Source of the DNA: Girardia tigrina
Taxonomy: Eukaryota
DNA: 64,000 nucleotides
Direction of reading: 5' to 3'
Assembly: GCA_001938485.1 (NCBI GenBank)
Contig: MQRK01236352.1
Span: 1 to 64,000 of the forward strand
The notes under the pieces are model-generated. The model worked only from the letters and a program-made list of their open reading frames with translations, was not told the DNA's origin and did not search any database. The position numbers and the translations under genes were made by a program. This document shows positions 1 through 64,000 of this stretch, in pieces; the stretch's first letter is position 1, and the number at the start of each line of letters is the position of its first letter.

Positions 1-119
1 ATGAAAATAGCTGTTTATCAATAATAAGATTTTTGAAAAACCCTAGCAATTTTAAATATTTTTCAAAACTTCTTCGCGGCACCCCAGGGTGCCGGCGGCA
101 CACGGGTTGCCCGACACTG
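1..119. mobile_element. right end of a hAT-like (Charlie/Buster-type) element
   Basis: GC-rich subterminal CGCGGCACCCCAGGGTGCCGGCGGCACAC followed by GGTTGCCCGACACTG (reverse complement CAGTG..., a hAT-like terminus). Confidence 0.5.
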
Positions 120-589
120 TGTTAACATAAAGAATGGATATAAAAAAATTAATTTTTTGATTTACTAGTTACCTTTATCAAAGCACAAAATGTTAAGTTA
201 TTTTTTTGTTACTCTTTGTTACTAAATCAACTAATCACAAAACTCTAAACCAATTTTTTATTGTAAATAACGCCATTTTCGAGATCCGTTAATTTTAATA
301 TATATTAATTTATGTTCTATTCAATGTAATTTTTTTTGTATTGAACAATATTATCGCATAACAGTTAAATAACAACTGATTTATGCAATATGTAGTGCAC
401 CCATTAAATACCTGAAATGAAGGTCTAATAACATATTATTTTAATTTATTTTTTGTGATATATTCCGTGAGTATTATAAAAAAATGAAATTTAATTTGTT
501 GTACTGTAGCATCTGCATGTGCCTAATTTTTCCAGACATTCAATTTTTCCTAATTATCATGTATTCTCCTGTGGAATTTCGTAGTGTAA

Positions 590-1100
590 TAGAATTTCTT
601 GTTTTGAACATGTTGTTGGCGAAAGAAATTATTGAGGAGTTTAGAAATGAATACTGTATGAAAGCCAATCCAAGATTACTATTTATGACTTGATTGTACA
701 ATTTAAGCATGGTAGACAAAGTGTTTTTGATAAGAAAAGTATCGGAAGACCTTTAGAAATTGGCGAAAACATTAAAGAAAAATTTGGGAATATTGAAGAA
801 TTCGACAGACACATAACAACAAGAATGTTCTGCGGCAGTCTGAATGTGATCAAAGGAAGTTTGGATTCTTTAATAAAGTCCATCGGTCTGAGAAAACTTT
901 CTTCGCGGCTCGTTCTACACTGCCTAACAAGTTAAATATGTGAAAATAAACTCAGTTCGTACCAGATCAATCTCATACATTGGAGAGAGTAGGATATGTT
1001 TTCTAAAAACATCATGACAGTTGACAAATCTCCGCTCTTTCTCTATCTACCGGACACTAAACAGGAGTCCAAAGAGTTTAAAATGCCTCTAAAACACAGG
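590..1100 (+). mobile_element. decayed mariner transposase fragment
   Basis: GLRKLSSRLVLHCLT (WVPHxLT region) and IMTVDKSPLFLYLPDTKQESKEF (IVTGDETW..Y.P..K.QS.EW region), with stops. Confidence 0.65.
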
Positions 1101-1158
1101 AAGAAGTGTATACAGAACGTGGATCATGTATTGAAAAAAAGCTATATATATACCCACC

Positions 1159-1798
1159 GGTTGTAGGACGTTTCAATTCATGACCCAATTCAACCCATGT
1201 ACATTCTCAACATCGGCCCTTTCAACCCATATTTCAATATAATTCAAAAAATTAAAATTATAAAATTCGTAAAATTATACAAATTTCAAATAAAATTGTA
1301 AAAATAAAAAAAATATTTACAAAAAGATTTTTATTATTTAAATTGTTTAACTTGTTAACTAAGTGATTACTAATTTATAATTCAGGTAAAATTTTTCTAG
1401 CCTATTATAGTATTTTTCAAATTGTTAAATGATTATGGATAAAAAGTGATTATTTTAAGTTTATTTTATTGTCATTAATATATGATTAATTTCTTAATTT
1501 AATAATCACAATAAATTATTATTATGTTAACTTGTCCTAGGACTTAAACTTATCCAGTCAGTTTAAAACTTGCTGGTTTACTATAGATTTGATGTATATT
1601 GTATTTCATTTTTGAGAAATAAATGATTTTTTATCATAGTAAATTAATGTATTTTCAATTAATAACATATATTTCCTCAATTAATATTTAATTCCAATTA
1701 AATTTTTGTGGTGAGTTGAAAAGGTCGAGCGTTGAAAATATACAGTATTGAAGTGGTCATGGGTAGAAAAAGGTCATGGGTTGAAGTACCCTACAACC
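1159..1798. mobile_element. MITE with imperfect long TIRs (MULE-like)
   Basis: GGTTGTAGG...CCTACAACC termini with reiterated TTCAACCCATG / CATGGGTTGAA subterminal motifs; no TSD visible. Confidence 0.6.
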
Positions 1799-2414
1799 AA
1801 CAGAAAATTGTGAATGAAATTACCAATTATATAAATTGAAATTATAAATGTTTTAATTTTACGGCAACTGTAATTTGACACTTTTGGCTCTGTTGAACGA
1901 GAAAAGATGGCATGGTTTGCCATAGTGTTCTATGGTGGTTGTAGAAGGGCAAAGCGAGACGTGTTTTTTCTGAGATTTATTTGAAATTTACTTAAATTTA
2001 ATTTTTCTCTAAAATCGACATGAAATTTTTTAATTTTTTTAAATGTACTTGAAATAACTGTAATCTAATGTTAACGATATTTAAATTAATATATTTAAAA
2101 TTAAATTATCAAATTATTACATCAACATCAGAATTCATTTTTTAACACCAAAATTTATTAATATAACAACATTTCACATATTTAAACAATTTTTTCTGTT
2201 AATTTAATTATCTCGCCACAAATTAATCTATTAAATTCTTTTCGATTCAATTTTTAAAATCTTGCAAATTTATTACATAATTTTCACATTAAAACTAAAA
2301 ATTTATTTTAAAATTTATTTAAAATTGTTTCATAACTTCTATTAAAATATATAAATTGTTATGACTGTAAAAATATTTTTATTTATAAATAAATATATAA
2401 TATTTAATGGTTTT

Positions 2415-2660
2415 CTTATCATTTTTAATTTTAAGATATTTAATAGATACATTAAAAAGATATTTTTTATTTTTAAATAGATATTTAATTTTTTTATGAC
2501 TTTCTTTTATTATATCATTTTTAATTTTTAAAATATTTAAAAAACACATTAAAAACATATTTTATTTTCGAATGCATATTTGATTTTTTAAGTTGTTTTA
2601 TTATATCATTTTTAATTTTAAAATATTTAATAAGATATTAACATTAAAATATTTTACCTT
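2415..2660. repeat. three degenerate ~93-bp AT-rich tandem units
   Basis: TATCATTTTTAATTTTAARATATTTAA...ACATTAAAA recurs at ~2417, ~2512 and ~2603. Confidence 0.6.
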
Positions 2661-4068
2661 TGAAATAAAAAAATAATAAATTATTCTGGTGAGATGCAAA
2701 TTTAAGTTAACACATAATAAATTAAAATTCAAATCAGAAAATAAAAAAAATCCGCTTCCAAGAATAATAAAAAAGATAAATAAAAATAAAAAAACAACAT
2801 CAGTGGCCAAACATCGCGCGTACGAATGTAACGAACCGGTAGAAATGATTTTTTGATAAACTTCTAATTGAAAATAATATTTTTGATGGTTGTATATTAA
2901 TTAGCCCAAAGTTGCATATCGAAACTAGCACGAGGGATATTTTTGAAGTTGTAGAAATAGTATATAATAATTTACTATGGATTGAAAGGCCAGACTACCA
3001 CACCCACTAATATTGGTTAAAAAATTATTTATATTTCATGTTGATTTTTAATTCATTGTGGTTATTTAATGGGCACACGACGTACCTAATCGTATGAACT
3101 TAAATTATCCCATTTGTAAAGAAAAAGGAGAAATTAATGACTAACAATAGATGTGTCATCTTAATAAGGTTTATATCTGCTCAATTATCCTTCGTTTGAA
3201 GGTTGTCTTTCCTCATTTCAAGCCTCATACGTTAAAAACAAAATTGCTTTGACGAATATAAATAAAGGGTGGAAGATTTATACCAGTTTATTAATGATAA
3301 AAATATCAACATTTATTCTATGCTTATTTTATCTTTTGGTCATGTACAATATTATCGGATAATAACTTCGTACAGCCCTTCGTACATCGTATTCTTTATC
3401 AAACATCAAATATAGAACTAATGTCTCCCCCATTCGCACGCCTCTGTTCATCAAGCAATATTGTCATAAACTCGTTATAATAAAATCAAATAAGATTTTG
3501 GTATCCTTACATAATTAATTCTAAAATTGTAATTTAATTTTAAAACAATAGGAAAAAGACAGATGAATGAAAACTACTTTACTACAGCGTCAAGAAGCAA
3601 AAATCTCATTTAATGGTGGTAAACAACTTTCTATTTGCACTAATGTTTTAATTTGTATTCATCATTGTCTTCAGTTGGGAGAAGAGATGAAAATCTATGC
3701 GTAAGATGCTCCTACGAATTTTCGACAAACACATCTCTCCATATTGAGGTAGGGCGTGCGACTTTATTGTCTCATATTTAGCAGGAAAACTGAATCTCTC
3801 TCCACATGCTGACTCAATTTATGACAGTAAAAGCTTTTTCCCAACTATATTTCTTCTAGTTATGAATCTGAAAAGGTTTGAAATTATCTAGAGAAAACGA
3901 TAAGCACGGTTTGCTGAGCAAGGGAATGTTGTGACTATTGCTATCAAAATACTCCAATCAAATTGTATATTTATTAAACATTTTAATCAATACTTTTCTC
4001 TTATTAGATTTAGGGAATTAACTCATTCACTTAGCAATAGTAATTCTTCAATTTTACTATCAATATCA

Positions 4069-4275
4069 ATGAGTGCCAATTCAAAAGATGCTGATCAAAA
4101 CTTTGATTATATGTTCAAATTGTTGATCATTGGAAATTCTTCGGTAGGGAAAACGTCCTTTTTATTTCGATACGCTGATGACAGCTTTACGTCAGCCTTT
4201 GTTTCAACAGTGGGGATTGATTTTAAAGTCAAAACCATTGTTCGGAGAGACAAGAAGGTTAAATTGCAGATTTGG
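4069..4275 (+). CDS. RAB3: Rab3 small GTPase, coding exon 1
   Basis: [56 protein letters not shown]...KLQIW: Rab3-type P-loop (GNSSVGKTS) and effector loop (FVSTVGIDF); donor TGG|GTAAG at 4276. Confidence 0.96.
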
Positions 4276-4308
4276 GTAAGATTCTTCTGGTGATAATAAT
4301 GTTTGTAA

Positions 4309-4446
<138 letters not shown>

Positions 4447-4730
4447 TAATCAATTCATTTTTTAAACTTTAAACTGTTGTTCTCACTACTATAATAATAA
4501 TATTAATTATTATTATTAATCATCATTATTATTAAATATAATAATAGTAATAACTCGTAATTTCCCTTAGTTATTTGGAACCAATACTCTTTGAAAAACA
4601 ATACTCTAAGCTTCTACCTCCAGATGGTTGATCTAGAGCAACCAAATATAAATAAATATTAATAAATTAAAATTAATAATAATAATTTAATAATGCAATA
4701 TTTCATAAACATTATTATATTATTGATTAA

Positions 4731-4964
4731 CCCTTTCGCAGCTGCTGGGACACATATGTCCCAGTGAATGTTTCAAAAGGCTGTTGGGATATATATGACC
4801 CATCATAAAAGACGAATGGGATATATTTGTCCCAACCTCCCCAGCCCGCCCCCTGAATAAATTTCCAAAAAAAACTTTTAAATAATAAATTTCAGACCGG
4901 AATAAACATTATATATTTAACAAAAATTATCTATAACTTAAAACGGAAAGCCGCTGCGAAAGGG
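4731..4964. mobile_element. piggyBac-type MITE
   Basis: TTAA on both sides; TIR CCCTTTCGCAGC / GCTGCGAAAGGG. Confidence 0.88.
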
Positions 4965-6539
4965 TTAAATATTTAAATTTAAAATACAATTTACAATTAA
5001 AAAATTACTTGACAACAATTAATTCTTCATCACATTATTTTTTTCTGTGTGATCAATCCTATAACCGAATCTAATGCTATTCCACGAAAATTGCCATTCT
5101 AAATGATTTCAAATTACGATTAGTTCAACGAACCATTATCAAATAATCTCAATATCATTTACAACCAATTTAACGAACGTTATCAAACAACCTCAGTACT
5201 ATTTACAAACAATTCAGCGAACGAATTTTGAACCACTAACGGACTATTCCACGAATTGCTAACTGACAATCTCTTGCATACACACACTAAGTAACTAATG
5301 TTTTATTTTATTTCCATTCAGAACTCATCATTTCCTGTTTCTGTGATTACCTAAACACCTTCGTTTTTATCTTTAAGTTAAAATGTTATTTTTTATAATG
5401 ATTTTACTAAATAATTGCATATTTCAGTTTATTTATATTATTATAATAAATGAGGATTTAGGGCATAAGTTGCTTTTAAGTTCTCTTTTTCTATCATATA
5501 AATATAAAAATTATTATATTTATTATAATATTATTAATATTGATAGAAATGAAAGGAAAGGAAATTCCTAAAAAAAATCTTTGAAATGTCACTGAATTAA
5601 TTAAAATCAAAAACAATAAAGATAATTTTTGAAAAAAAGTTCATGCAAATTGTTTTCAGATTTTTTTCTCCCTTAACAATTTGAGGAAAAATAAATTACA
5701 ATTTCAAAAGATTCTATTTTACTAATAAGTAGTATATAATAAATTATAAAATTAAGAAAATATTTTTTTTATATTTCAAATTGAACGAAAACAAAATCTA
5801 TTAGAGAATATATTTTCTATTTTTTTCATCATCAAATAAATAAACGAGACAAATTATAATGAATTAAAATTTTATTTTATTTTTATAAAAAATGTTGTGT
5901 TAATTAAGAAAAAAGAGAAAATATTTTTCTTTCATATTTAATTATTTTTTTTAATGTTTATTAATTTATTGGAGTTGTTAATTAATTTCTACTAAAATTA
6001 TAATTTAACAAAATATTGAAAATGATCAAAAAAACCACCGAATATTTTGTTTTTATTAAAATTTGGTTTAATGTATAGAGTTAATAAATAATTAATTTCT
6101 GTCACTGAAATAAGCGCAAATACCTTTCTAGATGTTTTATTTTATATTTCTATACAGAAAGATTAAATATTAAATAATTAATTAATTATCTCATAAATAA
6201 ACAATTGGTTCAAATAAATTTTATACAAACATAATTCGGAGTTATTAATTTAATAATATTTCAATTCATTGATTGTTTTATATTAATTTTTGTATTTGAT
6301 ATATTTATTTCTTTGACTTTTTGAAATTAATCATTATAAATTATTGATAAAATACTTCAGACTATCGAGAGTCGATTTGTTTTTATATTAATAATTACAT
6401 AAATTAATAATTATTATTTTATAACTTTATATTATATATATTTTTTAAACATCTTTTTTGTATTAAAAAGACTAGAAAACGTAATTAAATAATTTTCAAG
6501 TTAAGGAATCCTAAAGCTGATTTAAACAATTTTATATAA

Positions 6540-7205
6540 TATAAAAATTATTAGATTTTCAAGTGCGCAATTTGTAAGCATGATTACAATAAATTCAAAT
6601 AGTTATAATTTTGCAGGCTTAAAATGCTATTGCTCAGTCTTGTTTGTTTGCTACATATCTTGGCTTATTAAAATTATTGATATTTTTTTTAATAATCCAT
6701 ATTTTAAGAAATGGAAAAGGCAGAAATTCGAACTATTATGAAGTATGAGTTCCTACGTGGAACCTCAAAAAGGAGCATCAAAAACCATGCCAAACATCAA
6801 AAGTGTATTTGGATACAATGCTACTACGCAGCAAACAGTCTCAAATTGGTTCAGGAAATTTGTGAACGATAATTTTAACTTCAATAATGAGTCTCGGGGT
6901 CACACAGGAATGCAGGTAGACAATGACCAACTGAAGGTAACCGTGGAGTCGGATTCATGACAGAATGCTCATGATTTATCGCTAATGTTCGGTGCTACAA
7001 AACAAACAATATTGATTCACTTGGCTCAAATTGGTAAAGTGAAAAATTCGGATAAAACTCCACATGAGTTTAATGAAAAACAGAAACAAAAGCGTTTGGA
7101 TGCTTTCTCGATAATATTTTCTCGTTATAAATGTGATCACTTTTTGAATCGAGTCGTTACTTATAATGTAAAGTGGATACAATATGATAATTGCAAAGAT
7201 TCAGC
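6540..7205 (+). mobile_element. mariner relic, 5' half (family A)
   Basis: MEKAEIRTIMKYEFLRG from 6711, VSNWFRKF, HLAQIGKVK..PHE, FLNRVVTYNVKWIQYDN; frameshifted; same family as 31045-32140. Confidence 0.85.
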
Positions 7206-8309
7206 AAGTCGTGAAATATCTCCAACGCGATAATCAGTTTATTCGTTTTCAATTAAATGTATATTTCTTTTTTAATTTTAAAAATTAATATATATATATA
7301 ATATAATTTTCACGATTGTTAATATTCTATTTGAGTTATAAAAATTCAAAATATTCTATTTAAAAATTTAACTTTTTATGAGATTCGAATTCAATAAAAT
7401 TTCTATTGAAAGTTGTACAATAATTGAAGTTTTTTATAAATCGATCCTTTACATCAGAACCAGCAAACCTTTTTAATGTCCATGGCACATTGAAATACAA
7501 TGAAAATATTACTTGTTATGTTTTAAAAATATTTTTTAAATTTTAAGACCAATTATTACATACTGTTTCATTATTTGAAATCTTATTTAAATTTTCAGAA
7601 ATTTTCTATTTAATAAATAAAGTACCAATTAATATAAATTATGTTTCGAATGTATTTCTTAGATGAAAGGTTATCCTTTTTCAGCCTTATCTAGCGAGGT
7701 CTCCATGCTATTAAAAAGCGTTTACATTTATTTGCTAAATCATTATTCTATTTGAATTTTAACTCAGGATTCTGAATTTTTCAAATATATTACTTTTATC
7801 TTTGAGAAGAATCTCTTCTATTGGATTTGAATATAGGGAGGTAAAATTAAGAGCTATTCTATGCGAAAAGAAAAACTTCAGATTGACTTTTGCATTTTCG
7901 ATGATTAAAACTTAATAAGAATTAATCTGAAAATAAGGCAATAATTTGGTTTCAACAAGCTCTAAAAACTGTAGAATTTTAAGCGCTAGTTCTGTACTCA
8001 TATCCAATCACATTAACACTCATTTAAGACTTCATACATGCTCCACCATTGACAGGAACAGTTATATGATCTCTCTCGTTTCTCGAAGAATATCCATAGA
8101 AACACGCAGACTGAATTCAATTTCATAAAAAATATGAAACATCATTAGTATATCTAACTCTAACTTCAATATTTTCAGCTATGTTGCGTTCTCAAAGAAT
8201 TAAAGTCAATATATTTCGGATAATACCTATTGTTTTTAGCTTTCTAGAAATTGTTCACTTTGAGATTGCTAATCCTGAATCTCCTCTTGAATCTCTATTT
8301 GCAGCTGAA

Positions 8310-8475
8310 CTTCTAAAACCTTCCATTTTACATTCGTCTTATTATTTTAAGTCGTCTTCTTAGTGTCTCTTAGTTTTTCTCCTTTCCCTCTTCATTCAAT
8401 CATAACATTTGATAGTACTTGTTTTCTTATCTGATGTCCATAGAATTTCAGTTTCCTTCTCTTTGTGGTTAATGC
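8310..8475 (-). mobile_element. non-LTR (RTE-like) retrotransposon 3' fragment
   Basis: KRRKLKFYGHQIRKQVLSNVMIE*GK resembles the C-terminal KRKLxYxGHxxR...EGK motif of RTE-type ORFs. Confidence 0.45.
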
Positions 8476-8499
8476 TGGGGTCATATTATCAGAAATATT

Positions 8500-9400
8500 A
8501 TTAGTTTTAGGTGCATGATTTAATATTTTATCTAAGGTTTGACAAGTCGACTTTTTAATAATAGATTTCGACCATCTATTTTTATTAATTAAATTTGTTA
8601 GTTTATTAATACTTTCAACAACTTCGTTATATAAACAAATAAACGCCATTTAAAAATATATTTTAGGATAATATATTTCGACGGTTTAATCGTCATCATC
8701 AGATCACTGATTATGTTCTTTTTTATTGCTTTTATATAAGAAATGAATGATTGTGCAATCACTTACGTAAGTCTAATCGAAAACTCTTAACAAATTAGTT
8801 GAGAGTGCTGTTTGAACATTGAATTTAGGATCACATGATCTCATCAACAATGCTTCACATGACACTCTCTCCCAATAATTTTTAAAATGTTTGCACAAAA
8901 TCTTAAAATCATTATGCTCATATTACATTTACACGTTTTTTTATACTCAGCAATATTACTCTTTCCCCCTTTTTGACTGTGTTCTTGGACTCGTTTGCAG
9001 AGATGACGGGCAGTCTCTCCGATGTATGTGGCATTGCACCCATTACATGTGTATTGATAAACAATGTCCGAACACAATCCTAAAGGAGTATGTGATTTAT
9101 TGTAAAACATATTCTCAACTTTAAATGATTGAGAAATAATTTTTAAATTTAAAATGTTATTTGTTGATTTCAAGATCGAATTCTCGAGGTGTTTAAAACC
9201 CTCGGAGTAAGGTAAGCTTAGAGTATACCCGGGTGTAAAGCAGTTTTCAATATTTAAACTATTAATTTTTTCATTTTTGATTTTTTCTTTTTCGATTATT
9301 TTATCTACAGTCTCACGAGTGAGTCTGTCTATGATGGACTTAGAGTAACCATTATTATTCAATAAATTGCTCAATGTATGAATACTTTTAATAGATTTTG
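8500..9400 (-). mobile_element. Penelope-like element 3' portion (RT thumb/linker, GIY-YIG endonuclease, 3' UTR) followed by a second thumb fragment
   Basis: LNNNGYS..., LPYSEGF, IVYQYTCNGCNATYIGETARHLCKRVQEH, EALL..DPKFNVQ; 8500-8649 repeats a diverged thumb segment. Confidence 0.88.
8665..8708 (-). ncRNA. minimal type I hammerhead ribozyme (PLE-associated)
   Basis: Minus strand AGTGAT-CTGATGA-T-GACG ATTAAAC CGTC-GAAA-TATA-TT-ATCCT: intact core, stem II, palindromic tetraloop, stem I GAT/ATC. Confidence 0.75.
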
Positions 9401-9668
9401 AAAATAAAAATTGCCATCTTTTTTTCGTTATATAAGCTACAAAATTAATATTACTTAAATTAATATTAAAATCCGCTGAAATTAATGACTTCAATAAAAA
9501 TTTAAATGAGTGTTCTGAATTTTGATTTTATAACTTGCCATCTTTTTTCTTTCTAATCTTTTATTTAATTAGTGATAATCTTTCAAAGGATATATAACTT
9601 AATAATTGATAATATTGAGTTTGTTAACCTTAGTTTAACATTATTAAACCTTCCGAGCCTAAACCTTT

Positions 9669-10098
9669 TGTGACGGTTGGGGTATTTGCGATACACCAAT
9701 AATCATTTATTTGATTATTTATTATTGATTATATATTCTTCCAGTATATACTTGACTGTTGTAAATATAACCCGATGAACTTTCAGTGGCAACCCATAAT
9801 TTTATGCCATACTTACCAGGCTTATATATACACGAAAGGGACATCGTCCCTTATAAGTTTCTGATTGTTCATCTACGGTTATATTTACGTCAGGAGAATA
9901 ACGAGACTTAAAACCTTCCACAAACTACTCGAAAATCGACTTGATCGTTGGGTCGCGACTACCAGTTCGGTCAATTCTTTCCGATCTAGTAGAGCGATCA
10001 TCAAATAGAATTTTGGAGACAATGAGTTTGAATTTTCCCTCTGCTAATACAGAGTCGTGCTAAAACCGTGAGGCATTCTCAATACCCATATCGATACG
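9669..10098. mobile_element. possible solo LTR
   Basis: Higher-GC island starting TGTGACGGTTGGGGTATT and ending AATACCCATATCGATACG (imperfect terminal inverted repeat); no TSD and no second copy. Confidence 0.3.
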
Positions 10099-11176
10099 GA
10101 AGAGTTAATAAATAATTTAATTAAAAAAAATTGAAAATATTTTATAGGATGTTTCGATGTTTTCTCACGTTAAAAATGAGAAATAAACAAATAAACTTGG
10201 CTAGATATTGTTTGTTTTTACCATTTGATTTCCTGGTAGTACAGTAGGACTGGTGGGGGCTTTTAAAATGTTGATTGAACAAGAATGCTATTTTATTTTT
10301 CATCTTATTTATTACAAAATCCTTATTTTTCTTTTAAACATTCAGTAAAATCTGATATAAAAGTTATCGATTGAATATTTATTTATTTTTAACTTGTTTT
10401 ATAATTTTGTTTCTTTCGTAGGACTGTGTACAAAGTTCAAATCGTTTTCCAATTCTTCTCTTGAAATATTCTGGTAATTTGATAAATAAAATTGAGAGGT
10501 TTTATGGTTAATATTATACCAAAATAACTTTTACAATTATTTTGGTTTAATGTTTCTGAAACAATTTGAATCTAAAAGAATATTTAGATAGAACAAAATA
10601 TTCAACTTTTAACAAAATAATTTATTTGAAAATATAATTGCTTGTCTTTCAAAAAAGAGAATAAAGAAATAAACAAGTATTAGAAAACTCTTATTTTTCG
10701 ATATTTAATTAAAGAATTACTTCCTTTATCTGTCAAATATTCTTATAAATCATTGCTATTAATTCCATTTGTTGTTATTTCTGTTACCCATTTTGAGGCC
10801 GAGGGGCTCAGTTTAGGCAACCGAACTTTGTAATTGAAATCATTTAACTTCATTTATACATATTTAATGAAAAAAATATTTTAGACTTAACATAGAAAAA
10901 AACGATAGTTTTTTTAATTTTTTCATTCCTCTAAAAGTGTAAATAGTAACCATTATTTATTTATTTATTACTTTATATAAATTTATCGACTTTTATCGGT
11001 CAGAATAATCTGAAATTTAAATATTTTGATTCAATAGTGTTCCGAAAGATTTCTAGATTCAAAAATCTTTCCTTTCTAAAGATAATATTATCAAAAATAA
11101 AACAATTATAATATATTTTAGCGATCCACTGTCCTATAATCAGATTTTTGGACAAGTATAAATGTTAATTCATCTT

Positions 11177-11630
11177 ATAGAGTTGCCTCATAAGCTTTGT
11201 CGCACACTTATATCTATGTTAACTGCAGATATCCTTGCATTACATAAATAATTCGTATATATTTGCAATCCCTATTAAAATGGGAATTAGATAAAATAGC
11301 ATTTGTGATCTACTTATGTTCAATAATTTTTATTTTCTGTTCTAAATGAATTTTTCTTTTAATAAAATAATAGCATTTTCGTAAATTTCGCACATTTTCA
11401 TCATCCTAATGAATTTTAATCGCTCTGATATTTGTAAATTAATTTACTATTGCTGGAAAACGGATTTAACACCCTCACAGATGACTGACGAAATTTGCAC
11501 GGCCCTTGGAGTTGGAACAGTCTCACAGAGAACATGTGAAAGGTGGATTTCCAATTTTCGTGAAAACAACTTTAACACAGACGATCAAGTCCACAAAGGG
11601 CGGCCCTTTCTTGACATATACGGGAAGATA
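11177..11630 (+). mobile_element. mariner 5' fragment (N-terminal HTH)
   Basis: IYYCWK...EICTALGVGTVSQRTCERWISNFRENNFNTDDQVHKGRP, typical of a mariner N-terminus; truncated. Confidence 0.8.
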
Positions 11631-12705
11631 TTAACCAAGGAAAGGTTTTCATCGTACAAATTGAAACAGTAAGAATACCTTTTAGCATTAGACAAAATCT
11701 TTTAAATATAATAGACCTAAAAAGTACACTTTCTACACGTTTCAAAGTCACTACTTATGAATTTTAATGGATTAAGTTGATTTTAAGAGTTTTGGTTTCG
11801 TTATTTATTCGGCCTAAATTCTTTTCTAAAAGCAATTTAAAATAAATTCAATTCTTTACTTTTAATCATTATTTCTACTTGTGAAGTCAACATTGCTTTC
11901 AACATTGTGAACCAAGACGAGTTACATGATTTATAATTAAAATCAATTGTGATTCACCAGTAAGATGAAAGAAATTTCCTTCAGTGATTCAACAAATGAT
12001 TAATTAAATGTTGCTTTTCGTTTCACTACTTTCAGTACAATTTTCCTTTCAATAATTATAATCAGTAACAGTTTATTGTCACATTGATATAAATTACAAT
12101 ATTTTATATTAAATATTTTATATTAAACATTTAACAGTTACATAATAATTGTGTGAGATGAATAGTGACAAAAATTCCTGTTAAATGCGCCTCTTTCTAA
12201 TAATGAGTCACTGATGACTAATATAATTAATCATTAATACTCGTATTAAATGTAAGTTATATCAATATTTTAATTTATAAATGCATAATTAATAATTTTT
12301 ATTATGAACAAATTCAAACGAATTTTCCACTTCCTTGACTAGTTTAAAAATCAGCCCGTCGATCTTTATTTTTTAAATAATCTTTCATTTTTGCAATTCC
12401 TACATTATTAGTGGAGCGGAAATTAATCGGTTTGAATGAACATTGGCCAGTTTTAGGGAAAGTATATAAAAATGTTAAATAAAATATATAATAAATAAAA
12501 TAACTAATTTAAATAATTAAAAGTAAAATAAATAAAATTTCATTAAATTAAAATAAATAATTAATCCATCTCGTTCATATAGTTTTGTGATGGTATATTT
12601 GATGTTTGGGTTGAGCTGCACTTACACAGGTTTTTTAATCGTAATTATAATTAAAAATCACGTTAATTTGAATTGTCCAATAGGACAAATGATATCGTGT
12701 ATATA

Positions 12706-12908
12706 CAGGGTGTCCCAAAAATATGTATACACATTAAAAATTTAATTTTATTGATTAATTTTATTTAGGGACTGAAACTACAAAAAAACCTATTTATGTT
12801 AAAAAAACTATTTATATTAAATATATTGAAAGTTAAACATAAATAAAATTCAATAAAATTCAATAAAATTAAATTTTTAATGTGTATACATATTTTTGGG
12901 ACACCCTG
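12706..12908. mobile_element. Tc1/mariner-type MITE with perfect 49-bp TIRs
   Basis: TA|CAGGGTGTCCCAAAAATATGTATACACATT... and its exact reverse complement ending ...GACACCCTG|TA. Confidence 0.93.
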
Positions 12909-13501
12909 TATGTGAATAGGCGGAAATGATTGCATGTTTGTGTGTGTAATAACCAATGAAAATGCTGGTATGTGTGTAAACTAAAATGAAAAATAAATTG
13001 TGATTGTTTTGAAAGCATGTGTTTGTGTGTTTGGTAAAAAAATGTGTATTATTGATTTTTTATCAGAATTGCTAAAATGATAAAACAATTTAAAAATGTG
13101 TTTCTAAAAATAAATTGTTAATTTGTGTTCAAAAAAGGTAAATCAGTGTGTTGTGTACCACCACATTTTATCGTTTTTATAATTTATGTGAATTAACTTT
13201 CGTGTATTTTGAATTTTGTTATTTACTACATAGTTTTTATTCTTTTTGTATATATTCATCATTTTGTATGTAAGTGTAACATTTTTACGTATTTACAATT
13301 TTTATTACAATCGTGAATTTTGATTTTTATGGAATTTCGCTGTTTATTAAAAAATGAATTTCTGTAAAATTATGTGGTTTGTTTATGCGGATTAATAAAT
13401 TAATTTCGGCGCAAAACTTTGTTTTGTTTACTAGTGAAATAAAAATTTAAAATGGACTGAATCTTTTTCTTTACGTCGTTTTATTTTAACTGATTCTCGA
13501 A

Positions 13502-13872
13502 ATGTGCGTTTTAAAACTCGTTATCAGTATCGTCAATTCTTTATTGATGATGATTGGAATTGTGATTGCGGTTATCGGTGCTCTATTGCTCTGGCGAATG
13601 AATTTTTTATGAAGAACATTTACGATATTGAAACGCAATTTAAAAATTTCATAACTAAAATTAGAATCTCATCAGCAAGTTCAGGTGGAATATTTTCATT
13701 CATGCAGCAGAACGCAAATTCAATTGGAGCCATCGCATTTGGGGTTGGAATCGCGTTGATTGCTCTGGCTATACTGGGCATCGTAGCGGTGCGTTGCTGT
13801 TCATTGAAGAAGATTCTGATTGCCTTAACTGAGAGACCATTTTCTCGGTTCTATCTTGGCTTTTTAGTCGCG
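13502..13872 (+). pseudogene. tetraspanin-like N-terminal fragment (TM1 to start of TM3), frameshifted
   Basis: ATG at 13502 gives MCVLKLVISIVNSLLMMIGIVIAVIGALLLW (TM1-like with the conserved N and G); a 1-nt shift leads to ANEFF...IGAIAFGVGIALIALAILGIVAVRCCSLKKILIA..FYLGFLVA (TM2/TM3-like). Confidence 0.6.
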
Positions 13873-14041
13873 TGCCGGTTTCGCCGATTTTGTGGACCGC
13901 GAGTTCTCCGTCTTGAGGAGAACTCAACACAGTGTATCAAAAAATGTGTCAAATTATGGAGTAAAAAAATGAAATTTGAATTAAATGAATTGAGTGATAT
14001 TTGAATTTGTTAAATTTAATGAGAGAAAAAACGATTTCCCG

Positions 14042-14398
14042 ATGAATCAAATGAATGAAGAAGAGAAAAAGCAATGTTACTTTCATTTTGCGAATAAATT
14101 TCCCAATTTGACAGCTCATGTCATAAATGAAGCGGTCGATAAATTCGAATGCGCTTACGATAAAATCGAGGAAAACCTTCAAATGTGTTCAGAAACTCCA
14201 CCATCTGCTAAGAAAAATTCTTGTGATAGCACATCTTCGAGTAAACTATATTCTTTCGGCTGGTTTAACAGTCATTATCACGAGTCCAATTCTAACAGTC
14301 CTTCTTTACTTAAAACTTCATACAGAAATTCGTGTGAAGTTCTTTCTATTTCTCAGTTTAATGTGGAGGCACGGTTTCCGTCCCAATTACATTTTTAA
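14042..14398 (+). CDS. intronless ORF with a CUE-like N-terminus and Ser-rich tail (possible gene fragment)
   Basis: YFHFANKFPNLTAHVINEAVDKFECAYDKIEENL resembles the FP..VI pattern of CUE ubiquitin-binding domains; by eye only. Confidence 0.3.
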   Translation: MNQMNEEEKKQCYFHFANKFPNLTAHVINEAVDKFECAYDKIEENLQMCSETPPSAKKNSCDSTSSSKLYSFGWFNSHYHESNSNSPSLLKTSYRNSCEVLSISQFNVEARFPSQLHF

Positions 14399-16735
14399 AA
14401 CTTTAAATTAAAAAGAATTTTTAATCCAATTTTGATTAAATTTTATTTATTTTAAAATAATATTTATTTTTAAACTTTTAAAAAACATATAATACTCAAA
14501 TCATTTCAAAATTATTTCAAAATTTGAAAATTCTTATTTTTAAAAATTATTATTTATTTTAATTTTATAACGAAAATTTAATTTAAAAATTTTTTATTCG
14601 AAATTTATAGTTAAAAATATTTACTTTTTTAAATTTTAATTATTTAAATTTTAATCAACCAGTTGAAAATTAACTGACTCTACATATTAATTAAACAATT
14701 TAATTAATTCATAAAATGTCTTTGGTTGTGTGATATGAAATATCAGATTTTTAGAACGAAATAACAAATACTTTAAAAACAAATCGTTAAGTGAGACATT
14801 GCCTACATCAAAATTTACTTTGAATCATAAGTAAGAGTAACTCTTCTATCTATTTCATACTACAAAAAGTTTTATTTTATGTAAAATACTCCAAAGAGTG
14901 AAACTTTTAATACAAAGAAGAAAAAATGTTACCTGACAGGATTTCGTAACGTTTTAGATTTAATAGGTTCTAAGGGATTTTTCAATTTGAAGAAGTATGG
15001 ATTCATATCTACGGATTAGTAGAGTGTTCGTCTTTCTTCATGATAAAAGGAATCAACATCAAGTGATCATAGGATTTCTTTAAGTGGCCCTCTATATCAA
15101 TGAAAGTCCCATTACTTCAACAAGGACTTTATGTTATTCAAAAAATAGAAAAATAATTGCGACTACATCCGTTATTCACTCAATTCCTATAAATATGTCT
15201 GTTTCATTTTTTAATAATTTTTTAAAGAGATTTTACTTTAAGATTTTATCTTGTTATTAATCTTTTATTCATAAAATTAACTATTTTATTTTTTCTGTTA
15301 AAGCATATTAAAAATGTTGATGAAGAACAAAGTATAAATTTGAGTTATTTGCATATTATCGCAATAGCCATTGACCAAAATTTAAATTGTAGAATATTCG
15401 TTATCAGTGGTTATATATCAATTGTATATAGAAAGGTCAAATCTATATAAAATGGAAAAAAGAGATAAAAATCCCATCATCAGGTAAATCCACACCATGT
15501 ATTAAACTAACAAATAATTATGGACTTCAAAAAGAAATAATAATCATTTTACCAATAAAAAATTAGAAAAAATAAACTTAAAACGATCAATTCCATTCTC
15601 GCAAGCAAATCATTGGCAGTTCTCAATTGTCGGTTGAGAAAACGATATGTTTACTTTATTTTTCCGTACTTTAACGGGTCATAGAAACATATGATAAAGA
15701 TAAAAATTGAGAGATATCCAAAAGATAATTTTTGAGATAAAACTTAACACACTCAATTTTAATCTTCTTTTTAATACAATCAGAAATCTAATTCAACTAA
15801 AATATTAGAGAGAACCGTATGTTTCCCACATTTGGACGATCAATAATTCTGGATAAGTAACTTTTAAATAAGAATGACCCCTTATATCATACATTTGGCG
15901 AAAAGAATCTAATCTTTATTGGCTTGTAATTAATTGTTGTCATTTTTTGCTATTGGGAGTGTTAGGATAATTAAATTAATATCAATACATATTTATATTT
16001 AAATTCATATCTCTATTTATAAATATATAAAGGATCCATTATAAGATTATATAGACTCCTGAAATTGTTTAAATCAATCAACGTAATTATAAATTACGCG
16101 CATAATTTAATTTTGATTGGAAATAAATATTTCTTCTAGTTTCGATTTTTTAATGAATAAATAAAAAAATTTCAAATTCAAAACTAATTAGAAATTAAAT
16201 CAAATCTTTATTTATTTTCAAAATTTATTTATTATGACCTTGAAAGTGATTTATTTAAACACAGAATAAATTAAACAGAATAAATTTTTTTCTTTTTTAA
16301 CATTCAATCCTTTACAATCCTTAATAATCAATTGTCTTTTTTTACAATCAAACTAATTAATTTTTTCAAATAAATGTTTTTTTTGAATAATTCCTTTTTC
16401 TAATCAATTCGGTTCATTGATTTGACTCGAACAATCATTAACATATGAGAATAGTTATTATATTAAGAAAGTTTGATGTTTGGAAATTTATTGTATATGT
16501 ATAATCAAAAATTTCAGTTTTCGCCATATATTTATATTTTACTGAACAACCAAATGACTACAAAATTTATATTATTTAAGAAAAGAATTTTTATTTAATA
16601 TTTTTAAGTGACTAAGTTTATTTTTACTTACAAGTTTAAGTTTAAAGCACGAAAGAAAATACAAAATGAAAGAAGAGTCAAACCAAAAGAAGCATATTAC
16701 AATATTCTCCAAACTTTATTTTGTTTTAAATTTTA

Positions 16736-17149
16736 ATCAACTTTCAATGTTGATGGTCGAGGAAAGTGGGGAAGTTAGACGGAATATGCCAGATTCCCGA
16801 TACCAATTGCACACGTTTGTAAAATCGATTTTACCCCACAAAATTTTCAGCAGATAAGGAAAGTTACATTTATCCACTTTGGTCAACTTCGTTTCACGGT
16901 ACCAATAATCAAGAAATCGTTTCGAACGCGTCCTAAATATTCTAGTACTTACAAATGTTTTTTTCCACCACCGATTTATTTTCCAAAACCAAAATATTTA
17001 CCCGAGATACTTCTCCGATTTGAAAGCTGGTAAGCATATCAAGGTAGTTTTATTATTGTTAACGTAACGTTTATTAAAGCAGAATTAAGAGGCGTGTAAT
17101 ATTAAAGTCTAAATTTATATACATTATTTTTATCAAAAAAAGATAAAAA
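16736..17149 (+). repeat. 414-bp local duplication, copy 1
   Basis: Near-identical to 18025-18438 (two substitutions seen). Confidence 0.95.
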
Positions 17150-18024
17150 GTTTTACTAAAAAACTATTCAGGAAATTAAATTTAATTATAAGTTCATTTT
17201 TTTATTATAAAAGTAAATATAAATAGGGTTGGGTGTGGCAAATTTGTCAGTTTTTTACATTTTTCTAATGTAAAAATTTCTACGTAGTGATTTTCAATAT
17301 TAAGTGCTACTTTTGCCGGCATAGACACGTTTTACAAACACATCTAGTCATTCTTCGAATAAATTATTTTATGAACCATTAAGTTGCGAAAATCTGAACA
17401 GGATGAATTAACCCCGCCCCTGGGGCAAATTTGTCATTCCTCCATAACTGTCATTTAAATAAAAATAGTCAAGACACTTGCTTATCTAACAGTTATTTTT
17501 CAGAACAATTCTTATGCATCCACTGGAATTAACAGTATAAAACGTGATTGAGGAAACATGATTCACATAGAAACAATAACAAAGAACATTTATTTGAAGG
17601 ATAAAAGTATGTGAAATAATTATCTGAAATTAGTAGAAAATGCAGTCAAATTATCCGAGAATAATGAATTAAATGCATCGTTTAGGTGGAGTAAGAATAC
17701 GGACAATGTCATCGTTGCTATAATATGATATATCCACTCTTGGATTGTAAAAAAAATTGGTTCATATTATTGCCATGTTTGTGCAGGCATTGAATATCTA
17801 ATCCTTGTTATTGTTCACTTACACATCGAACCACAGAATTAACATAATAAAGTTTATGAGGACTATTATGTTACCGATAAGAGGAAAATGACAGAATGAA
17901 TTTTACCACAACAAAATAATCAGGTTGTGGTTGCTGACGAGAGGAAGATGGTTGAACATTCTGAGATTGTTGTTTAGGGGAGCAGTCCAGAAGTTGAAGG
18001 GAGATCATGCACTTTTGTTGCTGC

Positions 18025-18438
18025 ATCAACTTTCAATATTGATGGTCGAGGAAAGTGGGGAAGTTAAACGGAATATGCCAGATTCCCGATACCAATTGCA
18101 CACGTTTGTAAAATCGATTTTACCCCACAAAATTTTCAGCAGATAAGGAAAGTTACATTTATCCACTTTGGTCAACTTCGTTTCACGGTACCAATAATCA
18201 AGAAATCGTTTCGAACGCGTCCTAAATATTCTAGTACTTACAAATGTTTTTTTCCACCACCGATTTATTTTCCAAAACCAAAATATTTACCCGAGATACT
18301 TCTCCGATTTGAAAGCTGGTAAGCATATCAAGGTAGTTTTATTATTGTTAACGTAACGTTTATTAAAGCAGAATTAAGAGGCGTGTAATATTAAAGTCTA
18401 AATTTATATACATTATTTTTATCAAAAAAAGATAAAAA
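18025..18438 (+). repeat. 414-bp local duplication, copy 2
   Basis: Near-identical to 16736-17149, offset 1289 bp. Confidence 0.95.
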
Positions 18439-20212
18439 ATGTATAATTTCGTTATGCTTCAGCAATTAGAGGTTTAGCCAAAAAAGTTTAATAATGAGTA
18501 ACATAATCTATGAAATGTTATGTTAGATATTTTATAATTTTTACATAAAAATAAACACTTGAAATTATAATTTGATTTTTCTGGAAGAATTATTGGTTGC
18601 ATTATTAAAAAATTCAAATCAAATTAAATTTTCTATAAACAGTTGAAATTATTGAATTGAAAAAATGAGTTTTGTATAATTATTGCATTAAACTATAATT
18701 AAATTAATTAACAATAATTAAATTAATTGAACAAATTGCTTTTTGCTTCATTCGAATTATCAAAAAATGTTTTAAAATACCAAAATTATTCGGAAGATTC
18801 TCAATGTTGTATGATTGCAATATGTGAAAAAAGAATGTTTCTCTTTGTTAGGACCTTTGGTAATTGAATGTATAGGAATTGCATACATTGGAGATCAAGA
18901 ACTGCTAACGTTTAATATAAATTACAATCTTTCTTTTAAATAAAAATCTTTCTTAAATGTAACCGAACAATATCTAGGGTTATAAACGTTTAAAAAGAAT
19001 GATACTATGATTTTTTTTACTTTAAACAAATAAAAATCGAATTTTTTTTAGTACAGATTGGTAAAACTATGGCCTCAAATATAATCAATTCTTTTCAAAT
19101 TCAAAATTTCTAAAGCACTGTGTACTGTGATAACTTTGGACCAGTACCACCTGATGAGCGATTCTTTAAGCTACCCTTCGATATGATTGATCCAGAGCAA
19201 TATATGTTTATATAAAATCATTTAAATAATATCTCATTAGAGATATTGATGATTTAAAAATTATAAAAATCAATATAAATTATTTAAAATAATGTTTCTT
19301 ACCTGCCAAAGAATTTCTGATGGTTGTGCCCATACTGAATCGAATATTTCCGCTTGATATTTTTAGCATTTCACGTATAACAGAATCGTTGCGCTCTTAA
19401 ATTTTTCACAATATTGCCAATAAAGAATCGTTCGTATAACACAACCAACTAAAAATTCCACAAACATCGTTCCAAATACGAATTTCCTCCAATAAATAAA
19501 TTGATTAATAGCTCAATAATCAATTCATTTATTTTGTCATTGGTCATATCTGACAATTGTCTCATCGATTATACGTAAGCTATTTGATATCTTATTCTCG
19601 GTAGCACAACTCTTTTGCGATCATATCTTGTCTACTTCTTTTATCAGTTTCAACTAATTCATGCTAATTAAATATAATTAATTAAACCTTATCGTTTATA
19701 TTCATTTATTATTAAAAGATAATATAAGAGAGTTCATCCAAATTATTAGTTGCGCTTTTTTAAATTTAAACAAATTCAAATCGAATTTCTTTTTATAATA
19801 CAGATAAGTAAACTTTAACCAATTTTCTCAAAAAAAATTAACCAAAAATTTCTCAAAAATTGTGCGCAAAAGATATAAATTTTACTGTGAGTTTGGTAGA
19901 CCAATTAATAGGAAAGTTTTCGTTGCAAAAAAAACTAGTTGCAAATATAATGAATTTCAGTAAAAACATTCAAAATTATTTATTTATATAGTATTTTTAT
20001 ATGAAAATTATGGTTAAATAAAATTTTGAAAGTCGAAATAGCATTCGAAATGTTTCATACCGTTGATTTTATTATTTTTATTTTAAACTTATTTTTTGAT
20101 TGTATTATGCTTATTTTATTCCACTATTTCATGTTAATATTGTAATTATTTAATATTTCTTATTTTAAATAAAATTGACAAATTATCAAACAAAAAATTT
20201 TCAAGTTAATCA

Positions 20213-20365
20213 AAATTTATTAATTTCGACGGTTTAACCGTCATCATCAGAACAAATGATTTTTCTAACGAAATTTACTTATATAGTGCAGTTATTGATT
20301 GTGTAATACATACTTCATCAGTACATTGCTTAAAAAACTCGTAACAAAGTTGTAGCACATGCAGT
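20213..20365 (-). mobile_element. Penelope-like 3' end / pLTR remnant
   Basis: Aligns by eye with 54865-55015, which continues into a GIY-YIG coding region. Confidence 0.8.
20214..20256 (-). ncRNA. minimal hammerhead ribozyme (PLE-associated)
   Basis: Minus strand TTGTT-CTGATGA-T-GACGG TTAAA CCGTC-GAAA-TTAA-TA: perfect core, 5-bp stem II, palindromic tetraloop. Confidence 0.78.
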
Positions 20366-22075
20366 TCATATTATGGAATTATAATCTCAAAACGCGTCGT
20401 CTTATTTTTATTCCATATATATATATTTTTTTTGTGGGGGAACTTCTTGATCCGAAGTGTTTTACTGATTGAAATATTACTACGGAGCTGAAATAACAGA
20501 CAACTATGCATGCAAATGGAAATTACTTCTATCGGATGTACAGCATAATAGGTTCGATATTTTGAGAGGCGATCACTGCGACCCGGTGGTTTCTTAAGGG
20601 AGATGTCCAAATAGATCTCTCGTCGATACCAGTCATCAATCCAATAAAATAATTAAAGAAAAAAGATAGACAGACTTTAAGATATTTTTTTTTAACAACA
20701 TTTCTTAATCTACACTGACATCAATCCATAACTGTTAATTGAGTTTTTTCCTTTGTTTATTTAAACAACTGATTTTTTTAATACATATATTGATATTTAG
20801 ATTTTAAATATGTAGATATATTTCTCAGTATTGATTTTAATTTTGTTTTTTTTGTAAATCAAATAAAATCACGTTTTGATTTAATTTAATAATTATGTTT
20901 ATTTCTTTTTTTGTTTTAAATAATTATAAGTGTCACAACAACATTATATATATTCCACAAAAGCGAGGTCAGACTGTGCTTCACTATAAAATAAAACTTT
21001 ATTTGATTATTTTGAGCCAATATAAAACAGAATTAAATGTTGTGGCAAATGATTATTTAAAATATTAATAATCCGTTTGAATCGCAACTCGGTTGTCATG
21101 GTTACGTAAATAAGTCGCAATTGAAACAAATACATAATTGTCAACGATAAATAGTTCAAAGTTTCAGGAAAAGAAAATATCAAAACTATGATGCCGAATT
21201 CCATAAAATTTTTATCAATTGTTTATTAATAAAATTTAATGCTTTTATGAAACAAAACAAGAATAAACTGCGAACAGAAGTTATATAAACTATTTTTTGA
21301 ACACGGTCTTTTAAGCTAACAAAGAAATGAATTTCATTTTAAACGAAAACAGGAAATTTCTAATAATAAAATCATTTAAAGATTAATAAATATTGGTTTC
21401 GAAAATCAACTGGCAAACGAAAGTTATTTCTATAAATTTTTCTGAAAAACAATTTCCAATAAGAAAATGAAATTAAAATCAAATTAAAGTTTATTGCTTC
21501 ATGAATAAATAAATTCGGTTATAAAATCTTATTGAAATATTAACGATATCACGACTATCATTTTTAATAATCACGTTAATTTAATTTTTCAAAGATTTAA
21601 AATAAATTAATTAAATTTAATTATTAAAAATGTTTTTATTTAATTTGTTGGTCCACAAAATTTACTGAGTTTTCTACTGAATTAAGTAGAAATTAACGTT
21701 TTTGACTTTGTGGTGAGGGACGCCAAGAAAAAATTATTTCAAAGCCAAATTTTGCACAATTTTTGGTGTATTTAAACTAATAAATCTTCACGACTCCTAA
21801 CCTTCAAGGCATTTACTCTGAACAAAGAAAAAGGCTCTCATGATTTGTGTCATGTAGGAAAAGTATGATTCTACATCACATTAAAAAATGCAGAAATAGA
21901 GATAAAGTTAATTATGAAACGGAATTTACAGTCTCGAAGAAAAATTTTGACACATAAAAGAATTAATTATTCAATAGTCACTGAAGCATTATTGAAACCA
22001 TGTTTAAATGTCCAGCATGAATTGTTTAATCATATAAAAATTTTTAAACAACCAAAAAGATAAATCGTGTAATAA

Positions 22076-22712
22076 TCAACATGCGATAGTCTGAAATTCT
22101 TTCACAACTGATGGAGTCGAAATGGTGAAACATTTTCTTGCAAATAAAAAATTAATAAAATTGAGTGCTTTCTTCATTGTTATAATGAATAAATTGACAT
22201 TAAATCTATTTTTTATATAAATAGAGAGTGTCCCACAATTGTGTCTCATATTGTTCCACCCGATGCTCAGGTCGCCCCGAGAATCGAACGGAGATAGCAG
22301 GGTTACACAGGGAAATTCTGTGGATGAATTACTGGGCCCATTTATTGAGAAGTGAATGAAAAATAACACCGATCCTGTTTTCGTTTGTCGAATTCGATTT
22401 GTCGTTAAATCTTTCGAATCTTTCACAGAATATATTAAACATTTCAGTATCGATTTTCGAATTGATTGATTCACATTTCGCTTGGTAAAAATTAATCTTA
22501 TTGGAATCATTTTCTCTAAAAGCATTTTGCTTTCTATCTAAATCATTGTAAATTTCATCCAACACCGACATTCGCTGATCATACAGAAACACTGTGGCGT
22601 ATATTTCATTATTTATTCCCATTGAACATATTTCACTATTAATATTCTGATTGTTTATCGCCATTTTATTTAATTGCGAATAATTTGTCGTCAAGCGAAA
22701 ATCAGAATCCAT
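22076..22712 (-). CDS. candidate nested antisense gene of unknown function (exons 22712-22370 and 22317-22076)
   Basis: Two overlapping ORFs join in frame when a 52-nt GTGTTA..CCACAG intron of host-typical size is removed (~194 aa); no recognised domain; weak donor. Confidence 0.35.
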
Positions 22713-23139
22713 AGAAACGATTAGAATTAATTATTCAAATTGAGTTACGATTTAAAATTAAATTTAAAAAAATCGATCGATCAATAGCAAATTTATTTTC
22801 TCGAACAATTCTCGACAGAAAGTCATGTAACTATATTTATTTTCATCATTAATCAAACTATCGTTTTTACAAGTTAATTTCAATAATTCAGTTAAACAAC
22901 ACCAAGGTCATTTTCATTTCATTAATTTATCAAACAATTTTTATTTTTTATCGAATCATTGTTCAAAAACCAAAACAAACTAAAAAAATTTTTTTCAAGT
23001 AAATGTCAAAGGCTTAACTTTCTTTTCAATTTGATTTGATTTTCTTTTGATAATATAAATAATGATAATAATTTAATTTAAAATATTTAAAATTCCGAAC
23101 ACATAATTTTTCATTATGAAAGAAGTAAAAATAAGAAAA

Positions 23140-23800
23140 AACATAACATTTAAAAAACAAAGTTTATTAATGCAACTCAATATGTCCCCCATCAGCTCTA
23201 ATTATATCATTACATCGTTTGATGTAATGATATTGCAGATTTTTCGAAAATGCTCTTCAGGAATTTCATTCCATATTTTTGTCAACTTTCTTTTGAATTC
23301 ACCGACGCTCATTTTTGTGTCAATGTTCGTGAAGGGACTTCCACAATACCCCAGTTTGAGTAATTTAAAGGAACAAAACTTTAAAACAAAAACTTAAAAC
23401 AAAACCTGGTAAGTTATCATTGCACAATTGTTGCACAAGTCGAGCTACATGAACACATGCAGAATCCTGCTGGAAAACCCATTGTCAAGTAATTTTCTTG
23501 CATTTGGAAGCAGGTGTGACTTCAAGACATTTTACAAATAATACTCTTGATTTATTAGAACTCCTCTTTCAATAAACAACAACGGAAGTCGACATTTGAC
23601 ACTTACTGCAGCCCATACCATCACTCCATTGGAACCTTGAGACCTTTCAACAAATCGTACAGTAAGCATAACCTTTTGAATCCCGACCCCTTTCTAAATT
23701 TCAGAAAAACAATATCCCTCGAATAACCGGGTTAATCGATTTGCAGTACATTCGATACATTTAGTGTAATGTGAGCTGAAACAAAACTTGACACATAAAT
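23140..23800 (-). mobile_element. Tc1/mariner relic, maT (DD37D)-like
   Basis: GVMVWAAVSVKCRLPLLFIERGVLINQEYYL*NVLKSHLLPNA; heavily decayed. Confidence 0.65.
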
Positions 23801-24804
23801 TTTATTATGTACTGTGAGGAATATTTGGAATGTTGATGTTTTGTAAATTGTTTGCATGTTTGAATGTAGTGTGTTGATTTGGGATTATGTCTCTCCTAAT
23901 CAGGTGGATGATTAATATTTTGATTCTTATTTTCTGAAATTAATTTTTTTTCAAATTTAGATTTAATATTCAAAATTTTTATTTATTATTATTGTAAATT
24001 TTAAATGATTTTATTAATTTTATTTTTTTTAAATTTGTAAATTATTAAATCAAATTAATATTTTTAAATGATTAATAGTAATTCTATTTTAACTAATAAT
24101 ATTTATAGTAAATATTTATAATTAAATATATAGTTTCAAGTTAGTTGAGATATTGGGATGAGAAGTATTAAACATTGAGGATGAATGTTGGGAGCTTTTT
24201 GAGTTCATAAAATTTTCGAATTTAAAATCTAATCAATTTAATAATTACATTTCGAAAAGTAGATTTATAGATTATGTTAAAATAAGATTTTTATAAAATA
24301 ATGTAAAAAAACGTAATTTACATAAAACTAATTTTCATGTTTAACATAAAACCAATAAATAAATTTATTAATAAAGTAAATTGTAATATAATTTTATTTT
24401 ATCTAAAAAAGAGTAATTTAAAAAAAGTTAAATTAAACGAAAATTGCGATTTTAATTTTATTTTTAAAACATTATTTTATCAAATTTAAAAATAATTTTT
24501 AAACGATTATGAAAACGAAATGAAAATGTTATTTTATAGAATGGGAAAATGTAATTGAGAAACAGTTAAATTTAAATGTATAATAAAATGGAAATTTAAT
24601 ACAAGATGCAAAAATCTTTTTGACAAAATTTTCGTAAAATAACTTTATAATTTTAACAAAAAAGTATAAAATTTAAATTCTTAATAAATGAAATAACAGT
24701 ATCTATTTTTATTTACAAAGGTTTGTGTATAAAGAAAGTGTGAAAGTTCTTAGAAAATATTTGTTTGAAAAACTTTAATTGTGACATAAATAAATTTTAG
24801 TTTC

Positions 24805-25019
24805 ATGAGTTTAAGTTTTGAATCGGAACCCAATAATGAATATGAGCGAGGCATTATTAAGGATTGTCATAAAGATGATCGAAATTTTGAATGTAATAAA
24901 TGTTGTAGTAAATGTGTGAGTTCTTTTAACATGGACAAAAACAATACCATCGGTGAAATTTTCAGGATCCCACCAGTCGTAAGTTCCAGACGAAACAAAT
25001 AGATTTTTGGAGCACTTGA
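24805..25019 (+). CDS. candidate small nested gene or exon pair (24805-24915 and 24966-25019)
   Basis: Canonical 50-nt GTGAGT..TTTTCAG intron joins ...FECNKCCSKC to DPTSRKFQTKQIDFWST*. Confidence 0.3.
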
Positions 25020-25884
25020 TTAATTTCAACGTGAATTTGAATTTGCCCTACATTCGCCATTTTTGTATTATTTTAGCAAAGATAAATTGTATTGTTTTGC
25101 TATTTACATTTATTTCGATTGAATTTTTGTATGACTATGATGTTTTGTTGTGTGGTTGTAAGCGACATGAAAGGTACATAATTTATAAAATAATTAATAA
25201 ATAGGCTTCATTGATAATCACGAAATTAAGTTAACGTTATTTAAGTCAACTTCCTTTTATACATATCACTATTTAATAAATCATACAATCAACATATACC
25301 GTAAATGAATTGAAAAATTTTAAGAAAAGAATAATTAAAAATTAATATTAGAGTCTAAACTCATCAGTAATTCCTCACAAGTAACTCTTTCTCAATACCT
25401 ATTAACCGTTTGTATTCGAGAATCTATCTTCTGTCACTAGATTAATAGCGACAGCTTGATTGGCGACCGACGAGCGAAGTAAAGAAATACATCAACTATT
25501 TGTTGTCATTGGACTTTTAACCAGAAACATTATAATTAAATTCCAGAAAAAGAGCGAGAAGATAGATGGAGAAAACGACATCTGTTTGCGTTGTTATCTA
25601 CAAATGATTATAATGAATTTATCTTAATTTAGTCTATTTTAAACGATATTATAAAAACGGCAATGTACGAATAATTTTTTGTCCGGGACACCTGGATGTT
25701 AGGCATTATGGTTTAAGTTACTGAAAGCGGACATAGTAGGTCAAAATAAGATTTTCCTTAAAAAGTAAAATCTGAATTCTACAATTGCTGCAATTATTTT
25801 AGAAAGAAAAAGAGTTTCATGTTCATTGATAAAACAATATCTGTATCTTTGTTTCGCCATTTACCGTCTAATTGTTTTCCCTAG

Positions 25885-26009
25885 GGTTACGCAAATTAAA
25901 ACCTATTCATGGGACAACGCCCAAGTTGTCTTAGTTGGGAACAAAGTGGACTTAGATTATGAAAGAGCGATTTCGATAGACCGAGGACGGCAATTAGCAA
26001 ATCAATTAG
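25885..26009 (+). CDS. RAB3: Rab3 coding exon 3
   Basis: Acceptor TTTTCCCTAG|G completes the Trp codon across a 21.4-kb intron: [41 protein letters not shown] (NKxD motif). Confidence 0.95.
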
Positions 26010-26066
26010 GTTGGTTAAATCAAATCACTTGAAATATAATAACCGTTAATTTGATGGAAATTTCAG

Positions 26067-26204
26067 GTCTTGAATTTTTCGAAACTTCGGCTAAAGAAAA
26101 TCTAAATGTGAAAGCAGTGTTCGAAAGACTGGTTGATATAATATGTGATAAAATGAGTGAAAGTCTCGACACAGATCCATCAATAGTAAATAATCCAAAT
26201 AAGG
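26067..26204 (+). CDS. RAB3: Rab3 coding exon 4
   Basis: After a 57-nt intron: [46 protein letters not shown] (ETSAK motif); donor G|GTAAGT. Confidence 0.95.
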
Positions 26205-26869
26205 GTAAGTTTTCTATTTAAAAATTGAGTGATTGTTGGGATTATTTTCCAATGTTTTTTAATGAAAGATATGAAACGTAAAGATATGGAATCTAACTAC
26301 TGTTTTAGGAAGCGATACAAGTCTTTGTCGAATTTTAAGCCCATTTCACAAGGGTTAAAATATAGTATTTTGGTGACATCCCTTTTCCAACATTCATTAA
26401 TATCGCACTTCAATGTTATCAATCCTCATGAAATCACTTGAGTTCGAATTCATGCGATTCCATATGTCATTATATCACCGGAATATGCAATTACAATGTC
26501 AGATTGATTTACATAAAATGACCCTATGGGATATTATTCAATATTACCTCAAAATAAAATATAATAATTATTTAATTTTTATTCGGTTATTGTAGCCACT
26601 CTGTATTCACAAATAAATTATATCAAACAACTAGTGTTTTTACAGATAGTTTTTGAATAAAAAAACTAATTTTATTTTAAGTTTATCAATTATTATAAAA
26701 CGTTTTTTTGAAACCAACTATAGATCCAGTTTTCATTATCTTTTAAAAATTTGCTTCATTGGTTCTGTTTGTTAGGTATCACATTAGAGTCTTAATTTTG
26801 TAAAACTTGTAAGAGCATTAAAACTTTACGAACATCTGGAGATCACACCTACTGACTTCAATAATTTTT

Positions 26870-26992
26870 TGTGGAGAAATAGCAATCGGAAGTAAATATG
26901 ATTGTCCTACTGGATTAATTAATTGCGGGAACTTTGAGTCGGTGGATTTTCATTCGGGAAAATAAATCTTTGCAATCAGCTTTGACTTAACA
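26870..26992 (+). repeat. 5' LTR (123 bp)
   Basis: TGTGGAGAAAT...GACTTAACA; 16 mismatches against the 3' LTR by manual alignment. Confidence 0.93.
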
Positions 26993-27727
26993 AGCTATCG
27001 CGACAATGAACCGGATTAAATTTACGGATGCAGTCCGAACATATGATGTAGCGATTTGGTGTCGCAAGTTCGAAACCGTAGTGGAGGTCTGTGACATCGA
27101 CAAAGTGGCGGCGCTACCGATGCTCTTGGACGGGCGCACGTTTGACCTTTCTTCGGGTTTGACAAGCGAGGACCAGCGGAGCTATAATACGGTAAAGGCC
27201 GCATTATCAGAAGCATTCGGGCCCGATCCGCAAGAGGCGTTCGAGCAATTTAGATCGCTATCTATTCAATCGGGTGAATCGATCGAGGAGTATATGTCGT
27301 CCCTGCGGAAGCTAGCGACCGTCATCTGCATAGGGTAGGAGCCACAGGAATATTTTTTACGCTAAGCATTTCTTGCTGGACTGCCGACAGAAGTGTCGAA
27401 ACATCTTTTGTCGGAGACGGGGAAGGAAAACAATCCATTACGAGACCTGATCCCAATGGCGCAGTCACTTCTTCGCATCAACATGAGAACAGAGAAGGCG
27501 GTCGAACCACCAAGCGGGGGAGTGGTGGCATCAGCGTCGAACGTCAAGTACGGCGTTAATCAGAGACAGTGTTTTAGATGCAACCGGTGTGGTCATCTAC
27601 AACGGGACTGCAGGGCGTCACTAGAAGTGAAGGAGGGTCCATCACCAGTTTCAAAATTCAGAGTGTGCTTCATCAGCGGCGCACCGGATAACTTTTGCAC
27701 CGCCTGTCAACAACGGAATCGAAAGTC

Positions 27728-27766
27728 GGGAAAAGATCAACCCTCTACGCAGGGAGGGTACCTGTG
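27728..27766 (+). promoter_or_regulatory. -1 ribosomal frameshift signal at the gag/pol junction
   Basis: In-frame G GGA AAA heptamer, 6-nt spacer, stem CCCTCT/GGAGGG, loop CGCAG able to pair with downstream CTGTG. Confidence 0.65.
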
Positions 27767-30700
27767 AAAGTCGATGCGCAGTTACCCGTGTCATCGTCCA
27801 AGTCTGAGGAAAGATGGTGAGAGGACTCGTCGACATGGGGTGTTCCGTAACCATGATGGAACAGCGGCTGATGTGACCGGATCAGATTCAAAGTGTATCC
27901 GAAAAACTGCAAACGGTATTCGGTCAAGCAGTAGTGACACACGGGGCATGGGTGGAGATTGAAGTGTCAGGGAAGGTTTTAAAGTGCTGGGTTTTGTTGG
28001 CTAAAAGTTTGCAGTCGATTGGAGTGGAGTTGATCCTAAGAATGGATACAATCGCCTCAATAGGAGGGGTGAATGTGGGTGCTACAGGAGGAGGAATCAG
28101 ATTCGGCGCTGGTACAGTGAATGGATTGCAATAAGCACAGTGGGAGTCAGTAGGCAGTCATAGAGCACCGCCCGCGGCCGCTGCTGCAGCGCCAGTGAGC
28201 GACTAGTTAGATCAACCGGGGATCCAGACTAGTGCATTGAAGGGCGCTGCACCAACTTGTATCGTCGATCAGGATTTCACGGCAGTGTTCGATGGATCAT
28301 TTTGGTCTGTTACTTGGCAACGGAAAGATGGGCGAGCGCCGCCAGTTCGCAACAGTGTGTCGGAGTATAAATCCACCCGTGCGCATGAATTAGAAGTCGA
28401 TGCCGAACTCGAATAATGGAAAGCGAAAGGATGGATGGTGGAATGTGAAAGACACCAGCAGTCGACACTGCCCCTTATGGCAGTATTTCAAGAAGTAAAG
28501 GCGAAGGTTCGACCAGTCCTCGACTAACGAGAGTTCAACGAGTCGATCTCAAGTCATATGGCTTAGATCCTGGTGTGCGCTGAAAAGTTGAAAAAATGGC
28601 GCAGAATGGGACGAAACCTGGTCATTGTGGATCTGCAGCAGGCTTATCTACAAATCAAGGTCAGCCAATCCTTGTGGGCTTACCAGGTGGTACAAAATCT
28701 GAATAGATCTTATTATATAACCATGTTCAAGTTCAGGTTGAGTGTAGCCCCAAAAATAATGCAGAAAATTCTATCACACGTGTTGGTGTCAGATCCGGTG
28801 GTGCAGGCGAACACAGACACCTACTACGATGACATCGCAGTTAATGTCGCCGAAATTCCAGTAAATGGAGTTCTAAAAGTGTTGCAGTGCTTCGAATTAG
28901 AGTCGAAAGATCCAGTTCCCATAAACGGCGATCGAGTGTTGGGTCTCTCGGTTAAGGTGGACGAAGGCGGTGGCGCCGTGACGGAGAAATTCCAGCACTG
29001 CCAGAGCAAGTCACTCGCCGCAATTTATTCGCGTGGACCGGTTGGTTGGTGAGACATTACCGGGTCTGTGGTTGGTTAAGGCTGGCGTGCAGCATCATCA
29101 AAAGGATGGCCAGTGATTGTGGATGGGACACGATCGTGGAACCTCAAATTGTGGAAATAACTCGGCAGTTGGCGCACCGGCTCCAAACGGAAGATCCGGC
29201 CAAGGGCGAATGGGAGGTGCTGTAAATCGATAAAGGGCGCGTATGGAGCTACGCAAGCTCGATCGCGGTCGGTATATGCGTCGAAATAGGCGGCGTCGTC
29301 GTCGAGGATGATTGTTGTTTGCGTCAAAAATACGACACTAACCACATCAATTTAGCTGAGTTGGACGCCGCACTCAAAGAGGGAGTCAAATGAGGAGTTC
29401 GGGAATTGGAATTATTAACCGACTCAGCAACAGTCACCAAATGGCTTTCATCGGTACTGTCGGGACGCGAACCGATTAGAACTCAGGCACTCAGTGAGAT
29501 TCTAATTTGGCGACGGGTGAGCCTTTTTAAACAAGTCTTCGAGGAAGAGAAACTGAAAGTCACCATAACACTGGTCCGACCAGAAGAAAACAAAGCGGAC
29601 GAGTTGACTCGAGTTCCATCCAGCTGGTGGAGGTTCACGAGAAACCCTGCGGTGGTAGCAGCAGTAACTGTCAGAGGTCAATGGGAATCAGTGGATGGTC
29701 TTAAGCAACTCCACGAGATGCATCATTTCTGAGTGAGAAGATTGATCTTCCTAGCAAGAAAAATACTGGGTCCAGGCAAGGTGTCAGAAGACTAAATCAG
29801 AGCAGTGATTCAGGAATGCGAGCAGTGTGCATCAATCGACTCATCGCCAATTCATTTAGAGAAAGGTGATCATGGGGTAAGGAAATCGTGAACCTGAGTT
29901 GCTGTGGATGTAACACACGTTGGGGCGACCAAATTTCTGACCATAGTGAACTGTGGCCCGGGTGATTAATGATATGGCTCCAAATAGTAACGGAGAGTGA
30001 AGTGGATATCTGTTCCGCAATGAACAGCGTCTGGAACAAATTTGGTCCACCAGAGGAAGTAGTTCTTGATAACTATTGCACTTTCAAGGGGTAGGGCGTA
30101 TTGAGATTGCTAGAACGAGTGGGTATTGAAGCTCATTTCAGATGCGTTAACCGTCCGAGTGGAAATGGAATTGTGTAACGCGGCCAAATTACTATTAAAC
30201 GAATGGTGGCTCGGAGTAACAGGCCGTTGGGTGAGATGGTTGCGTGGTATAATGCAACGCCAAACGCAAGTAGCGTCATTCCAGCCTCGACCATCTTTGC
30301 TCGCCGACGAAGGCTATTATTGCCGAAGGCATTCAACCTCACTAACATGAGTTGGAGTAGAGAAATACGAACTAAGGTATTTCGAATCGGATATGAAGTA
30401 TTTGTGAAACCGGCACCACCGTATTCGTGCATGTCATAGTGGAGACGCGCAACCATTACCGGATTGCACTTGCCACATCAAGTGGAAGTCAACGGCAGAC
30501 CCTACCACGTAAGTTACGTGCGGTTGGCCCCACCCGCGGCGATCAGTGATGATGTCGGATGAACCGAGATCAGGAATACGGGCGATCCACGCGTGATTAG
30601 TGAAAGTAGCGATCGAGACGGGCCACAAGCCGTCGAATGCAAGTTAGAAGAGCGAGTAGAGTCTCCGGTGGAGCGGTCAAAAAGAGCTATTCACCGTCCA

Positions 30701-30804
30701 GCGAGATTCGAGGAATTCGTCTGTACGGGAATTCAAGCCAGTGTCGGTGATCGGACCCCCCCTGCCCAAGCGGTGTCTACTTGTGTACCTTGAGGGCAGG
30801 GGCG

Positions 30805-30927
30805 TGTGGAGAAATAGCAATCCGAATTAAATACGATTGTTTTACCGGATTAATTAATTGTGGGAACTTTGAGCCGGTTGGTTTTCGTTCAGAAAAATAA
30901 ATCTTTGTCATCAGCTTTGACTTATCA
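30805..30927 (+). repeat. 3' LTR (123 bp)
   Basis: TGTGGAGAAAT...GACTTATCA directly after the polypurine tract. Confidence 0.93.
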
Positions 30928-31044
30928 TTATTTTCAAATCCAAACAAATTTTTTAATTTTATTAATAGTTAATAATAATACAATGCAAATACTACAAAAT
31001 ACAAGTAATAATACAAATTTGTTGATAATTTACCAATAAAAAAT

Positions 31045-32140
31045 ATATGTCATTCATCAAAGTATGTACTCAAATTATCGACACACTTTTCCCATTTCAG
31101 CGGCAGCTTGTTGAGGCCATTTGAATAAAAATTTAGTGGTTGATAATCTCTAAATTCCTGAAAAGTCGTTTATACGGCATCTTCGAAATAGAATTTTGTC
31201 CTATGAAAAAGTTGTTTAAATTGAGAAATAAATGGTAGTCAGTTGGGACTAGGTATGGTTGGTATGGAAAATGATGATGCAGAAATTCAAACCTGATCAA
31301 TCAAAGAAATTCAAAGTTTTTTTTCCATTGTCGTGGAGTAAGATGGGAGTGAACTTGTTTACAAAACGCGGCTGTTTTTCTTTGGGTTTCGGCACCATTC
31401 CATCCAATTGGTTGCAGTAGACATCTGCAGTGATCGACGAAGAAGGATTCATGAAGTCATAGTGGATTACATTTGCAGTTGACCTCCAAACACTAAATAC
31501 ATGTTTTGATGAATTCTGTGCTTTGAACTGTGTTTTGGTGTCTCATTTGTGACCACAAAGCTTGCTAAACGTTAGTAATTATCACATTGGATCAAATTTT
31601 CATCACAAGGTACGATTCCATTAATAAATGAGCATTAAAAGAAAGATTCCATTAAAAATGAAATTTATAATGAGAAGGCATCGTCAAGAAATCACCTAAA
31701 CGCTTTTTTTCTGCTTTTCGTTCAACTCATGTGGAATCCCCTTATCTAACTTTTTCACTTTACAAATTTGAGCCAAGTTATGCAATGTTGTTTGCTTTGT
31801 AATAGCAAACACTAGCGATAAATCATGAGCACTTTGTGAAGAATTCGACTCAACGGTTACCTTCAGTTTGTCATTGTCAACCTGCGTTCTTGAGTGACCT
31901 CGAAACTCATTACTGAGGTTTAAATTATCTTTCATTAATTTCCTGAACCAATATGAGACTGTTTACTGTGTAGTAGCATTGTACTCAAATATACTATTGA
32001 TGTTTTACATGGTTTCAGATGGTGAGCTTCAACGTAGGAGCTCGTACTTCATAATATTTCGAATTTCAGATTTTTCCATTTTTAAAATACGGATTATGAA
32101 AACAAGTTATCAATAATTTAAAATATTTTTTTTGATGTGT
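31045..32140 (-). mobile_element. near full-length decayed mariner (family A)
   Basis: Start MEKSEIRNIMKYELLR at 32079; GIPHELNE; catalytic-region remnants including PTDYHLF; nucleotide similarity to 6700-7200. Confidence 0.88.
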
Positions 32141-32229
32141 TCAATATAGCAAGATATATACTAATCGTAAAACAAAACTGAGAAACAAAATGTTAAGTTA
32201 TTGTCAAATTGTAACTATTTGAATTTATT

Positions 32230-33354
32230 GTGTTATTTTTAACGGCCATTCTTCATACTTTTTACAACTGCAAGGAAGTTTTTAAGTTTTTAGAAGTGAA
32301 AGGCAAATTGAAAAAAGTGAGAGCAACAGCACGGAGATATTTGAAGAAATGGACATGTGAATCGCATCAAGTTTGGCTTAACGGTATCATAGTTGATATT
32401 TTGAAAATATTTCGTCATTTGCAAAAGCAGCAACAGCGTGACGACCTGATTCTACCAGAGATAATAAGCAGTAGACATTCGGCACTACAGCCCCAGGAAA
32501 CAGAGACTCATTTTAAGAGCTGTTAATACGAATATGCCAAATACAATAAATCAGGATGCGGAGAGCCTTGAAATTGTATAATCAGCACAGAATTATCTTG
32601 GAGAGCGGTTTGATGTGTAACAAGAAGTAGTACAGGACATATTAACTCTTTTGCACACAGCAGAACTCGAAACATTTATTAATGCAGGAGTCAAAATAAC
32701 ATGACATTCGTTTTCAGAAGAAATCCAATGCTTTGCAGATGATTGTACTGAGTAATTGCCAATAAATGCTTTACCCTAATTCAAGTTGAAATACTTCCTA
32801 CAGCGCTAAATGGCGTACTTTTGAAAGTAATATCGTCTTCGGTAACATTCACTCCTCACAGCATGCTTCTTGAGAGGCTTGATTCTTTTTACAACTTGTA
32901 CGTTTCAGTCCATCGCACGAGCATCTCAGCTGAGACAGCGAACTCTTGCATGAATGAATTGAAAGGGGACCTGCAACTTTGATCCTCACAGTGTTGTGGT
33001 AGAATTCTTGTGGGTGAAAGAAAGACGATAAAGAAACCCAACCTTGATACTTCTTCAGAAAGTGACTTTGTTACGAATTCTTTTTTAAAAGTAACATATG
33101 TTGAAGTATTATGTAATATAATTCGTATTGGACTGTTTGTAAAATGTTATGGGTAGGGTCACTCGTGTATTTTCTTCATTAAAATCTGAGAACAATTGAT
33201 AAAAAATTGTTTGAAATTGGAAAATCCATTATAAAAAACAAGGAAAAATAAATATTTTCATCCGAGATTAAAAGTTACCGAATTTCGGTACATGACCATT
33301 TTATATTGCTTGTGCCCCCCCCTCCCATTGAAAATATCTTAAAAAAAGGCCCTG
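32230..33354 (+). mobile_element. DNA transposon relic (hAT-like, KIAA1586-type C-terminus)
   Basis: DILKIFRHLQKQQQRDDLIL and PHSMLLERLDSFYN..HRTSIS; ends GGCCCTG (CAGGGCC-type terminus) after a poly-C subterminal tract. Confidence 0.45.
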
Positions 33355-34302
33355 GTGTTGATGGCACAACAATTTCGCATAAGTTGAAAATTAAGGATTT
33401 TTTGAATTTCTAACAAACAGAAATTATAATTTTCTTTCAAAATGATTTTGCATAATAACGGATGGAAGAATTCGAACTATTGAAATTCATGCTGTTTCCA
33501 TCATCCCTGATGTCACAGTTACATTTATTTAGATATTCGTTTATTAAATTAATCTATTTCACGTTTTTAACTTCAAAATTCATTTTATCAACGTAAATTA
33601 AAAGTTTTTAAATTCTTAAGATAAAATATTTAATTTAAATTTCTTTTGAAATTCATTATTTAAAAATACTTAAAAGTACACTTATATTACAAAATTTTAC
33701 ATACTTTATGTTTTAATTTATTTGTAAAATTATTCATTAAATTGTAAAAACTCCATAATGCAAATTTCTAAAATGCCTTTAATTAAAACTTTAAATGTGT
33801 CAATTTACATTTTTAAAAAACAATACTTACTGTAGTAACCTAATGTTACTATATATAATAATTATTATTGATTCAATAATTTGACTCATTAAAATATGAA
33901 AAAATAATCAGATGATTGAAATTATTCGTACTTTCTTTGTAAATTCAGTCATAACATACAGATTACGTCAAATTCATCGCTTATAATATCATGGATTATT
34001 TTTCACGACATTCTCAATATTCTTCGTGACCCGCGTGACAATGAGAATGACATTCACCGTCAAATACCGCCATCTCATCGGACAACAGCCGCTCAAATTG
34101 CAATTATTTGGATTCTTGAACTGTGTCGCGATATTTGCAATGCCGATGTTGGCAGTTTTGATAATGCTGATTAAAGTGCAGCGATTTCAAACTTGGTATA
34201 ATTTTCGGGTGCAAGCTATCGCAAAAATACAAATAACATTTCTATTTGGCCTCCCATCTCTTTCGAATGGTATTGAGCCTTTAGGCTCTTTAGAGGATCC
34301 AC

Positions 34303-35085
34303 CTAAACTAAAGAATCACTAGCAGCCCCCCGATAGGCCTCAAACGGGGTTGGATAGTTTCGGTCTCCGAGATCTTTTCGGCTTCCCTGTGAGAAACGAC
34401 CACCCATTGATTGTATAGCCATGGTTCTGCATACCTTTGGCTGTATTCGTGGACTTCGTACAGCCGCGAAAAGGACATCTGCACTCCCCCCTGCAGTTAG
34501 ATCTGCAATCCTAAAAGTCAGATGTGTTTCTTCAGTACCTATCGCTTCCTCCACCGCCATCGAGATAGTCGGGGGGTCCGTCACGGATTGAATCTGGTTG
34601 CCTGAAATGTTGAGGTTTTCTACGACTCTTTCTGTGGTTGTACTGGTTTGCGCTGGTGTCATTGTCGGTTCTCCAATTTCTTCTGACTCCTCCAATTTAT
34701 GATCCCGGTAGAGGTGCCTGGTCAGCCACCCCTTCGTTTTGTACGACTTTTTGCATAGTGTACATGGGAATGGCAATTGCTGTTGTTGTATCTCATTGAG
34801 CTGATCAGGATTAGCGGAAGTNGACACCGCGTGGTCCATTTTCATGTGTCTGTTCAGCTCCTTCTTTTCGGCAAACTCCTTGTAGCATCTTTCTACTGGA
34901 CATTGGTGACGTTTGTCTCTCTCGTTGATCAGCTTCGGTACAGTTGTTCTTGTCATATTGAGTCTTTCTGATCGAATTAAGGAGTTTATGTATGTTTCCC
35001 TCGATACAGTAGGATCTCTGTGATTGATGCGGTTAATAAAATCTCCATACACCGTATCATCCCCAAATAGCCACTGTGTGTCCAC
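34303..35085 (-). CDS. intronless ORF with two C2H2 zinc fingers, probably TE-derived
   Basis: CPVERCYKEFAEKKELNRHMKMDH and CTLCKKSYKTKGWLTRHLYRDH in a GC-elevated island; no RT visible. Confidence 0.55.
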   Translation of the reverse strand: MDTQWLFGDDTVYGDFINRINHRDPTVSRETYINSLIRSERLNMTRTTVPKLINERDKRHQCPVERCYKEFAEKKELNRHMKMDHAVXTSANPDQLNEIQQQQLPFPCTLCKKSYKTKGWLTRHLYRDHKLEESEEIGEPTMTPAQTSTTTERVVENLNISGNQIQSVTDPPTISMAVEEAIGTEETHLTFRIADLTAGGSADVLFAAVRSPRIQPKVCRTMAIQSMGGRFSQGSRKDLGDRNYPTPFEAYRGAASDSLV

Positions 35086-36120
35086 TCGAAGATATTCCGA
35101 AATTAAACATTTCTATTAATCCTTTCAACACTAACTATTCGAAAGTACGATTATTCAAATGGCAACTTCAACTGTAGCTTACAGTGTAGAACATTAAAAT
35201 AAAGTCAAAGAATTAATTGATAATTGTCAACAACAGGGCTTGAAGTGACATCATGTGCCGAAATAATATAATTCTAAGGTTACAATTCAGTGCTTAAATA
35301 TTCTGAACCAGCCGATGTCTGCTGATTTCGGTCGCATTGAGAAAATACACAAAACTGTTTTTTCAAAAATATTAGTCGTGACGAATCTAACCGGATCACT
35401 ATTCATTTGCCGGATTTTTTGGTTTAGCCGGAACTGGAAATTTGTTTCACTGGACACTCTCACCGACGAATTTTCATCAAACTACCGCACATAAACCACT
35501 TCCTTTGCGAGTTCACCCGACTAATGTTTGGTAACGGACTAAACGAGGAATTCAGTATTTGTACAATAAATCTCATGCGACAGTTTCTGCTCTCAAATTT
35601 GAACTTGTCTAGAAACATTTTTGTTGTTGATTAGGAATCCAAGAACGCAATCTATGTATTTATATATTGCCAAATTTGACAATTACTTATATTCATAACA
35701 ACCAGATGTTTATTGTGCTACCAATAAATATTGCTCATTTCTTAGTCTAATTATTCATTAAAGTTAATGGAAGAGGAAAATACTTATAAATTTCTTTAAT
35801 ACACTTTTTTTCTTTCTTTCTTTTCTTTTTTTACACTTACATATAAAATTGATTCCAACCAATTACTTAAAAGTAAATTTAATTTTTATCGGATTATTAA
35901 ATATTCCATTAATTTAAAAATGTCAATTCAGTTCAAATGATCAGTTATCACAAATACAATGAAACACCAATTTTCCAACCGAGTGAGGGAATCACAATTC
36001 AAAGTTCAATACACTCAAATCAACACATAATACACAATTTAAAATATTCATCACAAATTCCATGATATTATTTTCTCTAATTCTTTATTTAAATTTCCTA
36101 ATTTCTTCCCATATTTCCAG

Positions 36121-36176
36121 GTACCCGACTTGCAGACGAAACGAACAAAGCTCTCCCAAATGATTGTCAATGTTGA
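36121..36176 (+). CDS. RAB3: Rab3 terminal coding exon 5
   Basis: Acceptor ATATTTCCAG|, phase 1 matches exon 4; GTRLADETNKALPNDCQC* ends in the CxC prenylation motif typical of Rab3; total CDS 645 nt. Confidence 0.92.
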
Positions 36177-36331
36177 TTTTAAATTATTAGCATGGTGTTG
36201 ACTTGCTTTCCTTTGATTATCCGAACACGAAATTAGCTGTGCAGGATCTTAGAGATTGATTTGAATGATACTATTACTATTATTATTATTATTCTTTTAT
36301 AATATTGCCAATAATTATATTATTAAATGTG

Positions 36332-36337
36332 AATAAA
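36332..36337 (+). terminator. candidate polyadenylation signal for Rab3
   Basis: First AATAAA seen ~155 nt after the stop codon; the AT-rich background makes this weak. Confidence 0.3.
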
Positions 36338-37284
36338 CATAATAGTTAATAAGCAAATATAAACAATTGCAATTAGATTTTAGACAGGTATTTATAAAAT
36401 GATAATCATTGCTGTTTTGTTATTTTCACGATTATTTGTATTACACTCGGTATTGATACAGGTATCGACATCGCGGTCGATAACCATTTGGTATTGGTAT
36501 GAATTGATTGGTATTATTGTGATAACACTGTCGATACTATCGTATAATTAATATTTTTATTATTTTTCGAAAAACAAACTATCTACGAATTGGAAAGTGC
36601 ATAATTCTTGTACAAAATTAATTTATGATTTATCGGAATGGGTGTTAGTCTTATCCTTGTAATCTATTTTGGCAGTTGATCTAGGAACAATTAGATAGAC
36701 CATTTGTTTAGTAGATGTTTGTAGAATATAAATTATTATTAAAGAATTTTATTTTTTGTTTATTATATTAATAAAGTTACTAATGTCCTGTTTCGATTTG
36801 AAAGTTTCTTGGGGATAATCACAAATTTAGCAATGTTAAACACGCAAAAAGAGTTGCGTTTAAGACATTTGGACGAGATAATCTGTAGATTTTTCTTTTA
36901 AATAATTTTAAATGCTTTTCGAATATATGTTTTTATCAATATCGTCTTCATCACGAATAATATACAAGATCACTGCTAGTAAGTCAAAAAATATATACAT
37001 CCTTTATGCGGGCAGAACTCTATTTGGCATACAGAATTTCTTTGTTATATTTTGTAGAAGGGAAAATTACTATTACATTTTTTAATAAATTAATTATGTT
37101 ATTAGTAACTATTTTAATCTTTTGTAGAAGGGAAAATTTCATACAAAAATTATAACAATTGCATTTTGCAATTAAATAGTTAATATTAACATAATAAATT
37201 TATTGCTGTTGTGTAAAGACCTGTATCTGTTGCCTTTTTGAATAATTCAGTTTTATAGCCTGCATTTTTTCTACTAAATTTCCA

Positions 37285-37332
37285 AATATTTCTGATGATG
37301 ATGTATGTAAGCATCGACACATTTCCAATAAT
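37285..37332 (+). ncRNA. degenerate hammerhead ribozyme
   Basis: TATTT-CTGATGA-T-GATG TATGTAAG CATC-GACA-CATT-TC-CAATA; GAAA is mutated to GACA. Confidence 0.45.
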
Positions 37333-37363
37333 TATATAAAAAGCTTTAGTAAAATTATATTTT

Positions 37364-37367
<4 letters not shown>

Positions 37368-37416
<49 letters not shown>

Positions 37417-37466
37417 NNNNNNNNNNNNNNNNNNNNNNNNNNNNNNNNNNNNNNNNNNNNNNNNNN

Positions 37467-37493
<27 letters not shown>
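37368..37493. repeat. (TA)n microsatellite spanning an N gap
   Basis: Directly visible; further (TA)n tracts at 55272-55316 and 55639-55675. Confidence 0.97.
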
Positions 37494-37497
<4 letters not shown>

Positions 37498-38484
37498 TGT
37501 GTGTGTTGATCTGCTTAAAAATCATTAGGCTTTCATTCATTCAGATCATTTGATATTCTATATTTTCATTTAATAATCCTCTACTTCATTTATGTTTACC
37601 CAATGTAAACATTTATTTTTGTAGCAAAACAAATATTAACTACAGATAACAGAATAAAACTGAATGATGCTTTGACATTTCCGTTTTCATGAAAATTATT
37701 AATAAAGAAAAGCGGAAATTTTTGAAAAATATTTAATAATTATTTTATGTTTTGTCTCAGTTATCGATGTTTGTCATTTCAATCGTTTGTCTCCAAACGT
37801 AATCACCTCTGAGACTGATATCTATCAAGCCAGTAACAATATAAAATTAAATAAAATAATATAAATGACATTGTAAAATAAAAAATAAATAAATTTATAA
37901 AATTCTAAATTTATTTTTAGTCGTTTTATTTTACATTTGAGTCACAACTTGTCATCTAATCTTTCCTTTCAGACGCATTCACTCGGTGAGTCTGAAGCAT
38001 CTGATAAATTTCGAAGACCTAGCAATCATTGAAGTAGTCACATGAAGATATATATTTTATATTTAATATTAAATTTAACTGACATTTTATATAAGAGTTA
38101 AAAGATAAGAAGAGTTATCTTATTATCAAAAGAAATATCATGAAATACAAAGTTCTAATTTTATTACAATGTTAAATAAAAATTCAGATTAATATAACAT
38201 GTCCAAAGTTTGCTAAACATTTTATCTTTTTATTCATTTATCTTTTTGATAGATGAAAAAAAATGAAGTCATATATGTTAAGAAAATTAAGATAATTTTT
38301 ATTAACATACTTATTATTATCCCATTTGGAGTCATTACAACTCTCAGAAGATCTTTCACTGATGGACATTGTAATAACATTGCCTTACCAATAAAAAATA
38401 ATCGATACACCTATTATTTATATACATCAAAAAATATATACGTATATAATGATATATAATTAAATAATATATAACTATCTATTC

Positions 38485-39345
38485 CAGGGGTAGGCACACT
38501 TAAACGTTGTACGATCGATTAAAATTTTTATTACTTAACTGCGATCGACTAAAATTTTTAATAGTTAACTGCGATCGACTCTTTCAGAAATGAGAAAACA
38601 TAACACAGTATGTTTATTAATTTTATTATAATGTAAATGTAATAAATGTTGTGAAAATGTCTTCTTCTAGCGTCGTACCTTTTATCGGAAGAAGTGGTAA
38701 AAATTCCGCTTTTATCAAAATATTGGAGAATATCATTCTTATAAACATAATTAATCGTGCAGTATCAATGTCATCAGTTGATTCATCAAACTGTAATGAA
38801 AAGAATCTGCAGTTTTGCATGTGATCTTCCAATTGTTGAGTTACTCATATCTTCATTACGTCGAATTATAGTTCGACAAGAAAGTTGCAAATCTTTAATT
38901 GAATTAAGAATTTTGTGTTTATTTTTAAAGTTATTAAATAATTTTCACTGCTCTCAATGAAAGCTTCCATCACGATAATACTTTTTATGTTTTCTCAAAA
39001 TATAGAAGATCACATATAATGCTTCAGTGGCTAACTTAGATTGTCTCAAAGACTTTCGAAGTATAAGATACTGTGCGGTTAATTTTAATACATGAATCAA
39101 CACCAAATTTTGAAATATTCAAACAAATTTCAATATCATTTTAATTACCATTAACTTAAACTTTAAATATATTTTAATTTTAAACGTTGAATTTTGAGTC
39201 TTAATTTAAAATCTTAATGAAAATTTGTGTATTTCCATGTTATTTTTACTCAGATAAATCTATTGGTAAATATTTAAAATTTATCTGAAAAAACGTCTGC
39301 GATCTACTATCAAACAGCTGGCGATCGACCGTTTGCCCACCCCTG
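38485..39345 (-). mobile_element. internally deleted hAT element (SPIN/Buster/GTF2IRD2-like)
   Basis: TIRs CAGGGGTAGGCACAC / GTTTGCCCACCCCTG; 8-bp TSD ATCTATTC / ATATATTC; FFSLQFDESTD...LLPIKGTTLEEDIF. Confidence 0.9.
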
Positions 39346-40011
39346 ATATATTCAATCATTCCAAAAAAAAGTTTCACGTATCTTCAAATCAACACCATTC
39401 ATTAAATCCCTTTTCTGGACTGATATTTATTTTAACACCTCCGCAATCCTCGATCAACAATTTATCGAATTATGAAAAATAAAACAAAGAATAACTAAAG
39501 GAAAAAAAACTCACTCCGAAACAAACAAATTCCACACGACGAAAATTCGAATTATCCACAAGAATGATTATTTAAACAAATCCATTTATTTTTTGTAAGG
39601 AGGATTATAAAAAATTAAATTTATCCAAAATTTATATTATATGAAATTGTATAATTTTTAACTCGGAAATTGGATTTAGGAAAATATATTATTCATTCTA
39701 CGAATCCAATAAATTCCTGTGTTTAAACTAATGAAAGAAAAAACGAAAACTAAGAACACACTTTTAAAAAAATCAAATCAATCATGAAAATTATAAAGTC
39801 GGAAGATATATTATTTCATTCACTATTTGTATTGCAACGTATTTAATATTTTCGATTCCGATAAATTACCTTTCATACGTTGAAGCATTACCGAAGAAAA
39901 GCAGTATCAATTCTTATTTAATAATATTCCAGTAATCCATTCGATCTCAAACAACTATACTATTTATCGCTCCATAATAATTTATTCAATAATTTATTTA
40001 TTTTAATTTGA

Positions 40012-40810
40012 ATTAATGAACAAGCAGGCACTGAAAGAACTTCTAAAATTGTGTACCAAAAATGTACCTTTTCTTTTTAATGATGAATGGTACATTCAGG
40101 AAGACGGTGTCGCAATGGGTTCCCCATTAGCACCAACTTTGGCATCAATATTTATGAAGTCGCTTGAGGATNNNNNNNNNNNNNNNCCCTGGTGAAAAAC
40201 CTGTGTTGTACAAGAGATATGTGGATGATGTCTTTTTGGTTTTCAGAAATCAATCCCTCATAGAACCATTCCTAACATTCATGAATGGTCTTCATCCGAA
40301 TATTATTTACCACAGAATTGGAAGTAGATAATAAACTTCCCTTTCTGGACATTCTTGTCACCAGGATGAATGGAGGCTAAAAAACTGAATTATTCAGAAA
40401 GGCAACAGATACAGGTCTTTACACAACACCACAGAGTTTTTGTGAGGAAAAATACAGAGAGGGTATGATCAAAGGGCTTCTTCACAGAGTTTGGAATTTG
40501 TCGTCCAGTTTTGAAATTGCAAATCAGGGTTTAAATACTCTTAGAAGGCGCTTGAAGGACAATATGTATACAAACAAGCAAATAGAACACAACATTATGG
40601 TAACATTAGACAAATTATGCACAGATGCACGAGTTAAAAAACAATTAAACGAAGAAAATACTGAAGAATACAAACAAATCATTAAAATTCCATATTCTGA
40701 AGGATTTAGAGCGTTTAAGAAAAGTATTTGTAGAACAATAAGTAGTGCTAAAGTAGTCTCTGTCACATCCAAAGTTCAAAGTTTCCTCTCAAACAAATCG
40801 AAACAAAGTA
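40012..40810 (+). mobile_element. Penelope-like reverse transcriptase fragment
   Basis: QEDGVAMGSPLAPTLASIFM, YKRYVDDVF, LPFLDILV, FRKATDTGLY, IPYSEGF; frameshift and stop. Confidence 0.93.
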
Positions 40811-41201
40811 AGGTTATTTCAATACTTAAAATTTTTAATTAAAATATCTGTCATTATTACCCAATAATATTTTCATAAATAAAAATGTTTAATTTATTTG
40901 TTACCTTTTAAACTAAATTATANNNNNNNNNNNNNNNNNNNNNNNNNNNNNNNNNNNNNNNNNNNNNNNNNNNNNNNNNNNNNNNNNNNNNNNNNNNNNN
41001 NNNNNNNNNNNNNNNNNNNNNNNNNNNNNNNNNNNNNNNNNNNNNNNNNNNNNNNNNNNNNNNNNNNNNNNNNNNNNNNNNNNNNNNNNNNNNNNNNNNN
41101 NNNNNNNNNNNNNNNNNNNNNNNNNNNNNNNNNNNNNNNNNNNNNNNNNNNNNNNNNNNNNNNNNNNNNNNNNNNNNNNNNNNNNNNNNNNNNNNNNNNN
41201 N

Positions 41202-44200
41202 AAAGATCTGCACTAAAATATATTTAAATAAACTAAATCACAAACACACATACATCAGTTATATACAGAATAAATGGAGAGTCAAAGGTTAACTCTGCTC
41301 TCGACCCCGTAATTGTTATACAATACAAATTTAGAATTATTCAAAAATTGGTGATTATATAATATTTCATTTAATTAATTTAAATTTAATTCTATAATAT
41401 CTCACATCCCCCTCGTTTTAAAAGGTTTCAACCACTCTATATTCCTCACCAATAATTTCCCGTTTTTATCTTGTAATTCATAGCTTCTGTCATGTCGCTT
41501 TTTATGAATTTTCATCGGCCCCTCGTAACGGTTATCATCTTTATTACTTCTGGTTTCAACTTTTACTAGAACATGTTCTCCCACATTAAATTCTCTATTT
41601 TCCCGTTTACTATTATCATATGCAATTTTACTTTGATTCTGTCTAACGGTATTTAAAATATCTTCACGATTTCTTCATATCTCTTTATTACTATTCCATT
41701 TTCTATTTATCGGGAAACCAAATACGACTTCTGCTGGACTCATTCAGATTAACTTTTGTGTTGTGGCATTTAAGGAATATTCAACTTCTGGCAATAAGTC
41801 GACCCAAGTTTTTCCATTTTTATCTTTTAAAGAAGAAGATATAAAATCTCGAATTGTCCTAAATTGTCTTTCGATTAGCCCATTGGTGTTGTGATGATAT
41901 GGACTTGAATATTGAATCTGAATTTTATAACGTTCTGCTAACTCCTTCATAACTTTGGATTGGAACGATTTTCCGCAATCTAAATACATTACTCGAGGTG
42001 CACCATATTTTAATATCCATCGATTCAAAAGTATATCAGCAGTTGTATTTTCATCTTGTTTCATCTCGATTTAAAGAAATGTATCGACTAAATTGATCTA
42101 TAATAGCTAAAATGTACTTTTTTCCTTGAAATGTCTGTTTGAATGGTCCACAAAAATCGAGAAATATTGACTCAAATGGAAAGTTAGTGCTTTGCTTAAT
42201 TACAGTTTCTTTTGATCTCGTAGTCATTACTTTACGTTTTTGACAGGCCTCGTAAGATTCTACAATTTGTTTTGTAAATTCATATATTTTCATCATATCA
42301 AAATTAAGTCGAATATAATCATAAACTTTTTTAAATCCAGAATGATATAATAATTTATGAGTTTCAATAATGAACTGACTCCGTTTGTTATATGGTATCC
42401 ATATTTTACCCTCAGTTGTGAGAATAACATCGTTTTCTATCCGAAAATTTCTCGTATTTTGTTTTTCCACATCTTNNNNNNNNNNNNNNNNNNNNNNNNN
42501 NNNNNNNNNNNNNNNNNNNNNNNTTGGATTCTGTCATCAGAGCTAATATTTTTGTCTTTAACTTACCTTTTTGTGCTTCTTCATGATTCATTTTGCACTG
42601 CGAGCAATTTTCACATTTGCTACGTGATAAAGAATCTGCATTTGTATGATTGATTCTTTTTTTGTACTGCATATTGATGTCCAAACTGCTTAAATAATTG
42701 ATCCATGTTTGGAATTGAGATGTAATCGGTTTCTTTGTTGTAAGCATGAATGTTATTGCTTTATGATCCGTCCTAAAAATAAATATCTTACCATATAAAT
42801 AGTGCTTGAAATGTTGAGTAAAATAATAAATAGCCAATAACTCTTTCCTAGTTACACAGTATCCTATCTCATGTTTGCTCATTGAATGTGAACCATAGGC
42901 AATCACTCTTTCATTTCCAAAAGCATCTTCTTGCGATAGAACAGCTCCAATGGAATCAAAACTTGAATCGGTATCTAAAATAAATTCCTTCTCAAAATTA
43001 GGATAAGCTAGAACTGGTGTCTTCGATAACGCTTCTTTCATTTTCATAAACGCATCATTGCATGTTTCTGTCCATATCAGTTTGTCCTTGTTAAGCCCAC
43101 ATAAACTTTCTAAATTCTTTGAATATTTAGAATAATCCTTGATAAACTTACGATAATAATTGCATAATCCTGGAAAACTTCTTAAGTTTTTTAAACATTT
43201 CGGTTTTTCATAATTAATTATTGATTCAATCTTACTTTCATCTACCTTTGTACCCTTTGAGCTTATAATATGTCCAAGAAATTTTGTTATTCTTTAATAA
43301 AATGACATTTTTTTGGATTTATTCTTAATCCCGCATTTCCTATTTTCTGAAAAATTTTATCTAAACGTTGAAATTGTTCCTCCAAAGTTTTTGAAAAAAT
43401 CAAAATATCGTCTAGGTAAACAATTGCCTCCTTCCAATGGATATCACCAAGAACTATTGTCATCAGTTTCTGGAACGTCGCAGGGGCTGCTGCTATTCCA
43501 AAAGGCATCCGATTGAAGCAGAATTGTCCGGTTTTTGTTAAGAATGCCGTCTTTTCTTGTGACTCTTCATCCAATTTCACTTGATAATAAGCATTACCTA
43601 AATCAGTGGTACTGAAATACCGAGATCCATTTAGAATATCCAACATTTCTTCTATATGAGGCATTGGAAAGGCCGGTATTTCCGTTATCTTATTAAGTTG
43701 CCTAAAATCTAAACATAATCTTATGTCTTTCTTTCCCTTTTTCCAGACACAAACCATTGGTGTGTTCCACGGAGAGTTGCATTTCCGAATTATTCCATTC
43801 CTCTCTAAATTTCTTATGGCTTCATCAATTTTATCTTCTAAATTTATGGGCTGACGTCTCGGTTTGATATTTATAGGTCCTCCATTAGTTAATATCCTGT
43901 GTTTCATAAGTTTTGTGCATCCTATATCCCATTGATGTGCCATGATTGTTTGTTTGATTGTTTCCCAAATTTCGCATCTATGTTACAAATATAGTTATTT
44001 TGAATATTTTCGAAGTCATTATCTTTACAATTATTTAAATTCTCTTCTAAAATTAATTTGAAGTTAAATTTATTTAAGAAATTCATTCCTGCAATTATTT
44101 TTGGAGTAACTTTATCAGCAANNNNNNNNNNTATGTCTTCACTATGACAATCAATTTTAACATTAATAACTACTTTTCCATAGATTTTCAACGAACTATC

Positions 44201-45245
44201 ATTCGCACAATATATTTTATCTTCTGAACCCGTTACATTCACGTTCTTTAATCTATCAATCAAACTTATGCGCCTGTATCTAAAAGACAATATGCAAAGG
44301 TTTCGTTAATCCTAATCTTAATACTAGGCCTACCATTCATAATCTTATATGTGATTTTCACCTTATCGTTGGGGTATGAGATATTACTATTTACATTTTA
44401 ATTTCATCTAACGAATAAATTTTTAAATCATTATTTAAATAAAAATTATCATCATAAAAAAAATTTACACTCATTCGAAATAGAATTACTTTTAACATTT
44501 TTATTTGTAGTAATTTTATTTCGTTTATTTTCAATACATACATTTTTACATTTATTATTTTTATAATCACTATTTTTACTAAAATAATCAAAATTACTAG
44601 ATTTATTAAAATTTAAAATATTACGCTTTTTATAAAATAAACTATTTACATACGGATCGAGAACAAAATTACCTCTACCTTTATTTAGTGGATGGCTCCA
44701 ATCACCTCTCCTGAAGACGGAGCCCGATCTTTTGAATAACAATCATCAATTTCGTCATGATATTCTCCACGTTCTACGAGTCTCATCTCTGAATTGATTA
44801 CAGCCACATTGTCATTTCTTTTTTGTCTGAAGTTGTTAAATCTAAAATTACCACTTTGATCTTGTTGTTTCTCCAAAAACTGGTAACTGAAATGTCCTTG
44901 CTTCTTGCATGTTGAGCAGCATATGTTTGGGCAGTTCCTTCGGATATGACCTTCTTCTTTGCATGTATAGCATTGGATTTTCCGAATTTGGTTGCAGTTT
45001 CTGTAGGAATGTCCTTCTTTTTTGCAGTTGAAGCATTTGATATCTTCTTTCTGATTCCACACCTTTGAATTCGCATAATATTTTCTCTGATTTGAAGTGT
45101 TTCTCGAGAAGTTATTTTCCGGTATATTCTGAAAGTTTCTTTTCTTTTTCACCATCTGAGCAAAAGTTTCTTTTCGATTGAGGACTGCTACGTCGTTGTC
45201 TTCTAGAACATATTCCATTTTCTTGACAATACTTTTAATGTCTTC
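41202..45245 (-). mobile_element. Ty3/Gypsy LTR retrotransposon, 5'-truncated and decayed
   Basis: Gag with tandem CCHC knuckles (44685-45218); PR LLDTGA at ~44270; RT RLCLDFRQLN and YLDDI; RH LDTDSS, ELLAI, TDHKA; IN LDFCGP and GLIER; PPT GAGGGGGA then a 3' LTR starting TGTGAG at 41406 and running into the N gap. Confidence 0.95.
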
Positions 45246-45362
45246 TCGGGTCGGGTAAAGTTATCATATTGTTTCAATCGTCGAGTTCGAGTTGGGTCGG
45301 GCTTTTTGATTTCGGGTTCGGGTCGGGCTGATATATTACGACCCGTATAGATCACTCGTAGG

Positions 45363-45950
45363 GGGTGCCCCGACAAATGTACGCACCGAAAAATGCGCTA
45401 AAAGGGGATTGCACAATGTTTTTGAAATTTTTTTATTATTAATTCGTTAATGCTAAAAATAATTTAAATATAAATTTAGTAGATGTTTTTGAAATTTATT
45501 TATTATTAATTCGTAAATGCTATAAATAATTTTTAAAATATAAATTCAAAAAAATGTTTTCGAAATTTTTTTATTATTTATGTTTATGTTAATGTTAAAC
45601 ATATTTTTGAAATATAAATTTAATATAATAGACCAAAAGTTGAAAAACACCAATTTATAAACATTTATCTAAAAGATAATCTAAATTCCACTAAATATAC
45701 GACTTATAGTTAGCTCTGTCAAGTCCTGTTCACGACGGAAATGATCGAGCAATGTGTAAATGGGAGGATGATGAGAAGCAACAGACGAAATTATGGCAAC
45801 CCTCAACTGAATTATTTTCAAAAATATTTATTAAATTTATATTTTAAAAATTATTTTTAACATTAACAAATTAATAATAAAAATTTTTCAAAAACATTGT
45901 GCAATCCACTTTTAGCGCATTTGTCCGTGCGCGCATTTGTCGAGTCACCC
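45363..45950 (-). mobile_element. MULE-like deletion derivative with ~130-bp TIRs
   Basis: GGGTGCCCCGACAAATG... / ...CATTTGTCGAGTCACCC; internal NNSVEGCHN..HHPPIYTLLDHFRREQ resembles the MULE transposase C-terminus. Confidence 0.8.
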
Positions 45951-46429
45951 TTGAATAATATGTGCCTACCAAATAAGTCGAGAAAGACACAGGCCCTTAG
46001 AAGATACGGACAAAACTGGGTCAAAACAATTCATCTTTAGACTAAAAAGAAATCTCACATGCTCCACTTCTGTCGTTACAAACTGCCAGGATTGACTATA
46101 TTCGTTCGAGCTGTAACCCCTTGGGCGGTGCCGGAACTTGAAAACTTCAAAAAGATGAGTATCATAATTGAAGTCTTTATAACAGGATTTTTCAAAAAAA
46201 AGAAAATATTATTAGGATTATTTATTAACGGAGCATGACAACTGACCGCAGAAAACTTACCGCAGGATTTTGTTTATACTTTTTAAGAAATTATTTTAGA
46301 ATTGTAGTAAAATTATATTTTCTTTCAACTAACTAAAATAGGTACATTATTTTCCATATATTTTTATGAAAAAAAGGGGAATCGTGCGAAATTTAATGAA
46401 AATTTTAAGTCTAAATTCATTTTGATCAT

Positions 46430-46994
46430 CAGATTACAATTCTAAAACCAAACAGAAATTATTGGACTCCAATGTTGAATAGGTATTTATTTTACTAAAT
46501 ATGTCTCGTGACAATATAGACACTAGCAATTTATTTTTATAGTGTAACTTTTCAGACATTTCTTTGCAAGAAATAATACAGTTTACTAACATTTGAAGGA
46601 TGGCTTTAGTGGTATTTTCCACTATATTTTCCTTAGGTAGAATATTCTCTCAACAACAGCATTAGAAGATGATTTTGCCATAAGAGTATAAACCAGCTGA
46701 CGAATGTTATAAAGCGATGCATTTTGCAGCAAAATAGCCCATTTTTGTGCGACAGACAAAGTTTTAAACCTTTCCATTGTCGATGTCAGCATTATATTCA
46801 GTTCTGTAACCTCGTCAAAAAGAGTGACTTTCAATACAATATCAGGATCAATAAGCTCTGCTGTTTTACATTCATCTACACATAACACTTTCGGTCCTCG
46901 GAGACATAAGGACAAAGTAAGGATACATTTGAAATAAGGTAAGTCTTTAAAAAGTAAAACTAACCTTCCCAAGTAAGGACGGATGGCAACCCTG
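46430..46994 (-). mobile_element. hAT relic
   Basis: CAGGGTTGCCATCC terminus; SSNAVVERIF resembles the hAT dimerisation domain. Confidence 0.6.
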
Positions 46995-47826
46995 AGTAAA
47001 ATTTGAATTTTTGTTTCAAGAAATTATTTTAGGATTGTTGTAAGATATTTCAGAAAAAAATATTTAAAAAAATGGAAAATACTTCATTAAACTAGATTTT
47101 AAAAGTAGATGTTGAAAAAATATATTGTAATTTAATTAGTAAATTAAAGCTCGTGTTGTAATCTAATTTAATGTTTAATCATAAATAAAAATTAAAGTAA
47201 AATTTCTATTAATAGAAAATGAAATTTAATATTTAATCAAGAATAAAATAAAAGTAAATTTTAAGTTAATAAAACAAAATTAAATTTTATGTATAAGTAG
47301 AAATAAAATTTTACGGAAGAATGTGACAAATAATACAATTAATTTTAAAATTATAACCACCAATTTTTACAATTAAACAAAAACAATAATTATATCATAA
47401 AATTGATTTTTGTGACGAGTTTTCGCGTACTGTTTATTAATATGGTACACAAGAATAGTGGTTAGATTTAGGTTTAAGTTTGTTTTTTACTACTACCTCA
47501 AGATATCAATCTCAACATACATGTATAATGATCATATGATTGAGTCTGCATCATCATTGCCAGCTGTTGTATGAGTATCACAGGCAATGGTTCTATGTTG
47601 ATGGCAGCTGTGAAGTGGTGAAAATGCGTATGTTGGCCCTTTACGGACTTCAAGCGGAAAATCATAAGTTCTAGCCAAGGTCGTTGAGATCCGTCCTCGT
47701 CCAGAAAAAAAGGTATTCTAGGCCAATTTTGTGTGTGTTTATCAGCTTATAGTTGTGGTTGTGACATCCAAGTGTCACTAGGGGTGTATGGGGCATTAAT
47801 TATATCCCCCTCTCCTAAAAGCAGGA

Positions 47827-48072
47827 TGTTCACACGAGGTTATCATCATTCGTGATCCCGTGTTGTCTGAACAAAAGGTTATCCCGAAGTGATTTGAAGC
47901 TATCATACTATATCGTTGCATTCTCTGTGTGCGCAAGGAAGTTGCTCTGTTTCCATATTCGTTCGTCCTGTAATTAGCTAGCTCCATGTTGCGGTGGTTT
48001 TTATGAGTGCATCTTCTTTCGTTAGGCCTCCCCTTGTGCTTGCACGGAATAAAGTTAACCGTAACCCTAACA
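47827..48072 (+). mobile_element. possible isolated LTR
   Basis: TGTT...AATAAA...AACA in a GC-elevated island; purine run immediately upstream; single copy. Confidence 0.35.
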
Positions 48073-49080
48073 CGGTCCCTCGTTAGTTAAAATTTCTGTG
48101 TGCAATTCATCCCAAAGCATAAGTCAAAAAGTTAGTGCAACAATGTTTATTCATTTTGAATTTTCGATTCATCTTTTGTACATTTAAACAAATTGTATTT
48201 TTCACTGAACAGGATATATTACAATTTACATTTAATTTTCGATGAAAAGCTTTTTTTACAATTCACATAATTAAAATACAGTATTTGCAGCAAAATTATC
48301 AGGAGGAACACAGGCTTTATTTGATCCGATTTCGTATTAACTTTGCACACTTACTCATTTTGAGAACAATACATGAATCAATAAAACATTTACTATATAA
48401 GTGATAAATTAGTCATTTTTACAAAAAAAATCAAATTTACAATTATCCACTTATTATTATAATTTATGTGGAGCTTCTTTTTCCTTTATTAAATCAAATT
48501 ACAAAAACACATAAAATTTACAAGCTTTATTTTTATCAATAAAAATACATGAGAGATTGGAAAAATAATATTTGGCCCTAGCCGACTATATATTTTTCTA
48601 GGAATCTTAGTGATTATCCATAATATAAATTTTTATGAAAAAGGTTTTTTGATCATATTTTACAATATATAAATTTATATTTTTGTCTAATTATAACTGA
48701 ATTAGCAGTGGTTTACATACTGATCGAAAATTCACTAGATCTGACCTTTCGAAGGATAAACAGATAGTCTCGTTACTATTGTCGTTCCATTAAGTATTCA
48801 CGTATTATCAGACATTATTTTCTCGGCAATGATCATATTATCACGACAGATAATTTCTTTCTTTATTAATTATTGTTCGTACTTTTAAAAATCATTTTGT
48901 CCTTATATTTTTTTTATCTTATTGGATTTTATTTTAATTAATTTTATTTATTCTTACTTTATTTTTATTTATTCAAAATTTATGAATTAATAAATTCTTC
49001 TATTTTATTTTGCAAAATTAATTCTTTCTTTACTTTATTTATATAAAAAATATAAATTTAAATTAACTTTAAATACTTAC

Positions 49081-49290
49081 TGGGAGATGGTGATGTGTGA
49101 AGCATTGTTGATCAAATCTTTTGATCCTAAAATCAATGTCCAAACACCATCCTTTTCAACTTTATTGAAAGTATTTTCATGATTTAAATGACAATGATTA
49201 CATAAGTATTGCTTTGATATATAAACGCTAGTATATCATTGTTAATTCAGTCTGATGATGTCGTATATCCGTCGAAATTAATAATAATAA
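49081..49290 (+). mobile_element. Penelope-like 3' end
   Basis: WEMVMCEALLIKSFDPKINVQTPSFSTLLKVFS*, matching the C-terminus of the 8.8-kb element. Confidence 0.8.
49246..49288 (+). ncRNA. minimal hammerhead ribozyme (PLE-associated, stem II decayed)
   Basis: CTGATGA-T-GTCGTATATCCGTC-GAAA-TTAA-TA about 70 nt after the PLE stop codon. Confidence 0.6.
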
Positions 49291-50192
49291 ATTGTGATGA
49301 TCGTTTTTAGTTTTTTAAATTTATAAATTTTTTAAATTTCCAAGAAATTATATAATTACTTTATATAAAAATTTATTGATTAAACAATACAATTATAAAT
49401 TTCAGTTACCTCAACAATATATAAATTAAAGAAAAAAACAATATAAATTCAAATTCGCATATTTATGCTTGTCTTAAGTATTTGATTTTTTGGTATTTTT
49501 TTCATTAAATACATTTTTGGATTTCTTATTAATTATAGTTTATTTAGTTACAACTTTGTCATTTATAATTTTCAAAAGAAATATTTTCTCATTCAGGGTA
49601 TTGTACACTTCTTTAAATTTCTTGTTAAAAAACAAAATTTTGGTATTCTATGTTATGAAAACAATACTTCAAATATAATGCTATATAATTTAGCAATCGA
49701 CAACAAATGATGTACCAACCTACATAGTTCGAAATTCGACCATGATGGCATAATTTCATCGCACCGAAACAAACTAATAGTACCTCTTACCGATCCAAAC
49801 ACATCGTTTGGACAATTTTTTCGAGTTGTTAAACCGAAATATTACCTCCAAACTGATTAAATCGTTAATTGATTTTCAAAGGACTTTCATTTGCTTAAAT
49901 ATTTTTTTTAAAAACTTATTATTTCGATTTACTAGTCTTAAAAATTTGAAACATTGTTTTACAAATAAATAAGAAAATATTTATTTAAATCTAAAATATT
50001 TGCAAAATTATCCAGAAAAAAAATAAACAAATTTGTTTAAATATATCAATTATTAATTTAACGAAACTTCGACAATCAAATTCAAAATTGTCTTTATTAA
50101 CGAAAAAAAAACTTTTTTTTCCTTTTTTTCTCTTATCGTTACATCAGAAACAAAATTTCTTCGATTAAATTTTTTGTTCTTTTTTCTCGATT

Positions 50193-50343
50193 ATGAATTT
50201 TACATCGGGCGATAAAATCTGTTTCGATAACACTGAAAATCGTCTTTATTTGCCGGAAAATGTGTTCGAGAAATACGAACAAATCGGCATCAAATCTCTC
50301 TTCGAGTGGCAGTCGGATTGTATCCGACTAGACGGAGTGTTGG
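50193..50343 (+). CDS. POLQ: DNA polymerase theta (POLQ/mus308) exon 1
   Basis: LPENVFEKYEQIGIKSLFEWQSDC resembles the POLQ N-terminal Q-motif region; donor G|GTAAGC. An additional upstream exon cannot be excluded. Confidence 0.88.
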
Positions 50344-51987
50344 GTAAGCGATTTGTGTCCGTATTGCGCCCAGCGACAATTAGAATTATTCGACATCTTT
50401 TTTTGTAATGGAATTAGAAATAGTTATTTTCCCGATATTTTCTTCATTAAGAATTATTTTTTATTTAATTTTTCCGTTATTTTAACCATATTTTTCGATA
50501 TTTAAAATTATTTTATCAATTTTTAAATGAGTTTTTCAAAATAAATTTACCATTATTTCTTGTATGATTAATTATATTTGATTTGATATATTATTCTCGG
50601 CGAATTGGCGAGAAGAAATCTTCATTTGTCTCGCATTGAAATTAAATATAGATTTTTTTCTCAATTTATTTGATTAAACATTATTTTGCATTTCATTATT
50701 ATGTTATTTTTACCATATTTATCGATTTTTAAAGGATATATTGGTTGTTTTTTAAAGGATTTATCGAGTATATTTTTAAATTATTTGTTAGATTGATCGT
50801 ATTTTTGAAATAATTTTATCAATTAATTTATCCATTTTTTAAAAGAGTTTTTGATAATATTTTAAACGATTTATCAAATATTTCATATTTTTTAATGATC
50901 TATTATTTATTTTTCAATTGATCTAAAGAAGTGTTTTCGAAGTTCTTTTCCAGTAATTTCTAAATAATGATTATCACGATATTTTAAAGTTACCATCGAG
51001 TATTTTAGCATTTAATTCGTAATTGTTACACGCTAATTCTCGATAAATCGCTGTGGTTAATTACCAGGAAGAATTATTCGATATATTTTCTTTGCATTGG
51101 AATCAGAAATTTTTTTCCGACTTTTTTTTCTTTTTTTCTACATTAAGAATTTTTTTTAATTTATCTGTTTTTTTTCATATTTATCGATTTTTTAAATTAT
51201 TTTATCAATTTTTAAATGAGTTATCGATTAAAGATTTATCAAATATTTATTTAATAAATAATCTTTATTTTAGTATTATTTATCATATTTTTTATTGATT
51301 TATTATTTTTTTATAGATTATTTATCGAAAATTAAAAAAAATAATTTATCAATTATTTGATAGTTTAAATCGATTAAATTATTTATCAATTTTCAAATGA
51401 GTCATCAATTATTTTTTAAAAGATTTATCAAGTATTTTTTTATAGAAATTTTGAATTTTAACAATAATAATAAATTTCACATGTTACTATTATTTATCAT
51501 ATTCGATGAATAATTTTAAAATAACCGATAAATCAATAAAACAATAATAAAAAAAATTTCCAATTATTTGTTAAATTTATTATATTTTTGAAATGATTTA
51601 ATTAATTAATTAATCAATTTTTAAAATTAGTTATATTTTAAAGGATTTATCAAGTATTTTTTAAAATAAGTTTACCATTATTTCTTTGACGAATAATCTT
51701 GGATTTTAATAATATAATAATAAATAATACATGATTTTACATCATTTATTATATTTTTTTATTGATTTACCTATTGTTTATTAATTAATCAATCATGTTG
51801 TAAATGATCAATTCATGTATTTATCGTAACTGGGACCTGGTAATTCTCGATGAAAGTTTTCAAAAAAGTATATTAACATTCTCTTATCCTTCTGCTTTGT
51901 CCACAAAATTGAACTACACATTTCACATTAAACTTCAAGTAATATTACAATCTTAATTCTATTTTTTATGGAAAAATATTTTTTTAA

Positions 51988-52272
<285 letters not shown>

Positions 52273-53010
52273 TAATATCGATTTAATTGATTGAATGAGT
52301 AAAATAATGATTCTTTGAAGGAAAGGATTAATATTTGAACCATTTTTTTTATTGATTAAGGTCATTTTAAAAATATTTTAATGTACAAAATCACACAATC
52401 AGAAAGTCCATCGGTATTAATCGCTGACATAAATAAAATATTAATTACTATAGAAGATGATTCCACTTTTGGCAAAATTTCCAGTGCTAGAGCAATCGGC
52501 TTTTCGGAACAATCTTTTATTTTCTCGATTTTTTATGTCTTATATGTCGTTTCGTTTATTTTTTGGAAACCATTTTGTCAAAAATAACACATCTAAAATT
52601 TGATTTTTGAAAAATTTTACGAATTATTATCTAAATAATATAAACTTTTTTTACAACAAAACAGAAATCAATTTTCGTATTTGTTAATTCAAATGGCAAC
52701 CGGTCTAATAAATAACTAGTCAATCTAAAAATTAAAATGTTTATATCCATTCTTTGAAAAATTAACAAAAAATGATTTTAAAAAACACAATAAAAAATTA
52801 ATATAAACTACTTATAATTTATAAGTACATCTTTTTCAATTAATATTGTTCTGGAACTCCGAATTTTCCGTTTTTGGATCTTAAAAAGTTTTTTTTGCTA
52901 AAATTTTTGCATAATCATTTATTGTCATCGAGAATGAGTGAGTGTGCAAAGATTGGAGAAAATTGATTGAGTAAAAGGACTTCAAAAGTGGGATTCTAAA
53001 TTCCATGGAC

Positions 53011-53790
53011 TAGGGATGTAACGGTTTCCTTTTTTGAAATCCGGCCGGTGCCGAACCCGGAGTCAGAATTTTTGTCAAATCCGGCCGGAGTTGGAGCCGG
53101 TGCCGGTTTTGCAAAAATTAAAAAAGTGAACATTTAAGCCAAACGATAATTAAACGTAATATGATATACGAAATATAATGATTGTAAGAAACGAACTGCA
53201 TCTAAATAAATCGATACGAAAGAAGAAGCCCCTTTCTAAGGTATATTTCAACAGTTCATCAATCAGGCAAATGAAAATTATATTTTAAAAATATGAGTTT
53301 TTCTGCATTTTCTGAAGAAATCGAGATCGATGATCAGTGATATACCAGCTGTACTGAAGACTCTTACTGATGGGAGGCTTGTAGGAGGTGGAGCAAGGTA
53401 AACACGTCATAGATGTCATTTTAGACAGCCTGTGTGGTTTGATTGCCATCAGAGGAAATGCCGAGAAGGAAGCTCTCAGCTAAATAAGTCGATAGTTGTC
53501 TCTAATTGATGCCTGACTCTGCGTTATCAGCTGGAATGAGGGAGAGGATTTCATCGAAAGAGACCGTGGACTGGGATAATATATGTGCTGTTTTTTGTTT
53601 GCTGATTCTTTACAACTATTTTTTGATTGTAGTTCCAATGCTTGTGAGTGTTGCTCACATGTAAACTTGCCTTAGCACTAGTCTTTGTATCGTCTGTGGT
53701 GAAACGGAGGAGCTTGAAACTGGGATGAATAATAATTGCAATGGATAACAGTGGTGAAATCTATAAAGAACCCAAAAGGCGATTCAGTGA
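53011..53790 (-). mobile_element. hAT (Ac/ZBED-like) 3' relic
   Basis: TAGGGATG terminus with CCGG-rich subterminal repeats; YLAPPPTSLPSVRVFSTAG..DHRSR..ENAEKLIFLKYN dimerisation domain. Confidence 0.8.
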
Positions 53791-53869
53791 CTCAAGATTC
53801 AAAGACAACTCCTACACTAACCGATAAAGAAGATAAAAAAATCTACCAACAAGCAAATCATACAGATTT

Positions 53870-54110
53870 AATTCGCAATACGCATCTTTTAGTCGTCGCT
53901 GTCTAGTCGCCATCGTCGCTCTGACACTCGTGTCAATCAATGATCTGGATTCTTATGTCGAATTACTTCGCAATCACTTACCAACCAACTTATCTATTGA
54001 GACTACCTATTTAGGTTTGTTCGATCGAGATGGTACTCGGCGAAGTGCGATTTTTCCGCTCGATATCTGGTCTATATATAAATTGTCCAAACTAATAATT
54101 TAATCAAAGT
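53870..54110 (+). mobile_element. MULE transposase relic
   Basis: ETTYLG..RRSAIFPLDIWSIY..TNN pattern. Confidence 0.45.
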
Positions 54111-54169
54111 ACCCCGCCGTGACTTCAGGCAGAATATATATATATATTGAAAATAAGCCAATAAAAAGA

Positions 54170-54830
54170 ATGGAAAAAATAGCCATTTCCGAAACATTTA
54201 TTCAACAACACTAGTTTTGCCACATCGGCATCTTCAGTTGACTGATTGAAATTTTAGATTAAACGACCTTCAAAAGAGATTAGAAAAGAATGGCTACAAC
54301 AAAAAATATCTAAATAAGTTAATTGGAGATGTCATTGACTCCATATTGTTGAAATCAAATATTAAAACAGTGATCATCTTAAAGATACCATTTTCTGAGG
54401 GAGCAAAAGATTTCAAAAATTCATTTATGAAAAGAACTCATTCAATTTTTAAATTGAAGGTAATTTTTACCACAAATAAAGTTTCTGGTTTCTTTTCTAA
54501 CAAATCAAAAACTCCATTGAGTGTGCAGGCGAATCTAGAATATCACTTTAAATGTCACAGGCGCGAAGCCTTGTACATTGGGAGAGACAAACCGTCATCT
54601 TCGAATTAGAATTGCCGAACATGCTCAATCGAGTCGAGATAGTTTCATTCTCAATCATATATTGAATTGTGGGGAGAGAGAAAGTATAAAGTGATAGGGA
54701 ATTTAAAGTTTTATGTAAAATTTCATAAATTATGTAAAAATAAGGAGAGGATAATCACTGAAGCATTGTGAATTAAGCCTGATAAACCATGCTTAAATGT
54801 TCAAAGTGATTCCTCAAATTATGTTTTATT
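54170..54830 (+). mobile_element. Penelope-like 3' fragment (GIY-YIG)
   Basis: KIPFSEG, NKSKTPL, YHFKCHRREALYIG, RHLRIRIAEH, EAL..KPCLNVQ. Confidence 0.85.
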
Positions 54831-54864
54831 TAAATCAAAATTCGAAAGCCAATTGAAAAATATT

Positions 54865-55265
54865 TATTAATTTCGACGGTTTAACCGTCATCCTCTGAAC
54901 AAATGATTTTTCAAACGAAATGTACTTATATAGTGCAGTTATTGATTGTGCAATCAATACGTCATCAGTACTTCATTTAAAAACTCTCAACAAAGTTGTA
55001 GAGAGTGCAGTTTGAACGTTAATTTTAGGATCCAAAGATCTTGTATATAACGCTACACACGAGTCACTCTCTCCCAATAATTCTTAAATTGAGTGCACAG
55101 AATCTTAACGTGTTGTGAAGTTATATACGCTTTAAAATGTCTTCTATGTCCTGCAATGTTACTTCCACCTTCATTGCGACTGTGTTCCTGGATTCTCTTA
55201 CAGAGATGACGGGAAGTCTCTTCAATATATGTGGCGTTACACCTATTACATATATTTTATTTGTA
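54865..55265 (-). mobile_element. Penelope-like 3' fragment with a mutated hammerhead core
   Basis: CNRCNATYIEETSRHLCKRIQEH; 3' UTR CAGAGGA-T-GACGGTTAAACCGTC-GAAA-TTAA-TA at 54865-54897. Confidence 0.85.
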
Positions 55266-55269
55266 TTAC

Positions 55270-55320
<51 letters not shown>

Positions 55321-55635
55321 AGTGAACAATAATTTGAAATTTTTTAAATAGATCTTTGTTAAAACATTTTTTTTAAAAATCAACGTTAGGCATGTTCGAT
55401 CACAATCATTGATCATCTTTCATACTAATTACACTAGACGCGATCAATTCCATGTCGATGATGGGATTGTTATGTTGAAACGCGTCTTCTTTTTCTTCCT
55501 TGTATAAAACAGCAGGTTTCTAATTTATTATGGACACTGAAATTTTAACTTTATACGAACTTTTCAGTAAACAATTCATTTTAAGTCTTGTTGTCATATA
55601 CAATAGCTCTTTTTTCCATTCTTTTTATTAGTTTC

Positions 55636-55677
<42 letters not shown>

Positions 55678-56216
55678 ATGGAATTTAGAAACCTATTTTT
55701 GAAGGCTTTCTACTTAATCAATTTTCTCCAATCTTTGCACACTTACTCATTCTCGATGACAATAAATGATTGTGTGAAAATTTTATCAAAAAACTCTCTA
55801 AGGTCCTAGAATGGGAAAACGGCCTAATCGGCGTTCTTGAACAATTTTAATTGAAAAAGTTGTACTTATAAATTATACGTAGTTTATATTACGCCAAAAA
55901 ATAAAAACAACAAAGTAAATGTAATAGTTATTTTCCCTTCTACAAAAGATAACAAAAAATTCACTTGACCAAACAGAGTTCTTTCAGCATAAAGAATGGA
56001 TATAAAAATATTTTTTTGATTTACTAGTTCATATGAGAAAATGCAGTTAAAAATTACTTGTATCTGTTCAACACTGATATAGCTATCATAATAACATTTT
56101 TCAAATGTTCAAACAATTGAATATAACTTTTGACATTAACTGTTTATATCTTTTTTTTATTTGAAAATTGTGAAATGAATTATCAATAAATTAATTGGCG
56201 AACATTTCGTTTCCAG

Positions 56217-56373
56217 AATTTATTTGGTGGAATCGGTTTGAAAGTGGACGGTTTTTTGGGAAATATGCATTCCAAGAGAGGTCTGGCAACTGTTGACATA
56301 GCCGTATGTACGATAGAAAAGGCAAACAGTTTAGTAAACAGACTGATCGATAATGAATCATTGGATGAACTGT
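56217..56373 (+). CDS. POLQ: POLQ exon 3
   Basis: NLFGGIGLKVDGFLG...DIAVCTIEKANSLVNRLI; TTCCAG| acceptor and |GTAAGC donor. Confidence 0.93.
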
Positions 56374-56424
56374 GTAAGCAGCACCTTAAAATTGAACATA
56401 TAATCATCTTTATTGTCTCTCCAG

Positions 56425-56548
56425 CATTGATAGTTATTGACGAATTGCATTTGCTGGGAGACGAACACCGAGGCTATCTTCTAGAGTTGCTCTTGACGAA
56501 AATTCTTTACCATTCCAAATTGATGAGAGAAAACAAAACAGATTTCAA
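56425..56548 (+). CDS. POLQ: POLQ exon 4 (DELH / Walker B)
   Basis: LIVIDELHLLGDEHRGYLLELLLTKI; phases consistent with both neighbouring exons. Confidence 0.93.
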
Positions 56549-56623
56549 GTAACGTATTGAATTTCACTTGAACTTTCTCGTTTTCTATTGTTATTAATCG
56601 TACTTTTTAACAAGTTCAATTAA

Positions 56624-56806
56624 ACCTTTAGTGTTTAATGTGGATGATAAATTCATTTGAGATTCAACTGAAGTCGATTATAGTTTGTGTTGATGTTCAA
56701 TATGTGTTATCGTACCTTTAACTCTTCAATGCACAATTCTCTTTGTTAAAAATTTTGTTTTATTACCTGATTTATTTCATAAATGTATTTAAAAAGCAAT
56801 GAAGGG
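56624..56806. mobile_element. old piggyBac-type MITE in POLQ intron 4
   Basis: TTAA flanks; imperfect TIR ACCTTTAGTGTTT versus CCCTTCATTGCTT. Confidence 0.5.
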
Positions 56807-56873
56807 TTAAATTAATTATTTTTGTGTGAATAATTGTTGAGGCACTGCATTGACATGGACAATTGGTTCACAG

Positions 56874-57195
56874 ATGCATTCAAATCGTCGGCATGAGTGC
56901 CACTCTACCTAATCTGGGATCTATTGCTGACTGGCTTGAAGCTTCTCTATACATTTGTGATTTTCGACCGATTCCGTTGTTGGAGATGGTGAAATGCCAA
57001 TCAGATATCTATGATTGCCAAGATCTGTCAAAACCAATGAAATCATTCCAACCTCCACTTGGTGTCAAACCTAAAGATGATGCTGCTCAAATTATCGGTT
57101 TATGTCTGGAAACAGTTTTAAATGGTCACGGTTGTTTGATTTTCTGTCCGAACAAAGATTGGTGCGAAACTTTGAGTACAAATATCGCTTCAGAG
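56874..57195 (+). CDS. POLQ: POLQ exon 5
   Basis: IQIVGMSATLPNL (motif III)...DFRPIPL...LIFCPNKDWCE. Confidence 0.93.
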
Positions 57196-57243
57196 GTTGA
57201 AAACATTACATAGATTTTCATTAAATTGTAACCAACTTTCTAG

Positions 57244-57675
<432 letters not shown>

Positions 57676-57678
57676 TAG

Positions 57679-57809
57679 GAGAAAGTGTTCTTGTCTGCAC
57701 ACCACAAGAATTCAAACAAGTAAAATCGCTAATCGAATCGGGAATTCCTCCAATTAAAAGCTGCTTGGCTCTCAATGACTCAATGAGTTTGAAAAGAGCA
57801 TTGCTGGAA
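57679..57809 (+). CDS. POLQ: POLQ exon 7
   Basis: GESVLVC...PPIKSCL...SLKRALLE after a 44-nt GTATGT..TTAG intron. Confidence 0.9.
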
Positions 57810-57864
57810 GTACGTTAACTGAATCGATTTAAAGTTTCAATCAATTATTATTGAAAAAAATTAG

Positions 57865-57968
57865 ATTATCGTTCCTCGAGTCGTACGATCCGTTAAAGAA
57901 TGCGTTTTATATCTGAAAAGTACCTTTCTCCAACACACAATCAATATTGAAGCACACAAGAATCAAAG
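57865..57968 (+). CDS. POLQ: POLQ exon 8
   Basis: IIVPRVVRSVKECVLYLKSTFL continues RALLE|II as in the POLQ winged-helix region; 55-nt intron upstream. Confidence 0.85.
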
Positions 57969-58260
57969 GTAATTTTATCAGTTGTTCTTTCATATTTACA
58001 TGATGCTTGTTTTGTTCAATGAACTAGTGCTTCGGAATTATTTATATTATTGATTGATATCTATTTATATTCAAACATCCTCTTTCTTCTCTTTTAATTT
58101 TAACACTTATTGGAGTTAATTTTTGTAGAATACATTTACACTCTTTCTCCTCCAGAAAACGGAAATTTTAAAATTAATTTTGTTGTATCTTTCCCTCTTT
58201 TTGTTACATCCGTTATACGTTTGATATTATTTGATTTTTTAAATAATTTGACTCAAAATT

Positions 58261-59379
58261 GACTGAGTGCGAAAAATATTGCTAACTATAAATCTCTATA
58301 ACTCCAACATAAATTCACAAATTACAAAAACTAATCGAGTAGGCTGTTGTTTGAATAAATCAAAACGTCAGAAACAGAAATATGAGAATTAATCATTCGT
58401 CTATTTCAAGAAAATCCACAATCAAGTCAGAAAACAATAACCAGAAAGACAAGGGTTTGCCAGAAAACAGTTTCTAACTTCATATAAAACTTCAATGAGA
58501 ACTTGAACGTTTTCAGAAAATTGGTTCGGGAAGAAGAAAGTGTTTTTCGTGTACACAGAATGTGAAGAAAGTAAATGCTCTGTTAGAGAGAAATCATCGT
58601 CTATCAAATAAAAAACTGGTGGTAAAGGCAAATTTTAGTGAGAAAATTAAGTTCGGAAAACTAAACTGTCTGTGGGCTTAAAAACGTATAAATTTCAAAC
58701 AGAACGCTAACAAGAACGTAAAGGTGCAGCAGCGAGCCAGAACGTTGAAATTTGGTTTTCTTGCGAAGAAAAAATGTTGCATTACGGATGATGAGACTTG
58801 TGTGCTTTGCGAGTTTTCCCAGCTACCCGGACAAGAATTCTACTCTGCAACTAAGAGAGGAGTTGAAGAAAAATTTAGAATCAAGAACAAATCGAAGTTT
58901 CCCAAAACATTTCTTGTTTGGCAGGCTATATGTGGATGCGGGAAAAGGAGTAAATGCTTTGTCACATCTGGTACAATAAACACAGAAGTCTATGAGAAAA
59001 AAAGCGTTTATTACCATTCATAAGTCAGCACTGAAGTCTTACTTTCTTTCGGCCGGATTTGGCATCGTCCCACTATGGTAAGGCAGCCAAGAAGTGGTAC
59101 GAAGACGATAACGTCGATTTGGTGCAAACAGAGGCAAATCCGCCAAATTGTCCAGAGCTTCGCAGCCAAAAATGTGACAGAGACTACAATTGCAAATCTA
59201 ATGACAGCTATTCCGGAAAAGCTCGCAGAATTTATTAAAAAAATAAATGATCTTTCTCTATTTCACTAAAATTATTTTGAAATAAAAACATTTTTTAAAA
59301 CAGTCGGTATTTTTTCAATCAAAAATATGGTTTTGAAGATAGAGGATTTTAAAGTTAGTAATATTATGCGCACTCAGTC
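58261..59379 (+). mobile_element. Tc1-like element, ITmD37E-like, decayed
   Basis: TIRs GACTGAGTGCG(A/C)A..AATATT.CTAACT; ITDDETCV, GQEFY, KFPKTFLVWQAIC, PDLASSHY, NPPNCPELR. Confidence 0.88.
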
Positions 59380-59858
59380 TTTAGTATTTTTAATGAGGTT
59401 ATATAAAAACTTTTTACTATAAACATTATTTCAGATTCTATTGTAAAACATAGTAATTAAATCAAGACATCTAGGAACGATATTTTATTTTCAATTTCTA
59501 ACGTGAAACTAATATTTAAATGTTAATTATTGAAGAAATTTAGAAGACTTAGAAACAGTTTCCCTTTAGTTAATTCAAATACCTAGACGTATGCGCTACA
59601 GAACGCATATTAATAAACACTGACGATATATCACATGTCACTGAAAACATTTGGCGGTAACTTATATTTTTTTCAAAAGAAAAAATCATGCATTTAAGGG
59701 TTTATGCCAAAAAAAGTTTTGTCTACATATCGAGTTTTGAAGATTAGTATTTCACAAGGATAATGACTAATTTCTCAAAATTTTGTAAGAAAATTCTTGT
59801 GTTACACTTTACACATTAAGGCTTTTTCTATTCTTTTTACTAGCTTACTTTCTATATA

Positions 59859-61143
59859 AAGGGTGGGCCAAAAGTAAGTACACAATTTATTTAACCTATA
59901 GTTTCTTTTCCTTTTATTAAATTTAACAAACAATAAAACAAAAATAAACTTTAAAAGATATATTTTATAAATTTATCTTTTAAAGATTACATTATTTAGG
60001 TGTTTTCCATTTCCCGATTGACAAATTCTACATCTTTTTTTTCCATTACCCTGTTTAAAACTGATGGCTTATTCGATCTTATTTCCTCGGTTATAATTTT
60101 CTTTAGATCTGATATTGAACTTGGGTTTCTTTTGTAAATACAGTCTTTTAGATAACCCCATAAGAAGAAATCAGGTGCGTTAAGATCTGGAGATCTTGGA
60201 GGCCACTCAATGTTACCACGTCTTGAAATAATTCTGTCACCAAAATTATCTCTTAGCAAATTCATANNNNNNNNNNNNNNNNNNNNNNNNNNNNNNNNNN
60301 NNNNNNNNNNNNNNNNNNNNNNNNNNNNNNNNNNNNNNNNNNNNNNNNNNNNNNNNNNNNNNNNNNNNNNNNNNNCATTCACATTGATTTGGTGACCATC
60401 AGTATCTTCGAAAAAATAAGGCCCAATTATTGCTTCAGAAGTAATACCGCACCACATTGTGCATTTTTGGGGATTTGAAGTTCGTTCAATAACCTCCATG
60501 GGATTTTCTGAACCCCAGAACCTCCAATTTTGCTTATTTATATACCCGTCATCCAAAAGTGAGCCTCATCAGTCATTATCATTTTGTCAATGAAATCTGT
60601 AATTTCGACCACCATTTGCACAATTCTGACAGAATAATGAACTCGTTTCTGCAAATCATTCGGTTGAAGTTTTTGGCAGATCTGAATTTTGTAGGCTTTC
60701 ATTTTCAGATCAATTTTTAAAATTCGCCTAAGAGATGTTCTCGAAATATTCAGATGACTCGAACGTCTTCTTGTCGATAATCTTGGTTTGAATTGAACAT
60801 TTTCTTCTACGCGTTGGATATTTTCTTCGGATCTCACAATCTTAGGACGCTCAAATCTTGGCAAATCTACCACACATCCAGAAGTCAAAAATTTATTTAA
60901 AATATTTAATATTGTTCTTCTTTCTGGAACATTTTTAGTTTTATAACGCTTTTGAAATTCGCGCTGAACAGAAATAATTGAATTATTGAATTTAATTGAA
61001 GATTCGATGATAAATATTCTTTGCTCCGTTGTGATAAAAATTCAAGGCCCGTGGAATAAAATAATTTTAAAAATTTTAAATAAAAGTAAACCTGAAAAAA
61101 ATTTAAACAGAATAAATTGTGTAGTTACTTTTGGCCAACCCTT
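59859..61143 (-). mobile_element. Tc1/mariner element, rosa/DD41D-like, near full length
   Basis: TA TSD; 33-bp TIRs with 2 mismatches (AAGGGTKGGCCAAAAGTAASTACACAATTTATT); MTDEAHF, GYINKQNWRFW, WPPRSPDLNAPDFFLWGYLK; the second catalytic D falls in the N gap. Confidence 0.92.
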
Positions 61144-61203
61144 TATGTATATAGGTAAAGTCTATATAAATTTAAAAGTCTATACTTGAAGGCTTTTTAT
61201 AAA

Positions 61204-61376
61204 ACTAGTAAATCAAATTTTTTTCATATCCATGCTTTATTCGAACGGAACTCTGCTTGGTCAACAGAATTTTTTATTGTTTTTTTTTGAAAATATATTT
61301 TTTAATTAAAACTTTGTTGGCAAAGTAAAGTTCTGTCTGATTAAAGAATGGATATAATTTTTTTTGATTTACTAGT
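61204..61376. mobile_element. MITE with ACTAGTAAATC TIRs (~60 bp, imperfect)
   Basis: Inverted ends; further termini at 128-169, 52715-52755 and 55965-56028. Confidence 0.75.
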
Positions 61377-61940
61377 TATCTTTAGTTTTTGTCTTCATAT
61401 GTCTGAGTGGGCTTTTATCAATTTATAATTTAGTCTTTTGCAATAATTGATTTTGTCCTTTATGATTATAAAATCTACGAATTTTATTTTCGTTTTATTT
61501 TTTATTTGTACCACTTAAAATGAATTTCATTTATTATTTTCTAATGTCAAATTATTGATTTGTTTTCAAGATTTGCAAATTTTTATCATTAGAAAAATAA
61601 AGTGCTCTTATTCTCGAATATAAATTAGAATTTTTTTTCAATTTTATTAAAATTACGATCGTTTTTTATCGAAATTTTGAATGTAATTATTTTGTAATAA
61701 TCTGCACCATAATCATTACTACTTATTAAATGTATTATAAAGTACTTTAAAATCATTTATAACTTTATGATAATATTCTCTTCTTTTGGTTAACAAAAAT
61801 TTAAAAGATTCTTCCAAGTAAAGGTATTTATTTTTTCAAATTGTTGTTTTAACAATACAAATTTGTAATATTAAAATATGATAATCAATTTTTGATAATT
61901 CAATTTTTGATAATATCAATATTTTTTTCACTGGTTTTGA

Positions 61941-62527
61941 TACACCGTTTTTCTTGTCTTGACGTGCTCAATCAGATTCTATTGATTTCAGTGTAAAAAT
62001 CATTATGCTTAATTTTTCTGAAAATCAGAAAAATTTGATTTTTCTGCGAAAATGTTTTGATTGAATAATCATATTTTGTCACAACTGAATATTTCAATGA
62101 CAAATTGTATTGCACGTTTATCCTAAGAAAACCGATAATAAAAACTCAAGGCAAAATCATACAAAGACAATAATCTATATGAAAATTCAATAAATCTAAA
62201 CAGATGTCACCAAATATTTTGATTTTTAGAAAAACGTCGTTTTCTCTTTATTCGCGTATCAAAATATAGCAAATTATACACTGTTTTTCTTGTCTTGACG
62301 TGCTCAATCGGATTCTATTGATTTCAGTGTAAAAATCATTATGCTTAATTTTTCTGAAAATCAGAAAAATTTGATTTTACTGCGAAATTTTTTTCATTGA
62401 ATAATCATATTTTGTCACAACTGAATACTTCAATGACAAATTGTATTGCACGCTTATCCTAAGAAAACCGATAATAAAAACTCAAGGCAAAAACATACAA
62501 AGACAATAATCTATATGAAAATTCAAT
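61941..62527 (+). repeat. direct duplication of ~251 bp (61941-62191 and 62277-62527)
   Basis: Near-identical copies separated by 85 bp. Confidence 0.93.
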
Positions 62528-63034
62528 CTAAATTTGATAATATCAATATTTTTGTCACTAGTTTCGATTATCTCTTGCTTTTTTCATTTAATGATATAAA
62601 TAAAGTAATTTCTATTTTTTCCAAACAATTTTTTTTGATTTATATTTTTAAAATTCAAATTATTAGTAACAGCAAACTAACAAACAAATATACGAAGTGA
62701 GTTGATATAAGCGTGGTAAAATGGCTCTTCGTAAAGACGAAAAAGCTTACCCTTGTGTCTAGAAAAGTATGATTTTTTCAAAGACTGAACTATTTAGTGT
62801 GGATTTATGAAATTGCTGGATTGCTTAAAAAACTAACTTCATTCAGTATGGTTAGGAATTGGTTGGTACATTTTCTCACTAAAGTCTCCAATTATTACTA
62901 AACCTTAATTACACAATTTGATATTCGATTAATTTTTATTAGATATTTTAATTATTAATTTTAAAATAATAATTTTAAATATCATTGATCATACTAAGAC
63001 TATATTCATATTTTCAATTTTACCATCTTTTTAG

Positions 63035-63347
63035 TGCCAATGAAACTTTCAACAACTCAATTGAAATGATAATCGAATGTTTGAAGTATCTGCAAAGAAA
63101 CAAATTAATCACTATTAAATCAGATGAAATAAATACAAGCTTGAAGAAAAGAGGAAGACCAAAAAAAAATCTAGAAAATTCATTTAGTGATATAGAAAAT
63201 GATAATCGGTTATTGGTCCCAACTGATTTAGGCCAAGCTATCATAAGTGCCAGTTTTGGTTTAGAAGATGGTCTTATTGTATTTCAAGAACTGGACAAAG
63301 CTAGGAGATCTCTGGCACTGGATACAGATCTCCATTTGATATACCTT
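63035..63347 (+). CDS. POLQ: POLQ exon 9 (gene continues beyond the window)
   Basis: Phase-2 acceptor TTTTTAG|T; CLKYLQRNKLI...PTDLGQAIISASFGLEDGLIVFQELDKARRSLALDTDLHLIYL. Confidence 0.88.
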
Positions 63348-63831
63348 GTAAAAATTTATTTTTAATATCATTAAACAAATTTTACAAAACATCGAAGTAA
63401 TTAACACGTTCAGAGACGACCACTGCACCTGTCTTCCTTTTTTTAAATTTGTAGTGTTTACTTTCCGTAGACGCTGTTGTTGGCGTTGTCAGTCTTAACA
63501 ACATCGCAATTAGCATGAACACATTTATTAACAACACGGACTCATTTTCAGAAGCACTTTCTGCGGAAAGAATGGTTCTTGATTAATATGATTTTATATT
63601 AATATTTAAATCTTAGATTAATAAATGTAAAGTACGCAATATATATTACGTAATTATGTACTGTTCGGAATGAAAGTGCAATTTTTCGGATTAGCCAGTG
63701 AAAATCACATTAGAAAACTAATTATTAACTTTCCAATTATTACTAATTACACAATTTGATATTCGATTAATTTTTATTAGATATTTTAATTATTAATTTT
63801 AAAATAATAATTTTAAATATTATTGATTATA

Positions 63832-64000
63832 CAGGGTGACGCAAAATAAACTCCAAGGTACTTTTCTATTGGATCTTTTTATCCACCTACTTTCTGATGG
63901 TATATAAAAAAATATATATCGCGTTTTTCGCGATGATAAATTCGACCTTTCATGTAGCCCCATAACCAATAGTCACATGCTGTAAGATCTGGCGAGCGAG
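63832..64000. mobile_element. left end of a Tc1/mariner-type element
   Basis: TA|CAGGGTGACGCAAAATAAAC terminus; runs off the window. Confidence 0.6.

Follow-up and report, generated by a model that had tools for sequence, protein, structure and literature searches.

The window, by which we mean the whole 64,000-nt stretch of DNA analysed here, contains a decayed LTR retrotransposon of 4.06 kb at 26870–30927, with the following features.

26865–26869, + strand: left copy of the target-site duplication, 5 bp, identical to 30928–30932 at 4 of 5 positions
26870–26992, + strand: 5′ LTR, 123 bp, TG...CA
26961–26966, + strand: AATAAA inside the 5′ LTR
26993–27004, + strand: putative 12-nt primer-binding site (PBS), corresponding to the complement of tRNA-Phe(GAA) nt 1–12 and adjoining the LTR with no spacer
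27006–27760, + strand: decayed gag, ATG at 27006–27008, with stops, frameshifts and a 12-nt deletion near 27049
27760–30540 (approximate limits), + strand: decayed pol, with protease, RT, thumb, RNase H, and H2C2 and DDE integrase
30792–30802, + strand: polypurine tract (PPT), then two bases before the 3′ LTR (30792–30804 in all)
30805–30927, + strand: 3′ LTR, 123 bp, TG...CA
30928–30932, + strand: right copy of the target-site duplication, 5 bp

This layout agrees with that of Ty3/gypsy elements, with two direct TG...CA LTRs, a PPT and a target duplication within the 4–6-bp range. The two LTRs (26870–26992 and 30805–30927) are identical at 107/123 positions, and U5 is very short, because the AATAAA sits at 26961–26966. 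Both LTRs are present in 8 of 21 family copies examined, and the 5-bp duplications flanking these eight are perfect in five and match at four of five positions in three. Gag retains a weak zinc-knuckle match at about 27564–27614; pol carries many stops and frameshifts, with a YYDD motif near 28825 and RNase H at about 29230–29620. The RT piece of the window copy alone gave no Pfam or PDB match; the pol domain order listed above was taken from intact relatives, in which the thumb corresponds to DUF7047. Exons of a small GTPase that we take to be Rab3-like (25880–26210, assigned by eye) precede the element by about 0.7 kb on the same strand. Elsewhere in the window, a 300-bp direct repeat (16736–17035 and 18025–18324, 99% identical, 1289 bp apart) is possibly a small LTR element or a duplication.

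Searching with the RT piece (E up to 0.001) returned 550 representative proteins, with proteins of the nematode Trichuris suis, the sea spider Nymphon striatum and the barnacle Amphibalanus amphitrite as the named members among 20 clusters looked up. The domain order of six intact relatives is RT, DUF7047, RNase H, H2C2 and rve, with a protease match in four of them, and this protease–RT–RNase H–integrase order is also common to BEL/Pao elements and retroviruses. The RT of the lineage is short and divergent. In a structure model (mean pLDDT 83.5), the RT palm is followed by DUF7047, folded as three helices, and then by RNase H, from which we read DUF7047 as the RT thumb. The four acidic residues of RNase H are kept in 39–40 of 40 intact relatives, and the RNase H of the six relatives matches the Pfam families RVT_3/RNase_H, not RT_RNaseH; no chromodomain match was obtained in the same six. 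A profile search placed three retroviral integrase chains first, followed by Ty3-G Gag-Pol (E 2.8e-19), the best Foldseek matches were foamy-virus and HIV RT at 11–14% identity, and the Atlas neighbours are RT_RNaseH-type polyproteins. No relative was found in IMG/VR. Five elements of the lineage (L186–L190) lie on short contigs of bacterial MAGs (GTDB), most likely as binning contamination.

A 12-nt site at the LTR edge

The leader of the window copy, AGCTATCGCGACA (26993–27005), comprises the 13 nt between the end of the 5′ LTR at 26992 and the gag ATG. Re-reading the window agrees with the earlier note on the length of this leader, on its lack of TGG and on the reverse complement of its first 12 nt. 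Against the complement of nt 1–12 of the host tRNA-Phe(GAA), the window leader matches at 11/12 positions, with the mismatch at 27003. The caution that a decayed copy may deviate from its family was justified, as 27003 carries a minority letter: about 97% of the depth at this position differs from it in two DNA runs, which are possibly the window's own source and not independent.

Family copies were compared one by one, not via a consensus, and were read by eye. The exact complement of host tRNA-Phe nt 1–12, AGCTATCGCGGC, stands in 12 of 29 other copies, which bears out the register that the earlier note had assigned to the 12-mer, namely tRNA positions 1–12. A further 11/29 copies are one base off, 3/29 two and 1/29 three, and 2/29 carry a 4-nt insertion. 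None of these copies has a TGG-type PBS at the LTR edge, the only candidates being isolated TGGs five bases in (2/29). Most other copies are 12 nt longer than the window copy within the first 300 bases, and we considered whether a PBS had been deleted from the latter. This was rejected: the 12-nt gap falls in gag, near 27049, and not in the leader, so no PBS was lost.

The exact Phe-type 12-mer has 1122 matches in the host genome against 8 for the reversed control, which excludes chance as the source of its abundance. The first 30 matches listed belong to several families with differing LTR ends and gag starts. At all 30 of these loci the 12-mer is preceded by an A and follows an LTR-like end (of the same or a different family), and at most of them an ATG stands 0–12 nt past the word. 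Matches to lineage proteins were found by tblastn at 18/30, some of which may belong to neighbouring copies. In column counts over 50 sites of this genome and 30 from metagenomes, LTR ends resembling ACA precede the site, and the sequence beyond base 12 is free.

Leaving the middle four bases open gave 4437 genome matches against 1162 for the control. By eye, 51 of the first 100 matches listed are the complement of nt 1–12 of the host tRNA-Lys(TTT) and 23 that of the host tRNA-Phe; 19 others lie one step from Lys or Phe, 2 lie two steps away and 5 are unrelated. The Drosophila-type Phe word described below is absent from the same 100 (by eye), and the host Thr genes, which fit the GCC...TAGCT frame, yet account for none of them. 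All 20 Lys-type sites fetched follow ACA, with an ATG within 5 nt in 19. The Met-type site word, a variant carried by the metagenome element L152, has no match in this genome, and none of the LTR edges inspected showed a TGG-type site. From candidate site to gag ATG the distance is 0–26 nt. Two loci (L045 and L055) have an ATG past the 12-nt site but no gag-like frame; these are possibly non-autonomous riders of the lineage.

Host tRNAs and variation of the site with tRNA 5′ ends

The 5′ end of the host tRNA-Phe rests on split pieces, because the gene is assembled only as interrupted copies. Host tRNA-Phe pieces start with GCCGCGATAGCTCAG, complementary at 7/7 positions to the acceptor strand at the end. 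GCCGCGATAGCTCAGTTGGG occurs at four places, at each of which the match to the tRNA breaks off ahead of the anticodon loop. The corresponding 3′ parts have the GAA anticodon and an acceptor strand that pairs 7/7 with the first seven tRNA bases. Three further tRNA-Phe 3′ pieces end in CCA, and a mature tRNA with that stem has therefore existed. Judged from these pieces, the first bases of the host tRNA-Phe(GAA) are most likely the leader's exact complement. The host tRNA-Lys(TTT) is represented by an intact gene, and the complement of its nt 1–12 is the Lys-type site.

No uninterrupted tRNA-Phe gene turned up in the assembly. ARAGORN reported no tRNA gene in 12/12 loci, pattern and DNA searches of the assembly returned split copies only, and an Rfam search, in which 63 of about 57,000 candidates were scored and 27 loci fetched, gave no tRNA-Phe gene. 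Split tRNA-Phe(GAA) copies are found in a tandem unit of roughly 340 bp (L103, on G000:C181207, and L105, L106, L109, L110 and L115). Most split copies share a breakpoint just before the anticodon loop and contain kilobase-long inserts with common ends, making the inserts a candidate mobile element that targets tRNA-Phe; six insert ORFs gave no Pfam match over the cut-off. At L112, L113 and L114, another repeat begins with some 36 nt of tRNA-Phe 3′ sequence including CCA, probably a reverse-transcribed copy of a mature tRNA end.

The 12 bases after the 5′ LTR are thus the exact complement of host tRNA nt 1–12, of Phe-GAA in this family and of Lys-TTT in sister families. The match extends over all 12 bases and not merely over the TAGCT shared by many tRNAs, a distinction on which the earlier reading had depended.

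We also collected 75 metagenome/MAG loci of the lineage, of which 35, with at least 850 nt upstream of pol, were assessable. The motif AGCTA-N4-GGC lies some 730–990 nt before pol in 27/35 of these, where simple arithmetic predicts about 2 chance occurrences per 100 such stretches, and four further loci with less upstream DNA carry it too. The eight assessable loci lacking the motif comprise four near variants, three elements without gag and one (L151) with nothing. In all four metagenome elements with two LTRs, the site adjoins the LTR end.

With one duplicate left out, 30 metagenome sites show ten word variants (9, 5, 4, 4 and 3 sites, and five singles). The commonest word equals the end of a 5′ probe for Drosophila tRNA-Phe(GAA) given in the accessible part of PMC7038984, and another equals the start of the human Lys(CUU) primer in the portion available of PMC12140204. 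Further words equal the starts of host Phe, host Lys(TTT) or tRNA genes on viral contigs, the viral-contig matches being weak (Phe in 6/25; Phe 2 and Thr 4 of 40). In total, 26/30 site words equal some tRNA start and 4/30 are tied to none. The covariation between leader and tRNA 5′ ends that the earlier note had suggested looking for is thus seen across relatives; host-specific matching is established for this genome only. One variant leader, that of L152 (approximately 2735–2750), has C as its first base and fits a tRNA with G at position 12, possibly a compensatory change at the predicted cut position, for example to an elongator Met-type tRNA.

A gag tree was built from 54 of 78 loci, 24 having been dropped for short or missing gag matches. 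On its 54 rows the host-Phe word needs three changes, of which at least two fall on starred branches, and one host pair groups within foreign elements that carry Lys-type words. Because the own-genome rows of this tree were chosen by motif, the unbiased evidence for host matching is the open-middle genome search. What we observe, then, is complementarity in an exact register and with sharp limits, conserved across families and varying in step with tRNA 5′ ends.

Proposed priming mechanism and alternatives

These observations suggest that the 5′-terminal piece of a tRNA is very probably the primer, and the earlier proposal that minus-strand synthesis is primed by a very short 5′ tRNA fragment is supported to this extent, with none of the three refutation tests set by that note speaking against it. 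In the mechanism that we propose, the 5′ strand of the tRNA would anneal to the site, and the acceptor stem would be displaced along with part of the D-stem. Within the duplex, G1 of the tRNA stands opposite the last base of the 12-nt site and U12 opposite the first, and by the column counts C13-A14-G15 face the ACA of the LTR without matching it. If the tRNA were cut after U12, for which the RNase H of the element itself is the most likely agent, a 12-nt primer would remain with its 3′-OH at the LTR edge, and minus-strand synthesis would start from there. Plus-strand synthesis would later re-copy the site from the primer until it ran off the template at nt 1 of the tRNA. Both the site's length of exactly 12 nt and its tracking of host tRNAs would be explained in this way. 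The full scheme, a 12-nt tRNA 5′ primer cut after U12 by the element's RNase H, we consider on balance probable.

Co-folding of the host tRNA-Lys with a Lys-type leader yields the 12-bp duplex at −25.5 kcal/mol. The complex reaches −41.4 kcal/mol against −39.1 for the two molecules apart, a gain of only 2.3 from a model that includes neither modifications nor tertiary structure. At its best, pairing by the 3′ 18 nt of the tRNA reaches −12.2 kcal/mol, lies elsewhere and does not place the 3′-OH at the LTR edge. The one RNA run with coverage reached four distant contigs only, and no RNA was seen over the leader.

Several other readings of the site have to be weighed. The host might make a 5′ tRNA fragment by a cut in the D-loop and trimming down to the 12 paired nt, and this fragment might be packaged and used with no cut by the element's RNase H. 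All of the sequence evidence fits this equally well, 5′ tRNA fragments are common in animals by the accounts available, and copia-type half-tRNA primers, as described in the accessible part of PMC6317226, show that cut tRNAs can prime. Position 12/13, on the other hand, lies within the D-stem. Host 5′ tRNA fragments usually end at 14–16 or later, and an unpaired tail would have to be removed before priming, because C13-A14-G15 mismatch the ACA of the LTR; we regard this origin of the primer as unlikely. A different placement of the cut, after nt 10, is conceivable because two bases separate the PPT G-run from the TG of the 3′ LTR, in this family as in four metagenome elements, and the first two leader bases could then be a retroviral-type 2-nt spacer removed by integrase. 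Such a cut is made improbable by the AG that occupies the first two positions in families whose LTRs are unrelated, just as tRNA C11-U12 require (in the metagenome set 30/30, by selection), and by L152, whose first base C would pair with a G12 tRNA such as the host tRNA-Met.

The site might also hold an intact tRNA through pairing with its 5′ strand, serving packaging or control of translation, while priming proceeds in another way, for example from the freed CCA end. A tRNA bound 0–26 nt from the gag ATG could indeed affect translation; against such a role, no other candidate PBS was seen at the LTR edge, the 3′ 18 nt of the tRNA pair at −12.2 versus −25.5 kcal/mol with their 3′-OH away from that edge, and the end of the duplex coincides exactly with the LTR boundary, a precision that a role other than priming would not require. 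We hold it to be very improbable. Self-priming of the Tf1 type, or priming by the 3′ end of another RNA with the tRNA match being incidental, is largely refuted and the least credible reading of all. Its attraction is the geometry, 11–12 nt next to the LTR, which is that of Tf1 and Tj1, but each of the two dominant genome words is the exact complement of the start of a different host tRNA. A better partner for the leader in its own LTR, which the earlier note had named as a possible counter-finding, did not appear: the best Watson-Crick match is 6–8/12 in 25 LTRs (21/21 own-genome copies and 4/4 metagenome elements), and self-priming is excluded on this ground. Lastly, we rejected an antisense Pol III A-box as the origin of the word, since an A-box would extend into the LTR, where the sequence does not match, and since the acceptor-stem bases 1–7 would have no need to follow tRNAs.

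Taken together, the site is real and common across the lineage; judged from sequence, its most plausible role is that of a primer-binding site to which the first 12 nt of a tRNA would pair. Because self-priming is excluded and Tf1 acts likewise with its own RNA, the reaction at this site may be a trans version of the Tf1 reaction carried out on a tRNA.

Comparison with known primer types

The available part of the survey by Neumann et al. (PMC6317226) lists three primer types for LTR elements: the 3′ end of a whole tRNA, a half tRNA cut in the anticodon stem and a self-primer. The present lineage, with over a thousand exact sites in one genome, fits none of them. A recent metazoan survey (PMC13524379), in the part accessible, used tRNA 3′ ends only, and its supplements could list such elements without a PBS; surveys of this kind would score them as PBS-less, because they look only for tRNA 3′ ends. 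The discussion of hairpin versus tRNA priming in the available text of PMC3601003 does not include the present type, and the term PBS has no match in LTR surveys of molluscs, annelids and rotifers (PMC6238403, PMC8556966 and PMC5408684). The literature searched, in the parts accessible and with subscription journals, Repbase and Dfam beyond its reach, contains no description of a priming site for a tRNA 5′ end.

Canonical Ty3/gypsy elements and retroviruses share with this lineage the TG...CA LTRs, the PPT, the 5-bp duplication, the PR-RT-RH-IN order and a host tRNA as the source of the primer. Here, in contrast, it would be the other end of the tRNA that is read. The RT, short and divergent, has DUF7047 as its thumb, and no TGG-type PBS was seen beside the LTR, the two isolated TGGs mentioned above aside. 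Half-tRNA priming, known from Drosophila copia, Ty5 and the plant elements Osser, Bryco and Bianca, resembles the proposed mechanism in its use of a 5′ tRNA piece, which in our case would likewise be cut, and in a PBS that is not of the TGG type. According to the accessible part of PMC6317226, the cut in those systems lies in the anticodon stem of tRNA-Met or tRNA-Ile, and in plants they are exclusively Ty1/copia elements. The lineage described here has the order PR-RT-RH-IN, and its site matches nt 1–12 of tRNA-Phe or tRNA-Lys, not the anticodon stem of tRNA-Met or tRNA-Ile.

The closest parallel in geometry is that of Tf1, Tf2 and Tj1 (Tf1/sushi, Ty3/gypsy), where an 11–12-nt primer comes from the very 5′ end of an RNA and the PBS lies beside the LTR, as described in the available parts of PMC7175516 and PMC4600332. 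In Tf1, the initial 11 bases of the element's own RNA form pairs with the PBS, and the cut by RNase H falls between bases 11 and 12 (PMC7175516, in the portion accessible). The site described here likewise appears to be an 11–12-nt PBS close to the LTR and paired with the 5′-terminal bases of an RNA, whereas the 5′ end is that of a host tRNA acting in trans, the LTR holds no complement to the site as it would if the PBS paired with the 5′ end of the element's own transcript, and no chromodomain match was obtained in the six relatives.

If our reading is correct, the lineage would add a fourth primer type and a mechanistic bridge between tRNA priming and Tf1 self-priming. Very short 5′ tRNA fragments would gain a direct role, with the element itself as a source of 12-nt fragments, and some of the elements that annotation pipelines class as "no PBS found" would be explained. 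A simple diagnostic would be the complement of a tRNA's 5′-terminal 12 nt right after a CA. Such elements would also be predicted to escape silencing by 3′-tRFs and to meet 5′-tRFs instead. The geometry is like that of Tf1 and the predicted use of a cut tRNA like that of copia, yet the lineage can be placed with neither. The proposition that a deep animal lineage, apparently without a name, performs Tf1 chemistry in trans as a fourth primer class, by opening mature tRNA at the 5′ end and severing it after U12 through an RNase H of its own, is one for which we see the case as evenly balanced.
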